Part shown: positions 1 through 64,000 of the stretch, piece after piece | How the letters are laid out: each line of letters starts with the position of its first letter | Position numbering within the stretch: position 1 is the first letter of the stretch | Assembly (NCBI GenBank): GCA_007376405.1 | Contig: VMGD01000002.1 | Location: 8,159-72,158 of the forward strand | Length of the DNA: 64,000 bases | From: Microgenomates group bacterium Gr01-1014_7 | GTDB lineage: Bacteria > Patescibacteriota > Microgenomatia > Daviesbacterales > UBA10151 | Direction of reading: 5' to 3' | The notes under the pieces: generated by a model | Seen by the model: the letters and a program-made list of their open reading frames with translations, nothing else | What the model was told of the DNA's origin: nothing | The model's database searches: none | Program-made: the position numbers and the translations under genes

Positions 1-8
1 GGGGCGAT

Positions 9-1196
9 GTGACAGCCCTAATTGGCTCAAAAACCTTTGACAGAACTCCGGAAGGTGACCGGACTTTCTATAATTTTGGGCCACTGACAGTTGCACTAAC
101 TGGTTGTCAAAACTCTCTAGAGATGGAAGAAGTTGTTAGATCAGGAAGAGAAATGGCAGGTAAACTATTTATTCCTGATGAGTTAAACAAATTTGATCAA
201 GATGCTCTGTTTGGTGCTCTAAAGATTGCAGCCACTCTTAGGCCAGGTGAATTTTTTAACTTTAAAGAATTACCAGGAGTTAGGTTACGGATGGCAAAGA
301 AAGGTGTTGCAATTGTCGCTACCATGAATCCTGCTACTGCCAGGTATGAGAGAAAAGTACTTGATCCGGCGTTAGATAGATTATTTTATGATGGCAAAAA
401 GAGAATAGACTACCCGCCAATGACTCCTCAAGACCCGGAGCTTTATGAAATATTCTTGGGTATTTTAATGGATGATAACGGCAGAATTAGAATACCTAGA
501 GAAGATCTGGTACCAGCAAGAATAGAATATAAAGTTTCGGCAGCAGGGTTAATTAAACAGGTAATTGATCCTGAAGTTGCTCATCATGGGGCGCTTTATC
601 GTTTTTCTCTGGCTGCAGCCGAAATCCATAAAAGCTTTAGTCAAAAAGATAGTGTGGCTAAGACTGCAACCGACCCAGGATTTTTAGAAAAGACAGTTTT
701 GGAGATGGAGGTTTTAGTTAACTGGATGGAAGGGTACTCTACAGAAATAGAAGGTGGAGTTTCATTGCCAACTTATATAGGAAAAAAACTTCATGATTTT
801 TATACTAATATAGACAGCCAAAATGATAAAGTTATATTTGAGCGGGTATTTAGGCATTTTGGCTTTGATATCCAAAGTCCAAGAGAAATGGCAAAAGCTC
901 CTTATAGAGCTTTAACTCCTGTTGAAATTGGCTACTTAACTCCCAAGTCACCAAGAGAAGTCAGAAAAGAAGGTGATGAGGTAACTCCTTCATCAAAAAT
1001 CTACATTGACCCTCAGACCGGAGAAGAAATAAACTACCTCCCGGTAGATTTGGAAACAGAAGATGAACCATTACCTCCGGAAACTGTTTTTGAGTGGGAA
1101 GATGGCAGACAATACATGTATCTGGGCCAAAAAGTAGAAGGTGGAGAACCACTATATATACCAATGATGGTAGAATCTGATAAACAAACAACATAA
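9..1196 (+). CDS. AAA+ ATPase (MoxR/AAA_5-like) C-terminal part with a long C-terminal extension; probably 5'-truncated by the window edge
   Basis: The ORF is open to the window start. It has a sensor-2-like motif, VAIVATMNPATARYERKVLDPALDRLF, which resembles MoxR/dynein-type AAA+ (ATxNP...R..LDxAL.DRF). The gene ends 10 nt before the DGR target gene. Confidence 0.45.
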   Translation: MTALIGSKTFDRTPEGDRTFYNFGPLTVALTGCQNSLEMEEVVRSGREMAGKLFIPDELNKFDQDALFGALKIAATLRPGEFFNFKELPGVRLRMAKKGVAIVATMNPATARYERKVLDPALDRLFYDGKKRIDYPPMTPQDPELYEIFLGILMDDNGRIRIPREDLVPARIEYKVSAAGLIKQVIDPEVAHHGALYRFSLAAAEIHKSFSQKDSVAKTATDPGFLEKTVLEMEVLVNWMEGYSTEIEGGVSLPTYIGKKLHDFYTNIDSQNDKVIFERVFRHFGFDIQSPREMAKAPYRALTPVEIGYLTPKSPREVRKEGDEVTPSSKIYIDPQTGEEINYLPVDLETEDEPLPPETVFEWEDGRQYMYLGQKVEGGEPLYIPMMVESDKQTT

Positions 1197-1206
1197 GGAT
1201 AAAATT

Positions 1207-2037
1207 ATGCCAACTGAAACACTACCATTTGATCCCAACCAAGTACCTAAATTACTAAAAGAGGGTAGGATAAAAGTAGTCAGGAGCCCTCAAGTTACGT
1301 CTTCAGAAAGGGCAGTTTCTACTGATAGGATGACAGAGAGGGCAAAAGATATTTTAGGAAAGGATTTTCTGGGTGTAGAGGCCGTCAGAAATATGGAGGC
1401 AAAACTTAAAGGTGTAGGACAAGCAGTCGAATTTGATACTGCCGCTCTCCCGCCAATCCCTTATACGGAAAAAGACCTTGAGCTAGCCCGTCAACATGGA
1501 GAAATGCTTGTTCTGCGGGTGGGATTAATGCGTTTAGGCGGAAGGGAAGTTCCGCTATCACTTATAAATTTTAGGGAACTATTTAGAACTGATCCACTAA
1601 ATAAGTTATCAACGCCTTACTTCGCATTTAGAAGCGATGCTAATGATTGGTATAAAGATCAGCCTTTTGCAACTAAGGGTGGTGAAATTGGCTTATCTTG
1701 GGCTTTGGTAGCAAAAAACATACTACCAGGCTCAAATAGTAAGACTTTGAACCAACAGGCTCGTGTAATGGAGACTTATGCAACCAATTTACAAAGCCAA
1801 GGTGCAAGTAGAACTGAATTTAGAAGAAGAACTGCCACAGAAGCTGCTTATGATACTTTGTTATATTATGTCAACAATGGTGAGCAATTACTTTCAGATA
1901 AATATGACTGGACTCAAACGCGCACGTCCGACGGCCGCCTCGTCCTTGTTGGGTACTTTGACTCGGGCGGTCTGGGCGTGGACTACTGGGATCCGACGCT
2001 TCAGTATCCGAACATCGGTGTGTGTCTTTCCCGGTAG
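1207..2037 (+). CDS. DGR target (variable) protein; the C-terminal ~40 aa are encoded by VR and probably form a CLec/FGE-like variable ligand-binding fold
   Basis: The ORF ends exactly within the VR. Its C-terminus, ...VGYFDSGGLGVDYWDPTLQYPNIGVCLSR, resembles the ...NxGFRCxR ending typical of CLec/FGE-fold DGR targets. The TR-encoded version is Asn-rich (AAC codons). Confidence 0.75.
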   Translation: MPTETLPFDPNQVPKLLKEGRIKVVRSPQVTSSERAVSTDRMTERAKDILGKDFLGVEAVRNMEAKLKGVGQAVEFDTAALPPIPYTEKDLELARQHGEMLVLRVGLMRLGGREVPLSLINFRELFRTDPLNKLSTPYFAFRSDANDWYKDQPFATKGGEIGLSWALVAKNILPGSNSKTLNQQARVMETYATNLQSQGASRTEFRRRTATEAAYDTLLYYVNNGEQLLSDKYDWTQTRTSDGRLVLVGYFDSGGLGVDYWDPTLQYPNIGVCLSR

Positions 2038-2040
2038 TTT
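1917..2040 (+). repeat. DGR variable repeat (VR)
   Basis: VR is about 84% identical to 3777-3900. Every mismatch except the last pair (2033-2034) corresponds to an adenine in the other copy, and the substitutions go to G, C or T. The 3' 27 bp (2006-2032) are identical, consistent with IMH. Confidence 0.8.
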
Positions 2041-2075
2041 TAGGTACTTGAATTCTTGATTCCTTAGTACTTGTA

Positions 2076-2090
2076 CCCCGCGGCGCGGGG
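2076..2090 (+). other. GC-rich hairpin (ccccgcg-g-cgcgggg) immediately downstream of VR; a DGR cruciform/stem-loop candidate
   Basis: It is a perfect 7-bp GC stem with a 1-nt loop, 36 nt after the VR end, in an otherwise AT-rich context. Confidence 0.55.
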
Positions 2091-2109
2091 TCAAGGCAAA
2101 TTTTACAAA

Positions 2110-3162
2110 TTACTCTGTTAACCAATACCAAATCAAATTTTCCAGTTCTTTTCGGAATCTGTAAGCATTGGCATGGGTAAGATAGCCAAAATAGGATTGA
2201 ATGGTTTGGTTTAAACTATCTTCAGTGATTTTGCCGGATTTAAACTCATTAATTTTTGCTTTAATTTTTCTAAGCAGCCTTCTTTTAGTTTTTGTTCTTG
2301 GTAGAATATGATTGGGAAATATAATGTAACCTAAAAAATCTATTCCGCTTCCGAATTTCCCAAAAATAATTTTATCCGGATGAACCTGTAAAGCTAATCT
2401 TTCATTTAAAAATCTTTCAATGTGAGGAATTAAGCTCTCTAAATATAACTTATCTTGAGAAAGGATCACAAAATCATCAGCGTATCGAAGATAATATTTT
2501 ACCTTTAGCTTATGCTTCACAAATTGGTCAAGTTCGTTCATATAAATATTGGAGAAAAATTGGGATGTCAGATTACCAATAGGTATACCCTTTTTGTCTG
2601 TAAGATCAACTGTTCTGTCGGAATAAAAACTATCAATTATTTTCCAAAGAAGGTTAAGAAAATCTTGATCTTTAATTTTCCTGGAAAATATTTCAAAAAG
2701 AATTTTATGGTTTACTGATGGAAAAAACTTCTTTATATCCAGTTTTACTGACCAGCAAGTACGTTTATTATTTCTACTTACCCTCAGGGCCATTTTTTGT
2801 AAGGCGAATATTCCTTTATGTGTACCCTTATTTTTTCGACAAGAATAGGAGTGAGAAATAAAAGTAGGCTCAAAAATTGGCTCAAGCTCATTGCTGACTA
2901 TATGGTGAACTATTCTATCTATAACAGTGGTCTTATGAATTAAGCGTAGCTTTGGATCCCGAACATAAAAACTGCTATATGTACCCGGATGATATGTCTT
3001 CTCCTGAAGAAGCTTACAAAGATTGGCAAAATTTTCCGGGAAATTTTTCATAAAAAGCTTAACATCTTTCTTTTTCTTCTTACCGACTAAAAACTCTCTC
3101 CAACCACGAAAAATATTTTCCTTTGTGGTAAGATTGCTGTAGATATTATGGTAGATTTTCAT
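2110..3162 (-). CDS. DGR reverse transcriptase
   Basis: RT motifs are present: the YADD box (RYADDFVIL) and the DGR-specific motif IGNLTSQ (I/LGxxxSQ). The N-terminus follows the Y..L...ENL pattern. The gene lies between VR and TR. Confidence 0.9.
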   Translation of the reverse strand: MKIYHNIYSNLTTKENIFRGWREFLVGKKKKKDVKLFMKNFPENFANLCKLLQEKTYHPGTYSSFYVRDPKLRLIHKTTVIDRIVHHIVSNELEPIFEPTFISHSYSCRKNKGTHKGIFALQKMALRVSRNNKRTCWSVKLDIKKFFPSVNHKILFEIFSRKIKDQDFLNLLWKIIDSFYSDRTVDLTDKKGIPIGNLTSQFFSNIYMNELDQFVKHKLKVKYYLRYADDFVILSQDKLYLESLIPHIERFLNERLALQVHPDKIIFGKFGSGIDFLGYIIFPNHILPRTKTKRRLLRKIKAKINEFKSGKITEDSLNQTIQSYFGYLTHANAYRFRKELENLIWYWLTE

Positions 3163-3510
3163 TCACCCTGGCAGGATATACCCTTATTTAATAAAACTTA
3201 CGAGCTCTATAAAACTTTCTACGAATACCTATTGTTGTTCCCCCGAAAAAATAGATATACCATTGGACAAAAATGTGAAACAATCTTACTTGAAACATTA
3301 GAAGCGATTATTCTGGCCAGTAACCTCTCTAAACAAGAAAAATTACCGGTTCTAAAAAAGGCCAGCATGAAGTTGGATGTAGTGAGAGTGTTCTTTAAAC
3401 TGGCTAAGGATATAAAAGTTTTAGAAAATAAAAAATACCAAGTACTTGAATCCCAAACTACAGAAATAGGTAAGATGTTAGGTGGGTGGATTAAAGCTTC
3501 TCAAATTTAA
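3148..3510 (+). CDS. Avd-like accessory variability determinant (four-helix-bundle protein, TIGR02436-like)
   Basis: It is a 120-aa basic helical protein with a C-terminal ...EIGKMLGGWIK ending, like four-helix-bundle/Avd family members. It lies directly upstream of TR on the same strand and diverges from the RT with a 15-nt start overlap. Confidence 0.55.
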   Translation: MVDFHSPWQDIPLFNKTYELYKTFYEYLLLFPRKNRYTIGQKCETILLETLEAIILASNLSKQEKLPVLKKASMKLDVVRVFFKLAKDIKVLENKKYQVLESQTTEIGKMLGGWIKASQI

Positions 3511-3776
3511 ATACAGTATTTTAATCTTTAGAATTTTATGATAATCTGTTTATGGAAGGTTAAAAATCTTCCCTTCTTTTGTAGGTCCCAGAATTCTAAT
3601 TAGCACGTCTAATTAGGAGCGCGGCCAAAAAGAAGTAATGAAACTACTTGCTCTTTTCTGGCGCAGATTCTTTAGAGCTTCAGCTCGCAAGCTGTGCTTA
3701 ATTGATACTGCCGAAAAAATATACAGAGAAGATACATTTGATAAATTCTCAGTGATCAGAGGGAAAAGGGCAATGG

Positions 3777-3900
3777 AAAGCGCACGTCCGACGACAACCT
3801 CGTCAATGTTGGGAACTTTGACTCGAACGGACTGAACGTGAACAACTGGAATCCGACGAATCAGAATCCGAACATCGGTGTGTGTCTTTCCCGACAGTTT
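3777..3900 (+). repeat. DGR template repeat (TR)
   Basis: This is the adenine-rich copy (~32 A). Adenines at the VR-mismatch positions are intact here. Only spurious ORFs cover it. Confidence 0.8.
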
Positions 3901-3909
3901 CAACCTAAA

Positions 3910-3947
3910 AAGAAGCTCTCTTGGTTAAGGGAGCTTCTTTATTTTAA
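3910..3947 (+). terminator. Rho-independent terminator-like hairpin after TR
   Basis: The sequence aagaagctc-tcttggttaagg-gagcttctt forms a perfect 9-bp stem and is followed by tttatttt. Confidence 0.55.
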
Positions 3948-4475
3948 AAGTTACTCAAAAAGAATAATATAGACTGCAAAGACAAGAAAATAAAACTCGC
4001 GAAAATTTTTCCAGCTCAAAAGGAATTTAACAAAATTAATGAAGTGAAACGAAGTAAAAAGTGAAAAGCAGCGCTAATTCCCCTTTTTTGTAACTCCGAT
4101 TCAATTATAGTAGCGATCCCGCCGAAGGCGGGAGAGCGAAGCGATACAATGCGTTGATGGAAAATTTAAAGTACCTTTTTCTTAATCTCACTTGCGATGT
4201 TTATATTATTAATATTGTTTCATAATTTATATTCCCCGCTGTGGCGGGGAAACTCTGGCAAAAAGCGAAAGGAATTTGAATTTTTGCTACTTGTTTTTTC
4301 TGCCGGCAGTTTGTAATATTGTAGATGTAGTCAAACTTTCCCATTCGGCTTTTTAATGGGCATCTTGGGCAAATCCGAATGGGTTTGACTACACCAAGGT
4401 GCCCTTTAAAGTGGAGAAATGGTGAAGTTGGAATAAATCCAACTTCACACCTTATCCCACTTTACCTATTAAATT

Positions 4476-6041
4476 ATGGAACAAACTGCCTTTAACAGTA
4501 ATAATTCGCAAAAATTCTTTTTATATGCTCGCAAGTCTACAGATGTAGAAGATAAACAAATGCGGTCTATTCCGGATCAACTGTTAGAACTAAGGGAATA
4601 TGCCAAGCGTGAAGGATTATATATTGTTGAAGAGCTAACAGAGGCTAAAACTGCTAAGGCTCCGGGTAGAGTGGTTTTTAATAGTATGCTTTCTAGAATA
4701 GAGAATGGTGAAGCGGAAGGTATTGTAGCTTGGCATCCGGATAGACTTGCTCGTAACAGTATAGATGGTGGGAAAATTATTTACCTTCTTGACCTTGGGA
4801 AACTTAAAAACTTAAAGTTTCCCCAACATTGGTTTGAAAATACTCCTCAAGGTAAATTTTCCCTTAATATGGCTTTTTGCCAAAGTAAATACTTCGTGGA
4901 CTCGCTTTCAGAAAATACCAAAAGAGGAATCCGCCAAAAAGTTAAAAGGGGTGAAATGCCAGGACTTGCACCAGTAGGTTATTTAAACATAATGACTAAT
5001 AACAGGAAAATTATAGTCATTGATAAAAAGCGTGCTCTTATTATAAGACAAGCTTTTGAAATGTTTGCTACGGCTAAATATCGTATTCAAGATATTTGCA
5101 ACTTTCTGGCTGAAAATGGCATGGCAAAGGCCAGTGGTAAGCTTTGGAAGAGCGATCGGGTAAGTAAGCAGATACTTTCCAATCCTTTCTATTACGGCCA
5201 TTTTAAATATATGGGCGAGATCCACGAAGGGGTTCATCAGCCAATCATTACAAAGAAACTGTGGGACGCAGTCCAAATCGTGTGGAGGAAGCGAAGTCAT
5301 TCCTGGAAAGAGATGAGACCACAAAAACCTTTAACAGGACTTTTTCGTTGTGGTGAGTGTGGTATGATGATTACCGCCGAACTCCAAAAAGGCTACATAT
5401 ATTATCGTTGTACGAAAAAGTCTAAGGTAAGATCCTGTTCTCAGTTATATATTCGGGAAGAAGAGTTAGATCGACAATTATCAGATCAAATAGCCACAGT
5501 TTCTTTGAGGCAGGATTGGGCAGATAAAATGTTGGCTAAGTTATCGATAGAGGAAAAAAATGTAGCCCAATCCTGTGATATGTTTGTTGGAGAAAAGCAA
5601 GCAGAGATTAAATCTATCAATGAAAAACTCCAAAGACTCCTTGATTCTTATTTAGAGCAAGACATCGAGCGTGAGGATTACCTTGTTAAAAAAGCAGATT
5701 TGCTTGCTTTAAAGAAAAAATTAGAGGAACAAATTTTATCTTTCCAACAAACCAAAAATGCTTGGCTCGAACCAATGAAACAATGGATAGTGGAAGCCGC
5801 CGCGGCGGCTAATATCGCAAGAAGTAAAGACTTAAATGCAAAAAAGGTACTTGCTCAAAAAATCTTCGGCTCGAACCCCACACTAAAAGACAGAAAGGTA
5901 TATTGCAACGCTCTAAACATATGGTCCGCCCTACGGGCGGACCCGCCAACTCGGGACTCGGAGCCGACAGCGGGAATTGAACCCGCGACCCCGTTCTTAC
6001 CAAGAACGTGCTCTACCACTGAGCCATGTCGGCAGAAATGA
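4476..6041 (+). CDS. Large serine recombinase (resolvase/invertase-type N-terminal domain, recombinase domain, zinc ribbon and coiled coil)
   Basis: The N-terminus FLYARKSTDVEDKQ carries the catalytic Ser. A zinc-ribbon CGECG...YYRC and a long coiled coil follow. The last ~26 codons run antisense through tRNA-Thr, so the true stop may be functionally irrelevant. Confidence 0.85.
   Translation: MEQTAFNSNNSQKFFLYARKSTDVEDKQMRSIPDQLLELREYAKREGLYIVEELTEAKTAKAPGRVVFNSMLSRIENGEAEGIVAWHPDRLARNSIDGGKIIYLLDLGKLKNLKFPQHWFENTPQGKFSLNMAFCQSKYFVDSLSENTKRGIRQKVKRGEMPGLAPVGYLNIMTNNRKIIVIDKKRALIIRQAFEMFATAKYRIQDICNFLAENGMAKASGKLWKSDRVSKQILSNPFYYGHFKYMGEIHEGVHQPIITKKLWDAVQIVWRKRSHSWKEMRPQKPLTGLFRCGECGMMITAELQKGYIYYRCTKKSKVRSCSQLYIREEELDRQLSDQIATVSLRQDWADKMLAKLSIEEKNVAQSCDMFVGEKQAEIKSINEKLQRLLDSYLEQDIEREDYLVKKADLLALKKKLEEQILSFQQTKNAWLEPMKQWIVEAAAAANIARSKDLNAKKVLAQKIFGSNPTLKDRKVYCNALNIWSALRADPPTRDSEPTAGIEPATPFLPRTCSTTEPCRQK
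5962..6033 (-). tRNA. tRNA-Thr (anticodon GGU)
   Basis: The reverse complement folds as a canonical cloverleaf: acceptor GCCGACA/TGTCGGC, D-arm GCTC-AGTGGTA-GAGC, anticodon loop TTGGTAA, T-arm GCGGG-TTCAATT-CCCGC, discriminator T. No CCA is encoded. Confidence 0.75.
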
Positions 6042-6112
6042 GCCTCCTGGCAGAATCGGACTGCCGTCATATGTTTACAAAACATACGCACTAACCACTG
6101 TGCTAAGGAGGC
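6041..6112 (-). tRNA. tRNA-Thr (anticodon UGU)
   Basis: The reverse complement gives acceptor GCCTCCT/AGGAGGC, D-arm GCAC-AGTGGTTA-GTGC, anticodon stem TATGT/ACATA with loop TTTGTAA, and T-arm GGCAG-TCCGATT-CTGCC. The T-loop is atypical (C at position 55). Confidence 0.65.
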
Positions 6113-6169
6113 GTAGAATATATTCTACCAGTTTTCAGTTATCAGTTTCTAGTTTACAATGAATTTATA

Positions 6170-6406
6170 GTGACTCAATTATCAAACAAGTATCCTTTGG
6201 AAGAAAGAACAGCAAAATTTGGTGAAGATATTATTAAGTTTTGTAGAGTCTTAAAAGTAGATACAATATCCTTACCTCTTATAAGCCAACTTGTAAGGTC
6301 AGCAACTAGTATAGGAGCAAATTATATGGAAGCTAATGCAGCAAGTTCAAGAAATGACCTTGATATGCCAAAAGATTACTTCAACATTAAGAGGGAAATA
6401 GTTTAA
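6170..6406 (+). CDS. Four-helix-bundle protein (23S rRNA IVS protein/TIGR02436-like), apparently C-terminally truncated
   Basis: The motif SIGANYMEANAASSRNDL matches the family signature (S.I..NIAEG..R.S..DF). It is only 78 aa against ~115-125 for the family. Confidence 0.45.
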   Translation: MTQLSNKYPLEERTAKFGEDIIKFCRVLKVDTISLPLISQLVRSATSIGANYMEANAASSRNDLDMPKDYFNIKREIV

Positions 6407-6764
6407 TTACTCAGTAATTGATAACTGAGAACTTATTGAAAATTGAAAAATGTAAACTAAAAATTAAATAAGTACTCCCTACTATAGTCGTTAAGCCAAT
6501 TATTTTCCCCCTAAATTGAGGTGGGTGTCCTGGTCCGATAGAGATACTCTCATCGGACACTTCGAACTCCCTTAAAGTAACAAATATCGAAGAAAAAACT
6601 TTGGCTTTTAAACGTGCAAAGCAGGGATCAGGCAGAGCCTGGGTCCCTTAGGCCATCTACTAAATGTCCTTTAGGATAATTTAACAGTAGCACTAAAATA
6701 AATCTCTTGTCAAGGGGTTAAAACTTGACAAAAGATTATGTGTATGCTAATGTGTATGTGTATG

Positions 6765-7004
6765 TTAAACAGAAGAACAAATTTCCTTTTAAATAAGGAT
6801 GTATTGGATAAGTTGGTTAAACTTTCCCGGACTCGCAATATTTCTATGGCAGAGGTTGTTAGAAGAGCAGTAGAAAAAGAGTATGAGGAGGAAAAAGAGC
6901 TGGAAACAAGAAAGAAAGCAATAGATGCGACCCTAATGGGAAGATTAATGTCTAAAGGTAAAATTGATTACAAAGAGCTGATTAATTATGGCCGCAAATA
7001 TTAA
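6765..7004 (+). CDS. vapB: Ribbon-helix-helix (CopG/VapB-like) antitoxin
   Basis: It is a small RHH-like N-terminus. It overlaps the downstream PIN-domain gene by 17 nt. The start was chosen at MLNRRTN after the TGTGTATG microsatellite. Confidence 0.55.
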   Translation, partial: LNRRTNFLLNKDVLDKLVKLSRTRNISMAEVVRRAVEKEYEEEKELETRKKAIDATLMGRLMSKGKIDYKELINYGRKY

Positions 7005-7380
7005 AAAATACATTGTAGATGCTTCTTTTGTTCTTTCCTTTTTACTTCCCGATGAAAATCACCAAGAGGCAGATTTGTTTTTTAATCAATATAAAGCCGG
7101 CATCATTAATTTTTTATCTACACCGTTGTTGCCTTTTGAGGTGGTAAATGGATTAAAGTTAGCAGTTATTAGAAAAAGGATCAGTTCAAAATACGCAAAA
7201 GAACGAATGAAAGAATTTTTTAATTATCAAATCAGACTTGTGGGCACAGATTTTTTTGAAGTTTTTGACTTGGCCCAGAAGAATAATTTAACTGTTTATG
7301 ATGCATGCTATTTATATCTGTCGAGGATTAAAAAGGCCCAGCTTCTAACATCCGATGAAGCTCTCCAAAAATTAATTTAA
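6988..7380 (+). CDS. vapC: PIN-domain toxin VapC
   Basis: The N-terminal YIVDASFVL.. has the PIN acidic residue. The C-terminal LLTSDEAL matches the typical ..T.D pattern. Confidence 0.7.
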   Translation: MAANIKKYIVDASFVLSFLLPDENHQEADLFFNQYKAGIINFLSTPLLPFEVVNGLKLAVIRKRISSKYAKERMKEFFNYQIRLVGTDFFEVFDLAQKNNLTVYDACYLYLSRIKKAQLLTSDEALQKLI

Positions 7381-8015
7381 AATCCAAGCAGGCCGGAAAA
7401 TAGCCTTACAAAAAAGCTTAAGATCGTTTGCAGAAGAGAGCTTGAGCCAAAAGGAATTATCAGTAAAAGCATCAGAATTAAGAATCCATATGGTTCAATT
7501 CTCTGGTAGCTTTTAGCCATATTAAGGGGAAGTTGAGAAAGCAGTATTTTTGATCCGTCCAGGGGAGGAATGGGAAATAAATTAAATACTCCCAGAACCA
7601 GGTTAATTACCATGGTATAGCGCAAAAGGCTGCCTACTAATGCAGGAAAAACAAAAGGTATGGCATCAAGGAGATGATAAAGCAAGGCTGCAGCAATGGC
7701 CAGAGTGAAATTAGCCAGAATTCCGGCTGCAGAAACAAACAGTTCTCCCTTTCTGATTCTGGAAAAATTTAGCGGATTAACAGGCACCGGCTTGGCCCAG
7801 CCAAAAAGAATGGGGGAGCCGGTTAAAATTAACAGGCCCGGAAGTAAGATTGTGCCAAAAAGATCTATGTGAGGAATGGGGTTTAAGGTTAATCTGCCTG
7901 CATTTGCGGCGGTTCTGTCCCCAAATTTTAAGGCCACCAGCCCATGCATGACTTCATGGACTATGACTGAGAATAAAAGTATAACAATAGATAAGGCTAG
8001 AAATTCAGGGTTCAT
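7377..8015 (-). CDS. Peptidase M50 (site-2 protease family) membrane metalloprotease
   Basis: The motif HEVMHGLVA (HExxH) sits in TM helix 1. The protein has a multi-TM hydrophobic profile and a C-terminal LDG motif. Confidence 0.7.
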   Translation of the reverse strand: MNPEFLALSIVILLFSVIVHEVMHGLVALKFGDRTAANAGRLTLNPIPHIDLFGTILLPGLLILTGSPILFGWAKPVPVNPLNFSRIRKGELFVSAAGILANFTLAIAAALLYHLLDAIPFVFPALVGSLLRYTMVINLVLGVFNLFPIPPLDGSKILLSQLPLNMAKSYQRIEPYGFLILMLLLIIPFGSSSLLQTILSFFVRLFSGLLGF

Positions 8016-8033
8016 TATGTTATATTATCACAT

Positions 8034-8270
8034 ATGTTAGTTTGCAGTCGATGTGGTAAAGGTAAAAATATAATCGCCTATTCAAGGCACAAAAAGGGTT
8101 CCTCCGGTGCCGGAGGAGTATGGGCTTTGCGTGCCCCAATTCACAAAAGAGTCCAGCTTCCGAATCTGCATGCTTATATGGGCAAAAAATACTGCACCAA
8201 ATGTTTAAGGCTGGTAAAAACCCCTTTTCAAAAAGCTAAAGTAGAAGAGCGACCTCAAGCTCAAGTTTAA
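8034..8270 (+). CDS. rpmB: Ribosomal protein bL28-like zinc-ribbon protein
   Basis: The pattern CSRCGK...SRH...KRVQLPNLH resembles bL28 (C..GK..GN.SH..KR.FLPNL). Cys pairs lie at both ends, and there is an insertion relative to E. coli bL28. Confidence 0.45.
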   Translation: MLVCSRCGKGKNIIAYSRHKKGSSGAGGVWALRAPIHKRVQLPNLHAYMGKKYCTKCLRLVKTPFQKAKVEERPQAQV

Positions 8271-8282
8271 TTTGAAAAGATC

Positions 8283-10157
8283 ATGGCATCTTTAGAAATT
8301 TTAACAGCAGAACTCGAAGCACATTCCAGGGGTGGAGTCAACCCAAATCTTACTGTAGGAGCTCGTAACCGTTCACAAAGAAGAAGCATAAAAGACCCGT
8401 TTGCTCGGGAAGCAGAGTCCTGGCTTGCCAGGGGAAACTCACTTGCTGTTGTACTAAATCGAACTCGAAAGCTATTATATGAGAGTGTAATTTTCTTTGA
8501 GCGAGATATCACAAGAATGATTTATCAAGGCAGTCCATTTATAGGGGAATATTTAAGTGCAATACGCAGGCTTCCTGATTTTTTGGCAGAAGCTTCAATG
8601 GCTAATTTGCGCCTAAACTTTACAACTCCTGAAAGTCTGGCCTCAATTGAAACTCAAAACCTGTTTGAAAGATCGGTTGGTGGAATAACTCTTCTTGATA
8701 TTGAAAGGATGCAACTGCCACTTTCATCGGCAGATATAAGCGGAATTAATAGAATATTTTATCCGAGATTAATTGATAGAGTGATCCCTCATAAACTTAA
8801 TCCTTTTAAGGAGGCAGTTGATCATGGCTTGATTCGCCAAGCTGCCATTTTACTTGCTACCCAAAAAATGGCAAGACTTAATGAAAAAGTTAATATCCCT
8901 TCTAATGTACAATCGCTTTATTCCCGCCTGAGCGCTTATTTTGATTATTATACTCACCTGATGACAGATTTTTCTATGGATCAAGTAGAAGATTCAAATT
9001 TTTGTAATATTTTGCTTTGGGGAAGACCGGGACTGCCTCAGTTTTTAGGTTGCTATATCCCGGGACGTTTAGGGATAACCCCTGCCTCAGCCATAAAGCT
9101 TTTTTATGAAAGAGCTCAGAATTCTTACTTGCCTTTTCTTTATTGGGGATCTGATAGAGCTTTAAGAACTCCAATAGGAATTCTTACAAAAGGTGCAAGG
9201 GATGCTTATCCTGGGAACGGATTGCCTGCTGATTTGCAAAAATATTCACACTTCGATCCTCAAATGGACAAAAGTGCTTCTGAGTGGTTGCTTAAATTTT
9301 ATCAAGGGATTGCAAATGAAACGGCAGAAGAAACAGACAGAAAGTTTTTAGGATTAAGAGAGACTATTTTCCAGGATATCCAAAGCGCTCCATCAAAAAG
9401 ACAGGAGGTTACTTTACCGCAAGAGCATACCATAAGAAGGATTGTCTTAGCAAGACAATATCGCCAAACTTTAATGATAATTTTGCAATTTGCAGATAAC
9501 CAAACTCATCTGACTTTAGAACATGCCATGAATTCACCGGATGGTATTGATAAAGAAGATCATGTTTATGGATGGCCGAGAGAGTTGATCAGAGAAAACC
9601 CTCAACTTACCAGTGTAATAGCTACGGATTTATTAGCCAAAATTGTTCAAGATACTTTAAGAAGGCATCCGGAGCAAGAAGTTAAACCCCGCAGGGTTTT
9701 TCCCGGCGAAGCTACTCTTCCTTATTACATACCAAGTTTTCCCCAAGAGTCGGAGGAGATTCGTTTGCCTGTGCTAACAGGGAAAGGAAGACGACACTTT
9801 CCTAAAATATTAACTCCAATTCAACAAGTCCTTGCAGGAGAACCTAATCCACCAGCCCAAAGAGAAAGATTATTAAGAAAGTTTAGGGTAGATTATTCAA
9901 GGACTCAGATTGAGGAGTTTTTACCCAGGAATGCCCCTCAGAATACAATTGATCAACTTATGAAAGCAATTAGGTCGTTTGAATATGGGAGAGGAAACTT
10001 TAAAAGATTCAAAGAAGATCGTACGGAGGGAGAAAGTTTGTGGGAACTTCGAACAGGAGACTATAGACTTCTTTTAAAACATAAAGAGGGTCAGATTTTT
10101 TCTCTAGAGAAAGTAGGTCATAGAAGGGAAATATTTAGTCAACGGAGGAGAGGCTAA
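8283..10157 (+). CDS. Large hypothetical protein with a C-terminal RelE/ParE-like toxin fold
   Basis: The C-terminal ~90 aa, ...GESLWELRTGDYRLLLKHKEGQIFSLEKVGHRREIF, match the RelE/ParE signature (LWELR.GdYRiiY...il.IgHRkdiY). The N-terminal ~530 aa have no recognizable family. Confidence 0.5.
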   Translation: MASLEILTAELEAHSRGGVNPNLTVGARNRSQRRSIKDPFAREAESWLARGNSLAVVLNRTRKLLYESVIFFERDITRMIYQGSPFIGEYLSAIRRLPDFLAEASMANLRLNFTTPESLASIETQNLFERSVGGITLLDIERMQLPLSSADISGINRIFYPRLIDRVIPHKLNPFKEAVDHGLIRQAAILLATQKMARLNEKVNIPSNVQSLYSRLSAYFDYYTHLMTDFSMDQVEDSNFCNILLWGRPGLPQFLGCYIPGRLGITPASAIKLFYERAQNSYLPFLYWGSDRALRTPIGILTKGARDAYPGNGLPADLQKYSHFDPQMDKSASEWLLKFYQGIANETAEETDRKFLGLRETIFQDIQSAPSKRQEVTLPQEHTIRRIVLARQYRQTLMIILQFADNQTHLTLEHAMNSPDGIDKEDHVYGWPRELIRENPQLTSVIATDLLAKIVQDTLRRHPEQEVKPRRVFPGEATLPYYIPSFPQESEEIRLPVLTGKGRRHFPKILTPIQQVLAGEPNPPAQRERLLRKFRVDYSRTQIEEFLPRNAPQNTIDQLMKAIRSFEYGRGNFKRFKEDRTEGESLWELRTGDYRLLLKHKEGQIFSLEKVGHRREIFSQRRRG

Positions 10158-10178
10158 TTATATAAAAATTTGGGAAAA

Positions 10179-10568
10179 TCAGGGTTTAAATCTTTTAATT
10201 TCTTTAATTTTATCCAAGCCTTTATCAAAAGAATAAATAGCTTCAAGCTTTTCCGATTCGCAATATGCTGCTAAATATGCGTCAATAAAGTCAATATTAA
10301 AATTCCGGTAAAAATATAATGTTCTAATAAATAAACTTTTATTTGAGTAAATAGAATTTAGATTTAAGAGATTGTAAATTTTTTCTATTATGTCTTCCCT
10401 GTTGAATTTATAAAAAGATATTAGAACCCAAACTACCTCGGCAATTATCATATCTGATAGGTATAAATTCTCTTCTGAATTTTCTAAAATTGATTTAGCT
10501 TTCTGAAATTGTTTTACATCATCCTTAAGTAAAAAACGCAGTATTAGATTAGCATCAAGAAGTTTCAT
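10179..10568 (-). CDS. vapC: PIN-domain toxin VapC
   Basis: It begins MKLLDANLIL and has a C-terminal FDKG motif. It overlaps the upstream antitoxin by 4 nt. Confidence 0.7.
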   Translation of the reverse strand: MKLLDANLILRFLLKDDVKQFQKAKSILENSEENLYLSDMIIAEVVWVLISFYKFNREDIIEKIYNLLNLNSIYSNKSLFIRTLYFYRNFNIDFIDAYLAAYCESEKLEAIYSFDKGLDKIKEIKRFKP

Positions 10569-10849
10569 TTAAAATTGGGTCTATATTTTTTAGGTAAGGT
10601 TTTAATATATTCGTCTGCTAACATTTTGCCAACTGCTTCAAAAGCTTTTTTCCTATCCCATTTAATATTAGTTTTTAAAGAGCCGGCTAATTCATTTATC
10701 AGCTGACTATTAGTTTTAATTACCAATTGACCATTTATATCTTCAAAAATAATTTTATCACCTGGCTTAATTCCAAATTTTTCTCTCATTTGGTTGGGAA
10801 TAGTGGCCTGACCTTTAGTAGTAACAGTGGAGCTGTACGTATTAAACAT
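10565..10849 (-). CDS. AbrB/MazE/SpoVT-type antitoxin
   Basis: It has a swapped-hairpin motif, GQATIPNQMREKFGIKPGDKI. It is the first gene of an operon with the PIN gene, and a TTGACA-17-TATAGT promoter lies upstream on the minus strand. Confidence 0.65.
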   Translation of the reverse strand: MFNTYSSTVTTKGQATIPNQMREKFGIKPGDKIIFEDINGQLVIKTNSQLINELAGSLKTNIKWDRKKAFEAVGKMLADEYIKTLPKKYRPNFK

Positions 10850-10949
10850 AGTATTACTACTATACCATAAGTATTACTTTTTGTCAAGGGTAATACAGGG
10901 CAAAAATTTGACATTTGCCTTTTTTTTTTGCTATAAATGAAGAGAAATT

Positions 10950-11198
10950 TTGGGAGGTGACATTAAGTTTATGGGGGAAAAAGATAAGAAATATTATCCG
11001 AGTGAACCTTATACTGGTTTAAAGCAAAAGGCAATCAGAGATACGTATAGAGATTTATCACCGGACGAAAAAGTACTGGTGGATAGGTTACTTTATAGAG
11101 TGTTGGACTTACATATAAGAAACATGGGGATTGTGTCCGCGCTTGAGATTGTTGGGTCGATTGCTATTACGCTGGTAGAAAATCCTCAGTTAAAGTAA
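10950..11198 (+). CDS. Hypothetical small protein
   Basis: ORF only; no recognizable motifs. Confidence 0.3.
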   Translation: MGGDIKFMGEKDKKYYPSEPYTGLKQKAIRDTYRDLSPDEKVLVDRLLYRVLDLHIRNMGIVSALEIVGSIAITLVENPQLK

Positions 11199-12062
11199 GT
11201 TTGGAAAATCGGGGTAGCCGTTCCGGAAATCTTTTAAGGGGATTGGTTTTTTTCCTTCCATTTGTATCAATCCACCCGGCAGGAACTTGACTATCTTACC
11301 TTCCCACTTAGTCCATGCTCCTGGCCAGGGATAGTAAGCTCGAATTATTCTATCCAGAGTTTCAGAGTCAGGAGGCTTTTCAATATCAAAATACCCATCT
11401 TCTTTTTTCATCATCTTACAGTAGGTTGCCTTTTCATGGTCTTGTTCCATAAGTTTTATCTTTCCTGATACAAAATCAGGGATAATATCAATTAAAATCT
11501 CTGCTCCAAGTCGAAACAATTTATTGATCAATTCTAGAAGTGTCTCTTGTCCTGATAAGCTAATCTCTTTCATAATAACAACGGGTCCGTGATCCATTTT
11601 TTCATCCATTTTAATAATGGTCACCCCTGTTTGTTTATCTTCGTTTAAAATGGTAGCAGGTACAGGTGAAGCCCCCCTGTATTTTGGTAAAAGTGATGGA
11701 TGGACATTTAATGACCCAAACTCTGGAAGGTCAAGCAAGACTCGAGGCAGAATTTGTCCATAAGAAGCCACAACAAACAAATCACACCGGGAATTTTCAT
11801 CTAGTTTATCCGGGGTTAGTACTGGGACACCCAGTTTTTGGGCTTCTATCTGGATGGCAGAATCTGGGGCAGTTACTACTGATACTACCTCAAAATTTTG
11901 CTCCAGAGCCTGCAAGATTGGAATTACGAAACTATCAGATCCAAAGAATATGATTGTAATTTTCTTAAGTTTAATTTTACCTAAATACTTTCTGACCTGC
12001 CCTTCGTCAATTGGAATAATATCTAAAATGGGAATAATTTGTGGATATTGTAATTGTTTCAT
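11190..12062 (-). CDS. fmt: Methionyl-tRNA formyltransferase
   Basis: The N-terminal formyltransferase domain carries SLNVHPSLLPKYRGASP. It sits upstream of def in a conserved fmt-def arrangement. Confidence 0.9.
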   Translation of the reverse strand: MKQLQYPQIIPILDIIPIDEGQVRKYLGKIKLKKITIIFFGSDSFVIPILQALEQNFEVVSVVTAPDSAIQIEAQKLGVPVLTPDKLDENSRCDLFVVASYGQILPRVLLDLPEFGSLNVHPSLLPKYRGASPVPATILNEDKQTGVTIIKMDEKMDHGPVVIMKEISLSGQETLLELINKLFRLGAEILIDIIPDFVSGKIKLMEQDHEKATYCKMMKKEDGYFDIEKPPDSETLDRIIRAYYPWPGAWTKWEGKIVKFLPGGLIQMEGKKPIPLKDFRNGYPDFPNLL

Positions 12063-12637
12063 AAAGTCACTTCCTCAAAAATATCTGTGCCGGTTTTATC
12101 TTTTCCTTTAAATTTATAAAACTTGCCCTTTTGCTGCAGGACCCTTTCCGTAAATAATATTCCATCCAAATGATCCACTTCATGCTGGAATATCCAGGCA
12201 GGAATTCCTGTTAGGGTTTTCTTTATAACATTTCCCTTTATATCCTGATAATCAACATTTATAGAGGTATGTCTTCTAACTTGACCCCAAATAGTTGGAA
12301 TGGAAAGACAGCCTTCAAAATAAGATTTTGTGCCTTTTGAGGAGGATAGAATTTTGGGGTTTATAATAGCCACAAACTCTTTATCATACCCTGCCCATCT
12401 TGATTTGCGCTTGGCAGGCTCTGAAGGAGGGATTTTCTTTGCAGTCAGCAGACGGGCCACAAAAAATCTTTCTTCAAGGCCGATTTGGGTTGCTGCCAAA
12501 CCAACACCCTCAGGTTCTTTAAAGGTTTTAGTAAGCTTAATCATATCTTTCAGGGTTTGGTAAAGTCTCGGTTTTATTTTTTTAACCGGTTTGGTTTGTA
12601 TTCGCAAAGCCGGATTAGGTGCGTGAATAATTTGCAT
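12059..12637 (-). CDS. def: Peptide deformylase
   Basis: The motifs GVGLAATQIG, EGCLSIP and HEVDHLDG are present. Confidence 0.9.
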   Translation of the reverse strand: MQIIHAPNPALRIQTKPVKKIKPRLYQTLKDMIKLTKTFKEPEGVGLAATQIGLEERFFVARLLTAKKIPPSEPAKRKSRWAGYDKEFVAIINPKILSSSKGTKSYFEGCLSIPTIWGQVRRHTSINVDYQDIKGNVIKKTLTGIPAWIFQHEVDHLDGILFTERVLQQKGKFYKFKGKDKTGTDIFEEVTL

Positions 12638-12654
12638 AGGGAAATTTTAGCATA

Positions 12655-12933
12655 TTAACCCTTCAGCTGCTTAAGTCTCCACATGAAGACTCGGGCTTTG
12701 TTTTTGGCTCCATAATAACCTTTGGTAAAATTTAGCACTTCTTCCAGGATTTTTCTGTCTACTTCTTTGGCCAGTTTTATATACAGGGAATAATGTTTGG
12801 TATCAGCCAGGCTTTCAGCCAGATACACCCCATATTCCTGAAATTCATAAGCAATATTTTTGGGCCTGTCTTTAAATCTGGTTTCAGCAATAGCTGTTTT
12901 AATTGACTTCATCAAGTTGCGCCTTTGCTTCAA
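12655..12933 (-). CDS. Hypothetical small protein
   Basis: ORF only. Confidence 0.3.
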   Translation of the reverse strand: MKQRRNLMKSIKTAIAETRFKDRPKNIAYEFQEYGVYLAESLADTKHYSLYIKLAKEVDRKILEEVLNFTKGYYGAKNKARVFMWRLKQLKG

Positions 12934-14836
12934 GATAATTTGGTTTTAAGTTTATAGCCTTTTTTAGTTCTAAAACTGCCTCCTCTTTTTTGCCCAAAGA
13001 TTCTAAAATTAAAGCTTTATTGTAATAAAGCTTAGGGTCTGTTGGAGCAAGTCTTATTGCTTTATCTAAGGTCTCCAAAGTTTTGTTAAAATCAGCAAGT
13101 TCAAAATATGTCCTGACAGCAGTTCTCCAAAATGAAACGTTCTTAGGGCTTTGTTTTAAGACAGAATTTGTTTGAATGATTGCCTCGTCTTTTAAAGCAG
13201 CAGATAACGTGGCATCTGAATCCTCCAGGGCTGCAGCCGCAGCTGCAGCAGAGTAGGCCAGCTCGCTTCTATAAAAGGGCTCATTTTTGTTTAACTCTGA
13301 AGCTAAACTCAATAAGTTGTATGCTCTTCCTGGGTTGCCTCCCTCCGATGCCTTTTGCCCTCTGGAAAAAATGGTATCGGCATACCAGAGCTGGAAGATA
13401 GAAAATAGAAGGTAGAAGATAGAAAAAATTACAAAGCCTTTGGCGGCTTTGGTATAAAGAGGACGGCGGTAGAGGAAGGGTATAGGGTATAGGGTATAGG
13501 GTATAGTTGAATTCGTGGCAACAAAAGCAAGAGCGGGAAAGAGGTAGAAAAAGACAGCAATGATAACTACGGAAAAAAGAAAGAAGTTGTAGATTAAATA
13601 GCTAATATAGCTTGCCAGAAGGGTTATAGCTAGTAGATTCCTGGTCCTGAATTTTTTTAGTATAACACTTATAAACGTTATAATTATTATACTAAGAGAG
13701 CCGAGGCCCAGTATTCCCGTCGTAGCCAGATAATTTAGGTACTCATTATGGGCTTTATTATACAAAAAGTCCCATTCGCTGGTTAAATTATGGGAAGCAG
13801 GCCTAAACTGGTAATAAGAGTAAGCAAAAGTTTCCAAACCTGAGCCAAAAAGGGGAAAGTGCTTAAATATATCCAAAGCTCCCTGCCAGACAATAAACCT
13901 GATCTGGCCGGATTCGGTTCCGCCGTTTTCCAGTTGGGTAACGGATGATGGCGGCAGGGCAATTGTTGGTCTGACAGGAGCAGCAAATTTGGAAACCAGC
14001 CTGAAATTAGTTAAGGCTGACCCAAACAGCAAATTGATTAGAAAGAAAGCAGCAAGGATTAAGAATAATGGTTTCTTATACCCATGCCGGGTATGGGTTG
14101 AATTGACATAGACGGATAAAAACACAATCAGTCCTCCAATTAGTCCCAATGTTGGCCCTCTGGAATAAGTGAAGGTGAAAGCCAAGTACATGGTGATAAG
14201 TGATAAGAAATAAGCAATACGTTGATTTTTTGTTATGGCAGTCAGAGAAAAATACAAAGTAGGGAATATTAACATGGCAAGATATGCAGCCATCCAGTTG
14301 GGTTGGCCCAGGGTGGCAAAAACCCGGGCCTGCACATCCTGTACCCAACACGTTGCATTAAATTCTCCGCGCAAAATTACGCAAGATGGGGAAACTCCAA
14401 AGTGTTCCGCTATACCCCAGAGGGAAATAATAACTGCCGAGGTAATACCAAATTTTAAAATAGTTAATACTTTTTCTTTATCCATATTGGAAACAAAAGC
14501 AAAGTATAATAATAGGTAGGAAATAATGGACAGTAAGCCTCCGTTGGACCTTGAATAATAACCCCAGATAGAAGTATGTGGGTCAATGGAAAATACTGTT
14601 GATAAGATGTTTGCACCTAAAAATAAAAGTAGAGGGATATCCAAAGGAGTATGATTAAAGATTAAAGATTTATGATTGATGATTTTTAAGAGCCAGCATC
14701 CCATTATGATCACTGTAAATCCATAAGTTAAAATCATCTTGTTATATTCAAAAAGCTCGTAATTTAGGGAGGTCCAAAAAAGCGGAACTAATGCAAAAAG
14801 TGCGTAGAAAGAGTAAGTAATAACTTTATCAAGCAT
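12899..14836 (-). CDS. O-antigen ligase/Wzy-like polytopic membrane protein with C-terminal TPR repeats
   Basis: It has more than 10 TM helices with a Wzy_C-like central region. A C-terminal TPR carries LGKKEEAVLELKKAINLKPNYLEA. Confidence 0.65.
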   Translation of the reverse strand: MLDKVITYSFYALFALVPLFWTSLNYELFEYNKMILTYGFTVIIMGCWLLKIINHKSLIFNHTPLDIPLLLFLGANILSTVFSIDPHTSIWGYYSRSNGGLLSIISYLLLYFAFVSNMDKEKVLTILKFGITSAVIISLWGIAEHFGVSPSCVILRGEFNATCWVQDVQARVFATLGQPNWMAAYLAMLIFPTLYFSLTAITKNQRIAYFLSLITMYLAFTFTYSRGPTLGLIGGLIVFLSVYVNSTHTRHGYKKPLFLILAAFFLINLLFGSALTNFRLVSKFAAPVRPTIALPPSSVTQLENGGTESGQIRFIVWQGALDIFKHFPLFGSGLETFAYSYYQFRPASHNLTSEWDFLYNKAHNEYLNYLATTGILGLGSLSIIIITFISVILKKFRTRNLLAITLLASYISYLIYNFFLFSVVIIAVFFYLFPALAFVATNSTIPYTLYPIPFLYRRPLYTKAAKGFVIFSIFYLLFSIFQLWYADTIFSRGQKASEGGNPGRAYNLLSLASELNKNEPFYRSELAYSAAAAAAALEDSDATLSAALKDEAIIQTNSVLKQSPKNVSFWRTAVRTYFELADFNKTLETLDKAIRLAPTDPKLYYNKALILESLGKKEEAVLELKKAINLKPNYLEAKAQLDEVN

Positions 14837-14935
14837 ATTTTAGTGTATAGCGACTAGGGTATAGGGTTTAGATAAAAAAATCAACTATACCCTAACCCCT
14901 AGACCCTAAACCCTGCCGTATGTTAAACTCGCTTC

Positions 14936-16000
14936 ATGTTGAATAAGCTTTGGAGTTATTTTGCCCATGATGTGGGTATAGATTTGGGTACAGTTAATAC
15001 TCTGGTTTTAGTTAAAGGTAAAGGAATAGTAATCAGAGAACCAACTGTGGTGGCACTTCATAAAAAAACCAGACAAATTCTGGCCATAGGCGGGGAAGCC
15101 AAAAGAATGCTGGGTAGAACTCCCGCGGCAATTGAGGCGGTTAGGCCTCTGCGCGACGGGGTAATTTCCGATTTTGACACCACTGAGGCTATGCTTCGCT
15201 ATTTTATTCACAAAGTTCATGACAGTCCCTCAAAGGGTAGATTTTCTTTGCCCAAAATTCCCAAGCCCAGAGTGGTGGTGGGGATCCCCTCGGGTGTGAC
15301 AGAAGTGGAAAGAAGAGCTGTTCAGGATGCCTGTTTGTCAGCCGGAGCAAGAGAGGCTTTTTTAATTGAAGAACCAATGGCCGCGGCAATTGGGGCAAAA
15401 CTGCCGGTGGAGGAGCCGGAAGGGGTGATGGTGGCGGATATTGGAGGGGGCACCACGGAAATTGCAGTGATTTCCCTGGGAGGTATGGTTTTAAACAGAT
15501 CTTTGCGGGTGGCCGGGGATGAGATGGATGAGGCAATTGTTTCTTATATGCGGGTGAGATACGGTATGCTGATTGGAGAAAGAACTGCCGAGGATGTAAA
15601 AATTGAAATCGGTTCAGCTTACCCTTTGGAAAAACATGATTCGGCCGCCACGGTAATCCGGGGCAGAGATTTGGCCTCCGGTTTGCCAAAATCCATTAAA
15701 GTCACTGCTTCAGAAATAAGGGAGGCCTTAACTCCGATTGTCTCCCAAATTATCTCAAGCATACATGAAGTTTTAGAGGAGACTCCGCCCGAGCTTTTAA
15801 CAGATATAGTGGAGCGGGGGATATATCTGGCAGGAGGTGGAGCGCTTATCAAGGGTTTGGATAAAAGAATTGCCGAAGAAACCAAACTGCCGGTGTATGT
15901 TGCAGATGATCCGTTAACAACGGTAGTTAGAGGCTGCGGTGAAGTATTAGACAATCTGGATTTATTATCAAAGGTAAAAGTGACAGGTGGACTTCGTTAG
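14936..16000 (+). CDS. mreB: Rod shape-determining protein MreB
   Basis: The actin-fold motif GIDLGTVNTLV is present, with DIGGGTTEIAV. Confidence 0.9.
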   Translation: MLNKLWSYFAHDVGIDLGTVNTLVLVKGKGIVIREPTVVALHKKTRQILAIGGEAKRMLGRTPAAIEAVRPLRDGVISDFDTTEAMLRYFIHKVHDSPSKGRFSLPKIPKPRVVVGIPSGVTEVERRAVQDACLSAGAREAFLIEEPMAAAIGAKLPVEEPEGVMVADIGGGTTEIAVISLGGMVLNRSLRVAGDEMDEAIVSYMRVRYGMLIGERTAEDVKIEIGSAYPLEKHDSAATVIRGRDLASGLPKSIKVTASEIREALTPIVSQIISSIHEVLEETPPELLTDIVERGIYLAGGGALIKGLDKRIAEETKLPVYVADDPLTTVVRGCGEVLDNLDLLSKVKVTGGLR

Positions 16001-16047
16001 TTGACAGTACTAAGGCGTATGTTATAATTATGTTATAACACGAGGAG

Positions 16048-16308
16048 GTGAAGTATATGTTACAAAAGGTTCTACAGGTAGGAAATTCTGCTGCTGTGAC
16101 TATTCCGGCACCTTTTTTGAGTGATCTTGGGCTTATGGTTGGAGATCGTGTTGAAGTGAGAGCTACCAAAAGACCCGTTAAGATTGAAATTATTCCTTCG
16201 AAAAAGATTTTAAGAAAAGCTTCGGGTATAACTCCGGAATTTGCCGACTCTGTTGAAGAATTTATTAAAGAATACAGACCTGTCTTAGAGGAGCTTGCCA
16301 GAAGATGA
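16048..16308 (+). CDS. phd: Phd/AbrB-type antitoxin
   Basis: It contains VLQVGNSAAVTIPAPFLSDLGLMVGDRVEV (SpoVT/AbrB). It overlaps the doc gene by 4 nt, and a TTGACA-16-TATAAT promoter lies at 16012-16040. Confidence 0.6.
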   Translation: MKYMLQKVLQVGNSAAVTIPAPFLSDLGLMVGDRVEVRATKRPVKIEIIPSKKILRKASGITPEFADSVEEFIKEYRPVLEELARR

Positions 16309-16700
16309 AAAGAGTAAAATACCTGACTCCGGAACAGGCAATTTTTTATCAGCAAAAAATTATTAAGGAAACAGGTGGAAGTTTGGGCTTAAGAGATTTG
16401 GGACTTCTGGAATCAGCTATTAATCGCCCAAAGGCTACATTTGACAGAAAAGATTTATACCCCAAGATATTAGATAAAGCAGCTGCTCTTTTCCACTCAA
16501 TGATTTTAAACCATCCGTTTCTTGACGGAAATAAACGGACAGCGTTAGCTATTTTATATGAATTTTTAAAACAAAATGGCTATAAACTTAAAGCCACCGA
16601 AAAAGAATTGATAGAATTTCCACTGAAAATAGAGAGAAAGGATATGGATATGGAAGAAATTGCCAAATGGTTAAAGGGACATGTTAAAAAGTTAAGGTAG
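16305..16700 (+). CDS. doc: Doc (death-on-curing) toxin, Fic family
   Basis: The Doc-type Fic motif HPFLDGNKRTA is present. Confidence 0.8.
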   Translation: MKRVKYLTPEQAIFYQQKIIKETGGSLGLRDLGLLESAINRPKATFDRKDLYPKILDKAAALFHSMILNHPFLDGNKRTALAILYEFLKQNGYKLKATEKELIEFPLKIERKDMDMEEIAKWLKGHVKKLR

Positions 16701-16709
16701 TGTGGTAAA

Positions 16710-17816
16710 ATGCCGGTAATGCTGCAAACTCCTTTTTATGATCCGGGGAAGACTTATGATGAAAATTATAACTATGGTCCATATGGTGCTTTTGCAGACG
16801 GTAAAGATTTAAGAACTAATGAAATTCCAAAAATTGATTTTTTAGGATTTAAGATTAATACTCCGTTTGGAATCCCTGCAGGGCCTCTTTTAAATGCTAA
16901 ATTCTGTAAGGCTGCTTTTGAAAAAGGATTTGATGTTATCCATTATAAAACCAGAAGAAGTAGGGTTTTTCCCACAAACCAGTGGCCTAATGTTTTGTTT
17001 GTGGATGTGCCGGGGGATTTAACCCCGCTAGGCGGGGCTAAAAAACCCTTACTCGGATCAAAAACTACTAACAAAAACCCCACACATTTTAGTATTACCA
17101 ACTCTTTTGGTAACCCTTCCCCCGATCCGGATATTTGGCAGGAAGATATGAAAAAAGCAGTTGAGGCAGAAGGCCCGGGTCAGCTGCTGGTAGCTTCTGT
17201 TGTCGGGACAATCAAAAAGGGGTTTTCGGAAGAGGATTATTTTGATGATTTTGCAAAGTCTGCAAAACTTGCCAAAGAGACAGGAGTCAAGGTAATAGAG
17301 TTAAATTTGTCTTGTCCAAATGTGGCCAATGAGGGGATTATATGTTATGACCTGGAGGCTGTTGAGCGCATCTGTAGAAAAAGTAAGGGATCTGTTGGGG
17401 ATATGCCGCTTCTTATAAAATTGGGTTATTTTTCTCCTGAGGAGCAAAACCTCTTGGAAAATATTGTCAAAAGCATACTTCCATATATTTCCGGCATTGC
17501 TGCCATTAATACTATTCCTGCACCAGTGGTTGATGAAAACGGTAAGCAGGCTTTACCGGGATCTCCTGCAAGGCTGGTGGCTGGAATTTGCGGCGCTTCT
17601 ATTAAATGGGCAGGGCTGGAAATGGTTAAGAGATTAAACCTGATCAAAAAAAAATTAAAATCCAACTTTGCCATAATTGGAGTGGGAGGGGTAATGAAGC
17701 CCGCAGACTATTTTGAATATAGAAAATTTGGCTCGGATTTAGTTCAGTCGGCCACCGGAGCAATGTGGAATCCATATCTGGCACAAGAAGTCAAAAGGAG
17801 GCTAAAGACTCTTTGA
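16710..17816 (+). CDS. pyrD: Dihydroorotate dehydrogenase family protein
   Basis: It has IELNLSCPN and a TIM-barrel flavoprotein pattern, and it neighbours pyrE and pyrF. Confidence 0.65.
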   Translation: MPVMLQTPFYDPGKTYDENYNYGPYGAFADGKDLRTNEIPKIDFLGFKINTPFGIPAGPLLNAKFCKAAFEKGFDVIHYKTRRSRVFPTNQWPNVLFVDVPGDLTPLGGAKKPLLGSKTTNKNPTHFSITNSFGNPSPDPDIWQEDMKKAVEAEGPGQLLVASVVGTIKKGFSEEDYFDDFAKSAKLAKETGVKVIELNLSCPNVANEGIICYDLEAVERICRKSKGSVGDMPLLIKLGYFSPEEQNLLENIVKSILPYISGIAAINTIPAPVVDENGKQALPGSPARLVAGICGASIKWAGLEMVKRLNLIKKKLKSNFAIIGVGGVMKPADYFEYRKFGSDLVQSATGAMWNPYLAQEVKRRLKTL

Positions 17817-18530
17817 GAACTTTAAATACTCAATAACCTCATTATATCTTTTTTTATCAATACTATTTTTATCCGAATAATATTTTAAAAGTTCAGCTAA
17901 CTTAAAAGGAGCATAAAACTCATATCCGGCTTTTTCTAAGGTTTCTCTTCCTCCCTCATCCCGATCAACCAAAATAAGTAACCCTACAACTTTATATCCA
18001 AGTTTTTCAGCAACCTCAAACGCTCTAAATTTAGATTCACCCTTTGTGATAACATCATCTATAATCAGCAGAGTTTTCCCGTTGCCAAACGGTGTTTCTT
18101 TTGCCGGTAAAATTCTTGGTTTTCCCGGATTGTCATCTTTTTCAAAAATTGTCACATAAGGAATTTTGGAGATTCTTGAAAATTCTTTGGCAAAAGGGAT
18201 GGCTGCGTTTGGAATTCCCGTACAAAAATCAGGTCTCTCCCTTAATTTTACTTCAGCCAGAGCTGAGGCGATTTTGGTCACTAAGTTTTGGGGCAAATTT
18301 CTCAAATTAACGATAATTGGTGAAAGGGGAGCTGTTGGATTTTTCTCATGATGTACGAAAGCAAACTCAGTTGAGTCTGCCCTAAAATCAACCGGACTGG
18401 TTTCCCTTATCACATAATAAAATTTAAAACTACCGTCAGAATTTTGTTTTCTCCTTCTAACTTTGGCCTCAATTTTAGTATTTAAAAGCAGATCAGCTAG
18501 CTCTTGTTGAGATTTTGTCAGATTAGACAT
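17802..18530 (-). CDS. pyrE: Orotate phosphoribosyltransferase-like (type I PRTase)
   Basis: The PRPP-binding motif LLIIDDVITKGES is present. It is co-oriented and overlapping with pyrF. Confidence 0.6.
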   Translation of the reverse strand: MSNLTKSQQELADLLLNTKIEAKVRRRKQNSDGSFKFYYVIRETSPVDFRADSTEFAFVHHEKNPTAPLSPIIVNLRNLPQNLVTKIASALAEVKLRERPDFCTGIPNAAIPFAKEFSRISKIPYVTIFEKDDNPGKPRILPAKETPFGNGKTLLIIDDVITKGESKFRAFEVAEKLGYKVVGLLILVDRDEGGRETLEKAGYEFYAPFKLAELLKYYSDKNSIDKKRYNEVIEYLKFSKSL

Positions 18531-19284
18531 GAGCTAAAATCTCCTGAATTTTTGAATGCAACGCTTGGGTGACTTCTCGGGGGTTGGGAGCAAATATAAT
18601 ACCCCTGGATGAGTTAATTATTAAACCCTGCTTTTGGGAATTAAGGCCATTTTTGAATATATCTTCTAAATTTCCGCCCTGTTCTCCTATGCCCGGTACT
18701 AAAATCGGCATATCTCCGATTATTTTTCTAACTATTGCAAGTTCTTCAGGGTAAGTTGCTCCAACAACAACTGCTAAGTTATTATTTGTATTCCAGCTGA
18801 CTACATGTTCAGCTACAACCTGATATAAGGGTTTACCACTAATTTGCAAATCCTGAAATTCACCTGCCCCCGGATTGGAAGTTTTTACCAGAATAAGAAT
18901 ACCTTTATCGGCCCTGTCCAAAAACGGCTGCAGCGCTTCTTTTCCCAGATACGGATTGACTGTCACTGCATCCACTCCTAAAGTATCAAATATTTCTTTG
19001 ACATAGGCCTCATTGGTATGGCTAACATCGCCTAGTTTTGCATCTAAAATTATCAGAATATCCGGGTGATTATCTTTGATATAACTGACAGTTTTGTCCA
19101 GTTCTGACTCTTTATAAGCGTAGCTTACGCTATAAAAGGCCGCATTTGGTTTATAGCTACAAACTAAATCAAAAGTAGCATCAATAACGGACTGGTTGGA
19201 TTCAAAATCTCCCTGATCCAATCCAACACAAACAAATTTCCCCTCATCCCATTTAGCTTTTAATTTATTCAAGAACTGATTCAT
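18523..19284 (-). CDS. pyrF: Orotidine 5'-phosphate decarboxylase
   Basis: It has a VCVGLDQ start, ILDAKLGDVSHT (K.GDI) and the OMPdecase fold. Confidence 0.75.
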   Translation of the reverse strand: MNQFLNKLKAKWDEGKFVCVGLDQGDFESNQSVIDATFDLVCSYKPNAAFYSVSYAYKESELDKTVSYIKDNHPDILIILDAKLGDVSHTNEAYVKEIFDTLGVDAVTVNPYLGKEALQPFLDRADKGILILVKTSNPGAGEFQDLQISGKPLYQVVAEHVVSWNTNNNLAVVVGATYPEELAIVRKIIGDMPILVPGIGEQGGNLEDIFKNGLNSQKQGLIINSSRGIIFAPNPREVTQALHSKIQEILAHV

Positions 19285-19304
19285 TACGAAAGAATCATAC
19301 CAAA

Positions 19305-20117
19305 ATGTGGTATATTGGTCCAGTCATGAGCAAGGCAATCCCTAATTTGCGGATTTTTCTTCTGCTTGCATTTTTAAGCCTTATAATATTTCTTTTTGAC
19401 AGTTTTAACTTACTGGCAATTCCCAAGAAAGCAGCTTTTTATATAACAAATCCCATCTCTTTTGGTCTTTATCAGACAAAAATAAATTTTACCAGGCAAT
19501 TTAATTTTATATACACTCTTCGCTTTGCATCACAAGAAAATAAAGCATTAAAAGAGCAAATCGGACAACTATTATCCGAAAATGCCAGACTGCGAAAAGA
19601 TCTGGCTGAAACCCGGGCTTTGGTTTCTCAAACTACCCACCTTGATCCTTCCACCTATAATCTGATTCCTGCCCGTCCTGTTGGAGCAGGCAGATATTTA
19701 AAAATTGATAAAGGTTTAATTGACGGAGTGAAGCTGGGTGAGGCCGTGGTTTTTAATGATAATTATATCGGTAAAATTATCCAGATTTCGGAAAAAGCAG
19801 CCAATGTCGAGCTTTTGTCTGACCCGGACTCCAAAGTGGCAGCTTTTTCGCAAGGCCTGGAAGGAAAAGCCAAAGGAGTTTTGACAGGGCAATTCGGCAG
19901 CGAGATTTTAATGGATAAAATACTCCACGGCGAAAAAGTCGCCGAAGGCGACTTGGTTTATTCGGAAGGGACCGAGGGCTTTTTACCAAGGGGTTTAATT
20001 TTAGGCAGGGTCGCCGGGGTATTGGAGAGACAAACGCAAGTTTTTAAACAAGCCAAGGTCAAGCCTGTATTTGATATCAGAGATTTGGAACTGGTGTTTG
20101 TGATACAGGATAACTGA
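19305..20117 (+). CDS. mreC: Rod shape-determining protein MreC
   Basis: An N-terminal TM is followed by a coiled coil (LKEQIGQLLSENARLRKDL) and a beta domain, and it lies upstream of mreD and PBP2. Confidence 0.7.
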   Translation: MWYIGPVMSKAIPNLRIFLLLAFLSLIIFLFDSFNLLAIPKKAAFYITNPISFGLYQTKINFTRQFNFIYTLRFASQENKALKEQIGQLLSENARLRKDLAETRALVSQTTHLDPSTYNLIPARPVGAGRYLKIDKGLIDGVKLGEAVVFNDNYIGKIIQISEKAANVELLSDPDSKVAAFSQGLEGKAKGVLTGQFGSEILMDKILHGEKVAEGDLVYSEGTEGFLPRGLILGRVAGVLERQTQVFKQAKVKPVFDIRDLELVFVIQDN

Positions 20118-20563
20118 TGAAGACCTTAATACTTATATTAATTATATTGTCTTTTATCCAAACTACCATTTTATCCCTTAACTTGGTTCTTATCATCCTT
20201 ATAGCCCGCTCTTTAATCCGGCCGGAAAGAAATAATCTGACTGCGGTCTTCTGTTTTGGACTTTTAATCTCTCATTTAACTTTGCAGCCCCTGGGATACT
20301 TAAGCCTAATCTATTTGATTTTGGTGCAAGCAACTTTGGTACTCTCTAAATCCAGGTTGTCTGCCAATCCCTTTTTGATAATACCTCTTACCGGCGTTTT
20401 ATCCACACTTAATCTGACAGCGGTTGCGCTACTAGCTCATCAGTCAACTGTCCTGATGCCGCAAATTTTTATTGAAAGCTTTTTAGCTTTACCGATTTTT
20501 TATTCTCTTAGGCTTTGGGAAGAAAGATTTATCGTTAGAAAGGAGATAAAGCTCCGCGTATGA
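20117..20563 (+). CDS. mreD: MreD-like small polytopic membrane protein
   Basis: It is hydrophobic with 4-5 TM helices and sits between mreC and the PBP2 gene, overlapping both by 1-4 nt. Confidence 0.45.
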   Translation: MKTLILILIILSFIQTTILSLNLVLIILIARSLIRPERNNLTAVFCFGLLISHLTLQPLGYLSLIYLILVQATLVLSKSRLSANPFLIIPLTGVLSTLNLTAVALLAHQSTVLMPQIFIESFLALPIFYSLRLWEERFIVRKEIKLRV

Positions 20564-22359
20564 GAAAAAGTAAGTCTCTTGGGTATGGTGAAGATGACTG
20601 GAAGGATACTCTTCTGCCCAATTTTTCCCAATCTTTGGTCCGTCAGCTGACGGATCGTTTTGGGCAAAGTCCCTGGAGGTTAAGTTGTCTTTATATCCTC
20701 AGTCTGGTTTTATTTTTCATAATTTTTCTACGCCTGTTTCATCTGCAAATAGTTGAAGGTAAAGGAAATAGAGAACTGGCAGATAGCAACCGGATTCAAA
20801 TTAAAATTATTCATGCTCCAAGAGGAGTAATTTTTGATAGAAACGGAAAAGTTTTGGCAGCCAACTCCCCGGCATTTCGAATGTATAATGCCGATAGCAA
20901 AAAAGCAAGGTTAATATCTAGAGAAGAGGCGCTAGCACTTGAGGTAAATCCGCCGGCTGGCGGACCGCAAGCGGCAAATCTGGAAGTTGACAATGTCCGC
21001 AGTTACCTGATGGGAGAAAAAACTGCTCATTTGGTTGGTTATGTTGGAGAAATTTCCGAAGCTCAGCTAAAAGATACGCAGTACAAAAATTATCGGCAGG
21101 GAGATAGAATCGGTCAATCGGGTATAGAGGCAGAGTATGAAAAATTACTTAAAGGAACGGATGGAGGAGAGATTATTGAGGTTGACTCATTGGGAAAAAA
21201 ATTGCGCTCCTTAAGAACAAATCCGCCAATTCCGGGGCAAAATATCTATCTGACAATGGATGCGGATTTGCAGGATAAAATCTATCAAAGGTTGGTTGCG
21301 ACCTTGCCCAAGGTCGGCAGTTGTTGTGGTGCGGCGCTGGCCATGGACCCAAACACAGGAGCGATTTTGGCTCTTTTATCTCTTCCTGCTTTTGATCCTA
21401 ATATCTTTACCAATTCAGTTGATGAAAGCGCAATCTCGCAGATTTTTTCCAGGTCTGACTCACCCATTTTAAACCGGGCTGTAGCCGGAACTTATCCCCC
21501 TGGCTCCACTTTTAAAATAGTTACTTCCCTGGCAGGCCTTGGCAGCGGGAAAATAACTGCCCAAACAAGCTTTGAAGATACCGGAGTGTTGTATCTTGGC
21601 ACATTCAAGTTTACCAACTGGTATTTTAATCAGTACGGCAGGGTGGAAGGAGCAGTTAATTTATTAAAAGCGCTGCAGCGCTCAAATGATATTTACTTTT
21701 ACCAGGTGGGAAGAACTGTTGGGGAAGATACTTTGGTGGATTGGGGCAGGAAACTGCGGCTGGGTACTAAGCTGGACATTGATTTGCCGGGTGAGGAGAC
21801 AGGGCTTTTGCCAACAGATGCATGGAAAAGGGAAACTTTTGGAGAGGGATGGTATCCGGGAGATACTTTGCATATGGCTATCGGCCAGGGGTTTGTTCTA
21901 ACAACTCCTTTGCAGATTTTGGGAGAAACAGCGTTTATTGCCGCGGACGGAACCCTTTACAAGCCTCATATTCTAAAGGCAGCACCAAAAATTCTGGTTT
22001 CCAATATTGCCTCCGCAGATAAAATTAAATTAATAAAAGAGGGATTAAAACTGGTGCCAAAACAGGGAGGGACGGCCTGGCCGTTTTTTACTTTTCCGAT
22101 ACCTACCGCAGGTAAAACAGGGACTGCAGAATTTGGCGACCCAAAAGACAGGACTCATGCCTGGTATACGGGCTTTGCCCCGGCTGATGAGCCAAAAATT
22201 GTTATGACTATTTTGGTAGAAGGAGGGGGAGAAGGGTCATCAGTTGCCTCACCGATTGTCAAAGAAGCCTTCCGCTGGTACCTTTCCCCCGACAAAAATA
22301 ATCTAATAAAGGATATTTATGTTCCAGCATCAGAATCTGCAAGAACACTAGGAGAATGA
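20560..22359 (+). CDS. mrdA: Penicillin-binding protein 2 (transpeptidase)
   Basis: It has the N-terminal TM, a dimerization domain and the SxxK motif (GSTFKIVTS). SxN and KTG(T) equivalents are present (KTGTAE). Confidence 0.85.
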   Translation: MRKSKSLGYGEDDWKDTLLPNFSQSLVRQLTDRFGQSPWRLSCLYILSLVLFFIIFLRLFHLQIVEGKGNRELADSNRIQIKIIHAPRGVIFDRNGKVLAANSPAFRMYNADSKKARLISREEALALEVNPPAGGPQAANLEVDNVRSYLMGEKTAHLVGYVGEISEAQLKDTQYKNYRQGDRIGQSGIEAEYEKLLKGTDGGEIIEVDSLGKKLRSLRTNPPIPGQNIYLTMDADLQDKIYQRLVATLPKVGSCCGAALAMDPNTGAILALLSLPAFDPNIFTNSVDESAISQIFSRSDSPILNRAVAGTYPPGSTFKIVTSLAGLGSGKITAQTSFEDTGVLYLGTFKFTNWYFNQYGRVEGAVNLLKALQRSNDIYFYQVGRTVGEDTLVDWGRKLRLGTKLDIDLPGEETGLLPTDAWKRETFGEGWYPGDTLHMAIGQGFVLTTPLQILGETAFIAADGTLYKPHILKAAPKILVSNIASADKIKLIKEGLKLVPKQGGTAWPFFTFPIPTAGKTGTAEFGDPKDRTHAWYTGFAPADEPKIVMTILVEGGGEGSSVASPIVKEAFRWYLSPDKNNLIKDIYVPASESARTLGE

Positions 22360-22434
22360 ACGCCTCTGGTAATCTATTATATATAGATATATAGATCAAA
22401 AAATAGACAAAATAACCCTCGAGGACTAATTTGT

Positions 22435-22920
22435 CTAGACTCCAAAATAATCCCTAAATTCTTTGTCTCTTTCTATTTCCGAAACTTTCAAAATCCGCAC
22501 ATATTCCCCAATACCTAAATATTCTCTTAAAAACTCAACTTGTTTCTCACAAGGATAAGCATGTAGAAATACACTTTCATGGAATGGATAAAACCCCCAG
22601 GCTTTTAAATATTCTCTTAAAATAGCTCTGATTCTATGCAATCTCCCGGGGATGTCATAACTTATAAGCCTCCATTTACCATCCCAAATTTTAGGTTTTT
22701 CAACAGCCAACTCGTCGAGTGCAAATTTTAAAACCTTTCTCTTACCTGAAGCAGTAATTTTGACTATTTGCATGCCGTCTTTTTCATCTAATTCAACCAA
22801 CTTCTGCTTTTCTAGACGTGTCAGAGTTCTTCTTAAATAGGGAATATTAAAACGTTTCCAAGTTTCAAATTCTTCCTTTCTCTTATGATCCAAAAATGGT
22901 TTTAAGGCCAGCCCCAACAA
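22435..22920 (-). CDS. PaaX-like transcriptional regulator (C-terminal domain). The N-terminal part is possibly in ORF 22883..23086 via a frameshift
   Basis: WDGKWRLISYDIPGRLHRIRAILREYLKAWGF matches the PaaX C-domain pattern (WDGRWHLV.F.IPE..R..R..LR..L.WLGF). The upstream overlapping ORF, in a different frame, could supply the HTH. Confidence 0.45.
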   Translation of the reverse strand: MLGLALKPFLDHKRKEEFETWKRFNIPYLRRTLTRLEKQKLVELDEKDGMQIVKITASGKRKVLKFALDELAVEKPKIWDGKWRLISYDIPGRLHRIRAILREYLKAWGFYPFHESVFLHAYPCEKQVEFLREYLGIGEYVRILKVSEIERDKEFRDYFGV

Positions 22921-23086
22921 GTGCTAAAATTGTTTTAACTGGAGCATATTTTCGATCAAAGATCTCTTTATCTATTTGCTTAGTTAGAGTTTTTGATACT
23001 TCCGCAATAAGTGAATCATTTATGGAGATGGATAGATCTTCTATACGTGATTTAGATTTTCTTTTAGCTTGAGCCATCATAGACAA
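22883..23086 (-). CDS. Small ORF. It is possibly the N-terminal fragment of the PaaX-like regulator separated by a frameshift
   Basis: It overlaps the downstream gene by 38 nt in another frame, and ...ILALVGAGLK would splice onto ...PFLDHK. Confidence 0.3.
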   Translation of the reverse strand: MSMMAQAKRKSKSRIEDLSISINDSLIAEVSKTLTKQIDKEIFDRKYAPVKTILALVGAGLKTIFGS

Positions 23087-23187
23087 AATAATCCTTTGGG
23101 GCTATTTTGTCAAATTTAGTTTTTGATGATATCTATTAGGTATTTTGGGGAGTGGTAACTGTCGTAAATCTTAAATATAATGAAAAC

Positions 23188-23538
23188 ATGTCAAAGAATT
23201 TGTTGTTCATACTGGCTTTGATAATAATTATATTAACTGCCTATTTTACTCTGGCAGTAAATTCCGGTTTACCTAAAGCCCCAGCTAGAAATGAAGTGGA
23301 AACCGCTGTTAACCAGGCAAAACATCTCTTTGGGCTGGAAAAGCAAGCGGGTCGCGATTTTTCCAGTGGCCCCTGTCTTTCTAACGCTTTATTGCCTGGC
23401 TGGGTTTTGGATATTGCCCACAACCCCAGGCAAGCAATTGATGATTTACCGGAGAATCAGTGTTCATCATATCGCGAAGGTCGGGCTTTGCATTTTGTAG
23501 AGCTTGATCCTGAGGGAAACTTAATTAGAGCACAGTAA
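23188..23538 (+). CDS. Hypothetical small secreted/membrane protein
   Basis: It has an N-terminal TM/signal sequence, MSKNLLFILALIIIILTAYF. Confidence 0.35.
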   Translation: MSKNLLFILALIIIILTAYFTLAVNSGLPKAPARNEVETAVNQAKHLFGLEKQAGRDFSSGPCLSNALLPGWVLDIAHNPRQAIDDLPENQCSSYREGRALHFVELDPEGNLIRAQ

Positions 23539-23539
23539 C

Positions 23540-26122
23540 ATGGCCAAATATCTGTCAATACCAATCCATTTAATTGAATTCTGGTATCCGGAGGCTACTA
23601 TCTTTTTTGTCCGGACCTGGAAAAATTTAATGCTTTATCTGGAAGAAGACTTGGCAGCAGGCCTGATGTGGAGGTTACTTTTTACTCCTCTTTTCCATGA
23701 CGCAACAATAGTAGGTCATGTTTTAAGTTTTCTCTTTAGAGTGATCCGTATAATATTCGGACTGTTTGGATTTTTTATTGCTACCGTTTTGCTTTTAGCA
23801 ATAGGAGGATATTGGTTAATAATTCCTGTGCTTACTTTTCTAAATACCAGTCCTGTTCTGGATACTGTAACCAGAATTTTATTTTTTGGAGGTCTGGGAC
23901 TTTTTCTTATTCATATCTTCGGCCACCCCCACAAAAAGGTCTGGCAAACAACCGATCTGTGGCTGGCCTCTACCGTTAAAAAAGAAAATCTCAAATTTGC
24001 CATCCTTTTACAAAATAAAGAAGTTCAAGATCTGCTAGCAAATTTGGAACTGCAACTTGACCATCTGCCTAACTGGGATATTCAAAATGCTGACGAAGTA
24101 GGGAAAAAAGCGTTTGATTTGGCAAAAACTTCAGGTAGTGAATATATTGGCCCCCGCCATTTTTTTGTAGCAGCGCTAAAACAAATTCCCAATATAGATA
24201 ATATGCTCTTAAAACTTGATCTTAAAATATCCGATTTTGATAGAGCCTTAAAATATATGGAAACCAAAATTCAAACATGGAGAAGTATTTTTATCTGGGA
24301 TGATGAATTTACAGTACATCATTTAAAAGGGGTAAACAGAGGATGGCTGGGAGTACCCACTCCAAACTTGGATTTATACAGTGAGGATTTAACTAAAGAT
24401 GCCGCGACAAAAGGATTTGCTGATTTAATTAGAGAAAACGGAAAACTTTCTGAGGTAGTAAATATCTTATCACAACAAACAGGAAGAAATGTAATTTTGG
24501 TGGGGCCACCGGGATCAGGAAAAACAGCATTTATAAGGTATCTCGCCCAGCAAATAGTTACAGGAAATGCACCGCCGGCCCTAGCAACTAAAAGATTGGT
24601 GATGTTGGATTTAACTAAGCTTTTATCCGGGATAAAAACCCAGGGAGAGCTGGCAGAGCGGGTAAAAGCTATATTTGAAGAGGTTGCTTTTGCCCAAAAT
24701 ATAATTTTTGTTGTTGATGAAATTCATGAACTCGGGTTAGGGGAAGTGGGAACCAGTCTAAATCTTTACTCACTGATGCAACCCTACCTTGAATCAGACA
24801 CTTTCCAGTTTATAGGCATCACTGAAGAGGAAAATTACTCAAGGATTTTAGAAAAAAACGGCTTTTTTGCCAGAATTTTCAGAAAAGTTGAAATTGAACC
24901 GGCAACTCCCAATGACTCACTGAAGATTTTGCAGTACCGTGCCATTGAGGCAGAAAGAAACTTAAAGGTAAAGGTAAGCTTGCTGGCTATTAAGTCAGCA
25001 GTTGAGTTATCTCAAAAGCTTATTTATGACCGCTGTTTGCCGGATTCCGCAATTGCAGTTTTGAAGGAAGCTTTGACAAGGGCAGTAAATGGTTGGGTAA
25101 CTAAAGATGTTATAAAAAGGGTAATTTCACAGCGGGTAAAAGTCCCCTTAATGGATATAGGCACTGCTGATAAACAAAAGCTTCTTAATCTGGAATCACA
25201 AATCCATAGCAGGTTAATTGATCAGGAGCAGGCAGTAAAAGCGGTTTCGGATTCGCTAAGAAGAGCTGCCACCGGACTTGGTGAAGACGGCAGGCCAATC
25301 GGATCATTTTTATTTGTTGGACCAACCGGAGTGGGTAAAACAGAGCTTGCCAAAACTTTGGCAGATGTATACTTTACGGGTACCACGGGTGGTAAGGGTA
25401 TCACAAGTACCACTGGGAATGAACCCCGTGATACCCGTGATACTTTTGATACTCGTGGTACTTTTATTCGTTTTGATATGTCCGAATATCAAAATCCCGA
25501 ATCTGTGGTAAGACTTATCGGGGGAGCTGGAGAAGGCGGTTTACTCACGGAAAGTGTCAGAAACAGACCTTATGGTTTGATTCTTCTGGATGAGCTTGAA
25601 AAAGCCAATGATAAAATATTGACTTTATTTTTGCAGGTTTTGGATGACGGCAGGTTAACTGATGGCGCAGGAAGGGTAGTTAGTTTTGAAAATACTATCA
25701 TTATTGCCACCTCCAATGCCGGATCTTTACTGATTGCAGAGGGGCTGGATCAGGGAAAAACTCTGGAAAGTTTGGAAAGGGGAGTTAATGATGAACTGTT
25801 GAAAGAATTTAGCCCGGAACTGGTTAATAGATTTGATGAGGTAGTTTTATTCAAGTCGTTGGCAGAGGCTGATTTGGAAAAAATTGTTAAGTTAAAGCTG
25901 GCTGCTTTGCAGACCCAGATGAAAGAAAAAGGATATTTGATTGAATTTGACAGGGCATTGCTGGAAGAGCTGGCAAAGAGGGGATTTGATCCGGTTTTAG
26001 GGGCCAGACCCTTGCGCAGACTGATTCAGGATAGTCTGGAAGCCAATTTATCCAGGATGATTTTAGAAGGAAACTTAAAAAAAGGAATAGTATTCAGGGC
26101 CGGAGTGGAGCTTCTGGGATGA
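23540..26122 (+). CDS. Membrane-anchored Clp/Hsp100-family AAA+ ATPase (ClpA/B-like, two nucleotide-binding domains)
   Basis: It has 3-4 N-terminal TM helices. NBD1 carries VILVGPPGSGKTAF and NBD2 carries FLFVGPTGVGKTELAKTLA. A C-terminal ClpB-D2-small-like domain carries GARPLRRLIQ. Confidence 0.8.
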   Translation: MAKYLSIPIHLIEFWYPEATIFFVRTWKNLMLYLEEDLAAGLMWRLLFTPLFHDATIVGHVLSFLFRVIRIIFGLFGFFIATVLLLAIGGYWLIIPVLTFLNTSPVLDTVTRILFFGGLGLFLIHIFGHPHKKVWQTTDLWLASTVKKENLKFAILLQNKEVQDLLANLELQLDHLPNWDIQNADEVGKKAFDLAKTSGSEYIGPRHFFVAALKQIPNIDNMLLKLDLKISDFDRALKYMETKIQTWRSIFIWDDEFTVHHLKGVNRGWLGVPTPNLDLYSEDLTKDAATKGFADLIRENGKLSEVVNILSQQTGRNVILVGPPGSGKTAFIRYLAQQIVTGNAPPALATKRLVMLDLTKLLSGIKTQGELAERVKAIFEEVAFAQNIIFVVDEIHELGLGEVGTSLNLYSLMQPYLESDTFQFIGITEEENYSRILEKNGFFARIFRKVEIEPATPNDSLKILQYRAIEAERNLKVKVSLLAIKSAVELSQKLIYDRCLPDSAIAVLKEALTRAVNGWVTKDVIKRVISQRVKVPLMDIGTADKQKLLNLESQIHSRLIDQEQAVKAVSDSLRRAATGLGEDGRPIGSFLFVGPTGVGKTELAKTLADVYFTGTTGGKGITSTTGNEPRDTRDTFDTRGTFIRFDMSEYQNPESVVRLIGGAGEGGLLTESVRNRPYGLILLDELEKANDKILTLFLQVLDDGRLTDGAGRVVSFENTIIIATSNAGSLLIAEGLDQGKTLESLERGVNDELLKEFSPELVNRFDEVVLFKSLAEADLEKIVKLKLAALQTQMKEKGYLIEFDRALLEELAKRGFDPVLGARPLRRLIQDSLEANLSRMILEGNLKKGIVFRAGVELLG

Positions 26123-26505
26123 AAAGCCTGCAAGTTATAACGATTATAATTGTTGTAAATATTATAAATGTTATATTTTCTCCTGCTATCCAGGCCCAAG
26201 TCAATCTTGATGATGTAAACCAAAAAGTTTGCAATAGATTTGAGGAAGATTTAAACAGGCTGGCTGCTATTATGGAGGAACTCCGCAGAAGAAAGGGGAT
26301 AACAGAGACCCGCGTTGCTTTTGGAGGGGTGGATACTCCAATAGAAAATGCAGATTACTGGATAACCTACGGCGCAGAAGCAATGGCTTTTCAGAGAGCT
26401 CAAAAATATAGCTCAACTGCAAGTTTAAAGTCTGATTTGAGGGTTTTAGCAGGTAAAGTTCTGCGTGCCAAAGCTGAGGTCGGAAAAGCATTAAATGCAA
26501 AGTAA
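26119..26505 (+). CDS. Hypothetical secreted protein
   Basis: ORF with an N-terminal signal peptide. Confidence 0.35.
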   Translation: MKSLQVITIIIVVNIINVIFSPAIQAQVNLDDVNQKVCNRFEEDLNRLAAIMEELRRRKGITETRVAFGGVDTPIENADYWITYGAEAMAFQRAQKYSSTASLKSDLRVLAGKVLRAKAEVGKALNAK

Positions 26506-26722
26506 AAAAATCATTATAGTTTGTATAATATTTTTGGCAGTTATACTAGTTTTAGTGTTTTCTGGCCGGCAATCCAATCTGATGGTTACTCCAACCTCTT
26601 CACCCGGTCCTACTCCAACTGTAATGCCCAAACCAAAAACTTTTCAGTTTGATTCTTCTACTGATTTAAACGCGGAACTTGAAAAAGTAGATCCCAAAGT
26701 ACTAGAATCTGATTTTGAGTGA
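26495..26722 (+). CDS. Hypothetical small membrane-anchored protein
   Basis: ORF with an N-terminal TM and a Pro/Thr-rich linker. Confidence 0.3.
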   Translation: MQSKKIIIVCIIFLAVILVLVFSGRQSNLMVTPTSSPGPTPTVMPKPKTFQFDSSTDLNAELEKVDPKVLESDFE

Positions 26723-26758
26723 TTGAAAAATTGACAAATTCTGTATAAACTGGATTTT

Positions 26759-27232
26759 ATGGCTGAAAGAAAAGATTTAAAGCTCTTAAGGAATATTTCA
26801 CAAACTTTTGCAGCAGCTTTTCTGTTTTTAGCACCGGTAGGAAGCGCTAGAGCTGAGTCCGAGGTTAGGGTGGATTTTGAAGTAACCTGTCGCCCGGAGG
26901 CGGCTCCGTTGCTCAGGCTTCCTAATCCATGGCTTAGCATTAGGGGAATTAGAGGTATTTCCGAAGAAGAGGGAGAAGTATTTCTGGTAGTGACAAACAC
27001 CAGTCAGGAGAGAGAGTTTGTATTTCCCTATTTTGAATATATAAAGGGTTTTCAAGAAGCAGGAGTGAGAGAGATGATTCCTCTTGCTGTGCTCCAAGCT
27101 GGTCAGGAATATACTGTTTCACTTCATAAAGTATTACAAAGAACACCTACTATTACTATTTTAGAATGGGCACCACTTTACAGAAGAAACTTCAGGGCTC
27201 CTTCTTGCGCAATCCCTTATAATGTTGTTTAA
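26759..27232 (+). CDS. Hypothetical secreted protein
   Basis: ORF with a signal peptide (AFLFLAPVGSARA). Confidence 0.35.
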   Translation: MAERKDLKLLRNISQTFAAAFLFLAPVGSARAESEVRVDFEVTCRPEAAPLLRLPNPWLSIRGIRGISEEEGEVFLVVTNTSQEREFVFPYFEYIKGFQEAGVREMIPLAVLQAGQEYTVSLHKVLQRTPTITILEWAPLYRRNFRAPSCAIPYNVV

Positions 27233-27243
27233 AATATAGAGAT

Positions 27244-29199
27244 ATGAATAATTTAGTAATAGTTGAATCTCCTACCAAAGCCCGTACATTGCAAAAGTAT
27301 CTGGGAAGTGAATATCAAATTGAGGCTTCTATGGGTCATATCCGGGATCTGCCCAAGAGTGAGTTAGGGGTGGATATTGAGCATGATTTTGAACCCCAAT
27401 ATGTCATACCCCGAGATAAAAGAAAAAGTGTTAATGAACTGAAAAAAACTGCAGAGGCAGCCAAAACTTTGTGGCTGGCCACAGATCCCGATAGAGAAGG
27501 AGAAGCAATAGCTTGGCATATTACCCAAATATTGGGTAGGGAAGGTAGCAGGGTGGTTTTTCATGAGATTACAGAAGATGCTATTAAAGAGGCTTTTAAA
27601 AATCCAAGAGAAATTAATTTAAAACTCGTAGATGCACAGCAAGCCAGAAGGGTCCTAGACAGACTTGTTGGATACAAATTGTCCCCACTGCTTTGGTACA
27701 AAGTTAAAAAGGGTTTGTCTGCCGGAAGAGTTCAATCCGTGGCGCTGCGTTTAATAGTGGAAAGAGAAAGGGAAGTTTTAGCCTTTAAGGCTGTTGAGTA
27801 CTGGATAATTGAGGTAGAGCTCCAAGCGGAAAGGGTAAAGCGTGAAGGGGAAAGTTTTACTGCAACTCTAATAGAACAAAATGGGAAGAAGCTGGAAATA
27901 AAAAACAAAGAAGAGGCTGATGAGCATGTTAAAAATCTGGAGACAGCAGATTATATTGTTTCCAAAATTACCCAAAAAGAGCTTCGCCGCTACCCTTATC
28001 CTCCTTTTACCACCTCCACTCTGCAACAGGCTGCTGCCAACAGGTTGGGAATGTCTGCCAAAAAAACCATGATGCTTGCACAAAATTTATATGAGCACGG
28101 GTTGATTACTTATATGAGAACGGATTCATTTAATATCTCTTCTCAAGCTATTGGTATGGTCAGGGACTATATTGCAAGGTTTTTAGGCAAATCTTATTTG
28201 CCGCAAGCGCCCCGCGCTTACAAGTCAAAATCTAAAAATGTGCAGGAAGCGCACGAGGCGATACGGGCAACAGATGTAAGGGAAAAGGGAGAAGGGTTAA
28301 GGGGAAAGGGTTTAAACAGGGATCATCAGAGGCTTTACGAGTTAATTTGGAAGCGGTTTGTGGCTTGTCAGATGAGTGAAGCGGTAGTTGATCAGACAGT
28401 AGTTGATGTGGCAGCGGCTGATTATACACTACGGGTAACTGGTTCTGTAATTAAGTTTGATGGTTGGCTGAAGCTATATGGAAAGGATGTGGATGAGAGA
28501 GAAGATGAAAAGAAACAAGTATTGCCTGAACTTTCTGAAAATGAGGTATTGAAACTGCTTCAGCTCTTGCCTACGCAGCATTTTACCGAACCTCCCCCAA
28601 GATACAATGAAGCCTCTTTAATAAAAAAACTGGAAGAGTTGGGAATTGGCCGGCCTTCAACTTATGCCCCGACATTATCAACAATTCAGGATAGATTTTA
28701 TGTGGAAAGAAAAGAGCGTAAGTTTTTTCCCACCGCGCTGGGTTTTGCTGTTTGTGATTTTCTGGTTAAGAACTTTCCGGATGTATTTGATTATTCATTT
28801 ACCGCTCAAATGGAAAATGAACTGGATGAAATTGCCAGAGGGGAGCGGCAGTGGCGGTCAACTATAGCAAGTTTTTATGAGCCGTTTGAGAAAAAACTTG
28901 AACAAACTTCAAAAACTGCTGAAAGAGTAAAAGTGGCAGTTGAAGTTAGTGATAAAAAGTGCCCCAAATGCGGTAAAGATTTGGTAATAAGAATCGGTAA
29001 ATTTGGTAAATTTTTGGCCTGTTCCGGTTTTCCGGATTGTAAACATACGGAAGCTTTGGAGGAAAAGGTAAATGCAATTTGTCCGGATGACGGAGGAGAT
29101 ATAGTGGTCAGGCATACCAGAAGAGGTAAGACTTTTTACGGCTGCAAAAACTGGCCCGGCTGCAAATTCGCCTCCTGGACCAAGCCAAAAAACCCTTAA
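27244..29199 (+). CDS. topA: DNA topoisomerase I
   Basis: TOPRIM is present (LVIVESPTKARTLQKYLG, ATDPDREGEAIAW). The active-site region has YMRTDS. C-terminal C4 zinc ribbons are present (CPKCGKD...CSGFPDC). Confidence 0.9.
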   Translation: MNNLVIVESPTKARTLQKYLGSEYQIEASMGHIRDLPKSELGVDIEHDFEPQYVIPRDKRKSVNELKKTAEAAKTLWLATDPDREGEAIAWHITQILGREGSRVVFHEITEDAIKEAFKNPREINLKLVDAQQARRVLDRLVGYKLSPLLWYKVKKGLSAGRVQSVALRLIVEREREVLAFKAVEYWIIEVELQAERVKREGESFTATLIEQNGKKLEIKNKEEADEHVKNLETADYIVSKITQKELRRYPYPPFTTSTLQQAAANRLGMSAKKTMMLAQNLYEHGLITYMRTDSFNISSQAIGMVRDYIARFLGKSYLPQAPRAYKSKSKNVQEAHEAIRATDVREKGEGLRGKGLNRDHQRLYELIWKRFVACQMSEAVVDQTVVDVAAADYTLRVTGSVIKFDGWLKLYGKDVDEREDEKKQVLPELSENEVLKLLQLLPTQHFTEPPPRYNEASLIKKLEELGIGRPSTYAPTLSTIQDRFYVERKERKFFPTALGFAVCDFLVKNFPDVFDYSFTAQMENELDEIARGERQWRSTIASFYEPFEKKLEQTSKTAERVKVAVEVSDKKCPKCGKDLVIRIGKFGKFLACSGFPDCKHTEALEEKVNAICPDDGGDIVVRHTRRGKTFYGCKNWPGCKFASWTKPKNP

Positions 29200-29295
29200 T
29201 ACTTACCTCTTGTATCTTAATACTATTTTTGTTATTATTATGAGGGCCTCAAAAACTTGTCCTGAGCGATTAGCGAAGGATCTCCCCCAAATAAA

Positions 29296-30909
29296 ATGAA
29301 ATATATTTTTGTTAGTGGTGGTGTAATTTCGGGTATTGGTAAGGGCACAACAGCTGCCTCAATTGCCTTCCTCTTAAAATCCGCAGGTTACAAAATTGCC
29401 CCGATTAAATTTGAAAATTACTTAAATTTAGATGCGGGAACTATAAACCCTATTGAACATGGCGATCCCTTTCTTTGTGAGGATGGAACAGAAGCTGACA
29501 TGGATATTGGCACTTATGAGAAATTTTTAGATGAAAACATGGGCAAAGATAACTTTGTTACCATGGGTCAAATTTATCAAACAGTGATTGATCGGGAAAG
29601 AAGGTTTGAATATAACGGGGAAGATGTGGAGGCTATTCCTCATTTAACTAACGAGATTATTGACCGGATTAATCACGTAGGCAAACTGAAAAAAGCCGAT
29701 ATTGTTATCATTGAGCTGGGCGGGACAGCCGGTGAATATCAAAATGTTTTCTACTATGAAGCATCCCGTATCATGACCCTGCAAAATCCCGGGGATGTTT
29801 TGCACATTCATGTTTCCTATGTTCCCACACCCGCTCATTTAGGAGAGCCGAAAACAAAACCTACCCAACTATCTGTTAGAACTTTAAATTCTTTGGGTAT
29901 TCAACCTGATTTTGTGATTACCAGGTCTGAAAAGTATCTGGATCAAAGGAGGAGAGAAAGATTTGCCCTGTTTTGTAATATGAAGCCGGAGGATATTATT
30001 TCCAATCCGGACCTTAAATCCGTTTATGAAATTCCTCTGGTTTTACATTCCCAGGGCATAGAGGAAAAAATACTTAAAAAGTTAGGGTTAAAGGTAAGAA
30101 AGCCTGATCTCCGGGCCTGGGAAAAACTGGTTGAGAAGATAAACAGTAAAAATAAAGCAGTAGAAATTGCCATTGTTGGCAAATACTTTGGAACAGGAGA
30201 TTATCAACTCCGGGATTCATATGCGGCTCTTCTGGATGCGCTGGACCATGCCGGTTTTGCGGTTGGGGTTTCCGTTAATACCAGATGGATAGATGCCGAA
30301 AAGCTAGAGAAAGAGGGTCCGGAAATTATTGGTAAACCAAATGGGTTAATTGTACCGATTGGCTGGGGGCAGCGGGGAGCAGAGGGAATGATTACTGCGG
30401 CATCCTACGCCAGAGAGAGAAAAATTCCCTATTTGGGACTGTGTTATGGAATGCAACTCTCGGTAATTGCTTTTGCCAGGGACATAATAGGCTGGAAAGA
30501 TGCTGACACTACGGAAAACAATCCAAAAACCAGACATCCGGTAATTCATCTTATGCCTAAACAGAAAAAATTTATGGCAAAAAGGGCTTATGGCGGGACA
30601 ATGAGATTAGGCAGCTGGGATGCTATGGTTAAAAAAGAAACCAAGGCTTATGAGATTTACAAAAAAGAACTAACCAGTGAGCGACACAGGCACAGATATG
30701 AATTTAATAATCAATATTTAGCTGATTTTGAGAAAAAAGGGATGATTTTTTCTGCCAGATCAATTGATGAGAATTTAGTAGAAATTATTGAACTTCCAGC
30801 AAAGACACATCCATTTTATATTGCCACACAAGGCCATCCTGAATATAAATCCCGCCCCTTAAAACCCCATCCAATATTCTTAGCCTTTTTAGAGGCAGTC
30901 AGTAAGTAA
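29296..30909 (+). CDS. pyrG: CTP synthase
   Basis: The N-terminus MKYIFVSGGVISGIGKG is typical. The glutaminase domain carries LGLCYGMQL and a HRHRYEFN-like region. Confidence 0.92.
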   Translation: MKYIFVSGGVISGIGKGTTAASIAFLLKSAGYKIAPIKFENYLNLDAGTINPIEHGDPFLCEDGTEADMDIGTYEKFLDENMGKDNFVTMGQIYQTVIDRERRFEYNGEDVEAIPHLTNEIIDRINHVGKLKKADIVIIELGGTAGEYQNVFYYEASRIMTLQNPGDVLHIHVSYVPTPAHLGEPKTKPTQLSVRTLNSLGIQPDFVITRSEKYLDQRRRERFALFCNMKPEDIISNPDLKSVYEIPLVLHSQGIEEKILKKLGLKVRKPDLRAWEKLVEKINSKNKAVEIAIVGKYFGTGDYQLRDSYAALLDALDHAGFAVGVSVNTRWIDAEKLEKEGPEIIGKPNGLIVPIGWGQRGAEGMITAASYARERKIPYLGLCYGMQLSVIAFARDIIGWKDADTTENNPKTRHPVIHLMPKQKKFMAKRAYGGTMRLGSWDAMVKKETKAYEIYKKELTSERHRHRYEFNNQYLADFEKKGMIFSARSIDENLVEIIELPAKTHPFYIATQGHPEYKSRPLKPHPIFLAFLEAVSK

Positions 30910-31019
30910 GTTATTAAATTACTCAATCTAGTTTGTATTGCCTATTGCATCAGGAGAATTCTAATCAAATAATCGGGTACTTGACAAATACCCCATAACA
31001 TGTTATTATTACTTTTAAT

Positions 31020-31295
31020 ATGATCGATGTTGAACAAAACATAGGAAAAGCGTTTGGAAGAGGTTTTAGAGACTCTACCCTAGGTGGTCTAAATTGGTTA
31101 AAAGGTGACAGAGGTCGCGCATATGGTTATTTTTGTGCACAGTTTGACAGAGTAACAAACGCTGACGGAAAGTATAGACACAATTTTGAAGCAATCCTCG
31201 ACCGGGCTGGTTACACTGTAGGAGGCTTACTGGTTGGTCTCCCAATGGGTATAAGAGACCTTGTTCCGTACGTTCTAAAAAGGGTAATTAAATAA
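31020..31295 (+). CDS. Hypothetical small protein
   Basis: ORF only. Confidence 0.3.
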   Translation: MIDVEQNIGKAFGRGFRDSTLGGLNWLKGDRGRAYGYFCAQFDRVTNADGKYRHNFEAILDRAGYTVGGLLVGLPMGIRDLVPYVLKRVIK

Positions 31296-31497
31296 AAGGT
31301 AGAAAAAGTTAATACTCCTGAGGTTTTTGTTTCATTTCTTACCCCTTGAATTATTTTTCTTTTAACGTCTTCTGTTATAATTTCCTCATGTCAGACTATT
31401 ATTATTTCGATGATAGAGAAAGTGATTGGGGTTACACTCCTGTTCCGGGAGAAGATTATATTATGGCCATTTTGAAGATTGCTAAAAGCATCTAAAA

Positions 31498-32148
31498 ATG
31501 ATAGATAAAAAGTTTAGGTTTAAATTAAAAGGTAAAACAGCGGTCTTTATTGATTGGGCAAATGTTTACGGCTGGGATTACGGTTCTTCGAATAAACACA
31601 GACAAAAACCAATAGATCCTCCAAAACTCTACAGTTATCTTAAGAGTTATAAAGAAGTTGACGATATCCGTTTTTACTATGGTTTGGATAAACATCCAAA
31701 GTCAAAGCAGTTTTTAAAGAAAGTAAAGCTTATTGGATTCAGTGTAGTTACCAAAGAAGTAAAGTATATTCCAGTAAGCCTTGATTCATCTCACTTTAGA
31801 CAGCTGGCAAAAGAAGTCAGAGATTCACTAGCTTCAATGAAGAAACTGGATCCAATAGATATAGAAAAAATCTTGCAAATCTTCAATAGGAAAATTTTAC
31901 GCAGGAAATGTGATTTTGATATTGAAATATCAATGGATGTACATAGTTTGCAAGATAAATTTGATACATTTATCTTCTTTTCAGGTGATGGAGATTTTGC
32001 ACCGCTCATCAATTACCTGGCAGGAAAACAAAAGCAAGTAATTGTAGTCTTTGGTGAAGGTCATTTAGGGAAAGAAATAGCAAAACTTGGGAAGAAGGTT
32101 TATCTATGTAATGCAAAAAATATCCCCCCGATTTCTCGAGGGGCGTGA
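31498..32148 (+). CDS. NYN/LabA-like domain protein
   Basis: The pattern KTAVFIDWANV...FIFFSGDGDFAPLINYL is typical of the NYN (LabA/DUF88) nuclease-like domain. Confidence 0.55.
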   Translation: MIDKKFRFKLKGKTAVFIDWANVYGWDYGSSNKHRQKPIDPPKLYSYLKSYKEVDDIRFYYGLDKHPKSKQFLKKVKLIGFSVVTKEVKYIPVSLDSSHFRQLAKEVRDSLASMKKLDPIDIEKILQIFNRKILRRKCDFDIEISMDVHSLQDKFDTFIFFSGDGDFAPLINYLAGKQKQVIVVFGEGHLGKEIAKLGKKVYLCNAKNIPPISRGA

Positions 32149-32186
32149 TTGTTTATATTTAATCACAGATCAGTATAATTGTCAAT

Positions 32187-32840
32187 ATGAAAGGTAAGCT
32201 AATAGTTATAGATGGTACAGATGGGGCCGGCAAAACTACACAAATTAACTTGCTTTCTAGATGGTTAAAAGAAAAAAAGATTGCATATGAGGTAATTAGT
32301 TTTCCCAGGTATGGGCAGAACCAATATGCAAAGTTAGTTAAAAAATATCTGGAAGGTGAATATGGATCTATTAATAAGGTGGATTCGTATAAAATATCAA
32401 AGTTTTACGCAGGAGATAGGTTACTTGCTAAGCCATTAATAGAAAAGTGGCTAAGCAGGGGAAAATTGGTTTTGGCCAACAGGTATGTTTCATCCAATAA
32501 GGCTCACATGGGAGCAAATTTGCCTGCAAAGGAAAGAGAAAAATTCTTCAAATGGCTGGATAAGTTGGAATATGAAACAAACGGTATTCCTAAAGAAGAT
32601 TTAACCATACTTTTGGATGTTGATCCAAAAGTGGGCCAGAAAAATGTTTTAAGTAAACAGAAGCCTGACCTTCATGAAGATAGTCTTGCGCATCTGGAAC
32701 AGGCAAATAAGATTTATTTGCAGCTCTCTGGAGCCGAACCCAACTGGCAGGTGGTTAACTGTATGCAAAATGGCCAAATGAGATCTAAAGAAGACATTCA
32801 CAGGGAAATAATGAATATCTTAAACAGTAAGATTTTTTAG
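32187..32840 (+). CDS. tmk: Thymidylate kinase
   Basis: The P-loop LIVIDGTDGAGKTTQ is present, with DRY-like and lid regions. Confidence 0.8.
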   Translation: MKGKLIVIDGTDGAGKTTQINLLSRWLKEKKIAYEVISFPRYGQNQYAKLVKKYLEGEYGSINKVDSYKISKFYAGDRLLAKPLIEKWLSRGKLVLANRYVSSNKAHMGANLPAKEREKFFKWLDKLEYETNGIPKEDLTILLDVDPKVGQKNVLSKQKPDLHEDSLAHLEQANKIYLQLSGAEPNWQVVNCMQNGQMRSKEDIHREIMNILNSKIF

Positions 32841-33481
32841 GTTTTCAGAAGAGAAAAAGCCCGATCGATATCCTTACTATCCAGAACAACAGTTAATTCC
32901 GTGAAGGTTGAAACAGCTTCAATTAGATTTATTCCTTCCCAAGCCAAGATTTTGAGCATTGAATATAATACTCCTGGTGTTTTTGTTGCTTCTACAGGAA
33001 TTCTAACTGTTAAAGAGGATAGATTTTCAATGCTGCAAACCGGTGTTTCATCTTTAAATATTTCTTTTATGTCCTTATCCAAAGCTTCACTTGCAATGAT
33101 TGTTACCTGACTTATGCCATTAGAAATTGTTATAAAAATATCTTTTCTGTTTGCGGTTTTTTCAAGTAATTTATCTTGCGCATTTCCCAGAGTTGGAGAA
33201 TTCAAGAATGTATAGTCAATGAGATTAGATCGAATTGTTATATCACCTAAAGTTTTTAAAATGTCCGAATTATTAGGTAAAGTACCTTTAAGTTTAAAAG
33301 AAATTCTTTTTAAAGCCATTATAACGGCGCCTGTCCTTATATCTTTAAAGAGTTTTTCCTCAATTTTTGGCTTAAGGTAACGGGCCAAAGAAGAATAATT
33401 CACAATATCGGATGCCAGAGCTGCTTCCAGGAAGGGAGTTTCTTTTATAAGGCTTTCTACTACTTGTGATGTGGATATCAT
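32837..33481 (-). CDS. Hypothetical protein with a possible C-terminal ACT-like domain
   Basis: The C-terminus, GVLYSMLKILAWEGINLIEAVSTFTELTVVLD, resembles an ACT fold. The assignment is weak. Confidence 0.3.
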   Translation of the reverse strand: MISTSQVVESLIKETPFLEAALASDIVNYSSLARYLKPKIEEKLFKDIRTGAVIMALKRISFKLKGTLPNNSDILKTLGDITIRSNLIDYTFLNSPTLGNAQDKLLEKTANRKDIFITISNGISQVTIIASEALDKDIKEIFKDETPVCSIENLSSLTVRIPVEATKTPGVLYSMLKILAWEGINLIEAVSTFTELTVVLDSKDIDRAFSLLKT

Positions 33482-33592
33482 GTTAAATATTTAACATATT
33501 TTGTTAAAATTGTCAAGTTTTGTTAAAAATTTGACACACAGCGTGTTTATATATATTATCCTCCTCACACCCAAAGGAGGTGAAATAAATTT

Positions 33593-34534
33593 ATGTCAGA
33601 ACATGAAGAGCAGTTTGGAAGATTGATTACCGCCATGGTTACTCCTTTTGACCAAGAAGGGAATCTTGATACCAGACAGACCATCAATTTGGCAAGGCAT
33701 CTGGTTGATACAGGATCAGAAGGTATAGTTGTGGCAGGGACTACAGGGGAATCACCTACATTGACCGAGCATGAAAGAAGAGAGCTATTAAATACTGTAT
33801 TGGAGGCGGTAGGCGATCATGCAAGGATTATTGCCGGAACGAGCACCTATTCAACTGGAGAAAGTGTCCGTTTATCAAGAATGGCTCAAGCAGAAGGAGC
33901 GCATGGTCTTCTTTTGGTTACGCCATATTACAATAAGCCATCGCAAGAAGGTCTGTATAGGCATTTTGCAGCGATTGCTGATTCAGTTACTCTTCCGGTG
34001 ATTCTTTACAATGTTCCTTCCAGGACTAATGTTAACATGCTTCCTGAAACCGTTCGTCGGCTTGATGAATCGTTTGGGAATATTGTAGGACTAAAAGAGG
34101 CGATTGGTACATCAGATGAGAAGGGACAAAGACAGGTTAATCTTGTTATTGGAGGAAAATCTCCCGGATTTGAGGTCTGGAGCGGTAACGACCAGGATAC
34201 TCTGTTTTTTCTAAGGAATGGAGGTTACGGAGTGGTTTCAGTAGCAAGTCATCTTGTAGGTAGATCCATTAGAACAATGATGGATTTACAACTGTCAGGA
34301 CAGGAAGAAGATGCACAAAGAGAGCATCATCGCTTAATGCCTCTTTTTGATACTCTTTTTCCGCCAACTGCACCTGAACCTTCTCCTGCATCTATAAAGG
34401 CAATGCTAAATATTGCAGGAATGGAAGTTGGAGGTTTAAGGTTGCCTCTGGTGGAAGTGCCGGAAACTTACAGATGTTATCTGCAAGATCTTATGTCAGG
34501 GTATGAGCTTGCACCTGCTAGGATATCTGCCTAA
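33593..34534 (+). CDS. dapA: 4-hydroxy-tetrahydrodipicolinate synthase
   Basis: It has TAMVTPF, GIVVAGTTGESPTLT and ILYNVPSRT, plus the Schiff-base Lys region. Confidence 0.85.
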   Translation: MSEHEEQFGRLITAMVTPFDQEGNLDTRQTINLARHLVDTGSEGIVVAGTTGESPTLTEHERRELLNTVLEAVGDHARIIAGTSTYSTGESVRLSRMAQAEGAHGLLLVTPYYNKPSQEGLYRHFAAIADSVTLPVILYNVPSRTNVNMLPETVRRLDESFGNIVGLKEAIGTSDEKGQRQVNLVIGGKSPGFEVWSGNDQDTLFFLRNGGYGVVSVASHLVGRSIRTMMDLQLSGQEEDAQREHHRLMPLFDTLFPPTAPEPSPASIKAMLNIAGMEVGGLRLPLVEVPETYRCYLQDLMSGYELAPARISA

Positions 34535-34698
34535 GGAAAATAATTTAAAGATAGGTTGTCTCTATATATGTAGGGGCAGCCTATCTTTTTTGTACCAATC
34601 ATATTTGCAAAATGGACAAGATAACCCTAAAGGACTATTTTGTCCAAAAAGTAAAACATAATTTCCCACTTGAAAAAAAGTGCTTGGCAGAATAAAGT

Positions 34699-35346
34699 AT
34701 GCTAGTCATTATGCCAAGAAAGCCTTCCAAAAAACTTACTGTTCAAAATATAGTCGGAACTTTGCCGGATTGGGTGATAAAGCAGTATATAAAGAAAGGG
34801 GTTATTAAGATTAATCCGCTGCCAAAGGATTGGGAAGATAGTGTTGATGAGGTCACTATAGATTTTCATCTGGGAAATAAACTGCGGGTTTTTACCGGGG
34901 ATGGCTGGGATATTATTGATACCAAGCACACTACCAAACAAGAAGTGGAATCCATGATGAAGCTGGTAGAGTTAAAACCGGGCCAGCCCTTTGTTTTATC
35001 CGATAAAGATTTTGTCATTGCCACCACCAAAGAAAAATTAACTTTACCTGATGATATTGTTGGTCATTTGCACGGCAAAAGCTCCCTGGCAAGGCTGGGC
35101 ATTGCTGTTCATTCCACAGCCGCCCGCTTTGATCCGGGCTGGGACGGGCATCCGGTTTTGGAATTCGGCACTTTTTTAAAAGGGAAAAGAGTGGTGATTT
35201 ATGAAGGCTCGCCGATTTGCGCTTTTTCTTTTGAGAAGCTGGGAGCTGCAGTTGAACGCTCATATAAGAAAAGCCCCAACAATAGATATGGAGGATCGGA
35301 TCTACCACAAGTCTCTAATTTAATGGGAAAAAGGAAAAAGAAGTAG
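34699..35346 (+). CDS. dcd: dCTP deaminase (dUTPase superfamily)
   Basis: LHGKSSLARLGIAVHSTAARFDPGWDG matches the dCTP deaminase signature. Confidence 0.75.
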   Translation: MLVIMPRKPSKKLTVQNIVGTLPDWVIKQYIKKGVIKINPLPKDWEDSVDEVTIDFHLGNKLRVFTGDGWDIIDTKHTTKQEVESMMKLVELKPGQPFVLSDKDFVIATTKEKLTLPDDIVGHLHGKSSLARLGIAVHSTAARFDPGWDGHPVLEFGTFLKGKRVVIYEGSPICAFSFEKLGAAVERSYKKSPNNRYGGSDLPQVSNLMGKRKKK

Positions 35347-35424
35347 TAAGTATTACGTATTATGTATTAAGGGTTTTAATTGCAATTTCCCATAATACTT
35401 AATACATGCTACATAATACAATTC

Positions 35425-35979
35425 ATGAGCGTAATAGGGATAAATGAAATTCTCCAAAGAGTAAGGAAGAATAAATTAATCGAAAACCTCGGGAATCGTG
35501 AACTTAAAGATCCCGAAGGAGTAGGGGTAGATCTACGGTTGGGGGCAGTTTATCAAATTGCCGAGGGTGGTGCTTTTATAGAGGCTAATTTGGGGAAAAG
35601 AAAAGGGGTTAAGGTAGAATTAATTGTGCAGTACAAAAAAAGAGGTAGGCAAAAAGAAATAGTCATAAAGCCAGGTGAATATTATTTAGTTTCAACAGTA
35701 GAAGTAATAAATACCCCTAAGGATTTAATGCCCGTAGTTTACCCGAGAACTTCTTTATTCAGGGCCGGATTACTTTTATTAAATTCTAAGACAGACCCTG
35801 GTTATAAAGGTGTCCTAACCATGGGACTTAAAAATTTATCAGAATTTGAAGTTAAGCTGCAAATGGGATCTAGAATTTGTAACATAGTTTTTTTTAAAAT
35901 TGAGGGGCAAACTGCAAACTACCGGGGTCAGCACCAAGGTGGTAGAATATCTCCAGAAAATGAAGAACAGCAGGTTTAA
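35425..35979 (+). CDS. Second dCTP deaminase/dUTPase-family paralog
   Basis: It has [33 protein letters not shown] and DPGYKG. The start was chosen at the internal Met MSVIG. Confidence 0.6.
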
Positions 35980-36928
35980 ACATCCGGAATATCAGTACCT
36001 GGAACTTTTAAAAGACATCCTGAAAAATGGAGTAGACAAACCTGTGTTTAATAATCCCGGAGTTACCATCAGATCGGTTTTTGGCAGGCAAATGAGATTT
36101 GATTTATCCAAAGGTTTCCCACTTTTAACTACAAAAAAAGTATTCTTGAGGGCGATTATTCATGAACTTCTCTGGTTTTTAAAAGGTGACTCCAATATTA
36201 AATATTTGGTGGATCAGGATGTGCATATTTGGGATGAATGGGCATATAAAAAGTACAAAACTCAAAACTCAAAAGTCAAAAGTCAAAAATTATTAACACA
36301 GGAAGAATTTATACAAAAATTAAAAGAACTTCCCAAAAATCACTCCTTTGTAAAAAAATACGGAGATTTGGGAAATGTTTATGGAGTTCAATGGAGGAAA
36401 TGGAGGACATCTGATGGTAGATTAATTGACCAGCTGGGCTGGGCAGTTAATGAGTTAAAGACCACTCCTTTTAGAAAATCAATTGTGGTTTCAGCCTGGA
36501 ATCCGGAGTTTATTTATGAAATGGCCCTGCCCGGAAAATCCATGGCTCTTCCACCTTGCCATACCCTATTTCAATTTATTGTTAATAAAGGCAGATTATC
36601 TTTGCAGCTTTATCAGCGGTCTGCTGATTCTTTTTTGGGAGTGCCGTTTAATATTGCCTCATATGCACTGTTTACAATGATGATTGCCCAAGTAGTGGGA
36701 CTTAAGCCGGGAGAATTTGTCCATACTTTTGGAGACGTACATATTTATAGTAATCATGTGCCCCAAGTAAAGGAACAATTAAAGAGGGTTCCCCGCTCTT
36801 TTCCTAAAATGAAAATAAATCCAAAAGTTAAAAATATAGATGATTTTAAATTTGAAGATTTTGAAGTAATGGGTTATAACCCGTATCCGCCAATTAAAGG
36901 AGAAGTAACTGTAGTGGGGGGATTCTAA
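35960..36928 (+). CDS. thyA: Thymidylate synthase (ThyA) with a low-complexity insertion
   Basis: It has LPPCH ([11 protein letters not shown]), [16 protein letters not shown] and QRSAD. The start was chosen at MKNSRF to minimize overlap. Confidence 0.85.
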
Positions 36929-36961
36929 TTTGTAGTAAGTATTAAGTAGTATGTATTAAGT

Positions 36962-37330
36962 ATGAAAATTCAATCATTTACGGATTTGAATGCATGGAGA
37001 GAAGGACATCAATTAGTACTAGAAATTTATAAAGTCACTAAACTTTTTCCCATTGAAGAAAGATATGGACTAATTGATCAAATGAGAAGAAGTGCAGTCT
37101 CGATTACAAGTAATACTGCTGAGGGATTTTCCAGGAAAACTAAAAAAGAAAAAGCACAATTTTTCTATATGACTTTGGGATCAATCACAGAATTACAGAA
37201 TCAATTGCTAATCGCACGAGATATTGGGTATCTTAGTAGGGATAAATTTCAAAATATAGCTGAAAAAACTGTTACTGTGAGTAAGTTAATTAATGGTTTA
37301 ATAAAGAGTTCCAAGGCATTTATTATCTAA
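36962..37330 (+). CDS. Four-helix-bundle protein (TIGR02436 / 23S rRNA IVS protein family; Avd-like fold)
   Basis: It is full length at 122 aa. It has the N-terminal F.DL.AWREGHQLVLEIY, the motifs RSAVSITSNTAEG and S..E, and a C-terminal LINGLIKS. Confidence 0.75.
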   Translation: MKIQSFTDLNAWREGHQLVLEIYKVTKLFPIEERYGLIDQMRRSAVSITSNTAEGFSRKTKKEKAQFFYMTLGSITELQNQLLIARDIGYLSRDKFQNIAEKTVTVSKLINGLIKSSKAFII

Positions 37331-37383
37331 ATTATATGAAAAGTGGAATTATACTTACTACATAATACAAGATACATAATACT

Positions 37384-37866
37384 ATGATTAGCATTATTGT
37401 AGCAGTGGCAGGGAAAAAAAGGGTAATAGGAAAAACAGGCGGGATGCCTTGGTATATTCCGGCAGAGTTAAAGAGATTTAAGGAAATTACCATGGGACAT
37501 CCCATTATTATGGGAAGGAAAACCCATGAATCAATTGGTAAAGCTTTACCCGGAAGAACTAATATTATTATTACGCATGATCAGAGTTACTCTGCAGAGG
37601 GATGTATAGTTGTTCATTCTCTAGAGGAAGCTATAAAACAGGCTCAGGGTGAACTCGGCAGTGAAGAAATTTTTGTCATGGGAGGAGGGCAAATATACGA
37701 ACAAGCAATACCTCTGGTTGACAAACTGTATTTAACTTATCTTGATAAAGAAATAGAAGGGGATGTATTTTTTCCTGATTATTCGGAGTTTAAGAAAAAA
37801 GTTTTTGGATCAGACTGGCAGGAACATGAAGGAATGAGATATAAATTCCTGGAGCTTGAAAGATAG
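37384..37866 (+). CDS. folA: Dihydrofolate reductase
   Basis: It begins MISIIVAVAGKKRVIGKTGGMPWYIPAELKRFKEITMGHPIIMGRKTHESIG. Confidence 0.85.
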   Translation: MISIIVAVAGKKRVIGKTGGMPWYIPAELKRFKEITMGHPIIMGRKTHESIGKALPGRTNIIITHDQSYSAEGCIVVHSLEEAIKQAQGELGSEEIFVMGGGQIYEQAIPLVDKLYLTYLDKEIEGDVFFPDYSEFKKKVFGSDWQEHEGMRYKFLELER

Positions 37867-37891
37867 AGAGATTTAACGTACAATCGACCGC

Positions 37892-38755
37892 ATGATTAAA
37901 CTTCCTAGTTTAGAGCAGTTATTAGAGGCAGGTGTTCATTTTGGACACCAGGTTAGACGTGGTCATCCAAGGATGAAGCCATATATTTATGGTGCCCGCG
38001 ATGGTGTGCATATTATTGATCTTACCCAATCTGATAAATTCTTAAAGCAAGCTGTTGAGTTTGTTCAAAGTTTAGGAAAGACGGGAAAAGTCCTACTTTT
38101 TGTTGGAACTAAAAAACAAGCAAGACCAATTATAGAAGAAGCAATTAAAGAGTTAAATGCCCCATACCTTACAGAAAGATGGATTGGCGGATTTTTAACC
38201 AATTTTGAAGAGATTAAGAAAAATATTAAGCTGCTAAAAGATTTTAAAGCTCAAAAGGAAAAGGGAGAGTTATCCAAATATACTAAAAAAGAACAGCTTC
38301 TTTTAGATAGAAAAATGGCTAAGCTGGAGAGAGATTTCAAAGGAGTAATGGAGTTGGAAGCTCTGCCAGATGCAATCTTTGTGGTAGATGCGGTTTCTGA
38401 TAATATAGCAATAAGGGAAGCCAACAGGCTGGGAATTAAAACCGTGGCAATTGCGGATTCAAATTGTAATGTTTCGGAAATAGATTATCCGGTTCCGGGT
38501 AATGATGATGCCATAAAGAGCATTAAGATACTGGTTGGAGCTATAGCTTCTGCCTATGGGGAAGGAAAGAAAGAAGCCCTTCGACAAGCTCAGGGTGAAC
38601 AGGAAAAAGCTGAAAAACTGGCAAAAAAAGAAGAGGTAGATGCATTAAAAAAAGCAGAAGAGGAAGAAATTCCGGAGGAGTTAAAGCAGGAAGTGGCAGT
38701 GGCAGAAGAAATGGTGGAAAAAGCAGCAGTTAAAGATGCCGAAAAGGTGGTGTAG
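37892..38755 (+). CDS. rpsB: 30S ribosomal protein S2
   Basis: It has LLEAGVHFGHQ..RW.P.M, and it has an acidic Lys/Glu-rich C-terminal tail. Confidence 0.9.
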   Translation: MIKLPSLEQLLEAGVHFGHQVRRGHPRMKPYIYGARDGVHIIDLTQSDKFLKQAVEFVQSLGKTGKVLLFVGTKKQARPIIEEAIKELNAPYLTERWIGGFLTNFEEIKKNIKLLKDFKAQKEKGELSKYTKKEQLLLDRKMAKLERDFKGVMELEALPDAIFVVDAVSDNIAIREANRLGIKTVAIADSNCNVSEIDYPVPGNDDAIKSIKILVGAIASAYGEGKKEALRQAQGEQEKAEKLAKKEEVDALKKAEEEEIPEELKQEVAVAEEMVEKAAVKDAEKVV

Positions 38756-39206
38756 AGTGAGCATAGATGATATTAAAACACTAAGAGAACAGACCGGTGC
38801 CGGAATTGCCGATTGCCACGAGGCCCTTAAGTCTTCGAAGGGTAATATGGAAAAAGCCAAAGTTTGGTTAAAACAAAAAGGATTTGAAAAGGGGGCTCAA
38901 AAAGGGGAGAGAAAGGTAAAAGCCGGAATGGTTGAAGTTTATTCCCATAGTGGAAAAGTGGGGGTCTTGGTTGAAGTTTTGTGTGAGACAGATTTCGTGG
39001 CAAGAACAGATGATTTTAAGTCTTTGGCTCATGAACTGGCTTTGCAGATTGCTTCCATGAATCCTTCATCAGTTGAAGAATTACTGGGACAAGAATATAT
39101 AAGAGACAATTCTATGACGGTTGATCAAATAATAAAAGGAGCTATTGGTAAGCTGGGGGAAAATATTCAGGTAGGAAGATTTGAAAGAATAGCATTAGGA
39201 GATTAA
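38736..39206 (+). CDS. tsf: Elongation factor Ts (short form). The true start is probably GTG at 38757
   Basis: It has IKTLREQTGAGIADCHEAL and the TDFVAR motif (CETDFVARTDDF). Confidence 0.8.
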   Translation: MPKRWCRVSIDDIKTLREQTGAGIADCHEALKSSKGNMEKAKVWLKQKGFEKGAQKGERKVKAGMVEVYSHSGKVGVLVEVLCETDFVARTDDFKSLAHELALQIASMNPSSVEELLGQEYIRDNSMTVDQIIKGAIGKLGENIQVGRFERIALGD

Positions 39207-39760
39207 TGGATCCAGTATTAACTGAACCAAATCAAAAGATTGAAGATGCGCTGCAGCATCTTAAAATGGAACTGGCCGGGATCAGAGCCGGCAGGGCCAA
39301 TCCTTCTTTAATTGAAAATATTCCTGTTGAGGCTTATGGATCCAGAATGAAAATGGTGGAAGTGGGCAATATTTCCGCGCCCCAAGCTACTCTTTTAACA
39401 ATTCAGGTCTGGGATGCATCTATTTTGCAAAATGTGATCAAAGCCATCCAGGAGGCAAATTTAGGACTTAATCCTTCAAATGAAGGGAATTTGATCCGTT
39501 TGTCAATTCCGCCCCTGACATCTGAACGTAGAGAAGAGTTTATAAAACTTTTACATCAAAAAATGGAGGAAACAAGGGTGGTAGTTAGACAAATTAGGCA
39601 GGACTTTAGAAATGCCTGGAAAAGCGCACAGGATAGTGGAGAATTTGGGGAAGATGAGTTTTTCAGAAGAGAAAAAATGCTGCAGGAGCTGGTGGATAAG
39701 AAGATAGCTGAGATAGATAATTTAGGTAAGGCTAAAGAAGAAGAACTAAAAGAAATTTAA
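39206..39760 (+). CDS. frr: Ribosome recycling factor
   Basis: RRF shows a three-helix bundle pattern, with LKMELAGIRAGRANPSLIENIPVEAYG. Confidence 0.9.
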   Translation: MDPVLTEPNQKIEDALQHLKMELAGIRAGRANPSLIENIPVEAYGSRMKMVEVGNISAPQATLLTIQVWDASILQNVIKAIQEANLGLNPSNEGNLIRLSIPPLTSERREEFIKLLHQKMEETRVVVRQIRQDFRNAWKSAQDSGEFGEDEFFRREKMLQELVDKKIAEIDNLGKAKEEELKEI

Positions 39761-40848
39761 TGTTTTTTTCAATTCTAATTTTTATTTTTACACTACTTGT
39801 TTTAGTTATCATCCATGAACTGGGGCACTTTCTCGTGGCCAAAAGATTTGGAATAAAAGTTTTAGAATTCGGATTTGGAATTCCTCCAAGGGTCTGGGGT
39901 AAAAAAATAGGGGAAACACTATATTCGCTAAATCTCTTGCCTATTGGTGGATTTGTCAGGTTATTGGGAGAAGATGAAGTAGATAAGAATGTTTTAAAAG
40001 ATAAGAATTCTTTTGCTGCCGCAGCAGTTCACAAAAGAATTTTAGTGGTTATTGCAGGTGTGGTAATGAATTTACTACTTGCGTGGGTCATTTTTTATAC
40101 TGTAATTATTTACCAAAATTTCAGAGTGATTTATCCCACAATTGAGCCGGCTGTTTTTGTTGGACTGGTCCAAAAGGATTTTCCCGCAGAGATAGCAGGA
40201 ATAAAAGTAGGCGATAGAATTTTAAAGGTAGATGAAAAAGAGATTAAAAAATTTGATGATGCCAGAAATTTTATTAAAGAAAAAAACGGGCAACAGGTAA
40301 GCTTAACTCTGACGGATATTGACGATAAAACAGAAAGAAAGATAACAGTTACCCCCAAAAAAGTTGATGACGGTAACTTCCTGATAGGCGTCGGATTTTC
40401 TCCTTTAGCCATTAAACAGTATACAACCCTTGGTGAGAAAATTTTTTCCGGGATAACCTATTCCTGGGATTTGACCAAAGTTACTTTTGCAGGCTTGGGA
40501 AAATTGGGAGCTGATTTGGGCTCCGGAAATCTAAAAAGAGCTTCGGAATCTGTTAGCGGACCGGTTGGTCTTGCAGGAATTAGCAATAATATTTTAAGTG
40601 AAGGCCCGGGGGCTTTTTCATTTTATCTTTGGTTTGTTGGAGTAATATCCTTAACTTTAACTATTTTTAATGTTTTACCAATTCCTGCTTTGGATGGAGG
40701 AAGGTTACTGTTTTTAGTGATTGAGGCAGTAAGCAGAAAAAAGGTAAGAGAGGATATTGAAAGGATGGTTCACCAAATAGGCTTTGCAGTTTTACTGGCT
40801 TTAGCATTTTTAATTACATATTCCGACATCCGCAAAATCTTTTCATAA
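39760..40848 (+). CDS. rseP: RseP-like site-2 protease (M50, with PDZ domain)
   Basis: HELGHFLVAKRFGIKV (HExxH) sits in TM1. A PDZ-like region carries GIKVGDRILKVD. A C-terminal LDGG motif is present. Confidence 0.8.
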   Translation: MFFSILIFIFTLLVLVIIHELGHFLVAKRFGIKVLEFGFGIPPRVWGKKIGETLYSLNLLPIGGFVRLLGEDEVDKNVLKDKNSFAAAAVHKRILVVIAGVVMNLLLAWVIFYTVIIYQNFRVIYPTIEPAVFVGLVQKDFPAEIAGIKVGDRILKVDEKEIKKFDDARNFIKEKNGQQVSLTLTDIDDKTERKITVTPKKVDDGNFLIGVGFSPLAIKQYTTLGEKIFSGITYSWDLTKVTFAGLGKLGADLGSGNLKRASESVSGPVGLAGISNNILSEGPGAFSFYLWFVGVISLTLTIFNVLPIPALDGGRLLFLVIEAVSRKKVREDIERMVHQIGFAVLLALAFLITYSDIRKIFS

Positions 40849-40897
40849 GTTAATGTAATCTTGCAAAAGTAATGTAATATGGTATAATTAATGTAAT

Positions 40898-41143
40898 ATG
40901 ACATATTTAGTTTCTGTGACATCACAAGGGCAAATCAGTATTCCGGCCAGATTCCGAAGAGAATTAGGCTTGGAAAAAACTAAAAAAGTTGTTGTTTCAA
41001 AGGAAGGTAACAAATTAAGCATAGAGGCAGCTGATGATTTATTGTCTTTGGGTGGTATATTTAAAACAAATAAGAAAATTCCATTTAAGAAGATACGCCA
41101 AGGTTTTGAAGAATATTTAGCTAAAGAGGCTACTGGTGTCTAA
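40898..41143 (+). CDS. AbrB/SpoVT-type antitoxin
   Basis: It has a swapped-hairpin motif (QGQISIPARFRRELGL) and overlaps the PIN gene by 8 nt. Confidence 0.6.
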   Translation: MTYLVSVTSQGQISIPARFRRELGLEKTKKVVVSKEGNKLSIEAADDLLSLGGIFKTNKKIPFKKIRQGFEEYLAKEATGV

Positions 41144-41540
41144 AATGAAAGTATTAGTTTTAGACACTAATACTTTACTACGCTTCTTATTAGATGATGT
41201 TCTCTCTCAGACTAAAGAAATCAGAAAGAAAATAGAACTGGCAAAGTTAGGTAAAATAAAATTAGTTGTACCCCAGATTGTCGTATTTGAGATTGTTTAC
41301 GCTCTCACAAAAGAGTATGGTTTTAAGATTGAAGAGGTGATAGGAGTTTTAAGAAGACTATTAATTAACAAAGATTTACAGATTCAGGATGAGGATATAT
41401 TTGAACAGACCTTAAGAATTTTTTCCAAGAAATTGAGTTTAGCTGACTGTTTTATCTATTTCTTTGCCAAGAAAAATAACGCAGAACTTTTTACCTTTGA
41501 TAAAAATTTGCAAAAAGCTTTTAGAGCTACTAGCCTCTAA
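41136..41540 (+). CDS. vapC: PIN-domain toxin VapC
   Basis: It has VLVLDTNTLLRFL and a C-terminal TFDKNL. Confidence 0.7.
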   Translation: MSKMKVLVLDTNTLLRFLLDDVLSQTKEIRKKIELAKLGKIKLVVPQIVVFEIVYALTKEYGFKIEEVIGVLRRLLINKDLQIQDEDIFEQTLRIFSKKLSLADCFIYFFAKKNNAELFTFDKNLQKAFRATSL

Positions 41541-41565
41541 TACCTCTGTGTAGTATGATGGAAAC

Positions 41566-43281
41566 ATGAAATATTCAAGACTGTTTGGGAAAACTATTAA
41601 AGATACGCCAAAAGATGCCAGTTTAATTTCCCATAAACTGCTTTATAAGGCAGGATATATTAGAGAATCTACAGCCGGCAGGTATTATCTTTTGCCTTTA
41701 GGCTTGCGGGTCCAGCAAAAAATCCAGGCAATTATTAAGCAGGAATTGGATAAGGCCGGAGCCCAGGAAATAATTACCCCAATACTTCACCCCAAAGCTC
41801 TATGGGAAGAAACAAACAGGACCAGCTCGGTAGGTTTTGAGCTAATGACTATTAAAGATAGAAACGAAATGGAGTTTGTTTTAGGTGGTACGGCAGAAGA
41901 GATGATAGTAGATTTAGTTCGAAAATTTCAGCTAAGTTATAAAAATTTACCCTTTCACATTTATCAATTCTCAACCAAATTCAGAGATGAACTGCGCGCC
42001 CGGGGCGGGTTATTGCGACTGCGTGAGTTTTTAATGAAAGACGGCTATTCTTTCCACGACTCAGAGGAGGATTTTAAAAGGGAATATCAAAACATGATGG
42101 ATACTTACACCAAAATATTTGAAAGGGTGGGATTAACCCCCCAAATTGTAGAGGCAGACAATGGGTATATTGGCGGGGAATACTCTCATGAATTTGTGGT
42201 GGAATCGGATGCCGGAGAGAGTAGGTACTTTACCGATGGAGAATACTTTGCGCATGAGGATATAGCCAGCTTTACCCTGGATAACGCGAGCAGTGATGAA
42301 GAGATGAAGGGAGTGGAGGATGTTGAGGGTAAAGGCATTATCGGAGTTGAGGGACTTGCAGAGTATCTTAAGATTCCTGTTGAAAAAACAACAAAGACAA
42401 TTTTATTTGAAACAGATACGGGCAGAATAATTGCCGCGGCTGTCAGAGGCGGATTTGATATTAATGAGGAAAAACTTGTAAAAATTGTAGGTTGTAGATT
42501 ATTAAAACTTGCTTCAGCAGAGGTAGTTAAGAAAATAACTGGTGCAAAAGTTGGATATGCGGGAGTATTGAACTTGCCCAAAGAAGTAAAGATATATTTT
42601 GATGAGTCTTGCGCTAACAGGCGGAATTTTGAAACAGGGGCAAACAGGACAAATTTTCATACTATTAATGTTAATTTTGGACGCGATCTGCCCCAGCCCG
42701 AACAGTTTTATGATTTCAAAATTGCTAAAGAAGGATTTATCGGTCCAAACGGCCAAAAACTGGTTGCTAAAAAGGGAATTGAAGTAGGTAATATTTTCCA
42801 GCTGGGTTTTCATTATTCTTCAAAAATGAAAGGGGCGCAGTTTATAGATGCTGACGGAAAAAAGAAACCTTATTATATGGGCTGTTATGGAATTGGTCTT
42901 GCCAGAACTTTGGCAGCTATAGTTGAGGTCAGTAATGATGATAAGGGGATAATTTGGCCGGAGGCTGTTGCACCTTTCATGGTTCATATAGTAGGTCTTG
43001 ATATGGATGATTCTTCAGTGAAGAATGAAGCGGAAAGAGTATACAAGCTTTTACAGGCAGAAGGAATAGAAGTTTTATTTGATGATAGAAGCGGGGTTTC
43101 TGCAGGAGAAAAATTTGCCGACGCCGATTTAATTGGCATTCCATACAGGGTGGTTATTTCTAAAAAAACCCATTCGACAAGCTCAGGGCAAGCAAAAGAT
43201 AAATTAGAAGTTAAAAAAAGAAATGAAAAAGAAACTAAGTTTTTAACTTTTGAAGAACTACTAAAAATAATTCAAAGTTAG
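41566..43281 (+). CDS. proS: Prolyl-tRNA synthetase (bacterial-type with editing insertion)
   Basis: Class II motifs are present: RPRGGLLRLREF-like (ELRARGGLLRLREF) and GCYGIGLAR. It has a C-terminal anticodon-binding domain. Confidence 0.9.
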   Translation: MKYSRLFGKTIKDTPKDASLISHKLLYKAGYIRESTAGRYYLLPLGLRVQQKIQAIIKQELDKAGAQEIITPILHPKALWEETNRTSSVGFELMTIKDRNEMEFVLGGTAEEMIVDLVRKFQLSYKNLPFHIYQFSTKFRDELRARGGLLRLREFLMKDGYSFHDSEEDFKREYQNMMDTYTKIFERVGLTPQIVEADNGYIGGEYSHEFVVESDAGESRYFTDGEYFAHEDIASFTLDNASSDEEMKGVEDVEGKGIIGVEGLAEYLKIPVEKTTKTILFETDTGRIIAAAVRGGFDINEEKLVKIVGCRLLKLASAEVVKKITGAKVGYAGVLNLPKEVKIYFDESCANRRNFETGANRTNFHTINVNFGRDLPQPEQFYDFKIAKEGFIGPNGQKLVAKKGIEVGNIFQLGFHYSSKMKGAQFIDADGKKKPYYMGCYGIGLARTLAAIVEVSNDDKGIIWPEAVAPFMVHIVGLDMDDSSVKNEAERVYKLLQAEGIEVLFDDRSGVSAGEKFADADLIGIPYRVVISKKTHSTSSGQAKDKLEVKKRNEKETKFLTFEELLKIIQS

Positions 43282-43826
43282 GGAGCTACAGCTGATAAGG
43301 GTCTACAGATTGGGTAAAGTCCATCTACATAAGGGACATTTTTTATATGGCTACGCTGATACCAGACTTTAAGTTCCACACCTTCGAGTCTTTCTTGCGA
43401 TTTGGTATATGCATGTACCCGTAATGTTCTTTCCGGATCTGGAGTAATTGGTTGATTTCCGGCAGAAAGGACTAACCTTAAGGATCGTCTTTGGCGGGTT
43501 CCAATCCATGCATATTTAAAATCCTTTAAATCCACTGTATCAACTATAACTATGCTCGGTGAGGCTTCAAGGTCAATCCAAAAATGTCCCAATAAACCAT
43601 GATGTCTTGTGTACTCTCTTACTTGTTTACTTGTGGGTACTAATAAATGTGCCTTATTAATAGCACCTTCTCCATATTGAGAATTATAGGCAGCAACCAG
43701 TCCTGCTCTTGCCTCTGTTATCATATAAGAACGAATAATAGTGATTATAGGTTGTTTTGTCAAATCTAATCTTAAATGAAACTTGACAAGGTGTATAAAA
43801 AGTGTATACTTAGTATATATGAACAC
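43278..43826 (-). CDS. Hypothetical protein (Arg/His-rich). It is compositionally distinct from its neighbours
   Basis: ORF only. The GC content is higher than the surroundings. The real start is possibly the internal Met MITEARAGL. Confidence 0.35.
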   Translation of the reverse strand: MFIYTKYTLFIHLVKFHLRLDLTKQPIITIIRSYMITEARAGLVAAYNSQYGEGAINKAHLLVPTSKQVREYTRHHGLLGHFWIDLEASPSIVIVDTVDLKDFKYAWIGTRQRRSLRLVLSAGNQPITPDPERTLRVHAYTKSQERLEGVELKVWYQRSHIKNVPYVDGLYPICRPLSAVAP

Positions 43827-44130
43827 TGCTGTAATAAATATTAAAATTGAACCGAAGATTAAAAGGCAGGCCCAGACTGCGGCGGAGGAAATGGGTATTA
43901 GTTTAAGTTCCCTGATTAACGGGTTTTTAAAACAGATTATTAAAACAAAAACTTTTACTTTTAGAGCCGCGGAAGAGCCTTCGGAGTATTTTATTCAGTC
44001 AATGAAAGAGGTTGAAGAAGAAATCAAAAATGGCTGGGTTTCTCCTACTTTTGATAACTCCGAGGATGCCATAGCCTGGTTGCATGATCCAAAGGCTAAG
44101 TATGCAAATCAACTTCGCAAAAAAGTTTAA
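43819..44130 (+). CDS. dinJ: RelB/DinJ-family antitoxin
   Basis: The N-terminal RHH-like INIKIEPKIKRQAQTAAEEMGISLSSLINGFLKQI is typical of DinJ/RelB. Confidence 0.6.
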   Translation: MNTAVINIKIEPKIKRQAQTAAEEMGISLSSLINGFLKQIIKTKTFTFRAAEEPSEYFIQSMKEVEEEIKNGWVSPTFDNSEDAIAWLHDPKAKYANQLRKKV

Positions 44131-44374
44131 AAAACGCTACGATAAGGCCGATGTTAAGATAAGAACAGCATTTGACAAGAGATTTGCAATTTTTCTACAA
44201 GACCCGTTTTATTCTCTGCTTAATAATCATGCATTAACAGGCAAATATGCCGGATCACGCAGCATTGATGTGACAGGTGACTGGAGAGCTATTTTTTCGG
44301 AACATATGGATGAAAAAGATAACAAAGTGATTATTTTTGAACTTCTGGGGACCCACAGCGAGTTGTACAAATAA
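44084..44374 (+). CDS. yafQ: YafQ/RelE-type mRNA interferase toxin
   Basis: LTGKYAGSRSIDVTGDWRAIFSE...IIFELLGTHSELYK matches the YafQ pattern (L.G.y.g.recHI.pDwlLIY....l.L.RTGtHsdLF). Confidence 0.65.
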   Translation: MIQRLSMQINFAKKFKKRYDKADVKIRTAFDKRFAIFLQDPFYSLLNNHALTGKYAGSRSIDVTGDWRAIFSEHMDEKDNKVIIFELLGTHSELYK

Positions 44375-44409
44375 GAGCTATAAAAACCCTGGGAGGGTAA
44401 TGAGTAAAT

Positions 44410-46083
44410 TTACCTTTGTGAACGTTCTAAATATCTATTAGCAATATCATCAGTAACTTGTAAAAGGTTTACTCTTTCAGGATGAGCATCCATCTCATCA
44501 AGAATAGCCATTATATCCTCTTTTACTTCGTCTATAATTAGTCTGTTTAATTTATCAGGATCATATTTTAAGAAGTTACCTTGTATTCCACAACCAGTAA
44601 AACGTATAACCTGTAGGATTAAAAATGGAATAGCAGAATCTGGAACCGTTTCATACACAGGTTTTTTGCCAAGTGCTGATAGAGTTTGAAATAACTTCTC
44701 TTTTGTCCACCTGGCAAGATATCTTCTAACATCATCACTTCCTATATCAGGTATATCAGCAGCTGATCTTGTTTCAGAAAAGAAATTTGGTGTTGGTCTG
44801 GAGGGTTGGTAAATTCTGGGTTGAGGTTCTGGAGTGGAAGACGGTCTTGTGGAGATTTGTCCAGGTTGACTTTGAATTGTACCACTGACTCTATCGGTTG
44901 TAGAAGCTACTTTTAGTTCCTTGATTTGGTTTTCTAATGCTTGAACCATTTTAGCCAGCACATCTCTTTCTGAAGCAACCTGATCCAGTTGTATTTTTAA
45001 ATTATCTCTTTCATCTTCTGCTCCTTGAGCTCTGGCAATAGCTTCAGCCAGTTGAACTGTCAAACTATTCACTTCAAGCCTTGCAGGTTTTCTTATATTC
45101 CTTCTGCCGTATACCAGTTCCACTTCTTCAGTTCTCCACGTACCTGATTCAAAAATAGCTCTGATTTCATCTGGAGTTTGTACGCCTCTTCTTACAACTA
45201 CAGATACAAGCTGTTTTGTGTCATCAACGGTTAAACTCTCTTTCAAGATAGCTTCTGCTAAAGTATTTTGTAGATCATATCTATGACAAAGAGTAGGGGG
45301 TCTGGATATATTAGCTAAATGTTCGCCTGTTAAAGCTGTCAAGTGGTTTCCGCTTTTTCTTTCTCTAACGCTTTTTACCAATTCAGGATCGGCAACATCT
45401 GCTATCTTAAGCATAACATAGGCGATATTTGCACCAATGCTACATCCAGAGCAGCTCTGATCAACCCAGTCTCTAACTTCTAGAACTTGAGTAGGTGTAA
45501 GGTGTAAATTTTTGCCTGTTGAGCGTTTGGAATATCTAAGTATAAAAGCTTGTGTAACTGTCATGCCTAAGTCGATCCAAGGAGTTAATTCCCAGCTATC
45601 ATGCAAGTACTGAACCATTCTGGGAAATCTGACAGAAGGATGATCTTTTGTGGCTGAAATTCGGTACTTAACTATTTCTTGGCGCGTGCAATCGGGTTTT
45701 ATTGCCGCATAAGCAAATTGCTCATTCTTCCCTCTTAATATTTCCAGTCTATGAAGTCCATCTGTAGGATCAAGCAGCGGGTGACCTCGCACTTCGCCTA
45801 ATGTAATTTCAGATGCTTGGCCTGTTGTATATGTATTCGGGTTTGCCTGTCTTGTTTCGTCTTTTGCCTCATCAAATAGATTGGAAAGAGAATCAATGTG
45901 ATTATGATCCACTGGCAGTTTGGGATCGTCAATCAAATCTAAAGGGACATATCCATCATAAAATGGAAGTCGGGCATGAACCAATAAAATTCGTCTATCA
46001 TTAAGAATGGAATCAGAAGGAAAAGTTGGGCGAGGATCTAATGTAGCAATAGAAGTATAGAAATCTAATTCAGCAATTGCCAT
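44410..46083 (-). CDS. Large hypothetical protein with a possible ParB/Srx-like (DGxHR) N-terminal domain and a central coiled coil
   Basis: The motif LLDPTDGLHRLEILRG is present. A coiled coil runs LAEAIARAQGAEDERDNLKIQLDQVASERDVLAKMVQALENQIKELK. It has higher GC and Arg content than flanking genes. Confidence 0.45.
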   Translation of the reverse strand: MAIAELDFYTSIATLDPRPTFPSDSILNDRRILLVHARLPFYDGYVPLDLIDDPKLPVDHNHIDSLSNLFDEAKDETRQANPNTYTTGQASEITLGEVRGHPLLDPTDGLHRLEILRGKNEQFAYAAIKPDCTRQEIVKYRISATKDHPSVRFPRMVQYLHDSWELTPWIDLGMTVTQAFILRYSKRSTGKNLHLTPTQVLEVRDWVDQSCSGCSIGANIAYVMLKIADVADPELVKSVRERKSGNHLTALTGEHLANISRPPTLCHRYDLQNTLAEAILKESLTVDDTKQLVSVVVRRGVQTPDEIRAIFESGTWRTEEVELVYGRRNIRKPARLEVNSLTVQLAEAIARAQGAEDERDNLKIQLDQVASERDVLAKMVQALENQIKELKVASTTDRVSGTIQSQPGQISTRPSSTPEPQPRIYQPSRPTPNFFSETRSAADIPDIGSDDVRRYLARWTKEKLFQTLSALGKKPVYETVPDSAIPFLILQVIRFTGCGIQGNFLKYDPDKLNRLIIDEVKEDIMAILDEMDAHPERVNLLQVTDDIANRYLERSQR

Positions 46084-46128
46084 TAATTAGATTATATATT
46101 GAATTGTCAAATATTGTAGAATAATGCT

Positions 46129-46386
46129 ATGTCTGTAGAATCTGTAGCAATTGATAGATTTCCAATGCCCGGTGAACCCTCAAGTGCTTATAGGGGGTGG
46201 ACTTTGGCAAGGCCTGAATTTGACTCCAGCAAAAGCGGATTAGAGCGAATAAGAAATAACCAAGCAGGAGCATTGAAGGAGTTGCGGAAACTAACGCTGA
46301 ATGACATTGGAAAGGATGTAGAACCCGCATATCCTGTGGGAAAGTCATACCATCAGGTAAAATTAGATTATCATCATTTTAATTAA
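46129..46386 (+). CDS. Hypothetical small protein
   Basis: ORF only; it is divergent from the 557-aa gene. Confidence 0.25.
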   Translation: MSVESVAIDRFPMPGEPSSAYRGWTLARPEFDSSKSGLERIRNNQAGALKELRKLTLNDIGKDVEPAYPVGKSYHQVKLDYHHFN

Positions 46387-46406
46387 TTTTTTTCGCATCC
46401 GATCCA

Positions 46407-47504
46407 TTGATTTCCCAAGGGTTTTCTGGTACATTACTTGGAAATATGATTAGCAAAAATATTATAAAACAACCAAAATCTATAGTGGAAGTGAGTGTAA
46501 CTGTTCCATGGAGTGATTTGCAGCCTAGTTGGGATCAGACTTTGCAAAAACTCTCTGCAGATGTGGAATTGCCCGGATTTAGAAAAGGTCAAGCCCCCAT
46601 TCCCATGGTGGAGCAGAACCTGGGGATGAAACTTCAGGATGAAGTTTTGAAAACTGCCATGCCTAATTTTTTAATTGAAGTGCTAAAAGGCACAGATATT
46701 ATCCCGATAGATTACCCAAAATATGATTTAATTTCTTTTGTAAAGGGTCAACAGATTCAATTTAAAGCGACCATCACCAACAGGCCGGCTGTCTCGGTGG
46801 GAAATTATAAAACTATTAAAACCGCCAGACCTGCCATAAAGCCTGTGACCGAAGAAGAAATAAATAAAGTAATTGATGATCTTTATAAAAGATGGAAGGT
46901 TAGACAGCCCCAGCCAGAGGCTGGTCGGCCTTTGGCCGGAGCAGGGTCTATCAGTTTCCAACCCACTAATGGTCAGGCCGGTGGACCTGATGACAGCTTT
47001 GCCAGAGCTATGGGTGCAACCGGGCTTGCTGATTTAAGAGAAAAAGTAAGAAAAGATTTGGAAGCTAATGTTAAGTATAATAATGAGCTAGACTTCGAGG
47101 AAGCAATTTTGCAGGAAGTGGAAAAAATTACCACGGTTGAACTCCCGGATATTTTAATTCAGGATGAGTTAAATAGGATGCTGGTATCCCTTCAGAGGCG
47201 GGTTGCTGACATGGGACTACTTTTAGAAGATTATCTAAGAGGCCAGGGGAAAACTTTGGAACAGCTCAAAAATGAATGGACCCCGCAAGCTGAAAGAAAT
47301 GTCCGGATGGAACTGGGGTTGGCGGAAATTGCCAGACAGGAAAATGTGGTAATCTCCGATAGTGAACTGCAATCCGAAGTGGACAAAATCCAGGACTCAC
47401 GAGTTAAAAAACAATTTGAAGCGCAAGAACCAAGACTGCATTTACGGCATGCATTGAGACAGACAAGAACATTAGACCTTCTAAAAAAGATGGTTGGGGG
47501 TTAA
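46407..47504 (+). CDS. tig: Trigger factor
   Basis: The N-terminal ribosome-binding domain carries GFRKGQAPIPMVEQ (GFRxGxxP signature). The C-terminal domain is helical. Confidence 0.8.
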   Translation: MISQGFSGTLLGNMISKNIIKQPKSIVEVSVTVPWSDLQPSWDQTLQKLSADVELPGFRKGQAPIPMVEQNLGMKLQDEVLKTAMPNFLIEVLKGTDIIPIDYPKYDLISFVKGQQIQFKATITNRPAVSVGNYKTIKTARPAIKPVTEEEINKVIDDLYKRWKVRQPQPEAGRPLAGAGSISFQPTNGQAGGPDDSFARAMGATGLADLREKVRKDLEANVKYNNELDFEEAILQEVEKITTVELPDILIQDELNRMLVSLQRRVADMGLLLEDYLRGQGKTLEQLKNEWTPQAERNVRMELGLAEIARQENVVISDSELQSEVDKIQDSRVKKQFEAQEPRLHLRHALRQTRTLDLLKKMVGG

Positions 47505-47834
47505 ATGGATTGTCTTTTTTGCAAAATAATTAAAAAAGAAATACCTTCAAATATTGTTGCAGAAAGCGATTCTTTAGTAGTTTTTCCGGATATAAATCCT
47601 GCGGCTGAGGTTCATCTTTTAATAGTTCCCAAAAAGCACATAGCGGGAGTTGGAGAAATTGGTGAAGAGTATGCACAGCTCCTGGTTGAAATTTTTGACA
47701 CGGTAAATATTCTGGTAAAGAAAAATGATCTGACAGATAAGTTATATAGAGTGGTGGTAAATGGGGGCAAAGCACAACATGTTCCCCATTTACATTTTCA
47801 TCTGTTAGGCGGACAATGGAAGAAATACGTTTGA
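47505..47834 (+). CDS. HIT-family (HinT-like) nucleotide hydrolase
   Basis: It has C.FCKI and the histidine triad HLHFHLLGG. Confidence 0.85.
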   Translation: MDCLFCKIIKKEIPSNIVAESDSLVVFPDINPAAEVHLLIVPKKHIAGVGEIGEEYAQLLVEIFDTVNILVKKNDLTDKLYRVVVNGGKAQHVPHLHFHLLGGQWKKYV

Positions 47835-47870
47835 CTGTGTAAGTAAAGATTTAAAGGAGGTGTTTTTTGA

Positions 47871-48068
47871 TTGAGTATTATAGTGAAAGCAGGTCCGGGT
47901 GACAGCACGGATTCTGTGATCAGGAAATTTCAAAAAAAGGTTGTTGCAGAAGGTTTGGTTCAGGAAATTAGGGATCGGTCTGTATATCGAAAACCTTCAC
48001 AGCTTCGCCAGGAGTATCTGGCTGAAAAGCGCAGAAAAATAATGAGGGCCAAAAGATATAGCGGCTAA
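47871..48068 (+). CDS. rpsU: 30S ribosomal protein S21
   Basis: The sequence ...ESIDSVIRKFQKKV...YRKPSQLRQEYLAEKRRK is typical of bS21, and a strong RBS (aaggagg) lies upstream. Confidence 0.8.
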   Translation: MSIIVKAGPGDSTDSVIRKFQKKVVAEGLVQEIRDRSVYRKPSQLRQEYLAEKRRKIMRAKRYSG

Positions 48069-48070
48069 AT

Positions 48071-48511
48071 ATGTTAGACCAGATACAAGAAGATTTAAAA
48101 CAGGCCCAGCTGGCAAGAGACGGGGTAAAAGTTTCTACTTTAAGACTTCTTTTGTCAGAGATTAAGAATGCAGAGATTCAAAAGGGTGGGCCTCTGTCGG
48201 ATGAAGATATAGTTTCTGTAACCCAGAGGGAAGTTAAAAAAAGAAAAGAAGCGGCAGCAGGTTTCAGGCAGGGGGGAAGAGAAGAGCAAGCTCAAAAAGA
48301 AGAAGCGGAATTAAAAATTCTGGAAGGCTATTTACCCGCTCAGATTTCAGATGAGGAGTTGATAGGAGTAGTTTCGCAGGCTATAACAGAAGTAGGGGCT
48401 AGCTCTTTGGCAGATATGGGTAAGGTGATGGGAGCAGTAATGGGGAAGGTTCAAGGCCGGGCCGATGGGATAAGAGTAAGTAATATAGTTAAAGAAAAAT
48501 TATCTCAATAA
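48071..48511 (+). CDS. yqeY: GatB/YqeY-domain protein
   Basis: It follows the YqeY pattern LKQAQLARDGVKVSTLRLLLSEIKNAEI.... Confidence 0.8.
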   Translation: MLDQIQEDLKQAQLARDGVKVSTLRLLLSEIKNAEIQKGGPLSDEDIVSVTQREVKKRKEAAAGFRQGGREEQAQKEEAELKILEGYLPAQISDEELIGVVSQAITEVGASSLADMGKVMGAVMGKVQGRADGIRVSNIVKEKLSQ

Positions 48512-48514
48512 TTT

Positions 48515-48925
48515 ATGATTAATATTATTGTAAGTTCAGATCCAAGATATAACGTTAATAAAACTGCTATAAAAGAGGCTGTTTTCTGGGTTTTACAAAG
48601 GCATAGAATCGGCGGAAAAGTTGAAGTAGGAATCAATGTTGTTGGTGATCGGAAAATGCACGAACTCAACAAAAAATACCGGGGCATTGACTATACCACA
48701 GATATTTTATCCTTTGCTTTGGAGGATGCCAGTCAGGCCAGTTTGCAGCATATCCCCAGGATCGGTTTTGTGGCAGCGCCAGATAAATGGTTGCGACTGG
48801 GTGATATTGTTATTTCTTATCCCCAGGCTTTGGAGGATGCTTCAATGGATGGAATATCTGTTGATGAGGAAATTAGAAGCCTGGTTGAACATGGCGTGAA
48901 TCATTTATTAGGAATTCATCATTAA
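48515..48925 (+). CDS. ybeY: Endoribonuclease YbeY (rRNA maturation factor)
   Basis: The H3xH5xH motif VEHGVNHLLGIHH is present. Confidence 0.8.
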   Translation: MINIIVSSDPRYNVNKTAIKEAVFWVLQRHRIGGKVEVGINVVGDRKMHELNKKYRGIDYTTDILSFALEDASQASLQHIPRIGFVAAPDKWLRLGDIVISYPQALEDASMDGISVDEEIRSLVEHGVNHLLGIHH

Positions 48926-50473
48926 ATGCATATTGCCTTTTATTTAAAGTATCGTCCGCAAAACTTAGATGACCTGATTGGTCAGGAAGCTGTAAAAAGA
49001 ATACTTCTTTCCGCTTTTGTCAGCAAAAAATTATCTCATGCTTATCTTTTTGTTGGTCCCAGAGGAACAGGTAAAACTTCAACAGCCAGGATTTTGGCAA
49101 AAATGGTAAATTGTGAGGATAAAAACCCTCCATGCAATAAATGTGAAATATGCATATCAATTACAGACGGTTCGAACCTTGATCTAATTGAAATAGATGC
49201 TGCATCCAATAGAGGAATTGAAGATATAAGAGCGCTGCGGGAGAAAGTAAAATTATCACCAAGCGCTTCACGCAAAAAAGTTTATATCATTGATGAAGCT
49301 CATATGCTTACAACAGAGGCTTTTAATGCTCTTTTAAAAACTTTGGAAGAGCCGCCCGGTCACGCTCTTTTTATTTTGGCAACTACAGAAGTGGGAAAAA
49401 TGCCGCAGACAATTCTTTCCCGGGTTCAAAGACTGGATTTTAAGTTGGCTAGAGCAACAGAACTTTTACAAACACTTAAAAAAATTACCGAAGCGGAAAA
49501 AATTGATATTGACGGCGAAGCGCTAAATTTGCTGGTTAAAAAAAGTGACGGTTCATTTAGAGACGGAGTTAAACTGCTAGATCAGACAGCATCACTTCTT
49601 AAAGGAAAAATAACAGCTAAAATTTTAGAAGAAAGCTTAAAATTATCTCAATTTGATGATATTTTGGATTTAACAAAAGCTATTGTAGATAAAAATACTA
49701 ACAAGGGTTTGTTAAATATGGCAAAACAGCTGGAACATGGAGTAGAAGTTAAGGAACTGGTGTTTTCCCTGATGGATACTTTAAGAAATTTAATGCTTAT
49801 TAAAAACGGTTTGGGTGAACAGCTGGTAAAACCCGGTTTAACAGAAGATAAATATGATCAGCTGGTAGCGCTTTCTGAAGGTATTTCTAATCAGTATTTA
49901 ATTAAAAGTCTGGATATTTTGCAAACCGGTTTGGAGCAATTAAAATATGCCTCAATTTCGTCACTACCGCTTGAATTGGCAGTGGTGGAAATGACACAGG
50001 GTGTCATCCTGAATCCGCCAAAGGCGGATGAAGGATCTCTGACGGATGTCAGTCTCCACTCAAAGAAGTTGAGAGATTCTTCACCGGCAGAGCCGGTTCA
50101 GAATGACAAGTCCGGTGACTTGTCAGATTTGTCCAAAATCAAAGAAAAATGGACTTTTGTTTTGGAAACTATCCGGCCATATAATTTTTCATTGGAAGCT
50201 TTGCTTCGGGCTATTAGTATAAGGGAATGTACTGATACTCAGGTTATCATGGAAGTACCATATTCTTTTCATCAAAGAATTTTGGAAGCCCCGAAAAACC
50301 GTGATCTTTTGGAATCAATTCTTTCCGATATTTTAGGAAGAAGTATTCATGTTGCTACTATTTTGGGGAATAGACCCCAAAGAAAAGAGGACATTGTAAA
50401 TATAGAAGTGGCAGCAGATGATGAAATAATTCGCGCCGCAGCAGAAATCTTTAATTCCGACTCCGTAAATTAG
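48926..50473 (+). CDS. dnaX: DNA polymerase III subunit gamma/tau
   Basis: It has Walker A LFVGPRGTGKTSTARILAK, the zinc module CNKCEIC, and the SRVQRLDF sensor. Confidence 0.85.
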   Translation: MHIAFYLKYRPQNLDDLIGQEAVKRILLSAFVSKKLSHAYLFVGPRGTGKTSTARILAKMVNCEDKNPPCNKCEICISITDGSNLDLIEIDAASNRGIEDIRALREKVKLSPSASRKKVYIIDEAHMLTTEAFNALLKTLEEPPGHALFILATTEVGKMPQTILSRVQRLDFKLARATELLQTLKKITEAEKIDIDGEALNLLVKKSDGSFRDGVKLLDQTASLLKGKITAKILEESLKLSQFDDILDLTKAIVDKNTNKGLLNMAKQLEHGVEVKELVFSLMDTLRNLMLIKNGLGEQLVKPGLTEDKYDQLVALSEGISNQYLIKSLDILQTGLEQLKYASISSLPLELAVVEMTQGVILNPPKADEGSLTDVSLHSKKLRDSSPAEPVQNDKSGDLSDLSKIKEKWTFVLETIRPYNFSLEALLRAISIRECTDTQVIMEVPYSFHQRILEAPKNRDLLESILSDILGRSIHVATILGNRPQRKEDIVNIEVAADDEIIRAAAEIFNSDSVN

Positions 50474-50568
50474 TTACTTGACTCTTAACGCTTGACTCTG
50501 TAATCTTTACTCCTAAACCCAAAATAATATTTTGGGTTCAAGGTTATCCGCCGGAGGCGGATGTTCTT

Positions 50569-51858
50569 ATGTCATCAAGAGTTTTCAAATTAATCTCGGA
50601 AGAAGCACACAGACAAAAGTATGGACTGGAAATGATACCTTCTGAAAACTATACATCTGAAGATGTGATGAAGGCCATGGGATCAATTTTAACTAACAAA
50701 TACTCCGAAGGTTTTCCCAAAGCAAGATATTATGGAGGTAATCAGGTAATAGATAAAATTGAAATTTATGCTCAAGATTTGGCAAATAAAGTTTTTGGTA
50801 CCGCTCATGCAATAGTCCAGCCATATTCTGGTTCGCCTGCTAATTTTGCAATAACTTTGGCTTTAGTTAAACCCGGTGAGACCTTGATGGGACAAGCACT
50901 TCCTATGGGAGGGCACCTAACTCATGGTGCACCAGCATCATATACAGGGAAACTTTTTAACAGTGTTCAATATGGTGTTGGAAAAGATTGGAAAATTGAT
51001 ATGGAGGAGGTAAGGGCTTTGGCAAAAAAACATAAGCCAAAATTAATTTGGGTGGGAACCACAGCATACATGTTTATCTTGGATTATAAAGGCTTTGCAA
51101 AAATTGCCGAAGAGGTAGGAGCTTATCTTGTTGCAGATATAGCTCATGTTTCGGGACTTATTGCAGGAGGTGTACACCCCTCACCTGTCCCATATGTTGA
51201 TATAGTAATGACTACAACCCATAAAACTTTGCGCGGTCCAAGAGGAGCTATAATTTTGGTAACCAAAAAAGGATTAAAAAAAGATCCGGAGCTTCCACAA
51301 AAATTAGAAAAGGCAGTTTTCCCAGGACTTCAAGGAGGGCCCCATGATCATCAGACTGCAGCAATAGCAGTTTGTCTTGAGGAAGTTTTAGAACCTTCTT
51401 TTAAAAAGTATGCGGAGCAGATTGTAAAAAATGCCAAAGTTTTAGCTAATAAGTTAGGGACTAAAACATACACACATCTAATACTTCTTAGTTTAGAAGA
51501 TTATGGTTTCGGAATGGGTTATCAGGCCCAATATGCCCTAGAGGAAGCGGGTATAACTATTAATAAAAATACTATTCCTGGAGAACCGGCATCTGCTTTT
51601 TATCCGTCAGGTATAAGACTGGGGACACCGGCCCTAACAACCAGGGGAATGAGAGAAAAAGACATGATAAAAATTGCCGGATGGATCAAAAGGGTGCTGG
51701 AAGAAATAAGAGGATTGGATTTGCCAAAAGAGCAAGAAAAAAGAAAAGATTTCTTAAAAGAAGTTAAAGGCAAATTGCGTAAAAATAAAAACCTTAAACT
51801 CATAAGAAAAGACGTGGAAAAGTTTGCTGGAAAATTCCCGGTACCGGGGATAGATTAA
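50569..51858 (+). CDS. glyA: Serine hydroxymethyltransferase
   Basis: It has GGHLTHGAP and TTTHKTLRGPRGAII (PLP Lys). Confidence 0.9.
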   Translation: MSSRVFKLISEEAHRQKYGLEMIPSENYTSEDVMKAMGSILTNKYSEGFPKARYYGGNQVIDKIEIYAQDLANKVFGTAHAIVQPYSGSPANFAITLALVKPGETLMGQALPMGGHLTHGAPASYTGKLFNSVQYGVGKDWKIDMEEVRALAKKHKPKLIWVGTTAYMFILDYKGFAKIAEEVGAYLVADIAHVSGLIAGGVHPSPVPYVDIVMTTTHKTLRGPRGAIILVTKKGLKKDPELPQKLEKAVFPGLQGGPHDHQTAAIAVCLEEVLEPSFKKYAEQIVKNAKVLANKLGTKTYTHLILLSLEDYGFGMGYQAQYALEEAGITINKNTIPGEPASAFYPSGIRLGTPALTTRGMREKDMIKIAGWIKRVLEEIRGLDLPKEQEKRKDFLKEVKGKLRKNKNLKLIRKDVEKFAGKFPVPGID

Positions 51859-51863
51859 AAACA

Positions 51864-52667
51864 ATGAAAGTATCCGGCAAAGAAGTTGCAGAAGCTATAC
51901 TTAAAAAATTAGAAAAAAGTATCAAGTCTAAAAACCTCAAGCCGAAATTGGCCATAATTTTGGCAGGAAATAATCCCTCTTCCAGAATTTATGTTAGCAA
52001 TAAAATAAAAACAGCAAAGCAATATGGAATAGAAGCTAAGCTTTTTGAGTTTTCAAAAAGTGAAAAACAGAAACTATTAAAAACTCTTGATAAATTAAAT
52101 AAAGACCCAAAAGTTCATGGAATAATTATTCAATACCAGGTATATGAGCCTTGGAATTTTGATGAATTAATTGCAAAAATCAATCCCCAAAAAGATGTGG
52201 ATGGTTTCCTGGAAACAGCTCCTTATAGCGGAGCTGCGGCACTGGCTGTTTGGGAAATGTTAACTGCTTTTTCTTTATTGGAAGGATTTAAAAAAACAGA
52301 AAATTTTTTAAAGGGCAAAAAAATTGTTATTTTGGGGAGAGGTCGGGCAGCGGGAATGCCAACCATAAAGCTTTTGGCTAATAAAGGATTTAAAATTATC
52401 TCTATAGATAAAGACACAAAAAATCCAACACCAAAAATTAAAAGTGGCGATGTTATTATTTCTGCAACAGGGGTAAAAAATATTATAAATAATACAAATC
52501 TGAAGAAAGGATCATATGTGGTGGGGGTTGGATTCGGAGATCTTAATGAGGAAGAAGTTTCAAAAATTGCTAAGCTTTATAATCCAAATATTGGGGGTAT
52601 CGGTCCTTTAACAATTGCCTGTTTGCTTAAAAATGTAGTAGAATCAGCGAAAGGAGTGGGAAACTAA
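51864..52667 (+). CDS. folD: Bifunctional methylene-THF dehydrogenase/cyclohydrolase
   Basis: It has PKLAIILAGNNPSSRIYVSNKIK, HGIIIQYQV and QKDVDGF. Confidence 0.75.
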   Translation: MKVSGKEVAEAILKKLEKSIKSKNLKPKLAIILAGNNPSSRIYVSNKIKTAKQYGIEAKLFEFSKSEKQKLLKTLDKLNKDPKVHGIIIQYQVYEPWNFDELIAKINPQKDVDGFLETAPYSGAAALAVWEMLTAFSLLEGFKKTENFLKGKKIVILGRGRAAGMPTIKLLANKGFKIISIDKDTKNPTPKIKSGDVIISATGVKNIINNTNLKKGSYVVGVGFGDLNEEEVSKIAKLYNPNIGGIGPLTIACLLKNVVESAKGVGN

Positions 52668-52669
52668 GC

Positions 52670-52942
52670 ATGGGTTTAATGGATAATATAAAACAGCTGG
52701 GTGATCTTAAGAAAATGAGAGATCAGGCAATGGAGTTGCAAAAAAAGCTTGCAGAAATAAAAATTACTGTTGAGCATCAGGGAGTAACGGTTGTGATGAC
52801 AGCTGACCAAAAAGTTGTATCCATAATAGGAGAACCGGATTTGCAAAAAGTTGCTCATGCAGTCAATGAAGCATTAAAGCAAGCCCAAAAAGTAGCTGCC
52901 GAAGAAATGCGCCCAATGATGGGCGGTATGGGTCTTTCCTGA
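52670..52942 (+). CDS. ybaB: Nucleoid-associated protein YbaB/EbfC
   Basis: It has the pattern MGLMDNIKQLGDLKKMRDQAMELQKKL...GVTVVMTADQKVVSI, and it lies upstream of recR as usual. Confidence 0.8.
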   Translation: MGLMDNIKQLGDLKKMRDQAMELQKKLAEIKITVEHQGVTVVMTADQKVVSIIGEPDLQKVAHAVNEALKQAQKVAAEEMRPMMGGMGLS

Positions 52943-53538
52943 TGGCTACGGTCCCTAAACCTGTACAAAATTTAATTGAGGCGTTTGAGAGATTGCCGGG
53001 GATTGGCCCTAAAACCGCGCAAAGGTTAACTTATTATCTCTTGCATGCTCCAAAGGAAGAAGCGCAAATTCTCGCTAAAGCCGCAGTGGAAATGAGGGAG
53101 AAAACCGTTATTTGCAAAACATGTTTTAATATTGGTGAAGCAGATCCCTGTCAAGTTTGTGAGGATTCTGCCCGTGACCTGTCAGTAATTGCCATAGTTG
53201 AAGATCCGCTGGATGTAATGGCTTTGGAAAAGGCAAATTATAAAGGGTTGTATCATGTGTTGCACGGAGTAATTGCTCCTCTGGAAAATATCGGACCGGA
53301 TGAAATTCATATAAAAGAATTACTTCCTAGACTAAGAAACGGAAAAGTTAAGGAAATTATTTTGGCAACCAATCCAACCATGGAAGGAGAGGCAACTGCC
53401 ATGTATATTCAAAGGTTAATCTCTACGCTCGGGATAAAAATTACCAGAATTGCCAGGGGGCTACCTGTTGGATCGGATTTGGAATATGCCGATGAGACAA
53501 CACTATCCAGGGCATTGGAGGGTAGGAAAGAATACTAA
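52942..53538 (+). CDS. recR: Recombination protein RecR
   Basis: It has HhH (LPGIGPKTAQRL), the C4 zinc finger CKTCFNIGEADPCQVC, and Toprim. Confidence 0.9.
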   Translation: MATVPKPVQNLIEAFERLPGIGPKTAQRLTYYLLHAPKEEAQILAKAAVEMREKTVICKTCFNIGEADPCQVCEDSARDLSVIAIVEDPLDVMALEKANYKGLYHVLHGVIAPLENIGPDEIHIKELLPRLRNGKVKEIILATNPTMEGEATAMYIQRLISTLGIKITRIARGLPVGSDLEYADETTLSRALEGRKEY

Positions 53539-53570
53539 ATTTTAGGATATAAAAATGTTACTATATAAGC

Positions 53571-54005
53571 ATGGCTGATGGGGGAAGCGGAATAAAACAA
53601 TTTAGTGAGGAGACAGAATCTGCTGTTGTAGAGGTGGCAAAAGAGGTTAAAGATACGGTTGGTGAAATGATAGAACAGGGAGTGCAGTCTGTTGCCGGAC
53701 CTCAATTAACAGCTCAATCCTTCGACTCCGCTCAGGACAAGCAAAAAAAACAGCAGGAAGATCAGAAAAAAATAGCGGAAGCAAGAAGGGTTATAAATTT
53801 TTATAAAAAAACTGAAGAAGATTTAAGAAAAGTAAGAGAGCAGAAAAAGCAGGAAGAAACGCAAATTCAGCAAGCCGGAAAGCAGGAAGAACAAACTAAA
53901 AAAGAGGAAAAGTTCCAGCAGAAAACCGTAAGCAAGCAGCGATTAAGTGAGGATATTGCCAGGTCCAGAGCCGAAATTGGAAAAGGACACGGGATTGGAG
54001 GATAA
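53571..54005 (+). CDS. Hypothetical K/E/Q-rich low-complexity protein
   Basis: ORF with a charged coiled-coil-like composition. Confidence 0.3.
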   Translation: MADGGSGIKQFSEETESAVVEVAKEVKDTVGEMIEQGVQSVAGPQLTAQSFDSAQDKQKKQQEDQKKIAEARRVINFYKKTEEDLRKVREQKKQEETQIQQAGKQEEQTKKEEKFQQKTVSKQRLSEDIARSRAEIGKGHGIGG

Positions 54006-54070
54006 TAGATAATTTTCAAACATTAAAACATTGAACAAATGAAAATTCATTGTAAATTGAAAATTAAAAA

Positions 54071-55468
54071 TTGAAAATTATGCTAAGAATATACAATACA
54101 CTCACTCGTAAGATAGAGGAGTTTAAACTAATTAACCCCCCTATTGCAACCCTTTATACCTGTGGACCCACTGTTTATGACTATACCCATATTGGACACC
54201 TCCGCACTTATGTTGGCAATGATATTTTAAGAAGAGTTTTGGAGACAAATGACTTTGAAGTAAAACACGTCATGAATATTACCGATGTTGGACACCTCAC
54301 ATCTGATGAAGATGCAGGTGAAGATAAAATGGAAGAAGGCGCCAGGCAGTCCGGCAGAACTGTTTGGGAAGTGGCAAAGTTTTTTGAAGATCATTTTTGG
54401 AAATCGGTTGAGACAGTAAATATTGAAAGACCCAGTATTGTTGCCAAAGCAACAGATCATATTGAAGAGCAAATAAAATTAATTAAAAAACTGGAAAAAA
54501 ACGGCTTTATCTATATTACTGATCAGGCCATTTATTTTGATATTTCTAAGTTTCCCAACTACACCAAATTATCCGGACAAAGCTTGGATGATAAATCTAT
54601 TGGCGTAAGAACGGATGTGGTGATAGATAAACAAAAAAGAAGTCCAGTGGATTTTGCCCTATGGTTTTTTACTGTTGGGCATTTTGCAGATCATGTAATG
54701 AAGTGGTCATCTCCCTGGGGCGGCGGTTTTCCCGGCTGGCATATTGAATGTTCTGCTATGGCCATGGAATATCTTGGAGATACTATAGACATTCACACAG
54801 GAGGAATAGACCATATCTCTGTTCATCACACTAATGAAATTGCACAATCAGAGGCAGCATCAGGAAAACAGTTTGTAAGGTTTTGGGTTCATCATGAATT
54901 TTTACTGGTAAACGGCGAAAAAATGTCCAAGTCAAAAAAGAATTTTTATAGAATAGATGAAGTGACTGCGAAGGGCTTTGATCCGCTGGCTCTGCGGTAT
55001 TTGTTTTTAACAGCACATTACAGAGATAAGCTCAATTTTACCTGGGAATCTTTGCAAGCAGCGCAGAACGCTTTAAGCAATCTTAGACAGATTGTAAGAG
55101 ATTGGGAAGAACCAAAAATTGGGTGTGCACAGTTTGAACAGGATTTTATGGCTAGTATCAATAATGATTTAAATTTACCCCAGGCAGTAGCAGTTATGTG
55201 GGATTTAATAAAATCAGATTATCCAACATCTGCAAAAGCAAAAACACTTCTAATAATGGATAAAGTTCTGGGTTTGAATTTGGAAGAAATCTTAGGAAAA
55301 CCTGTTGAAATTCCATCAAGGGTGAAAAAATTAATAGAGCAGCGGGAAACTGCCCGAAAATCCGGCGACTTTAAAAAATCAGATAAACTAAGAAAAGAAA
55401 TTAAAAAAATGGGTTTTTTGATTGAGGATGCTCCCTCTGGACCAAAGGCAAGGGCAGTGGTAAACTAG
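54071..55468 (+). CDS. cysS: Cysteinyl-tRNA synthetase
   Basis: It has HIGH ([13 protein letters not shown]), KMSKS and the zinc-binding C..C/H.E. Confidence 0.9.
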
Positions 55469-55474
55469 TAGTTT

Positions 55475-56137
55475 GTGGGAACAGAAGTTATAACTATTGA
55501 TGGTCCGACATCTTCCGGCAAAAACAGTGTCGGATTTTTGTTGGCCAAAAAATTAGGTTATCAATATATTGATTCAGGCTCAATCTACCGGGCCGGTTGT
55601 ATTTTCATCTTAAGAAAAAAATTACACTTAGATAATATTGCAGGTTTGGTGAAAGTTTATAAGAATTTAGCTATAGAAGTTAAAGCATACGATCATATTC
55701 AGCGTTTTTTTGCCAATGGCGAAGATGTAACAGAGATTTTACATTCTCAAGATGTCACAAAAATAGTTTCTCAAGTCTCTGCAATAAGAGAAGTCCGGGA
55801 AGCAACTAAAGTTATACAGAGAAGTTTAACCAAAGATAAAAATATGATTATGACAGGAAGAGATATTGGCTCTGAAATTTTTCCCGATGCAAAATATGAA
55901 TTTTTCTTGACAGCTGCAACTGAAATAAGAGCTAAAAGACGCTTTGATCAGTTGCATCAAAAAGATTCATCGGTAAAATATGAAGAAGTACTCTCGAGTA
56001 TGATTGAGAGGGATAAACGTGATTCCACAAGGGAAGTATCTCCCTTGCGAATACCAGAGGGCGCGGTTGTAATTGATAACTCCAATTTAACGGTTGAACA
56101 AACCGTAGATGAGATGTTAAAACACATCAATGCATAA
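55475..56137 (+). CDS. cmk: Cytidylate kinase
   Basis: It has the P-loop ITIDGPTSSGKNSV and the IDSGSIYR motif. Confidence 0.85.
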   Translation: MGTEVITIDGPTSSGKNSVGFLLAKKLGYQYIDSGSIYRAGCIFILRKKLHLDNIAGLVKVYKNLAIEVKAYDHIQRFFANGEDVTEILHSQDVTKIVSQVSAIREVREATKVIQRSLTKDKNMIMTGRDIGSEIFPDAKYEFFLTAATEIRAKRRFDQLHQKDSSVKYEEVLSSMIERDKRDSTREVSPLRIPEGAVVIDNSNLTVEQTVDEMLKHINA

Positions 56138-57392
56138 CCTGACTACTTTAAAAAACGGACTGACTTTAATAACCGTTAATATGCCCCATCTTGATTCGCT
56201 AACAACTCTGGTAGCAGTTGGGGCTGGTTCAAGATACGAAACTAAAAAGATAAACGGCATTTCCCACTTTCTGGAACATATGTTTTTTAAGGGTTCCAGA
56301 AAATATCCAACCGCAGAACAGATTGCCACTTTAATTGACGGTATCGGAGCAGTCAATAATGCCGCCACCGACAAAGAAGTTACCTACTATTGGATAAAAT
56401 CATCCGCCAAACATATTAAACTCTCTTGCGATATTCTCTCCTCCATGATTAGGGAATCGCTGCTGGCTGAAGAAGAGATTGAGAGAGAAAAAGGGGTGAT
56501 TATAGAAGAACTTAGAATGTATAGAGATATCCCGGGCCGCTATGTCTGGGAGCTGTATGAAAAATTGCAATTTGGCAATCAACCATTGGGCTGGGAGATT
56601 GGAGGACAAGAGAAAATTATTACAAAATTTGTCAGAGAAAACTTCATGGAGTATATGAAAAGCCTGTATTCTCCCAAAAATATGGTTCTGGTATTTGTGG
56701 GAAAGTTGCCAGGAGACGTTGAAAAAGTTGCGAAGAGTTACTTTTTGGATCTGCCAACCAATTCCCAATATAAATTTAAACCATTCAAAAAAAATAAAAC
56801 TGCAAAACCAAGGATAAATATTTTTTATAAAAAAACAGATCAAGCCAACATAGTTTTGGGAGTGGAAGGTTATGATCGTGATGATAAGAGAAAATATGCA
56901 TCCAGAGTTTTATCAACGATTTTGGGAGCAGGAATGTCTTCCAGGCTTTTTATTCAAGTTAGAGAAAGAAGAGGTTTAGCCTATCATGTTTCAGCCAATT
57001 CAGGTAGCTATAAAGACACTGGAGCATTTACCGCGTATGCCGGATTAAAATTGGAAAAAGTCTATGAAGGCTTAGAGGTTATTAAAGCGGAATTGGAGAG
57101 AACCGCAATGGAGGCGATAACTGTTTCGGAGCTAAAAAAAGCCAATGAAATGGAAAGAGGTAATATAGCCTTGAGGTCTGAGTCGACCAACTTTTTAGCC
57201 GAATATTTTGGTACCAATTTTATACTTGATGGAAAAATAGAAACGTTTGAGGAATATTTGGAAAATATTGATATAGTTACTGTAGAAGATGTGAAAGCTG
57301 TGGCAAAGGAACTCTTTAAAAAAGAAAATTATAATTTACAAATAATCGGTCCGTTTAGAGATGAGGGAAAATTTATGGAGATTTTACAGTGA
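56130..57392 (+). CDS. Peptidase M16 (insulinase/pitrilysin family) zinc protease
   Basis: The inverted zinc motif HxxEH (HFLEHMFFKG) is present. Confidence 0.8.
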   Translation: MHNLTTLKNGLTLITVNMPHLDSLTTLVAVGAGSRYETKKINGISHFLEHMFFKGSRKYPTAEQIATLIDGIGAVNNAATDKEVTYYWIKSSAKHIKLSCDILSSMIRESLLAEEEIEREKGVIIEELRMYRDIPGRYVWELYEKLQFGNQPLGWEIGGQEKIITKFVRENFMEYMKSLYSPKNMVLVFVGKLPGDVEKVAKSYFLDLPTNSQYKFKPFKKNKTAKPRINIFYKKTDQANIVLGVEGYDRDDKRKYASRVLSTILGAGMSSRLFIQVRERRGLAYHVSANSGSYKDTGAFTAYAGLKLEKVYEGLEVIKAELERTAMEAITVSELKKANEMERGNIALRSESTNFLAEYFGTNFILDGKIETFEEYLENIDIVTVEDVKAVAKELFKKENYNLQIIGPFRDEGKFMEILQ

Positions 57393-58645
57393 ATATTTTT
57401 AAAGGAGCATTGTCACAACTAAATACAGCTTCAAAATATCTTAACCTCAAAGATGATATTTTGGAAAAATTAAAAAGTCCTGACAGGACAATAGAAATAA
57501 CTGTTCCCTATAAAAAGGATGGAAAATTAATGACAGTAAGAGGGTATAGAGTTCAGTTCAATAATATTCTTGGTCCTTATAAAGGCGGTCTTCGTTATCA
57601 CCAAGAAGTGGATATGGATGAAGTAAAGGCTCTTGCCTTTTGGATGATGATAAAAAATGCAATTGTAGGTGTTCCGTTTGGAGGGAGTAAGGGTGGAATA
57701 GAGATTGATCCCCGGGATTTATCAGAGGAAGAGCTTGAGGAATTATCCAGGAATTTTGCCAAAATGCTTGCTCCAAATATAGGTCCGTACATGGATGTAC
57801 CTGCTCCTGATGTGAATACCAATTCTAAAATAATGGATTGGATAGAAGATGAGTATTCAAAAGTTACTGGAAAGCGTCAAAAAGCTGTAGTTACTGGCAA
57901 ATCATTAACAAATGGAGGATCAGAAGGAAGAAAAGAAGCAACTGGATTGGGAGGTTTTTTTGTACTTGAGCAATTAATAAAAAAATTAGGACTTAAAAAA
58001 CCTTTGACTGTTGCCGTTCAGGGATTTGGCAATGTTGGTTCAAATATAGCCAAAATACTTTTCAAATATGGGTACAATGTGGTGGCTCTTTCGGATGCAA
58101 AAGGAGCGATCTACGACTCATCGGGGAAGGGTTTTAATATAGAGCTGGTAAAGAAATGCAGAGAGGAAAAAGGATATTTGGCAGGGTGTTATTGCATTGG
58201 TTCTGTTTGTGATATAGCCAGAAAATATGACGGGGTTATCCCAAAGGATGAGCTTTTAGAATTACCTGTGGATATATTAATTCCTGCGGCATTGGAAAAT
58301 GTAATTACTGCAAAAAATGCTGGAGCTATTAAAGCAAAAATTGTTTTTGAGATGGCAAATGGACCAACAACCCCTGATGCGGATAAAATTTTAAACAAAA
58401 GAGGAATTTTAGTTGTGCCGGATGTTTTGTGTAATAGCGGAGGAGTAACGGTTTCCTATTTTGAATGGTATCAAAATATGAAACATGAAAAGTGGTCTCT
58501 AGAAAAAGTTAATGAAAAATTAAAAGAAAAAATGGTCAAAGCATTTGAGGAAGTATGGGAAATACACAAGGAGAAAAAAGTTGATCTTAGAACTGCAGCA
58601 TATATTTTGGCTCTAAAAAGACTGGCTGAAAAAATGAGACTTTAA
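57389..58645 (+). CDS. gdhA: Glutamate dehydrogenase
   Basis: It has KGGLRYH, GGSKGG and the Rossmann GFGNVGS. Confidence 0.9.
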   Translation: MNIFKGALSQLNTASKYLNLKDDILEKLKSPDRTIEITVPYKKDGKLMTVRGYRVQFNNILGPYKGGLRYHQEVDMDEVKALAFWMMIKNAIVGVPFGGSKGGIEIDPRDLSEEELEELSRNFAKMLAPNIGPYMDVPAPDVNTNSKIMDWIEDEYSKVTGKRQKAVVTGKSLTNGGSEGRKEATGLGGFFVLEQLIKKLGLKKPLTVAVQGFGNVGSNIAKILFKYGYNVVALSDAKGAIYDSSGKGFNIELVKKCREEKGYLAGCYCIGSVCDIARKYDGVIPKDELLELPVDILIPAALENVITAKNAGAIKAKIVFEMANGPTTPDADKILNKRGILVVPDVLCNSGGVTVSYFEWYQNMKHEKWSLEKVNEKLKEKMVKAFEEVWEIHKEKKVDLRTAAYILALKRLAEKMRL

Positions 58646-59116
58646 CCTTTTTGTAATTTGCTTTGTAATTACCAGAGAAATTATTCCTACGGCGAAGCCT
58701 CCTAAAATATCCAGAGGATAATGTACTCCAACATAAATTCTGGAAACTCCAACCCACAGCATTAAAAATAGAAAAAGAGGCGCCCACTTGGATTTAAAAT
58801 GGACAAAAGAGAAGGCAAGTACCGCCATTAAGGAAGCATGTACTGATGGAAAAGAAGCATCCCCAACTGGATCCACAAGAGGAGAAAAATGATAACTTAT
58901 GAAAGGTCTTGGTTCAAAATAAAGCAGGTGAACGCTTTTAATAATAAGAACTAAAATAGGTATTGATAGAGTTGCTAGTATGAGTGCTTTTTTTTCTTTG
59001 ACACCGCCCTTAAAGAAAAAAACAAACATTAATATAAAGGTGAAATAGATAATAAATCTGGCACCAAATATCATTAAATTATCCATTAAATATGTATGGT
59101 AAAAAGACCAGAACAC
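58613..59116 (-). CDS. PAP2-family lipid phosphatase (undecaprenyl-diphosphatase-like)
   Basis: The PAP2 motifs KxxxxxxRP-like, SFPSVHAS and ...GVHYPLD are present. Confidence 0.7.
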   Translation of the reverse strand: MFWSFYHTYLMDNLMIFGARFIIYFTFILMFVFFFKGGVKEKKALILATLSIPILVLIIKSVHLLYFEPRPFISYHFSPLVDPVGDASFPSVHASLMAVLAFSFVHFKSKWAPLFLFLMLWVGVSRIYVGVHYPLDILGGFAVGIISLVITKQITKRLKSHFFSQSF

Positions 59117-59456
59117 CTGCTATTGCTGCGGTCGCCGCGGCGACCAAAACAGCTCCGGCTGAAATATCTTTGGCCAGTTTTGCTCCCGGATGATTTTTTT
59201 CAACAAACTGATCAACCACTGCCTCAATTGCGGTGTTAGTTAATTCAACAGAAATTACCAAACCAATTAAAATAATTATTGTAATCCAGTCTTGTCTGGT
59301 AAATCTTAAAATAAAAGAAAGTAAAATTACCAAAAGGCCTGCCAAAAAATGAAACTTTAAATTAGGTTCCTCTTTTAAAGCATCAACAAGCCCGGCAAAA
59401 GCATACTTAAAAGACAATATATGAAACTTTTTAGAATCCACGTTTTTAGTATACAC
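59079..59456 (-). CDS. dgkA: Diacylglycerol/undecaprenol kinase (DgkA family)
   Basis: It has three TM helices and the motif ELTNTAIEAVVD. Confidence 0.7.
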   Translation of the reverse strand: MYTKNVDSKKFHILSFKYAFAGLVDALKEEPNLKFHFLAGLLVILLSFILRFTRQDWITIIILIGLVISVELTNTAIEAVVDQFVEKNHPGAKLAKDISAGAVLVAAATAAIAGVLVFLPYIFNG

Positions 59457-59501
59457 TATCCCAACCCTTGACTTATAGCTTCATTTTGGTTATATTAGGC
59501 T

Positions 59502-60905
59502 ATGGGAAACCGAATTATAGAAAAATGCGGTATATTCGGAGTTTACGGGCCAGGTTTTCAAGCAGCCCGTTTAGTTCACCCGGGCCTTTGGGCACTTCAA
59601 CACCGCGGCCAGGAATCCTCAGGTATAGCATCATCAAACGGGAAAAAGATTTATCTTCACAAAGGAATGGGACTTGTTTCCCATGTTTTTGAAGAAAAAG
59701 ATTTAAAGAAATTAAAAGGTTACTTGGCCATCGGCCAGAATCGTTATTCAACATCCGGTGAATCTACAGTCTTTCATGCCCAGCCAATTTTAGAAAAAGT
59801 TGGGAGAAAGGGCGATATTGCTTTAGTTCACAACGGCAACCTTCCTTCAGTAAAAAAATTAAAAGATTTTTTGACCGGCAAAAAAATTAAAACCAATGGT
59901 TTTAATGATTCGGAAATGATTGCCAAAGCAATTGCTTTTTATGTAAGAGAAGGACTTTCTTTGGAAGAGGCAATCAAAAAAAGCTACCCATTGTTTACAG
60001 GAGTATTTTGTCTGCTGCTCATGGATGAGAAAAAAATTATTGGTGTAAAGGATAGTTTTGGTATCAGGCCATTGTGTATTGGTAAGTTAAATGGTGGATT
60101 TGTGATTGCTTCCGAAACTTGCGCGCTGGATATTATTGGGGCAAAGTTTTTAAGGGAAGTAAAACCGGGAGAAATGGTAGTTGTTGATGAAAAGGGATTA
60201 AAGAGCATCCAAATAGAAAAAGGCCAACAAAAACTTGATGTATTTGAATTTGTTTATTTTGCCAGACCGGACAGTTTTTTGCTGGGAAAAAGCGTTGATT
60301 TGGTCAGGCAAAATCTCGGGATAGAATTGGCAAAAGAGGTAAACTCAAAAGCGGATGTTGTAATTCCTGTTCCGGATTCGGCGATTCCTGCGGCAATAGG
60401 TTTTTCCAAGGCTTCAAAAATACCTTTTGAAATGGGTCTTATTAAAAACCGCTATATTCACAGGACTTTTATTATGCCGGAGGAGCATACCAGAAAAAGC
60501 GGCGTAAGATTAAAACTTAATCCAATGCCCCATGTAATTTCGGGTAAAAAAGTTATTTTAATTGATGATTCAATAGTCAGGGGAACAACCTCTAAACAAA
60601 TAATTAAAATGGTCAGAGATGCCGGAGCAAAGGAGGTACATTTATTAATCTCATCTCCGCCTGTTAAATTTCCTGATTTCTATGGCATTAATACTCCAAC
60701 GCAAAAAGAATTAATAGCAGCCAATAAAAAAATTAAAGAAATTGCAGAAACATTGGGAGTTGATTCATTGCATTATTTATCTTATACAGGACTACTCAAG
60801 GCAGTTGGGTTACCTAAAGATTTACTTTGTACGTCATGTTTTACAGGGGAATACCCGGTTGATATTGGGGAGAGAAAAAGAGAAATAACCTATGATGTTG
60901 TTTAG
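59502..60905 (+). CDS. purF: Amidophosphoribosyltransferase
   Basis: An N-terminal Cys nucleophile follows the start (CGIFGVYGP). The PRTase motif VILIDDSIVRGTT is present. Confidence 0.9.
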   Translation: MGNRIIEKCGIFGVYGPGFQAARLVHPGLWALQHRGQESSGIASSNGKKIYLHKGMGLVSHVFEEKDLKKLKGYLAIGQNRYSTSGESTVFHAQPILEKVGRKGDIALVHNGNLPSVKKLKDFLTGKKIKTNGFNDSEMIAKAIAFYVREGLSLEEAIKKSYPLFTGVFCLLLMDEKKIIGVKDSFGIRPLCIGKLNGGFVIASETCALDIIGAKFLREVKPGEMVVVDEKGLKSIQIEKGQQKLDVFEFVYFARPDSFLLGKSVDLVRQNLGIELAKEVNSKADVVIPVPDSAIPAAIGFSKASKIPFEMGLIKNRYIHRTFIMPEEHTRKSGVRLKLNPMPHVISGKKVILIDDSIVRGTTSKQIIKMVRDAGAKEVHLLISSPPVKFPDFYGINTPTQKELIAANKKIKEIAETLGVDSLHYLSYTGLLKAVGLPKDLLCTSCFTGEYPVDIGERKREITYDVV

Positions 60906-62808
60906 TAAAAAGAAAATAGCAATTTTAATTTCTGACAAAGGGACAGGTACTAATCTGCAGGCAATTATCGATGGGGTAATCTTTAAAAAAATTAATGCAA
61001 AAATAATTTCAGTTATTTCCGATACAAAAGACGCGTTTGGTTTAAAAAGAGCAAAGAAGTATAAACTTCCTGTTAAAATAGTTCCCAAAAAAGAAGATTT
61101 ACTACCTACACTTAAAAAATTAAACCCGGATTATATTTGTTTGGCAGGATGGAAGCAAATTATTTTGGAGCAAGTTTTAGATAACTTTCCCAACAGGATT
61201 TTAAATACTCATCCAGGATTAATACCGGATACTTTGGATGGAGTTGTAAAAAATCCCGACGGTACAAATGCGATATGGAATAAAGGGAAAATGACAGATA
61301 AGGCCATACAGAATTTTATTAATAGCAAATCAACTTATGCCGGATGCACCAATCATTTTTTATCACATGAATTTGACTTTGGTCCGGTATTAGGAAGGTG
61401 TTTTGAAAAAATTAAAAAGGGGGACACTGTTAAATCTTTATATAGAAGATTAAAAGTAAAAGAAAACAAATTATATGTGGATGTTTTGGTAAGACTATGC
61501 AAAAAGGACGGTCAAAAAGTTTTAGTCGTGGATGGAGGAGGGAGAGGTGCCGCTTTGGTTGACAAATATGCACAGTCTGAAAAAGTTTTCAGGATTTTGG
61601 CAGTTCCTGGAAATGACTTAATGCAAATTAACACAAAAAAGGAAGTCAAAATTTTCCCCAATTTGAAAACTACTGACATCTACGAGATTTTAGAAATTTG
61701 CAAAAAGGAGAAGATAGATTTGGTTGATGTTGCCCAAGATAATGCAGTGGAGGCAGGATTGGTTGATACGTTAATGCTAAACGGGATTCCCGTAATAGGA
61801 CCAATAAGTTCTGCTGGTCAAATTGAATGGGATAAAGCATGGGCAAGAAAATTCATGGGTAAGTACTCTATCCCTGCTCCTAAATATCAAATTTTTTATA
61901 CAGAAAAAGAGGGCAAAGAGTATGTAAAAAATCTTCCTGCTATTAAATGCTTTGTAAAAGCGTCAGGACTTGCAGAAGGCAAAGGAGCAATACCCGCAAA
62001 CAATAAAGAAGAGGCAATAAATGCTATAAAACAAATGTCTAAATTTGGGAGATCAGGTGATACTTATCTCTTGGAAGAGTGGCTGAAGGGTGAGGAATTT
62101 TCTGCTTTTGCCCTTTGTGATGGCGAAAACTTTCAGATAGTAGGATATGCGCAAGACCATAAAAGAGTTTTTGATCAAGATTTAGGACCAAACACTGGTG
62201 GGATGGGTTGTGTTTCAAATCCATTAATAGTTGATAAAAGTATTAAAAAACAGGTTGAAGAAATTTTTAGAAAAACAGTTAATGGATTAAAGGACGAAGG
62301 AAGGCCCTATATGGGAGTTTTATATTTAGGAGTAATGGTTGTTAAAGGAAAGGTCTTGTGTTTAGAATTTAATGCCAGATGGGGGGACCCTGAAGCGCAA
62401 GTTATAATTCCGGGGGTTAAAAATGATTTCATAGAAATTGCCGATGCAATAATTTATGGAAAAATTAAAAATCTAAAATTAAAAATGGATAAGCAAGTAA
62501 GAGTAGCTTTGACAGCAACAGCGAAGGGATATCCGGTGGATTATTCGGATGTAAAAGGAAAGAAAATCTACGGAATCGAAAATGCGCTAAGGACAGGGGT
62601 TAAAATCTATGGAGCCGGAATCAAAAAAGTTAATTCAAATTATGTAGTTGCAGGAGGAAGAGTATTTCATCTGGTTGCAGAAGGAAAGGATATCCTTGAA
62701 GCAAGGCATAAAGCATATAAAGCAATGAAATTAATAAATATTGAAGGAAATAATTTGCATTATAGAACTGATATTGGTTGGCGAGATTTAGAAAGGTTCA
62801 AGAAATGA
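60892..62808 (+). CDS. Fused GAR formyltransferase (PurN, N-terminal) and GAR synthetase (PurD, C-terminal)
   Basis: Residues 1-190 carry KIAILISDKGTGTNLQAII and NTHPGLIP (PurN). Residues ~200-638 carry KVLVVDGGGRGAALV and the ATP-grasp GVLYLGVM....EFNARWGDPE (PurD). Confidence 0.8.
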   Translation: MMLFSKKKIAILISDKGTGTNLQAIIDGVIFKKINAKIISVISDTKDAFGLKRAKKYKLPVKIVPKKEDLLPTLKKLNPDYICLAGWKQIILEQVLDNFPNRILNTHPGLIPDTLDGVVKNPDGTNAIWNKGKMTDKAIQNFINSKSTYAGCTNHFLSHEFDFGPVLGRCFEKIKKGDTVKSLYRRLKVKENKLYVDVLVRLCKKDGQKVLVVDGGGRGAALVDKYAQSEKVFRILAVPGNDLMQINTKKEVKIFPNLKTTDIYEILEICKKEKIDLVDVAQDNAVEAGLVDTLMLNGIPVIGPISSAGQIEWDKAWARKFMGKYSIPAPKYQIFYTEKEGKEYVKNLPAIKCFVKASGLAEGKGAIPANNKEEAINAIKQMSKFGRSGDTYLLEEWLKGEEFSAFALCDGENFQIVGYAQDHKRVFDQDLGPNTGGMGCVSNPLIVDKSIKKQVEEIFRKTVNGLKDEGRPYMGVLYLGVMVVKGKVLCLEFNARWGDPEAQVIIPGVKNDFIEIADAIIYGKIKNLKLKMDKQVRVALTATAKGYPVDYSDVKGKKIYGIENALRTGVKIYGAGIKKVNSNYVVAGGRVFHLVAEGKDILEARHKAYKAMKLINIEGNNLHYRTDIGWRDLERFKK

Positions 62809-64000
62809 TTCAAGTAATTAGAGTAAAAAATATAGTTGGGCCCAAAAGAGACAAAAAAGTTACTAAAGCTGAAAGTGCAAAGGTTTATAGATTGGAAGGG
62901 GCAAGCGAAAAGCAAGCAAAAATTTTGGCGGAAAAAGTTTTTTGTGAAAATATTTATCAAGCCTACACCCTAAATTCTCCAATAATTAAAGGCGCAAGGG
63001 AGGTTATAGAAATTGCATATAAGCCGGGAGTGATGAATCCTGAAGTTTCATCAATTAAAAAAGTGGCTGCTGATTTAGGAATTAAACTTATTGCAGCCGA
63101 TTCATCTCGTGAGTATGGATTTTTTGGAGATGTAACAAAAACAGAAGTAGAGCAAATCGTAAATAAACTGCATCTTCTAAATCATATGGTTGAACATATT
63201 GTAAAGAGAGAGCCAAAAACACTTGTTATCAAAGGATTGCCGGGTAAAACAAATATTATCAAAATACGGGAGATGAACGAGACTAAATTAAGCGAGCTTT
63301 CAAAAGACAAGTTATTTCTAAATTTAGAGGAGATGAAAGTTATTCAAAATTATTTTCAAAAGATTAAAAGGGATCCAACGGATTTAGAATTGGAAACTTT
63401 AGCACAAACATGGAGTGAGCACTGCGCCCACAAGATTTTTAAAGCAAAAGTAATTCTAGATGGTAAGGAAAAAGAACCATTCTTCACTCGTCTTAAAAAA
63501 GAAGCTTTAAAACACTCTAAATTTATAGTTTCGGCATTTGTTGATAATGCCGGAGTGATGGATTTTTATGACGGTTGGGCCATTAACGGAAAAGCAGAAA
63601 CTCACAATGCTCCATCCGCCATAGAACCATATGGAGGAGCTATGACCGGGTCGGGAGGAGTTTTTAGGGATGTGGTGGCAACCGGCCAGGGAGCAAAAGC
63701 AGTTGCCTCAACTGATATTTTTTGTTTGGCACCGCCCGATTTACCAAAAGAAAAATTACCGGAGGGGACTCTTCCTCCGGATTATATATTGAAGCGGGTA
63801 GTGGCTGCAGTCAGAGATTACGGTAACAGAATAGGTATCCCCACTAATAATGGGTCATTTCACTTTCACGGCGATTTCCGCGCCAAACCAATTGTTTTAG
63901 TTGGGGCTTATGGAATTTTGCCAAAGAAAAAAGCTAAAAAAGGTCAACCCAAAATTGGGGATTTGGCAGTTGTGATTGGTGGAAGAACCGGAAGAGACGG
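62807..64000 (+). CDS. purL: Phosphoribosylformylglycinamidine synthase II (PurL), 3'-truncated by the window end
   Basis: It has SEHCAHKIF and HNAPSAIEPYGGAMTGSGGVFRDVVATG. It is not in the ORF track because it runs off the window. Confidence 0.7.

Follow-up and report, generated by a model that had tools for sequence, protein, structure and literature searches.

A DGR cassette encoding soluble lectin-fold variable proteins together with a MoxR-like ATPase and a VWA protein in a Microgenomates group bacterium

DGRs are strongly enriched in CPR bacteria. According to the account in PMC10907252 (citing Paul et al. 2017), fusions of an AAA ATPase to a C-type-lectin (CLec) domain are the commonest architecture of CPR DGR targets, and a transducer role has been proposed for the ATPase of these AAA-CLec targets. 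Kaur et al. 2020 (PMC7159879) and Doré et al. 2024 (PMC10907252) described MoxR-vWA systems with DGR-diversified FGS/CLec domains from other lineages, the cyanobacteria and gammaproteobacteria. Most CPR RTs fall into a clade of their own, apart from the RTs of multicellular bacteria (PMC10907252, PMC8144416). The AAA-CLec link in CPR DGRs and the MoxR-vWA-DGR link elsewhere are already in the literature (PMC10907252, PMC7159879), which the first-pass annotation of the DNA studied here had overlooked.

The window, meaning the whole 64,000 nt stretch that was analysed, is from a CPR bacterium, Microgenomates group bacterium Gr01-1014_7. Positions 1-4000 hold the 3' two-thirds of a conserved cassette with two targets and one DGR, and the full cassette was rebuilt with 6.5 kb of upstream DNA of the same genome from other assemblies. 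The full gene order is VWA (872 aa), target A (260 aa), ATPase (681 aa), target B, RT (minus strand), Avd and TR, and target A has a VR of its own. The first-pass annotation had placed the ATPase directly beside one target, which was correct, but it missed target A on the other side of the ATPase and left out the VWA partner which belongs to the same cassette. The DGR itself, which had been taken for granted, is real.

Compared with the CPR AAA-CLec fused targets (DGR clade 2 of Roux et al. 2021, PMC8144416, as reported in PMC10907252), the cassette is from the same lineage (Patescibacteria/CPR) and its targets have the same domain family. CPR targets are reported to have no TM segments and no recognisable N-terminal domains, as was found for the targets of the window. 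However, the ATPase and the target are separate genes here, the free target has gained or kept a leader of 25 aa, and each cassette has two to three targets interleaved with the ATPase and VWA genes. The VMAP ternary systems (PMC7159879, PMC10907252) resemble the window in that the genes of a MoxR-type AAA+ ATPase and of a vWA protein occur together with the coding sequence of a DGR-diversified lectin-fold domain; their targets are often predicted to be cytoplasmic, and a peptidase-type domain is associated with them, rarely a transglutaminase-like one. In contrast, the lectin fold of the ternary systems is usually fused to the vWA protein and VMAP is a third component, whereas the window cassette has small free-standing lectin-fold proteins and a putative peptidase-like domain on the vWA protein itself. 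Pfam, including models from Kaur et al. such as bpMoxR, found no VMAP-type family in any cassette protein of either type. Finally, the hosts of the ternary systems are multicellular while those of the window cassette are unicellular, ultra-small CPR bacteria.

The MoxR-like AAA_5 ATPase is represented in the window by its 3' part (aa 285-681 of 681; 3..1196, plus strand), the 5' part including Walker A being upstream and only Walker B onward inside. Walker B (D-E) was located at 178-183. The motif ATMNP...LDPALDRLF, noticed earlier in an ORF at 9..1196 and labelled sensor-2, is indeed present and was assigned to the sensor-1/Arg-finger block (319-386); the lid, a helical region and, at the C-terminus, a beta-rich domain make up the remainder. 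The ATPase matched Pfam AAA_5 (E 1.5e-7), and GETGxGKT, DE, TMNP and conserved arginines were invariant in 26 sequences. Its fold is of the MoxR type (CbbQ/NorQ-like) and its catalytic motifs are intact, MoxR family members being the closest structural relatives and CbbQ/CbbO- and NorQ/NorD-type pairs the top fold matches. However, sequence similarity to CbbQ/NorQ was marginal (E 0.054), and CbbQ and NorQ do not have the ~245-aa helical N-terminal and ~270-aa C-terminal extensions of the window ATPase. A profile scan with the ATPase alignment showed no relatives in genome contigs and one locus in metagenomes. Pfam and NCBIfam searches with the target and with the window fragment of the ATPase produced nothing useful, and profile searches of PDB sequences with the ATPase, target and VWA alignments produced marginal or spurious matches only.

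The VWA protein is encoded two genes upstream of the ATPase. Homology to a Pfam-positive VWA protein covers its C-terminal 300 aa (E 3e-20; hhalign probability 99.2%), and the MIDAS residues D688-x-S690-x-S692, T779 and D814 are invariant in the family, in which Pfam VWA was matched weakly in 4 of 22 members. This protein also has a putative transglutaminase-like domain, with an invariant Cys-His-Asp triad (C458/H504/D521); Transglut_core was matched weakly in two of the 22 members (best E 1.5e-3) and the assignment is otherwise by motif and invariant triad. VWA proteins of a second cassette type (type B) have an invariant HELMAH motif (HExxH) instead. The VWA proteins end with the VWA domain and have no lectin-fold fusion.

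The targets are separate proteins of 260-305 aa. Target B (276 aa; 1207..2037, plus strand) is a soluble C-type-lectin/FGE-like variable protein which is 100% identical to database entry P0029 and 42% identical to target A; exact-sequence look-ups with target B and with P0029 led to no contig. Both targets adopt a C-type-lectin/FGE-like fold in which the VR takes up the last 39 residues. The C-terminus of target B reads ...NIGVCLSR as first noted (family consensus ...LGVCPSR), and the CLec/FGE-like fold proposed from it was upheld by the structure check. Similarly, TvpA of Treponema denticola and Mtd of Bordetella phage BPP-1 have this fold with the VR on C-terminal strands, and their DGRs share with the window an AAY-rich TR and a GC hairpin 3' of the VR. 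However, target B is only 11-13% identical to TvpA and Mtd, and Foldseek against the PDB produced no significant match for the target. Both relatives are extracellular, TvpA as a lipoprotein and Mtd as the tip of a phage tail fibre, while target B has no export signal: the reported absence of a signal-peptide-like or TM-like segment was reproduced, with a maximum 19-residue Kyte-Doolittle mean of 0.92.

Target B starts with a conserved N-terminal leader of 25 aa (MPTETLPFDPNQVPKLLKEGRIKVV; 1207..1281, plus strand), followed by a disordered linker with pLDDT < 50 (aa 27-37; 1285-1317, plus strand). The leader is identical in targets A and B at 25 of 25 aa, compared with 33% identity in the middle of the protein. 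This pattern is repeated in eight cassettes where up to 12 of the 25 codons differ synonymously, and the leader is conserved under purifying selection. Recent gene conversion as the general cause of identical leaders was rejected because of these codon differences, while it is possible for the leader pair of the window, which has three synonymous differences only. The leader is missing from an ATPase-target fusion of a relative (P0139), as read residue by residue, and a second fusion (P0142) has no comparable leader by eye. Other fusions have later profile start positions, possibly as an alignment artefact.

The DGR reverse transcriptase (350 aa; 2110..3162, minus strand) was identified with RVT_1 (E 1e-27) and the PADLOC RT model (E 7e-47). 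The bAvd accessory protein (120 aa; 3148..3510, plus strand; PF22296 bAvd, E 8.8e-19) is divergent from the RT, with start regions overlapping by 15 nt. The TR (3778..3894, plus strand) is on the Avd strand, opposite the RT, and is followed by a terminator-like hairpin (~3909-3945). Of its bases, 33 are adenines, with 31 of 32 at codon positions 1-2, and 11 of its codons are AAY. VR-B (1918..2034, plus strand) covers the last 39 codons of target B. Apart from the stop-codon position, it differs from the TR at 19 positions, every one a TR adenine, a pattern with a chance of ~4e-11 at 28% A. VR-A (target A, in locus L001) has 25 differences at TR adenines and three others, one of which is the stop-codon position. 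A single TR serves both VRs by adenine-specific mutagenesis, and a pattern of two or three VRs was also seen in L003, L007, L011, L012, L014-L016, L024 and L026. VR-B is followed by a conserved element (2038..2091, plus strand) ending in a GC-rich hairpin (ACCCCGC-GGC-GCGGGGT, 2075-2091). The same element follows VR-A (L001 ~6384-6440) and both VRs of L003 and is also present in L028, but not after the TRs; by analogy with BPP-1, the hairpin is probably the DGR target-recognition element. L003 and L004, which are two assemblies made independently from a single sister element, show 14 differences in 16,575 nt, and 13 of these 14 are in one VR, all at TR-adenine positions, which shows that the DGR is active in the sister element. 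For the element of the window, VR-A is identical in its two assemblies and VR-B is known from one sequence.

The spacer between the ATPase and target B (1197..1206, plus strand) holds an AAGGA ribosome-binding site, and the 10 nt first counted from the ATPase stop to the target ATG proved exact. In relatives, the same junction has a gap of 1-30 nt or an overlap of 8 nt. From this spacing, the cassette genes would be co-transcribed and translationally coupled; promoter and terminator scans at the locus gave results at chance level. Approximately 15 distinct syntenic cassettes were found in Microgenomates, Yanofskybacteria, Nomurabacteria, Saccharibacteria and Paceibacterota, and a locus search with the narrower target alignment produced 11 loci. 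Two cassette types, which differ in gene order, each combine the ATPase, the VWA protein and targets. Between the types, the VWA proteins are 27% identical and the ATPases can be aligned in the AAA+ core and lid only, at 28-29% identity. The ATPase is directly followed by or fused to a target paralog in seven of eight window-type cassettes. In the second type, which is deeply diverged, the same arrangement was found in 7/7 of those cassettes that show the ATPase gene together with the flank downstream of it. The association of ATPase and target read from the window in the first-pass annotation is supported, as neither the fold of the target nor the synteny in relatives contradicted it.

An AAA_5 domain is N-terminal to the target domain in 20 of 30 long relatives of the target. 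In fusion P0139, aa 1-672 are 71% identical to the ATPase of the window (P0001) and aa 676-918 match the target profile (E 4e-83), while the ATPase and the target of the window are not one polypeptide, being kept apart by a stop codon, 10 nt and the 25-aa leader. A read-through or frameshift artefact was rejected as the source of fusion P0139: its leader is deleted and not read through, and there are 20 independent fusions.

Downstream of the DGR, a large serine recombinase (4476..6041, plus strand) with Resolvase, Recombinase and Zn_ribbon_recom domains overlaps with its 3' end a tRNA-Thr(GGT) gene (5960-6033) on the opposite strand. A second tRNA gene is at 6040-6112, and Rfam showed nothing besides these two tRNAs. 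Housekeeping genes begin beyond the tRNA genes, which places an integrase, a tRNA and a chromosomal junction side by side. The integrated element that carries the cassette probably has its right end here, with the serine recombinase as its integrase, and related cassettes are likewise flanked by serine recombinases.

Overall, it is probably an intracellular ATP-driven machine, and not the cell surface, that the variable proteins serve, and a cassette of DGR-diversified adaptors with a MoxR-VWA machine is the best explanation of the locus as a whole, with a probability of roughly 55%. The free-standing targets would be interchangeable hypervariable ligand-binding adaptors that dock non-covalently on the MoxR-VWA complex by the shared leader, itself tethered by the disordered linker. 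A docking role is proposed for the leader because it is conserved and absent from fusion P0139. In the cytoplasm, a ligand bound on the diversified face of the lectin fold would induce ATP-driven remodelling by the predicted MoxR hexamer, with the VWA protein acting as a MIDAS adaptor and its peptidase-like domain as the output. The whole may be an anticipatory sensor/capture module, most plausibly for conflict/defence or host-interaction functions of the mobile element; PADLOC showed no defence model matching the window-type ATPase, VWA protein or target. The first suggestion that the target could be intracellular, or handled by a partner, agrees with the synteny and the fusions, an agreement short of proof. 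A tentative extension, doubtful at present, is that CPR mobile elements may use intracellular DGR-programmed recognition, in which two to three lectin-fold adaptors with a common docking leader are interchangeable on one MoxR-VWA-peptidase machine.

Export or display is a rather unlikely alternative, in which the targets would be extracellular adhesins of an episymbiotic CPR cell or a conjugative element that bind the host or recipient, the leader a non-canonical secretion or pilus-loading signal, and MoxR-VWA only a maturation or loading chaperone. Conjugation genes do occur near the cassettes of some relatives. The cassette of L003/L004 is located between genes for a VirD4-like coupling protein and a relaxase and those for TrbC/T4SS pilin, TraC and VirB4, and relaxase-like genes flank L024-L026. 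This T4SS/conjugation setting in one relative leaves room for an export-related role, but type-B cassettes have no T4SS genes within 10 kb. Similarly, the conserved common leader on a flexible linker resembles a targeting signal and could alternatively be an export or targeting signal, but T4SS substrates normally have C-terminal signals, whereas the C-terminus of the target is the VR. The classic DGR targets Mtd and TvpA are surface proteins, but no signal peptide, Sec/Tat-like signal or TM segment was found in any cassette protein. In addition, the target domain is fused to a cytoplasmic-type ATPase of ~650 aa in many relatives; this covalent fusion and the loss of the leader in P0139 do not sit easily with an exported lectin domain. 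A host-interaction role, which would suit display, is attributed to a subset of CPR/DPANN DGRs in the account of PMC10907252 (citing Paul et al. 2017).

A further reading, which is improbable, is that MoxR-VWA is a dedicated chaperone folding the hypervariable proteins or clearing misfolded forms, with a target function independent of the ATPase. MoxR-VWA pairs such as CbbQO and NorQD, the top fold matches of the ATPase, act on specific client proteins as maturation or remodelling chaperones, and mutating 19 codons at random should yield many variants that are unstable. However, the CLec fold tolerates DGR variation without help in Mtd and TvpA, and most DGRs elsewhere do without a chaperone of this kind. 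Client and chaperone are covalently fused in many relatives, which is unusual for a folding helper, and the protease-like domain of the VWA protein points to an output, not to folding. Finally, coincidence, with the ATPase and VWA genes as cargo or conjugation genes of a mobile element around which DGR targets were inserted or duplicated, is hardly credible: although gene order is fluid on mobile elements and there are exceptions (L012 without an ATPase; L023 with extra genes beside the ATPase and no RT within 10 kb), it is effectively refuted by the synteny and the fusions, with the three components interleaved in two diverged cassette types of different gene order, junctions tight or overlapping, and AAA_5-target fusions frequent.

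If the targets did not interact with the MoxR-VWA machine as docking adaptors, the finding would still be an ordinary though well-documented DGR locus. The cassette provides a concrete, testable answer for one target family of ~3,000 cluster representatives. If the tentative extension to CPR mobile elements holds, minimal-genome bacteria or their conjugative elements would possess an anticipatory sensor of an antibody-like kind for host or invading molecules, and cytoplasmic CPR DGR targets would have a function, which has hitherto been an open question. If the variable proteins work with the MoxR-type ATPase and the VWA protein inside the cell, the MoxR-vWA-DGR link, so far tied to multicellular bacteria, would extend to the smallest known bacteria and to mobile elements.

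The window begins within the ATPase gene. The reading frame was open from window position 3 to the stop codon at 1194-1196, and its translation matched P0001, a 681-aa ATPase from other assemblies, at 100% identity over residues 285-681. The window fragment alone had no match with any Pfam or NCBIfam model; the full-length protein matched AAA_5 in Pfam (PF07728, E 1.5e-7, aa 252-412). The ATPase has the MoxR fold with its motifs intact. In an alignment of 26 homologues, Walker A (GETGxGKT, aa 254-261), Walker B (D343-E344), the TMNP sensor-1 block and the arginines in the R..LDPALDRLF block were invariant or nearly so. Walker B (178-183, +) and the TMNP...LDPALDRLF block (319-386, +) lie within the window and Walker A lies outside it. 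This block had been called a sensor-2 motif in the first-pass annotation; under standard AAA+ nomenclature it is sensor 1 and the arginine-finger region, not sensor 2.

The target gene (1207-2037, +; 276 aa) starts 10 nt past the ATPase stop with an AAGGA ribosome-binding site ahead of it. This spacing, the ...NIGVCLSR C-terminus and the absence of a hydrophobic N-terminus or TM-like segment (maximum 19-residue hydropathy 0.92) had all been described in the first-pass annotation and were found in the sequence. The target had 100% identity with G01um10147_138, a hypothetical protein from the CPR bacterium 'Microgenomates group bacterium Gr01-1014_7', and belongs to the CLec/FGE-fold DGR variable proteins. 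Its structure model, predicted using 49 homologues, had a pLDDT of 92.6. It opens with a short helix near the N-terminus (aa 10-18), followed by a linker predicted to be disordered (aa 27-37) and then a globular domain.

The DGR of the window is genuine, and the locus belongs fully to the DGR class. The VR (1918-2034) differed from the TR (3778-3894) at 19 sites, all at TR adenines, plus the stop-codon position. The TR had 33 adenines, with 31/32 at codon positions 1-2, and 11 AAY codons. Between VR and TR were identified a reverse transcriptase (RT; 2110-3162, -; RVT_1 E 1e-27) and the accessory protein bAvd (3148-3510, +; E 8.8e-19), the start regions of which share 15 nt (3148-3162). The layout is unusual, with RT on the minus strand and Avd and TR on the plus strand, so the TR would be transcribed with avd and not with RT.

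The upstream half of the cassette was recovered from a 9.3-kb contig of the same genome (L001), which was identical to the window across 1,923 shared nt and added 6.5 kb of DNA. A second target (target A, 260 aa) was found upstream of the ATPase gene, with 42% identity (E 3e-63) to the window target (target B). The last 120 nt of its gene form a second VR matching the window TR. Of the differences between them, 25 fall at TR adenines and 3 elsewhere, the stop-codon position being one of these 3; the ATPase gene therefore sits between two targets of a multi-target DGR with lectin-fold variable proteins. Comparison of the 3' flanks of both VRs and the TR showed that an element of ~55 nt ending in a GC hairpin (window 2075-2091) follows both VRs of this genome and is absent after the TR. 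A target-recognition hairpin is known from phage BPP-1, and by analogy the element matches this type.

Upstream of target A, an 872-aa protein (L001:2974-5592) had no Pfam match by its own sequence. Its C-terminal 300 residues were homologous (E 3e-20) to a VWA protein of another CPR cassette which itself matched Pfam VWA (E 6.9e-7), and hhalign gave a probability of 99.2% for the two proteins. Among 22 homologues, of which 4 reached Pfam VWA, the MIDAS residues D688-x-S690-x-S692, T779 and D814 were invariant; the protein is the MIDAS-bearing VWA partner of the cassette. C458, H504 and D521 were also invariant in these 22 homologues, in a context (DCYLAREFF...GHAWVK...WII.DPTP) that reads as a putative textbook transglutaminase core; Pfam support for transglutaminase was weak (2/22 members, best E 1.5e-3). 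Another contig (115 kb) of the same MAG encodes one more protein homologous to this VWA protein (P0137, 1133 aa; 45% identity over 81% of the query). P0137 is annotated as 'recombinase' with Recombinase and Zn_ribbon_recom domains, and may be a second cassette copy, a recombinase-VWA fusion or a mis-call.

A total of 28 loci were fetched and annotated by one script, and two cassette types were distinguished. Type A, on Microgenomates-type contigs with ATPases 53-71% identical to the window ATPase, has the order VWA (870-880 aa), target, AAA_5 (670-705 aa), target, RT (-), Avd (+) and TR. The full order was seen in the window with L001 and in the relatives L003/4, L024/5 and L026/7. In L005/6 the VWA gene was preceded by an additional target, and the cassette otherwise followed the type A order up to the contig end, which falls at the target downstream of the ATPase, and L009 and L028 had targets on both sides of the ATPase. 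L023 is a type A variant that carries additional genes and lacks an RT within 10 kb: in it (L023:10001-18684) a 392-aa gene lies between target and ATPase gene and a 508-aa gene after the ATPase gene. Either this cassette has decayed or it is served in trans.

Type B was found in Yanofskybacteria, Nomurabacteria, Saccharibacteria, Paceibacterota and other Patescibacteria with the order RT (-), Avd (+), TR, an optional target, AAA_5 (556-564 aa), target, VWA (662-664 aa) and target, often followed by a serine recombinase. In type B (e.g. L007, with its TR at 4044-4166) the TR strand that bears the adenines runs opposite to that of the VRs, and avd is found between TR and RT on the opposite strand. 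ATPases of the two types could be aligned in the AAA+ core and lid only (28-29% identity), and the VWA proteins were 27% identical across the C-terminal 300 residues. N-terminal to the VWA domain the partners carry differing putative peptidase-like modules; in type B (e.g. L007:8014-9999) a HELMAH (HExxH) motif was invariant at aa 94-99. The ATPase was absent in L012 (type B). Wherever the fetched DNA included a TR there were two or three VR-bearing target paralogs, and VR/TR differences were strongly adenine-biased (exclusively adenine in most pairs, at least 81% in every pair).

Gene linkage was tight and conserved, which upheld the proposed ATPase-target association: a target was directly 3' of, or fused to, the ATPase in 7/8 type A cassettes, and next to it or fused in 7/7 type B cassettes with a visible ATPase gene and downstream flank. 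In a further relative (L018:694-5705) the target lies 3 nt past a different, divergent AAA-like ORF and is followed by two small proteins. From translation alone, an ORF of ~513 aa in L018 was tentatively read as a phage terminase large subunit and another as a DNA methyltransferase, and the target family may occur in prophage-like contexts too.

Fusion of the two proteins was frequent. A search of 1.84 billion cluster representatives with the target-family profile produced 3,040 matching proteins with E ≤ 1e-3, of which 1,593 reached E ≤ 1e-10. Among the best 150 matches, 30 were at least 550 aa long with the target domain C-terminal; Pfam placed AAA_5 N-terminal to it in 20 of these 30, a ClpB-like AAA_2 in 1, a protein kinase domain in 1 and nothing in 8. 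In P0139 (918 aa), residues 1-672 were 71% identical to the window ATPase and passed directly into the target domain; the first part of its contig is the 3' end of an upstream target together with the hairpin element, so P0139 comes from the same kind of cassette. The fusions agree with PMC10907252 (citing Paul et al.), in which AAA-CLec fusions are the most frequent architecture of CPR DGR targets; the window holds the split, unfused counterpart.

The first 25 residues of target paralogs (the leader) were 72-100% identical inside each cassette, compared with 33-59% for type A target middles; in the two targets of the window genome the leader was identical at 25/25 residues and the middle at 33%. 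Identical leader residues used different codons in several cassettes (up to 12/25), thus conservation is kept at the protein level and not only by recent gene conversion. The leader adjoins the disordered linker in the predicted model and is missing from the fusion P0139. From these patterns we infer that the leader is a peptide for docking or targeting that all targets of one cassette share.

Downstream of the TR lies the gene of a large serine recombinase (4476-6041, +), which extends 82 nt into tRNA-Thr(GGT) (5960-6033, -); tRNA-Thr(TGT) (6040-6112) and housekeeping genes (MreB, PBP2, ClpB and formyltransferase) come next. This order places the DGR at the right-hand boundary of an integrated element, and 4476-6112 looks like an integration junction. 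Just outside, beside the tRNAs, a 78-aa ORF (6170-6406) matched only the first half of the 23S_rRNA_IVP/four-helix-bundle family of Avd (E 2.2e-5) and may be a truncated remnant. Overlapping RHH_1 and PIN-domain genes directly after the tRNAs (6738-7380) are probably a VapBC-type toxin-antitoxin pair, and a 624-aa ORF among the housekeeping genes (8283-10157) had no Pfam match at E ≤ 0.001.

In a sister element, available as two independent assemblies (L003/L004:743-18049), the cassette has a conjugative-element context in a CPR genome. It is bordered on one side by VirD4/TraG-like coupling protein and Replic_Relax genes and on the opposite side by genes of radical-SAM, NUDIX, TrbC/T4SS pilin, TraC-like and VirB4-like proteins, and a serine recombinase lies at one end. 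The assemblies differed at 14 of 16,575 positions, 13 of them in the VR of the upstream target (7783-7903) and all 13 at TR-adenine positions, which indicates that the system is active in nature. The VR of the downstream target (10770-10890) was identical, suggesting unequal diversification rates or selection on the two targets.

CbbQO and NorQD consist of a MoxR hexamer and a VWA adaptor acting on a client, and offer an analogy for the MoxR and VWA pair. The cassette genes would be co-transcribed and the targets would associate physically with the MoxR-VWA complex through the leader. Ligand binding at the diversified face would be coupled to ATP-dependent remodelling, with output possibly through the peptidase-like domain of the VWA protein (transglutaminase-like triad in type A, HELMAH in type B). 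The analogy also extends to the MoxR-vWA 'ternary' conflict systems, for which DGR-diversified lectin-fold domains were proposed as sensors (PMC7159879, PMC10907252), with a common logic of MoxR, vWA and DGR-CLec. By their definition, the VMAP ternary systems do not include this locus: no VMAP component was found in the cassette, and its lectin-fold domain and vWA protein are not fused. No PADLOC model matched the cassette ATPase, VWA protein or target. The MoxR-VWA pair could instead act as a chaperone dedicated to folding the variable proteins or to their quality control. It could also only load or mature targets that are exported adhesins, which the T4SS and conjugation genes around the L003/4 cassette support; this reading is weakened by the ATPase-target fusions, by the absence of export signals in the cassette proteins and by the T4SS-free type B contexts. 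Coincidental adjacency is effectively excluded by synteny and fusions.

The basic ATPase-target association is already known. No paper in the literature searched, which was without Paul et al. 2017, describes a CPR cassette that combines MoxR and VWA with several free lectin-fold targets. The role of cytoplasmic CPR DGR targets has been posed as a question (PMC8144416), and the split and fused pair, the shared leader, the VWA protein as partner and the setting on a mobile element together turn this question of cytoplasmic target function into a direct interaction experiment.

Follow-up and report, generated by a model that had tools for sequence, protein, structure and literature searches.

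A chromosomal diversity-generating retroelement with two lectin-fold target genes in a Microgenomates bacterium

Genes and repeats at the locus

At the beginning of the window, i.e. the whole stretch of 64,000 nucleotides from Microgenomates group bacterium Gr01-1014_7 that was analysed here, the gene order is target-(RT)-avd-TR: a target gene encoding a variable protein, a reverse transcriptase (RT) gene that is convergent with the target and divergent from avd, the accessory gene avd, and a template repeat (TR). The target gene (1207..2037, + strand; 276 aa, TSC88233.1) encodes a protein with a C-type-lectin/FGE-like fold, and its last ~38 codons form an in-frame variable repeat (VR1), as the initial annotation had stated. 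The protein is a C-type-lectin-fold protein with a C-terminal VR, AAY codons and a variation-tolerant fold. Family searches in Pfam, NCBIfam, PADLOC and PHROGs returned no match for the target, the Pfam FGE-sulfatase model did not match it, and Foldseek yielded no PDB match of significance. Its identity to the solved DGR variable proteins Treponema denticola TvpA, Mtd and TaqVP is only 11-13%.

The 124-nt direct repeat (1917-2040 and 3777-3900) is 84% identical and aligns collinearly, without gaps and with 20 differences, just as initially described. In 19 of these 20 positions the second copy carries A, the first copy having G nine times, T six times and C four times. The initial claim that every difference except the last pair is an A in the second copy therefore holds for 19 of 20, with the last pair containing the one non-A difference, C in TR and T in VR; this pair had been placed off by one at 3893-3894 and actually lies at 3894-3895 and 2034-2035. 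The start of the repeat also had to be revised: the first difference (1919/3779) is the repeat edge, real homology begins at 1920/3780, and the core holds 17 differences (1934-2005). VR1 hence extends over 1920..2040 (+ strand), with A-templated mutable sites at 1924-2014 and observed substitutions relative to TR at 1934-2005. TR (3780..3900, + strand) ends IMH*-like in ...CCCGACAGTTT and contains 30 adenines in its core 3780-3893, and 35 over 3777-3900 instead of the ~32 counted before. All 17 core mismatches between TR and VR1 fall on TR adenines (hypergeometric p = 1.6e-12, 30 A among 114 core positions). Indeed, none of the 84 non-A core positions differs, which bears out the earlier statement on the mutagenized part, and the mismatches are not distributed over the four TR bases. 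Codon positions 1 or 2 of the target ORF receive 16 of the 17 core mismatches, and TR read in the VR frame contains 11 AAC/AAT codons.

A scan treating A as a wildcard found no second VR on either strand of the window. On the upstream contig DNA, we found VR2 (L002 6267-6386) in a paralogue ~1 kb upstream of the window. It differs from TR at 25 positions, 23 of them at TR A; of the two non-A differences, one lies on the edge of the repeat and the other is a T-to-G change at TR 3807. Of the 30 TR core adenines, 27 are changed in VR1 or VR2. The corresponding codons vary among homologues: near-identical target homologues from other samples vary almost only at codons matching TR AAY/GAC codons, and in homologue clusters of at least 90% identity variation concentrates at such codons, within residues 242-270. 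In an independent ENA re-assembly with k=139, which exceeds any TR/VR identity run, one contig runs up to 1923 and another begins at 2013, adjoining the A-templated sites 1924 and 2012.

The RT (2110..3162, 350 aa; Pfam RVT_1 1e-27) carries IPIGNLTSQ (motif 4) and YADD (motif 5). Both motifs had been recognized initially, and the strand has to be corrected to minus. Motif 4 of DGR RTs reads [I/L]GxxxSQ, as opposed to QGxxxSP in group II and retron RTs, and is accompanied by Y[A/M]DD. [quoted passage not shown] We assigned it to the DGR clade by best match and motif, in agreement with the DGR-type RT expected earlier.

Next to it lies avd (3148..3510, + strand; 120 aa as ORF), which encodes a four-helix-bundle protein and whose first 15 nt overlap the start of the RT gene, read from the other strand. 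It scores 85.4 bits with NCBIfam DivGenRetAVD (cut-off 80) and 68.4 with Pfam bAvd (cut-off 40), and it matches phrog_3206, 'Avd protein of DGR'. This gene is divergent and was absent from the initial annotation. Most, but not all, DGRs have an accessory gene, either Avd or HRDC/MSL/CH1.

The TR RNA module and elements downstream of the variable repeats

TR is embedded in a module with conserved flanks. Alignments of 3 and 19 loci show a conserved 5' leader of the TR RNA (3541..3779, + strand), preceded by a promoter-like match at 3506-3534 (consensus match only) and containing the conserved motif GAAACTACTTG at 3640-3650. A long-range helix between 3650-3659 and 3760-3771 closes the leader just 5' of TR, and RNAalifold shows compensatory changes in 6 of its 10 pairs. 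On the other side, 9 nt past TR, a stem-loop (3909..3940, + strand) with a 14-bp stem and a GGUU tetraloop is followed by UAUUUU (z -3.4 to -3.6). It may bind Avd, serve as an intrinsic terminator of the TR RNA, or both; as a terminator it is a consensus match only. The TRs of the related loci L007 and L008 have equivalent downstream hairpins of 15-17 bp with a different sequence, and stem-loops downstream of TR were reported in 207 of 278 Avd-type DGRs (Handa et al., bioRxiv 10.1101/2023.10.23.563531). An Rfam scan returned two tRNAs only, and the TR region matched no known RNA family.

At the 3' end of the repeats, a three-way comparison of TR, VR1 and VR2 defines an IMH-like boundary (2015..2040, + strand), composed of the A-free block TCGGTGTGTGTCTTTCCCG (2015-2033), GT (2034-2035) and AGTTT, with the stop codon TAG of the target at 2035-2037. 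The 27-bp IMH block proposed initially is too long: the run shared by TR and VR1 covers 2006-2033 (28 nt), but VR2 is substituted at TR 3866, 3871 and 3874, and the truly invariant block across all three repeats is the A-free TCGGTGTGTGTCTTTCCCG (3875-3893 in TR). Directly after this GC-rich block, VR1 and VR2 have GT where TR has AC.

Further elements follow the VRs. Directly 3' of VR1 we observed an array of 8-nt units (2044..2074, + strand), four CTTG/CTTA units reading GTACTTGA ATTCTTGA TTCCTTAG TACTTGTA. The array is also present 3' of VR2 and of the VRs in related DGRs, and it is absent 3' of TRs. Downstream of 29 VRs, YTTG motifs occur at a mean of 3.97 per 60 nt, compared with 0.70 downstream of 387 other ORFs (Mann-Whitney p 6e-20). 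The antisense strand shows 0.17 and the sequence after TRs ~0.9; the spacing peaks at 8 nt. We found no description of an 8-nt-periodic YTTG array in the literature. The array is followed by a GC-rich hairpin/cruciform candidate (2075..2091, + strand; ACCCCGC-GGC-GCGGGGT), ~35 nt past VR1, which is kept after VR2 with the loop GGA and has no counterpart after TR. In L007 and L008, the TR/VR alignments continue through the 3' end with differences at A sites only; thus, TR and VR of these loci appear distinct only from the array onward.

Related elements and the AAA_5/vWA/SNase neighbourhood

Is this organisation shared by related elements? Among 36 metagenomic loci of the RT clade (41-56% RT identity), 23 contain A-biased TR/VR pairs, as do L007, L008 and the present locus. 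All of these 23 loci except L038 show a B3-like order, which is also found in L007 and L008. The relatives come largely from groundwater-type metagenomes, and those with an organism name are mostly Patescibacteria/CPR. No TR was found near the target homologues in L003-L006 and L009-L011 within the DNA retrieved. In ~25 relatives TR lies on the RT strand, whereas in the present locus it lies on the avd strand, opposite the RT. The TR module is thus flipped, and the avd-TR distance is 270 nt compared to ~50 nt in the relatives.

The two target genes enclose a gene for an AAA_5 (MoxR/dynein-like) ATPase, of which the window holds the C-terminal 395 of 681 aa (9..1196, + strand). The full gene (L002 6530-8575) matches AAA_5 with 1.5e-7 and 31.9 bits (cut-off 22), and its L007 counterpart with 72 bits; a MoxR-type AAA+ ATPase is hence present at the AAA_5 level, the MoxR subfamily being putative. 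AAA_5 homologues adjoin the targets in L003, L004, L005 and L011; within the RT clade, 10 or more of the loci surveyed show this adjacency, a count that includes L007, L008 and near-duplicate contigs. In at least 10 of the surveyed loci, spanning 41-100% RT identity, the targets are interspersed with both AAA_5 and vWA genes, near-duplicate contigs again counted. An 872-aa neighbour is without a match in Pfam, and its residues 544-861 are 24% identical (E 2e-17) to a VWA-positive protein of L007. The neighbours further include a Pro-rich membrane-anchored protein, a small membrane protein and a secreted-type SNase. The targets are part of a conserved AAA_5/vWA/SNase cassette, its vWA member at the present locus being putative.

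An invertible 11-kb segment was suggested by L001 and L002 sharing their first 139 nt. We rejected this as evidence of inversion: according to L012, the repeat is at least k=139 long in the assembly concerned, and the common end is therefore a graph branch caused by the repeat. No flanking inverted repeats comparable to this end were found in related loci.

Identity, activity and role of the element

To our knowledge, diversity-generating retroelements (DGRs) are the sole targeted protein hypervariation system in prokaryotes, and CPR bacteria are already known as DGR-rich. We are nearly certain that the locus is a genuine chromosomal DGR of a CPR bacterium, with mutagenic retrohoming on two paralogous small C-type-lectin-fold proteins. 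An A-specific TR/VR pair, a DGR-type RT, Avd, a C-terminal VR in a lectin fold, and an IMH/IMH*-like difference with a GC hairpin are all present, the two VRs diverge from TR in an A-specific manner, and relatives are hypervariable at the same codons. The initial reading as a DGR is therefore upheld; its claim of completeness is correct in that every defining component was located, and needs amending in that the second target with its VR sits just beyond the window.

With the prototype BPP-1 DGR (mtd-avd-TR-brt), the element shares an error-prone RT with I-G-x-L-T-S-Q and Y-x-D-D, for which Brt is the best solved relative, as well as the Avd accessory protein and the adenine-specific mutagenesis of an AAY-rich C-terminal VR in a C-type-lectin fold. 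Both also have an IMH/IMH*-type difference, a GC hairpin that follows the VR exclusively, and a stem-loop just 3' of TR. However, BPP-1 is phage-borne and organised as one operon, whereas the present element is chromosomal in a CPR bacterium, has its RT on the strand opposite avd, TR and the targets, and possesses two target genes, the 276-aa target being a stand-alone protein and not a tail-fibre protein. Furthermore, the GC hairpin lies ~35 nt past the VR instead of 4 nt, and is preceded by the CTTG array, while BPP-1 has no YTTG array after its VR.

Other counterparts are the CPR DGRs, represented by RT clade 2 (Roux et al. 2021, PMC8144416), by the CPR set of Wu et al. 2018 (PMC5758913) and by the architecture B3, 'TR-(avd)-RT', which share the host lineage, an avd divergent from the RT, multi-target loci and, as reported for CPR targets, targets without recognisable Pfam or transmembrane domains. 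The present locus differs from them in the TR module, inverted relative to avd-RT, on the avd strand and 270 nt downstream, and in its targets, which lie beyond the RT 3' end.

How would such an element operate? A structured non-coding RNA of ~400 nt, comprising the leader, TR and the 3' stem-loop, would be transcribed. RT and pentameric Avd would reverse-transcribe TR, with random nucleotides going in opposite the 30 template adenines, and the cDNA would take the place of the homologous 3'-terminal VR, both in ORF 1207-2037 and in the upstream paralogue. Recoding of the 11 AAY and ~7 other A-containing codons could give ~1e17 possible proteins without creating stop codons. Since the IMH-like GT, the 8-nt-periodic CTTG array and the GC hairpin are VR-only cis elements, transfer would run one way, from TR to VR. 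GC skew is positive throughout the window, which makes the + strand targets co-directional with replication; the cDNA would therefore anneal to the lagging-strand template. This co-directional orientation is the one favoured for retrohoming (PMC12875486).

Could the same observations arise otherwise? Ordinary paralogous or duplicated repeats, diverged by normal mutation beside an unrelated group II intron, retron or defence RT, would find some support in the sub-threshold RT matches to group II intron, retron and DRT models. These scores are, however, far under the curated cut-offs (group II 157 vs 300 bits), the best solved relative is a DGR RT, and a bona fide Avd gene is adjacent. Moreover, the first repeat copy terminates a lectin-fold ORF while the second is non-coding, and the confinement of mismatches to the adenines of one copy refutes this explanation, to which we assign a practically negligible probability. 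A different question is whether the DGR still works. Homing could have been lost after a rearrangement in which the TR module was inverted and the targets ended up beyond the RT; in this scenario the A-specific differences would predate the rearrangement. The atypical TR orientation and the lengthened avd-TR distance would fit such a fossil, as would the JGI metagenomes, where a search for VR variants that allowed any base at each TR-A position had 0 matches. We nevertheless consider it improbable: the RT and avd ORFs are intact with every motif present, the TR module is whole, with leader motif, closing helix and 3' hairpin, and on either side of the VR the contigs of the re-assembly stop at A-templated sites. 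In addition, non-A differences are 0/84 in VR1, and one internal and one at the edge in VR2, in a genome of 38% GC, which points to recent homogenisation by homing. We infer that the DGR is probably active at present.

Regarding the variable proteins, synteny leads us to favour ligand or antigen sensing coupled to the AAA_5 ATPase and the putative vWA protein. They could instead be secreted or surface adhesins by which an episymbiotic CPR cell attaches to changing host surfaces. Host interaction has been proposed for CPR DGRs (as cited in PMC10907252), and the Pro-rich membrane-anchored protein, the small membrane protein and the secreted-type SNase nearby would suit this role. Yet neither a signal peptide nor a hydrophobic segment is visible in the 276-aa target, and its interleaving with AAA_5/vWA genes in at least 10 loci resembles that of MoxR-associated DGR targets (PMC7159879, PMC10907252), so that we regard the adhesin role as possible but doubtful. 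The sensing role recalls the MoxR-vWA (VMAP) ternary conflict systems (Kaur et al. 2020, PMC7159879; Dore et al. 2024, PMC10907252), in which DGR-diversified FGS/CLec domains of lectin fold are encoded beside vWA proteins and, as here, next to an AAA_5/MoxR-like ATPase; for the 872-aa neighbour of the present targets, the putative vWA assignment is based on a Pfam-positive homologue with 24% identity. Targets with unknown N-terminal extensions are described as lying directly downstream of MoxR ATPases (Dore et al. 2024, PMC10907252). In contrast to these systems, the lectin domain here stands alone as a small protein, with no fusion to vWA or NTPase, the host is a CPR and not a multicellular bacterium, and a conserved SNase gene accompanies the cassette. 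Because Pfam and PADLOC detected no VMAP, peptidase, TIR, EAD or adapter domain in the neighbours, we do not class the locus as a VMAP conflict system and take the resemblance as an analogy only.

Beyond this, we speculate, with considerable reservation, that in this CPR DGR clade the VR is told from TR by an undescribed array in which 3-8 YTTG(R) motifs recur every 8 nt, on the sense strand directly 3' of every VR, and that the classical IMH difference or cruciform alone does not direct homing. Linked to this, the stand-alone lectin proteins might be exchangeable sensors for the conserved AAA_5/vWA/SNase cassette, a CPR version of the MoxR-vWA conflict systems. The array could recruit the RT-Avd-RNA particle, e.g. 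with each Avd protomer occupying one motif of the single-stranded nucleic acid; alternatively, it could stall replication and let the cDNA anneal to the lagging-strand template.

In summary, the locus adds one CPR DGR to a well-known class, with a few unusual local features. Another CPR DGR by itself contributes little, and its value is that of a clean, fully parsed example in which RT and Avd are intact, two VRs are present, the TR RNA module is defined and the fold of the targets is known. The TR RNA module appears to be an autonomous unit that is still seemingly functional though inverted relative to RT and avd. One cis element, the YTTG array, may be new. Target recognition where IMH equals IMH* was noted as an open problem (Wu et al. 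2018, PMC5758913), and the VR-specific periodic array may explain recognition in such cases. Finally, the conserved linkage of variable lectins to AAA_5, vWA and nuclease genes in CPR bacteria points to a sensor or defence role in these minimal-genome organisms.

The template repeat, its two variable repeats and the reverse transcriptase

A direct repeat of 124 nt (1917-2040 and 3777-3900) aligns without gaps at 84% identity, and a base-by-base table of its 20 differences assigns 19 to an A of the second copy, the template repeat (TR), that is G, T or C in the first, the variable repeat VR1, while the last is C versus T. The true homology starts at 1920 and 3780, and the difference at 1919/3779 lies on the border of the repeat. 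The core (3780-3893) counts 114 nt, of which 30 are A; every one of its 17 differences hits a TR adenine, and the 84 non-A positions have none (hypergeometric probability of all 17 falling on A, 1.6e-12), which bears out the adenine-specific divergence claimed in the initial annotation, although the whole TR copy holds 35 adenines rather than the estimated 32 or so. Read in the VR frame, the TR is KRTSDDNLVNVGNFDSNGLNVNNWNPTNQNPNIGVCLSRQ, with 11 AAC/AAT codons, and 16 of the 17 core differences affect codon positions 1 or 2. As was also proposed, the first copy is the in-frame 3' end of ORF 1207-2037, the 276-aa target gene that ends in VR1 (TSC88233.1; the source is a MAG of the candidate phyla radiation, Microgenomates group bacterium Gr01-1014_7).

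Besides VR1 no further VR was found inside the window. The ENA contig L002 comes from this organism too; its position 7380 corresponds to window position 1 at 100% identity, and it carries a target paralogue, G01um10147_136 (L002 5601-6383), two genes upstream of TSC88233.1 and 42% identical to it. The first 25 codons of the two genes are nearly the same DNA (95% over 87 nt). The paralogue ends in a second variable repeat, VR2 (L002 6267-6386), and gene and repeat lie some 1.0-1.8 kb upstream of the start of the window. VR2 differs from the TR at 25 positions, 23 of them at A, one at the repeat edge and one a T to G change; VR1 and VR2 together change 27 of the 30 core TR adenines.

Because VR2 is substituted at TR positions 3866, 3871 and 3874, the 27-bp, adenine-containing block first proposed as the IMH, the 3' boundary of the VR, is too long, and the invariant block is reduced to the A-free TCGGTGTGTGTCTTTCCCG (3875-3893). 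It is followed by GT in both VRs versus AC in the TR, at 2034-2035 and 3894-3895 (not 3893-3894), a plausible IMH/IMH* distinction. Some 50 conserved nt then follow both VRs without a counterpart after the TR, and at their end stands a GC hairpin (ACCCCGC-GGC/GGA-GCGGGGT, 2075-2091 in the window).

The reverse transcriptase (RT) gene between the repeats does encode the expected IGNLTSQ and YADD motifs, but on the minus strand (ORF 2110-3162; 350 aa, RVT_1). Among solved structures the best match is 8ub7_A (7e-44), which equals brt of Bordetella phage BPP-1 at 100% identity; the alignment with the RT pairs IPIGNLTSQ with IPIGSLTSQ and YADD with YMDD. The phrog_1423 match reaches 6e-119, and the scores against group II intron, retron and DRT models all remain far under the curated cut-offs. 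Overlooked earlier was the accessory gene avd (ORF 3148-3510, plus strand; NCBIfam DivGenRetAVD, 85.4 against a cut-off of 80 bits, with Pfam bAvd also passed), which diverges from the RT gene with a 15-nt overlap of their 5' ends. With these minor corrections, the interpretation as a diversity-generating retroelement (DGR) is supported.

A periodic YTTG array downstream of the variable repeats

RTs 41-56% identical to that of the window are encoded by L007 (Yanofskybacteria) and L008 (Patescibacteria), both GTDB genomes, and by 36 metagenomic loci. A scripted survey that required at least 80% A-specific mismatches recovered TR/VR pairs in 23 of the 36 as well as in L007 and L008, with one TR serving two or three VRs at several loci. 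The 60-70 nt directly 3' of every VR in this clade hold an array of YTTG motifs, mostly CTTG then G or A, with a spacing peak at 8 nt. In the window it reads GTACTTGA ATTCTTGA TTCCTTAG TACTTGTA (2044-2074), and sense-strand YTTG(R) arrays of 3-8 motifs follow the VRs of the window and of 27 related loci (e.g. 5169-5230 in L007 and 5026-5090 in the metagenomic locus L016).

Across 29 VRs the sense strand averages 3.97 YTTG per 60 nt, and the antisense (CAAR) of the same flanks 0.17; the 3' flanks of 387 other ORFs from the same loci average 0.70 per 60 nt (Mann-Whitney p 6e-20 for VR flanks versus other ORF flanks). Collapsing similar VR flanks to 22 groups leaves the mean at 3.9. After TRs the frequency is about 0.9 per 70 nt. 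The array, with 5-7 motifs, is also present after the target homologues at L003, L004 and L009, and is absent after those at L005 and L006. The VR of BPP-1, unlike those of this clade, lacks it (0 per 70 nt).

In L007 and L008 the TR/VR alignments continue through the 3' end with A-site differences only, and TR and VR appear, from the aligned sequences, to diverge only from the array start. In such a situation recognition "would have to extend downstream" (Wu et al. 2018, PMC5758913). The YTTG array, of which no prior description was found in the DGR papers accessible here, may serve this recognition.

An inverted TR module within a conserved cassette

The usual order, seen in about 25 relatives, is target(s), TR, (avd), RT. 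Their TR shares its strand with the RT and stands about 50 nt past the 3' end of avd; Wu et al. 2018 (PMC5758913) class the TR-(avd)-RT order as architecture B3. The window is an exception. Here TR and avd share a strand, the TR following 270 nt downstream, and the targets are found past the 3' end of the RT gene. Compared with L007 (3784-4256, minus strand) and the metagenomic loci, the entire TR module of leader, TR and 3' hairpin (3511-3948) is inverted onto the avd strand. Another layout variant is seen in the metagenomic locus L038.

Despite the flip, the module is kept whole. It includes a conserved leader motif, GAAACTAC(T/G)TG (3640-3650), a long-range helix that closes just 5' of the TR, with compensatory changes in 6 of 10 pairs, and, 9-18 nt past the TR, a strong stem-loop of 14-17 bp whose sequence is unlike between loci. 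In BPP-1 a stem-loop just downstream of the TR is the Avd-binding element, and of 278 Avd-type DGRs, 207 are predicted to have such a stem-loop (Handa et al., bioRxiv 10.1101/2023.10.23.563531). Because UAUUUU comes directly 3' of it, the window stem-loop may also act as a terminator of the RNA. A promoter-like match at 3506-3534 is a consensus match only. We infer that the TR RNA would be transcribed on its own, as a unit of about 400 nt.

The DGR targets stand in a conserved cassette (window 9-1196 plus L002 945-8575). In order, its genes encode a Pro-rich membrane protein of 398 aa, a second membrane protein of 72 aa, an SNase nuclease and an 872-aa protein with C-terminal homology to a Pfam-positive vWA protein; then come the target with VR2, a 681-aa AAA_5 ATPase (C-terminal part at window 9-1196) and the target with VR1, followed by RT, avd and TR. 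Its counterpart in L007 (211-10684) has the same gene set in another order; there, three targets are interspersed with AAA_5 and VWA genes. Two to three lectin-fold targets stand among the cassette genes, and gene order varies between lineages. AAA_5 and/or vWA neighbours occur at no fewer than 10 surveyed loci, near-duplicate contigs counted, down to 41% RT identity.

Lectin targets beside AAA_5 and vWA-like genes parallel the MoxR-vWA systems with DGR-diversified lectin domains (Kaur et al. 2020, PMC7159879; Dore et al. 2024, PMC10907252), and in CPR bacteria the target is often a CLec domain fused with an AAA ATPase (Dore et al. 2024, PMC10907252). Since no VMAP or effector domain was found in the window cassette, we regard this resemblance as an analogy, not as membership.

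Signs of activity and chromosomal setting

At non-A positions TR and VR1 match perfectly, and VR2 shows a single internal difference, which, in a genome of 38% GC, argues for recent homing. The independent re-assembly ENA ERZ27284378 (k=139) has one contig that ends at 1923 and another that begins at 2013, and the adjacent bases, 1924 and 2012, are both A-templated sites. Such breaks could stem from collapse of the repeats or from micro-diversity at VR1; because no TR/VR identity run comes near 139 nt, micro-diversity is the likely cause. Within clusters of target homologues at 90% identity or more, residues 1-237 are nearly identical, and 11-19 positions differ in the last 38 or so residues, at columns that correspond to AAY/GAC codons of the TR (window residues 242, 244, 247, 250, 252, 254, 257, 259, 260, 262, 265, 267 and 269); one four-member cluster is an exception without variation. 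A pattern search of JGI metagenomes for VR variants, with N at all A sites, gave no match. Two homologues of the P0002 cluster (at least 90% identity), P0073 and P0075, have altered C-termini, one by a frameshift inside the VR and one by stop read-through (…GVCLSREFFYLAT), which may be homing by-products or assembly errors in a hypervariable region.

The DGR is chromosomal, because the remaining window sequence is ordinary cellular DNA, with genes for peptide deformylase, formyltransferase and MreB as well as toxin-antitoxin pairs. Since GC skew is positive in every 4-kb bin (1-64000) and the plus strand carries most long ORFs, the window lies on one replichore with plus as the leading strand and both targets co-directional with replication. 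In reconstituted BPP-1 the same orientation, with the cDNA complementary to the lagging-strand template, favours retrohoming (PMC12875486).

At 0.6 kb from the TR stands the gene of a large serine recombinase (4476-6041, plus; phrog_95 integrase, 1.4e-70), whose ORF in the present call overlaps two tandem tRNA-Thr genes (5960-6033 and 6040-6112, minus). Homologues of 36-45% identity adjoin the DGR in L008 and in the metagenomic loci L018, L020 and L026, which hints that DGR cassettes are mobile or rearranged by serine recombinases. The 100-nt stretch 4070-4169 has an inverted copy about 7.2 kb upstream of the window, and these inverted repeats, at least 139 nt long in the ENA assembly (contigs L002, 1-139, and L012, 1-238), flank the DGR cassette of about 11.3 kb. 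The same assembly has a 215-nt insertion between 4169 and 4170 that holds an inverted 72-nt copy of 5893-5964, the tRNA-Thr 3' flank. Either a structural polymorphism or a difference between the assemblies could explain this, and it is no proof of inversion. Short GC-rich hairpins stand in the AT-rich spacer between TR and recombinase, CCCGCC-GAAG-GCGGG (4117-4135, within the 100-nt inverted repeat) and CCCCGC-TGTG-GCGGGG (4233-4250). Beside the tRNA-Thr genes, a 78-aa ORF (6170-6406, plus) that looks truncated matches the N-terminal half of TIGR02436 (4.7e-9), the four-helix-bundle or 23S rRNA-intervening-sequence protein family, whose wider family includes Avd. Past the recombinase, precomputed Pfam hits on L012 mark toxin-antitoxin-like pairs at 6738-7380 and 10179-10849 (RHH with PIN; MazE/PrlF with PIN) around a Peptidase_M50 gene.

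CPR bacteria are well known to carry DGRs (Roux et al. 2021, PMC8144416; Wu et al. 2018, PMC5758913). What goes beyond routine annotation here is the second VR, the flipped yet intact TR module, the conserved AAA_5/vWA/SNase cassette and, foremost, the VR-specific periodic YTTG array.

Follow-up and report, generated by a model that had tools for sequence, protein, structure and literature searches.

A GC-rich triloop hairpin downstream of the variable repeat of a CPR DGR, probably a variant of the known VR-flanking hairpin

Within the 64-kb stretch of DNA that we analyzed, which we call the window, the target and reverse transcriptase (RT) genes of a DGR converge on a 72-nt spacer that contains a GC-rich inverted repeat able to form a hairpin or cruciform. 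The hairpin occupies positions 2070-2095, with a core at 2075-2091, and is not assigned to either strand. The structure is real and is not the product of chance. By analogy with characterized systems it is probably a triloop variant of the hairpin/cruciform that flanks the variable repeat (VR) of known DGRs and promotes retrohoming. Considered alone, the hairpin is something to be expected in a DGR.

The DGR cassette is complete, with an RT, bAvd and a TR/VR pair. The target is an ORF of 276 aa (1207-2037, + strand, ending with TAG at 2035-2037) that carries the VR at its 3′ end, and it aligns to residues 687-932 of the 932-aa AAA_5 target of a relative, L243. The VR (1920-2040, + strand) includes an invariant 3′ IMH-like block (~2006-2040) together with the stop codon TAG, and is the only VR in the 64-kb window. 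Convergent with the target lies the RT gene (2110-3162, - strand, stop codon at 2110-2112), encoding 350 aa with an RVT_1 match (E = 1e-27) and a YADD motif that is intact in the translation. Its homologues number thousands and are mainly from CPR bacteria, the nearest being from CPR/Patescibacteria, for example Ca. Daviesbacteria. The bAvd accessory gene (3148-3510, + strand) is matched by PF22296 with E = 8.8e-19, and the template repeat (TR; 3780-3900, + strand) was located by the TR/VR match. There are 20 differences between TR and VR in the 124-nt match, and 19 of these fall at adenines of the TR (A-to-N). The sole exception is C3895 of the TR, which is T2035 in the VR and makes the stop codon of the target.

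The string ccccgcg-g-cgcgggg is found at exactly 2076-2090, where the first-pass annotation had placed it, with the description of a perfect 7-bp G/C stem. A hairpin loop of one nucleotide is physically impossible, and the description stands only in part. Seven pairs do form, from A2075-T2091 through C2081-G2085, but one of them is A-T and the other six are G/C, and the loop comprises three nucleotides (G2082 G2083 C2084, that is GGC) and not one. Written out, the core is ACCCCGC-GGC-GCGGGGT (2075-2091). Four outer pairs, C2070-G2095 through G2073-C2092, bring together CTTG (2070-2073) and CAAG (2092-2095) and lengthen the stem to 2070-2095, with T2074 bulged. The GC content around the hairpin is 0.345, in agreement with the ~35% given earlier. 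Structure prediction had been proposed as a check, and it returned a stable fold as both DNA and RNA, on both strands. For 2066-2099 the DNA folding energy is -11.0 kcal/mol on the + strand (z = -3.9, with none of 200 shuffles as good) and -10.6 kcal/mol on the - strand, and the corresponding RNA values are -17.9 and -17.2 kcal/mol. No Rfam match overlaps the hairpin, either at gathering thresholds over the window or at E values up to 1 over 1900-4500.

We have compared this structure with what would arise by chance. From dinucleotide shuffling of the window, 0.13 hairpins per 64 kb are expected to have a stem of 7 bp or more with six or more G/C pairs, and five are observed. An excess over shuffles is also seen when GC hairpins in the window are counted as register matches (27 vs 3.0), and arms similar to those of the spacer hairpin occur at 4232-4251 (TTCCCCGC-TGTG-GCGGGGAA) and at 17023-17037 (CCCCGC-TAG-GCGGGG). 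Such an abundance would be consistent with a palindrome that arose by chance, or with a selfish GC-rich repeat of REP or MITE-like type, having no role in the DGR. However, the expectation for hairpins of this kind in the 72-nt spacer is just ~1.5e-4, and the position has been kept in every close relative, so that an origin of this sort is very improbable. A REP/MITE copy was rejected as a candidate: the other GC hairpins in the window have no flanking sequence in common with that at 2070-2095.

The hairpin had been described as lying between the VR and the 3′ end of the RT gene, and the boundaries of the two elements bear this out, the homology between TR and VR stopping at 2040 and the RT stop codon occupying 2110-2112. 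From the end of the VR it is 34 nt to the 7-bp stem, which lies within the published range of 4-34 bp but at its upper edge, and 29 nt to the extended stem. The 7-bp stem starts 37 nt past the target stop codon and ends 18 nt before the stop codon of the RT; the hairpin is thus intergenic, outside the target ORF. An AAATTTT box (2098-2104, not assigned to a strand) lies 6 nt 3′ of the core stem and is kept in relatives, where it is found 7-12 nt 3′ of the hairpin. The window reads TCAAGGC-AAATTTT at the box, and most relatives have TCG-N3-4-AAATTTT.

A location between convergent genes, so close to both stop codons, is also where an element acting at the level of RNA might be placed. The hairpin could be a factor-independent terminator, a barrier to transcription collision or a 3′-end stabilizing stem-loop for the convergent transcripts, with a link to the DGR that is one of position only. 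The near equality of the RNA folding energies of the two strands would suit such a function, as would a run of TTTT 10 nt past the core stem on the + strand. Against this, the 8 nt next to the stem hold no T-run on either strand, the tails being CAAGGCAA (+ strand) and ACAAGTAC (- strand). A terminator scan did not call the site of the hairpin, and GC hairpins are uncommon at the other gene ends of the window. Moreover, the cassette has a terminator-like hairpin elsewhere, directly after the TR (3909-3945, + strand), which consists of an A-tract, a stem of 12-14 pairs and then ATTTT. It begins 8 nt past the TR, is AU-rich and has a folding energy of -19 kcal/mol (z = -3.8). All the relatives have a canonical hairpin with A-tract, stem of 10-14 bp and T-run at the same place after the TR, and thus the lineage has a terminator of the ordinary type. 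The GC triloop hairpin is absent after the TR of this cassette, where the different, AU-rich hairpin stands in that position.

We have examined the spacer in a close set of 11 further distinct locus versions, in which the RT is ~65-88% identical to that of the window. The gene order is avd(-), RT(+), target(-) in all 11, the stop codons of RT and target lie 77-110 nt apart, and the whole spacer is conserved. Reading along the sense strand of the VR, the stop codon (CCCGGTAG) is followed by three to five CTTG/CTTAG units spaced ~8 nt apart, the GC hairpin, TCG-N3-4-AAATTTT and then the stop codon of the RT. A GC hairpin is found in the VR-RT spacer of 11/11 of these relatives; it is always present, but its place within the spacer can shift. 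On the sense strand its sequence is CCCCGC-GAA-GCGGGG in L247 and L275, ACCCCGC-GAA-GCGGGGT in L268, CCCCGC-GGA-GCGGGG in L274, CCCGC-GAA-GCGGG in L242, L243 and L270, CCCGC-GTA-GCGGG in L269, and ACCCCGC-AAA-GTGGGGT, with one G-T pair, in L248. The L241 form is nested, with an inner hairpin having a GGA loop, and both its outer and inner loops are GRA. The L258 hairpin, TCCGCCG-ATT-CGGCGGA, has a differing stem and is located 11 nt past the stop codon, upstream of the repeats.

The loops of the close relatives are therefore GAA in six, GGA, GTA, AAA and ATT in one each, together with the nested form, and eight of the 11 have a GRA triloop (GAA or GGA) on the sense strand. The GGC loop of the window is an outlier, being neither GRA nor GRNA. 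GCGAAGC is found at the tip of the hairpin on the sense strand in L242, L243, L247, L268, L270 and L275. A UUCG tetraloop on the RT strand, which would suggest an RNA transcribed from that strand, was considered and rejected: in the register of the stem the loop has 3 nt and reads GAA in the sense direction, or TTC along the RT strand. The stem core CCCGC/GCGGG is unchanged in 10 of the 12 close sequences, so that much of the conservation could reflect shared ancestry. Within the close subfamily the covariation is weak, and selection on pairing is not separable there.

Two pairs of loci in this subfamily suggest that its DGRs are used. L248 and L250 are identical in RT, TR and hairpin, and their VR alleles vary only at columns that correspond to adenines of the TR (17/17); the same is true of L258 and L259 (6/6). 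Restriction of the variation to TR adenines points to DGR activity in nature in close relatives of the cassette, members with AAA and ATT loops included. These loops in active relatives count against our preferred reading of the hairpin, as do the GGC loop and the edge-of-range distance from the VR in the window, both features that mattered in BPP-1. Either loop identity is of little weight in this subfamily or the hairpin is dispensable, and by the same token the GGC loop of the window is no argument for inactivity.

The hairpin can be followed into more distant lineages. The RTs of L099, L108 and L149 are 46-49% identical to that of the window, and each locus has the same module of CTTG array and hairpin, the hairpin being followed by TCG(C/A)-N3-4-AA(A)TTTTT. 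The hairpins are CCCCGAC-ACTA-GTCGGGG (L099), CCTGCC-GTCA-GGCAGG (L108) and CCGCC-GCG-GGCGG (L149). The stems of these three and of L258 differ in sequence, and all are fully complementary. Indels in L241, L242 and L258 break the register of an alignment, and we therefore tabulated the base pairs by their distance from the loop. Among 14 distinct hairpins each of the first four pairs from the loop has changed on both sides, with one G-T pair and no mismatch; there is some circularity in this table, as the distant cases came from a search for the hairpin. We conclude with moderate confidence from these comparisons that the structure is kept while the sequence of the stem varies among related DGRs.

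The distant lineages also separate the hairpin from the RT gene. In L108 and L149 the arrangement is canonical: VR and RT share one strand, the VR is the upstream element and the RT is not adjacent to the hairpin. The hairpin thus follows the VR and not the 3′ end of the RT gene, and in the loci compared it is the VR, not the RT, with which the conserved hairpin is linked. That the module follows VRs in loci where the RT is not convergent is also contrary to a role confined to convergent transcripts. The first-pass annotation had stated that its proposal would be weakened if relatives were without the hairpin, or if the stem showed no covariation. The hairpin is there in every close relative, and pairs 1-4 have changed on both sides. 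Its suggestion that the hairpin fits the role of a DGR cruciform is supported by the conserved placement, by changes in the stem that preserve pairing, by the mostly GRA loops of the relatives and by the lack of an adjoining T-run.

We extended the analysis to a wider family, calling TR/VR pairs in 276 loci to give 150 unique VR ends and scanning 120 nt downstream. A strong hairpin with a perfect stem was found within 120 nt in 46/150 cases after VRs (31%), 49/148 after TRs and 108/808 after other ORF ends (13%), all of which are lower bounds because a perfect-stem scan misses imperfect hairpins. A strong hairpin is thus present in only ~30% of the wider family, and the 31% found here agrees with the 34% of 372 DGRs in which a hairpin has been reported (PMC5758913). 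Hairpins with a GC stem and a tri- or tetraloop are ~11-fold enriched in the 120 nt after VRs. The loops distinguish the three classes of site. A GRA or GRNA loop on the sense strand occurs in 14/46 of the strong hairpins after VRs, 0/49 after TRs and 4/108 after other ORF ends, and on the antisense strand the corresponding figures are 2/46, 1/49 and 4/108. Relatives of the RT on viral contigs, which were used as an outgroup only, are at most 44% identical, are mostly without the CTTG array described below and have classic GRNA hairpins.

These statistics bear in both directions on an action through RNA. Among the CPR loci 18 of the 32 strong hairpins downstream of VRs are terminator-like, with a long stem and then a T-run, and the sequence that follows the L258 hairpin is T-rich. 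The other 14 of the 32, and the subfamily of the window in addition, have a short GC stem without a T-run. Loops that begin with G on the sense strand are specific to VRs, which counts against an RNA-level element, and features of terminators follow the IMH in a minority of DGRs only (PMC5758913). Taking this together with the tails of the stem and the terminators after the TR, we consider it unlikely that the hairpin functions as an RNA element with no more than a positional connection to the DGR.

The hairpin is one part of a composite flank that includes a CTTG array and the AAATTTT box, a composite that the first-pass annotation had missed. In the window an array of four CTTR motifs spans 2044-2074 on the + strand, which is the sense strand of the VR, with CTTG at 2047, CTTG at 2055, CTTA at 2063 and CTTG at 2070. 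The spacings are 8, 8 and 7 nt, and the last unit overlaps the outer stem of the hairpin. The window has one match to CTTR-N4-CTTR-N4-CTTR, where 0.13 would be expected. In 1.6 Mb of loci there are 29 matches, all just downstream of a VR and on the sense strand, and there is no complementary CAAG array elsewhere in the 1.6 Mb.

The periodicity is a property of CPR VRs more generally. At least four TTG are found in the next 70 nt after 67% of 115 unique CPR VRs, compared with 3% after TRs, 6% in background windows and 0% on the antisense strand. Spacings of 7-9 nt between successive TTG make up 69% after CPR VRs vs 7.6% in the background. A chain of at least three TTG at 7-9 nt follows 62/115 CPR VRs (54%) vs 6/765 other ORF ends (0.8%; Fisher p = 1e-55), and three of those six ORF ends look like VR ends that had escaped detection. 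The array begins right after the VR and is often followed by the AAATTTT palindrome. It accompanies every VR of multi-target DGRs, independently of the downstream gene, and is absent after TRs. Across loci there is no statistical association between array and hairpin; of the 28 cases that have both, 26 have the hairpin on the 3′ side of the array. No description of a CTTG array was found in the DGR literature that we searched, a set to which Paul et al. 2017 (Nat Microbiol, PMC5436926) did not belong.

It might be that the composite flank of array, hairpin and AAATTTT box binds a protein, or regulates expression of the target or of the DGR operon, and has no part in the integration of cDNA. 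Conservation of the array and of the AT box in the close set equals or exceeds that of the hairpin, and array and hairpin occur independently of each other, both of which would be in keeping with regulation. Relatives of canonical layout have a -10-like GCTATACT or GATATAAT after the AT box, just upstream of avd, so that the region overlaps a likely promoter. Yet the flank is unchanged where there is no transcription downstream in the sense direction, as in the subfamily of the window, where the next gene is the convergent RT. In addition, no VR of a multi-target DGR lacks the flank, and TRs are not followed by it. On balance a regulatory function in place of one in integration seems distinctly improbable.

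The same properties of the array allow a different division of labor within the flank. A strand-specific array of 3-8 CTTG units (CTTR or TTTG), 7-9 nt apart, might be the principal cis signal of the recipient site in CPR DGRs, with the hairpin an optional auxiliary. Through the array the DGR would then recognize the recipient site or make it ready; the array might, for instance, bind Avd/RT or a factor of the host, or favor the opening of the DNA. We put this forward tentatively, as a possibility that is plausible but that we do not favor.

Returning to the hairpin as a probable VR-flanking element of the DGR, we can suggest how it would act. The inverted repeat at 2070-2095 would mark the VR as the recipient, in distinction to the TR as donor. 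By analogy with BPP-1, the hairpin may raise the efficiency with which the VR is replaced by adenine-mutagenized cDNA copied from the TR RNA, while the exact point of integration would not be set by it. We infer that the DNA rather than the RNA form is active and, from the same analogy, that the hairpin would promote retrohoming. We know of no experiment on any CPR DGR.

These observations bear on how DGRs find the recipient VR and integrate the mutagenized cDNA. Besides the IMH, the hairpin/cruciform is the only element on the target side that we know to matter, and the tests of it of which we are aware are confined to the DGRs of Bordetella and Legionella. The large clade of CPR DGRs has retained an element that is akin to this one but differs from it in having a triloop, a longer spacer and a placement between convergent genes, and in this clade the periodic CTTG array is far more widespread than the hairpin. 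If array and hairpin are recognition signals, they provide concrete sequences that can be mutated in tests of target recognition in the CPR clade. Metagenomic calling of VRs and targets, in which rules that require a GRNA tetraloop overlook such sites, would gain from them as well. The main value of these observations is that a CTTG array ended by a hairpin could make target recognition by CPR DGRs experimentally approachable.

The hairpin can be compared with several known systems. It resembles a Rho-independent terminator in being a GC-rich stem-loop just past a stop codon and between convergent genes. It differs in having no U-tract next to the stem on either strand, in its short stem and triloop, and in its dissimilarity to the terminator-like hairpin that follows the TR of the same cassette. 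Another comparison is with group IIC introns, the stem-loop target motifs of which have been discussed in relation to DGRs (PMC3240598). The resemblance is that such an intron is a retroelement related to DGR RTs and recognizes a DNA stem-loop near its site of insertion. However, the motifs of the introns are terminators recognized as single-stranded DNA, and the intron inserts itself, whereas the DGR only replaces the VR with a tract of cDNA. At a smaller scale, d(GCGAAGC) is said to be an extra-stable DNA mini-hairpin, as reported by Hirao et al. Six of the relatives have exactly GCGAAGC at the tip of the hairpin. The corresponding GCGGCGC of the window lacks the sheared G-A pair in the loop, and its stability comes from the longer stem.

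Trinucleotide loops have a precedent in the DGRs of Nanoarchaeota (DUSEL4), the hairpins of which have GRA loops (Paul et al. 2015, PMC4372165), a loop type similar to the GRNA of phage DGRs (PMC3240598). The present hairpin shares with these the size of the loop, and 8/11 close relatives are GRA on the sense strand. Unlike the archaeal hairpins, which lie inside the target ORF, it is intergenic, as are those of its relatives; the GGC loop of the window is not GRA, and the host is a CPR bacterium.

The closest comparison is with BPP-1, in which retrohoming is efficient only if the VR is followed by an 8-bp GC hairpin/cruciform (Guo et al. 2011, PMC3240598). There the pairing of the stem matters and its sequence does not, the GAAA loop is critical in both sequence and size, and moving the hairpin lowers the efficiency while leaving the integration site unaffected (PMC3240598). 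More widely, phage DGRs have GC-rich stems of 7-10 bp with GRNA loops, 4-34 bp from the VR (PMC3240598). The window likewise has a GC-rich inverted repeat 3′ of the VR/IMH, with a 7-bp stem that falls within 7-10 bp. As in the BPP-1 type, the stem sequence varies by lineage with its pairing kept, this form of hairpin is absent after the TR, and the loops of the relatives begin with G-R on the sense strand. It departs from that type in its loop of 3 nt (GGC here, GAA/GGA in relatives) in place of a 4-nt GRNA, in a distance at the extreme of the range and in its site, where the target and RT genes converge. It is further distinguished by the CTTG array before the hairpin and the AAATTTT box after it. 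The search rule of MyDGR is based on a hairpin with a GRNA loop (PMC6602519), and would miss this one as its loop is not a GRNA tetraloop. Under a strict GRNA definition the hairpin is not a member of the DGR hairpin class, but judged on its position, its stem and its conservation among the loci compared, it has the characteristics of that class.

Within the subfamily of diversity-generating retroelements (DGRs) to which that of the window belongs, contigs from different samples encode an identical reverse transcriptase (RT) protein and template repeat (TR), and yet their variable repeat (VR) alleles differ. Two such comparisons of relatives' loci were made, L248 with L250/L255, and L258 with L259, and every variable VR column lies at a TR adenine (17 of 17 and 6 of 6, respectively). 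Since the alleles vary solely at TR adenines while RT and TR are the same, we take these sequence differences as direct evidence, at population level, that DGRs of the subfamily are still active.

Directly 3' of the VRs in DGRs of the CPR there is a strand-specific array of CTTG motifs (CTTR or TTTG) with a periodicity of 7-9 nt. In the window it lies at 2044-2074, just 3' of the VR, and it also follows each VR in L081, L084, L089, L100, L110, L166, L175, L186 and most other CPR loci. The array is present at 62 of 115 VR ends, compared with 6 of 765 other ORF ends, and was not seen after the TRs of the CPR DGR loci. In the accessible literature we came across no account of such an array.

The spacer between VR and RT contains additional hairpins in some relatives. 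In L242 (~2270-2290 in locus coordinates, - strand) a second small hairpin, GATCAC-GAA-GTGATC with a GAA triloop, separates the CTTG array from the main hairpin, CCCGC-GAA-GCGGG, and in L241 a GGA-loop hairpin is nested within the main one. Together these two suggest that GRA-triloop hairpins have been gained repeatedly in this spacer.

Beyond the VR hairpin by 7-12 nt, an AAATTTT box is retained among close relatives (spacer alignment A2), often within a small AT palindrome with CG flanks; in the window it occupies 2098-2104. A box-like sequence, CGCGAAAATTTTTCC, lies ~100 nt past the TR (3997-4012), with the counterpart AACGGCGAAAATTTCC in L248, L274 and L275.

The stretch that separates the TR terminator from the recombinase holds two further GC hairpins. 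One, TCCCGCC-GAA-GGCGGGA at 4117-4133, has a GAA triloop when read on the + strand; the other is TTCCCCGC-TGTG-GCGGGGAA at 4232-4251. The same interval contains the block CGATACAATGCGTTGATG (4142-4159), conserved in L248, and the region is a possible att site or terminator. The large serine recombinase itself (Resolvase, Recombinase and Zn_ribbon_recom domains) lies within 4476-6112, downstream of the TR, and its ORF extends into a pair of oppositely oriented tRNA-Thr genes (5960-6033, 6040-6112). L248 and L249, both relatives from Daviesbacteria, likewise link the DGR to such a recombinase (positions 1-1457). The DGR may be carried by an integrative element at tRNA-Thr.

The target of the DGR is divided between two ORFs in differing frames, separated by 10 nt, where L243 has a single AAA_5 target of 932 aa. 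Residues 290-676 of the L243 protein correspond to ORF 9-1196, incomplete at the window start (56% identity), and residues 687-932 to ORF 1207-2037. AAGGA lies shortly upstream of the latter's ATG. The split could stem from misassembly, from a frameshift or pseudogene, or from a true two-gene arrangement.

In relatives with the canonical layout the post-VR AAATTTT box is followed by a -10-like GCTATACT or GATATAAT, possibly the promoter of the accessory gene avd. In the window RT (- strand) and avd (+ strand) are divergent, and their predicted starts, with the ATGs at 3162 and 3148 respectively, share a 15-nt overlap (3148-3162), so that each promoter would sit within the coding sequence of the other gene. 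The arrangement differs from the canonical avd-TR-RT operon in that RT is transcribed in the direction opposite to avd-TR.

Follow-up and report, generated by a model that had tools for sequence, protein, structure and literature searches.

Profile searches and a predicted structure confirm that residues ∼ 533–624 of a 624-aa protein from a groundwater ‘Microgenomates’ (CPR) bacterium form a genuine RelE/ParE-superfamily domain. The protein belongs to a previously undescribed family, which carries no annotation anywhere across 142 clusters. RelE/ParE toxins are the textbook two-gene toxin–antitoxin module. We tentatively propose that the 624-aa protein is instead a single-chain, antitoxin-less, cis-regulated RelE-type translation toxin and an accessory conflict-type element, comparable to Cami1 or CapRel. 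An identical database entry (P0001) bears the NCBI name hypothetical protein G01um10147_146, Microgenomates group bacterium Gr01-1014_7. The window, that is the whole stretch of DNA analysed, is 64,000 nucleotides long; the gene and the parts of its product lie within it as follows.

8283..10157, + strand: whole gene, fusion protein of 624 aa (ORF list; ATG start)
8283..8396, + strand: N-terminal tail, disordered and basic, residues 1–38 (pLDDT 53–76)
8397..9677, + strand: N-terminal globular domain, residues 39–465 (∼ 430 aa)
9678..9878, + strand: linker, disordered and basic, residues 466–532 (∼ 65 residues; pLDDT 47–63, up to 80–92 at 511–530)
9879..10154, + strand: RelE/ParE-superfamily domain, residues 533–624 (∼ 90 aa, the C-terminal 15%)
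10050..10136, + strand: putative active-site positions R590, R595, R614 and F618 (hhalign mapping to RelE)

The same fusion is present in 142 representatives (clusters at 50% identity), mostly from Candidatus Daviesbacteria/Microgenomates. Almost all are 560–630 aa long and nearly all are matched end to end. A sequence-only reading of this DNA had asked whether homologues share the fusion; they do, and the full-length architecture is identical and uninterrupted in 107 representatives at E ≤ 1e-30. The family was uncovered by an exhaustive profile search. A word-indexed homologue search gave four relatives, to which a re-query with a 110-sequence alignment added none. Locus scans, which need a conserved peptide pattern, returned four genome, three metagenome and no viral loci with a 22-sequence alignment, and no family members were found on phage or viral contigs. 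Standalone close homologues of either half were not found; short matches resemble fragments of the same architecture.

The sequence-only reading had assigned the last ∼ 90 residues to a RelE/ParE-type domain on the signature ESLWELRTGDYRLLLKHKEGQIFSLEKVGHRREIF (residues 584–618, nt 10032–10136), and profile and structure searches agree. For the 624-aa protein taken singly, the evidence is sub-threshold: Pfam PF05016 (ParE_toxin) scores 18.5 bits (E 0.003), short of its gathering cutoff of 23, the PHROG ‘RelE-like toxin’ family gives E 0.0015 and Thermus RelE (2khe) E 0.047. The call is solid because of family-level sequence evidence and structure. PF05016 is matched by 20/56 family C-termini at E ≤ 0.1 (best E 4.3e-6), and hhalign of the family profile with E. 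coli RelE gives E 8.7e-5 and 60% probability over 79 columns. The only sequence matches of the family profile in the PDB are RelE3, RelG, RelE1 and 2khe. An AF2 model from the 110-sequence alignment (pLDDT 88.7) superseded one from a 5-sequence alignment (pLDDT 45, unusable), and its top Foldseek match is RelE3 (probability 1.00, TM 0.61). The modelled domain has the compact α/β fold of the superfamily, with an N-terminal strand, two helices and a 3–4-stranded antiparallel sheet. Its elements are β 535–537, α 540–546, α 553–567, β 573–575, β 586–591, β 594–600, β 605–613 and α 614–623. A viral fold library gave matches to this domain only. Its median pI across the family is a basic 9.7.

E. 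coli RelE has an active-site set of basic and aromatic residues (K52, K54, R61, R81 and Y87), of which R61, R81 and Y87 are critical; Y87F is tolerated if R81 is kept (PMC2807027). By hhalign, R595 (10065–10067) is the equivalent of R61, R614 (10122–10124) of R81 and F618 (10134–10136) of Y87, and R590 lies at 10050–10052. In the family, R595 is found in 96/97, R614 in 89/97 (plus 7 Lys) and R/K590 in 91/97. Position 618 is Tyr in 61/97 and Phe in 21/97 (Tyr or Phe in 82/97), and Phe is the residue of the clade to which the 624-aa protein belongs. The question raised from the sequence of whether RelE's catalytic residues are retained thus has a divided answer: the R61 and R81 equivalents are kept and Y87 persists as Tyr or Phe, but no conserved counterpart is seen for K52 and K54, where the alignment has a gap and E588.

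The large region in front of the toxin-like domain had been called unannotatable, and indeed its N-terminal 530 residues gave no CARF match and no other Pfam match. The basic tail (family median pI 10.4) contains a motif, N29-R30-x-x-R33-R34 (nt 8367–8384), that is visible across members, with N29 conserved at 62%, R30 at 80%, R33 at 76% and R34 at 83%. The N-terminal domain is helical for the most part and has a 4–5-stranded sheet at residues 374–429; its best-conserved motif is PARLGITPSSAxKL (residues 260–273). No relatives of this ∼ 430-aa domain were found by sequence, or by structure in the PDB, and it shows no recognisable catalytic signature. In the linker, P484 is 95% conserved and K501/R503/R504 form a basic patch. 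A short conserved linker helix, ‘TPI..vL..P..P’ (T511–P524, nt 9813–9854), is seen across members directly before the toxin-like domain. A search of the 624-aa protein for a signal peptide, a transmembrane segment or a known secretion/trafficking domain found none.

The RelE/ParE fold could be an inert protein- or RNA-binding module, or a ParE-type gyrase poison, with the real activity residing in the N-terminal domain. We regard this as unlikely. Conservation is 85–99% at the three positions that matter most for catalysis in RelE, the basic character of the C-terminal domain is that of RNA-binding RelE proteins, the top structural and PDB-sequence matches are RelE-type RNases, and the N-terminal domain offers no catalytic signature in its place. 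Should the C-terminal domain nevertheless prove catalytically inert, the family would illustrate how a toxin fold can be domesticated as a binding module.

Across ∼ 15 distinct loci, neither a cognate antitoxin nor any other recurrent partner gene was found. Neighbours differ from locus to locus, and only a bL28-like gene recurs. The features near the gene in the window are the following.

6738–7004: RHH antitoxin-like ORF, in a VapBC module with its own PIN toxin
7998..8026, + strand: promoter-like site upstream of the bL28-like gene (consensus scan; counts not above shuffle expectation)
8034..8270, + strand: gene of a 78-aa CxxC...CxxC protein (bL28-like), co-oriented, 12 nt upstream of the fusion gene
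10565–10849: MazE/AbrB-type antitoxin-like ORF, in a VapBC module with its own PIN toxin

The sequence-only reading had noted no adjacent antitoxin-like ORF. This holds in so far as there is no cognate antitoxin; it does not hold literally, as MazE/AbrB-type and RHH ORFs lie nearby. Both were rejected as partners, since each has a PIN toxin of its own and neither keeps its place in other loci; the two VapBC pairs are missing at the equivalent loci of relatives. The 78-aa upstream protein is probably a divergent ribosomal protein bL28: its sole PDB matches are bL28 (E 0.05–0.1) and one source labels a member ‘ribosomal protein L28’. This Zn-ribbon protein was rejected as an antitoxin, being far more conserved than the fusion protein (69–92% identity across loci), matching only bL28 in the PDB and occurring alone, its gene standing without the fusion gene in loci L014–L017. 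The link between the two genes is positional. They may form one transcription unit, since a consensus scan placed no + strand terminator-like site between them.

The fusion gene occupies a variable slot between the bL28-like gene and fmt, around which VapBC pairs, HicA and helicase/sigma-fusion genes cluster. Four relatives were sampled independently, starting from the bL28-like gene, and in all four the slot contains either nothing or unrelated genes. The fusion protein itself shares 32–35% identity between loci, against 44–84% for its neighbours. For a single sequence pair, dN/dS is 0.53 for the fusion gene versus 0.08 for the bL28-like gene. The closest pair, again a single one, shows a mosaic of synonymous divergence with an abrupt change near the start of the C-terminal domain, which suggests modular recombination. 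One copy has an in-frame stop. Insertion signatures around the gene (direct or inverted repeats, junction alignment) amounted to chance-level repeats only. The gene is thus accessory, as judged from the four sampled loci, and evolves much faster than its neighbours.

These observations bear on whether the protein has been domesticated as a housekeeping ribosome factor of Daviesbacteria, co-expressed with bL28, whose RelE-like domain binds in the A site during routine quality control of translation or the rescue of ribosomes. We favoured this at first for the tight linkage: the bL28-like gene is directly upstream and co-oriented, 12 nt off or overlapping, in ∼ 8/15 distinct loci, with no terminator-like site in between. 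Translation-related neighbours (fmt and def; elsewhere rpsU, ybeY and proS) and the same chromosomal position of the fusion gene in several genomes are also consistent with it. The four bL28-sampled loci that have the bL28-like-to-fmt slot but no fusion gene led us to demote it. In addition, the fusion gene is found in unrelated surroundings, such as behind thyA-folA-glyA or a pilin-like gene, its divergence is far above that of its neighbours, and one copy has an in-frame stop. We now consider such a role improbable.

A still less probable candidate is an exported effector of the polymorphic-toxin type, in which an N-terminal delivery scaffold carries an exchangeable RelE-fold toxin against competitors or a host cell and a downstream gene provides immunity. 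In 11/110 full-length members the same N-terminal scaffold bears a different C-terminal module (A6). No clear likeness to RelE was seen in it: hhalign against A5 gave E 0.31, HigB scored E 0.7 and Pfam gave no match. This second module, the abrupt synonymous change near the start of the C-terminal domain and, in several loci, downstream ORFs that are small to medium-sized, unrelated and of unknown function would suit an exported effector. However, there are two C-terminal types only, versus many in polymorphic toxins, and the N-terminus is a basic disordered tail with none of the export features searched for. The downstream ORFs are not mutually homologous, and convergent fmt, a housekeeping gene, comes next in several loci. 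Of the possibilities raised from the sequence, the polymorphic-toxin-like one is accordingly the least supported, with neither a secretion/trafficking domain nor a conserved downstream immunity gene.

A last possibility is an artefact, in which a standalone toxin gene was joined to the gene before it by a frameshift or a faulty assembly. Nothing was found in its favour beyond the sub-threshold Pfam match of the 624-aa protein. This refuting case of the sequence-only reading is not borne out in orthologues and is effectively refuted, because the 107 representatives at E ≤ 1e-30 share the full-length architecture, all 142, from many independent assemblies, have it uninterrupted over ∼ 600 aa, the alignment is continuous across the linker and a standalone close homologue of either half was not found.

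We therefore return to the cis-regulated single-chain toxin. The N-terminal domain, possibly together with the conserved linker helix, would silence the RelE-like domain in cis, taking the place of a separate antitoxin. The AF2 model has a pTM of 0.88 despite ∼ 90 low-confidence residues, which suggests that the C-terminal domain is confidently placed against the N-terminal domain; docking and burial of the active face are predictions from the pTM only. We speculate that a trigger sensed by the N-terminal domain frees or exposes the RelE-like domain, which would then act on ribosome-bound RNA and arrest translation. The RNA could be A-site mRNA, as for E. coli RelE, or 16S rRNA, the target of M. 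tuberculosis RelE1, for which mapping of 16S 3' ends was used to follow loss of the anti-SD (PMC12620021). The gene would serve as a conflict-type accessory element (defence, abortive infection or addiction) rather than in housekeeping. Among the suggestions made from the sequence, recruitment of the toxin domain as an effector or nuclease module fits best; with another domain in control, this comes down to a fused regulator–toxin.

A more specific proposal is an immune or abortive-infection switch in a single chain, peculiar to CPR bacteria, whose N-terminal domain senses a phage or host cue directly and unleashes the tethered RelE-type nuclease on the ribosome. We see this as possible but doubtful. 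Among the PADLOC-DB v2 defence models there was no match for the 624-aa protein, and P0004 scored at chance level (E 0.028). If the proposal is true, RelE effectors would have a new class of sensor, following the CARF domain of Cami1, and Microgenomates would gain one of their first described lineage-specific defence systems. Little is known about the defence and conflict systems of CPR bacteria, which are hard to culture. The family is also a testable case for the silencing of a RelE domain without an antitoxin.

The closest known proteins are the type II RelE/ParE toxins (E. coli RelE, T. thermophilus RelE 2khe, M. tuberculosis RelE1/RelG, HigB, YoeB, YafQ and ParE). These are small and standalone (∼ 85–110 aa), whereas here the domain is the C-terminal 15% of 624 aa, in a family of 560–630 aa. 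Unlike in the RelBE, ParDE and HigBA modules, no RelB/ParD-type antitoxin gene is adjacent. In comparison with E. coli RelE, the two lysine equivalents are not conserved and the 624-aa protein falls below the Pfam gathering threshold.

Large proteins ending in a small RNase domain are also known among polymorphic toxins. Zhang, Aravind and colleagues are said to have described in 2012 such toxins with C-terminal BECR-fold (Barnase-EndoU-ColicinE5/D-RelE) RNase domains. The present family resembles them in having a small RelE-related RNase-fold domain at the end of a large protein, with some evidence of C-terminal module exchange. It differs in that secretion/trafficking domains, repeats, pre-toxin domains and a conserved immunity gene were not found, and in its two C-terminal types.

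Known exceptions in which toxin and sensor share one polypeptide are Cami1 and, by analogy, CapRel; both turned out to be immune effectors. Cami1 is a CARF–RelE fusion and an ancillary effector of type III CRISPR. Its N-terminal CARF domain and its setting in type III CRISPR-Cas loci contrast with the 624-aa protein, which has no CARF match and no cas genes among the called neighbours. The family would give RelE-type effectors a second sensor architecture, unrelated to the first and structurally novel. CapRel, reportedly described by Zhang et al. in Nature in 2022, is said to be a fused toxin–antitoxin defence protein with a RelA/SpoT-like tRNA pyrophosphokinase toxin. The toxin fold is RelE-type here, the domain order is the other one, with the toxin C-terminal, and the regulatory part is much larger. 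By analogy, each would be a single polypeptide whose toxin domain, directed against translation, is held in check by another domain that is also the sensor, cis-inhibition being our inference for the present protein. Like CapRel, the fusion gene is accessory and fast-evolving.

Features of the window around the RelE-fusion gene
6738–7380, + strand: complete VapBC-type pair (RHH + PIN)
8034–8270, + strand: bL28-like ORF (78 aa, CxxC...CxxC), 12 nt before the RelE-fusion gene
8283..10157, + strand: RelE-fusion gene (ATG start, 624 aa)
10179–10849, − strand: complete VapBC-type pair (MazE/AbrB + PIN)

A database protein identical to the 624-residue product ('hypothetical protein G01um10147_146') is deposited from Microgenomates group bacterium Gr01-1014_7, and the window (G+C ∼ 38%) is therefore part of a Candidate Phyla Radiation (CPR) genome. 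A sequence-only reading had placed a RelE/ParE-type toxin domain at the C-terminus, quoting a motif that corresponds to residues 584–618. Taken singly, the protein gives sub-threshold matches: Pfam PF05016 (ParE_toxin) to the last 99 residues (E 0.003, 18.5 bits, gathering cutoff 23), the PHROG 'RelE-like toxin' family (E 0.0015), Thermus RelE (2khe, E 0.047) and none in NCBIfam; the pattern is real and, from this one sequence, unproven. Family profiles and structure bear the assignment out. When 56 family C-termini were scanned one by one, 20 matched PF05016 (best E 4.3e-6) and two matched ParE_like, and no other family recurred. The consensus is FExG....K.L....G....R.G.YRIIL...G...Y.....G.R...Y, the best PDB sequence matches of the family profile are Rv2866/RelG, 2khe, RelE3, RelE1 and archaeal RelE, and hhalign aligns the profile with residues 5–90 of E. 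coli RelE (E 8.7e-5, 79 columns). An AlphaFold2 model built on a 110-sequence alignment (pLDDT 88.7, pTM 0.88) folds residues 533–624 as strand-helix-helix, then four strands and a last helix. The best Foldseek match of this basic domain (median pI 9.7) is RelE3 (probability 1.00, TM 0.61) and Mtb RelE1 ranks second among structural matches.

Residue equivalences follow the hhalign register, with conservation counted in 97 family members:
RelE R61: window R595, 96/97
RelE R81: window R614, 89/97, plus 7 Lys
RelE Y87: window F618, Tyr in 61/97, Phe in 21/97
RelE R56: window R590, Arg or Lys in 91/97
RelE K52, K54: window gap and E588, without conserved counterpart

R61, R81 and Y87 are the critical residues of E. 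coli RelE (Neubauer et al., 2009; PMC2807027). Equivalents of these three persist, with Tyr or Phe for Y87; equivalents of the two lysines do not. E. coli RelE can do without the Tyr hydroxyl as long as R81 is kept (PMC2807027), so the Phe at 618 in the window clade is on its own no argument for inactivity. The C-terminal domain is genuinely of the RelE/ParE fold and keeps the R/R/Y(F) positions; these data do not allow RelE-type and ParE-type to be told apart cleanly. That it is an inert or ParE-like module seems to us unlikely, though the idea keeps real weight.

The gene order M50 protease (−), bL28-like, RelE-fusion gene, ..., fmt (−), def (−) is common to loci L001, L003, L004 (a complete Daviesbacteria chromosome), L005 and L012/L013/L018 from other genomes or contigs; at L008 two regulator genes separate the bL28-like gene from the RelE-fusion gene. 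Other members lie in unrelated contexts (after thyA-folA-glyA, after a pilin-like gene, or near rpsU-ybeY-proS), and, apart from the bL28-like gene, no neighbour family recurs beside the gene in the loci compared. The earlier statement that no antitoxin-like ORF is adjacent needs qualifying: two such ORFs lie nearby, in VapBC pairs that flank the M50/bL28-like/RelE-fusion block and are present in L001 and absent from L003, L004 and L005. As partners they were rejected, since each pairs with a PIN toxin and most related loci lack them. The RelE-fusion gene has no antitoxin or other conserved partner gene.

Against ascertainment bias, four long contigs (L014–L017) were picked via the bL28-like gene. 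In all four the RelE-fusion gene is missing between the bL28-like gene and fmt, and the family HMMs gave no match to them in any frame. The contents of this slot are:
Window 8271–11189: RelE-fusion gene
L014 4752–4755: empty
L015 4768–5178: unrelated 136-aa ORF
L016 4975–6558: unrelated 527-aa acidic protein
L017 4806–6458: GH5-like (GH5-mannosidase-like) protein

Where the RelE-fusion gene occupies the slot, VapBC and sigma-domain genes may or may not accompany it, and no insertion repeats were found in the window. This is a site of variable cargo, and the association with bL28 is one of position. Further upstream, a large serine recombinase (Resolvase + Recombinase + Zn_ribbon_recom; 4476–6041, +) reads into two adjacent opposite-strand tRNA-Thr genes (GGT and TGT; 5960–6033, −, and 6040–6112, −), an overlap that may be the edge of an integrated element; L014 has a similar recombinase upstream of M50. 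A 78-aa ORF (6170–6406, +) has a sub-threshold match (25 bits, cutoff 33.8) to PF05635, the 23S rRNA-intervening-sequence protein family; the match takes in only the model's first half, and the ORF is probably a copy that has been truncated. A 92-aa ORF (12655–12933, −) between def and a Wzy_C/O-antigen-ligase-like gene has no Pfam match; its product, 71–80% identical among syntenic loci, is a conserved small protein.

The upstream CxxC...CxxC protein is most likely a divergent bL28 and not an antitoxin. It is 69–92% identical between loci, is encoded in the window, L001–L005, L008 and L012–L018, and is widespread in Candidatus Daviesbacteria (67–91 aa, at least 396 clusters), the source of most named members. 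Its only PDB matches are to Deinococcus-type ribosomal protein bL28 (E 0.05–0.1), a single source (a JGI record) calls one member 'ribosomal protein L28', and Pfam and NCBIfam give no match; it probably binds Zn and has been overlooked by current models. In the window a promoter-like site precedes its ORF, and no terminator-like site separates it from the RelE-fusion gene.

Identities of syntenic-locus proteins to the window copies are:
M50 protease: 65–84%
bL28-like: 69–81%
def: 57–64%
fmt: 44–69%
RelE-fusion protein: 32–35%

Divergence of the fusion protein far exceeds that of its neighbours. In comparison with L002, the closest relative, its gene has a dN/dS of 0.53 and the bL28-like gene one of 0.08. 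The gene is accessory and rapidly evolving, which weakens the proposal that it encodes a housekeeping ribosome factor; we regard this as rather improbable. In one sequence pair (window 8283–10154 versus L002 4077–5942), synonymous divergence is mosaic: pS is ∼ 0.51–0.52 for the flanking genes M50 and bL28-like, 0.07–0.25 over codons 1–545 of the RelE-fusion gene and 0.53 in the RelE-like domain, with pN > pS in the linker. For that pair, the pattern suggests a recombination or transfer event whose breakpoint lies close to the boundary of the toxin domain.

Eleven of the 110 full-length members (P0036, P0057, P0089, P0091, P0095, P0102, P0105, P0117, P0125, P0127 and P0130; one such copy lies at L008, 5001–7001) end in another, longer C-terminal module behind the shared N-terminal scaffold, with the consensus ...NDxRL..DI.L.L..L.EDP.GPGTYKI...LRSFRGD.R...LR.VYY.D....V.I..I..H..FD..F. 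By eye this module looks RelE/HigB-like; hhalign does not match it significantly to the main type, Pfam gives nothing, and HigB at E 0.7 is the only match. In L007 an in-frame TAG (473–475) splits the family gene into two same-frame ORFs (104–472 and 476–1969); this copy is either a pseudogene or wrongly sequenced. TA modules (VapBC, HicA) and helicase/sigma fusion genes cluster round the slot. The module swap, the TAG and this clustering fit a conflict-type element; no members were found on phage genomes or viral contigs. Large sigma-70 region 4 proteins adjoin the family gene in three loci (L001 4205–5902, L002 305–2707, L008 3932–4957), among them an 800-aa ResIII/DEAD helicase–Sigma70_r4 fusion and a 565-aa protein whose best NCBIfam match, far below cutoff, is the anti-phage-associated sigma factor MzaA; their presence may be a hint that defence-like genes gather in the slot. 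We attach very little weight to the possibility that the protein is a polymorphic-toxin-like exported effector.

A word-indexed search returned only four relatives, three of them full-length (622–632 aa, 33–73% identity) and unbroken through the C-terminus. Exhaustive hmmsearch of 1.84 billion representatives with the resulting alignment gave 142 proteins at E ≤ 1e-3, of which 107 reach E ≤ 1e-30. Almost all are 560–630 aa long and match the profile from about position 20 to 607; the short matches are fragments of the same architecture. This unbroken ∼ 600-aa architecture, with orthologues aligned through the C-terminus, excludes a frameshift or mis-assembly and leaves an artefactual fusion a negligible prospect. 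The fusion is permanent: a disordered linker ties the C-terminal domain to a large and novel one. Residues 1–38 form a basic, disordered tail in which an NRxxRR motif is conserved; residues 39–465 are a confidently predicted, mainly helical domain with a small sheet (pLDDT mostly 93–98) and strongly conserved motifs of its own, such as PARLGITPSSAxKL; residues 466–532 are a disordered basic linker in which P484 is almost invariant and a short conserved helix (TPI..L..P..P) directly precedes the toxin-like domain. As first described, the N-terminal 530 residues defy annotation: Pfam, NCBIfam, PADLOC, PHROG and PDB sequences give no match, and PDB and BFVD no credible structure. The model's pTM exceeds the value reachable with the 92-residue C-terminal domain floating free, given ∼ 90 low-confidence residues, and the domain therefore seems docked on the N-terminal domain in the model.

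Tentatively, and in preference to the other readings, we suggest that the N-terminal domain, perhaps aided by the linker helix, keeps the toxin domain silent in cis and serves as a sensor or regulator, and that the RelE-like domain, once released, would act on ribosome-bound RNA. Its target could be A-site mRNA, as for E. coli RelE (PMC2807027), or 16S rRNA, as for Mtb RelE1 (PMC12620021). RelE-fold domains fused to other domains are already known, and the fusion as such is not new. This architecture, the fold of its N-terminal part, the size of the family (142 clusters at 50% identity) and its occurrence in CPR bacteria appear to be undescribed; all database names in the family are 'hypothetical', and it is covered by no curated model.
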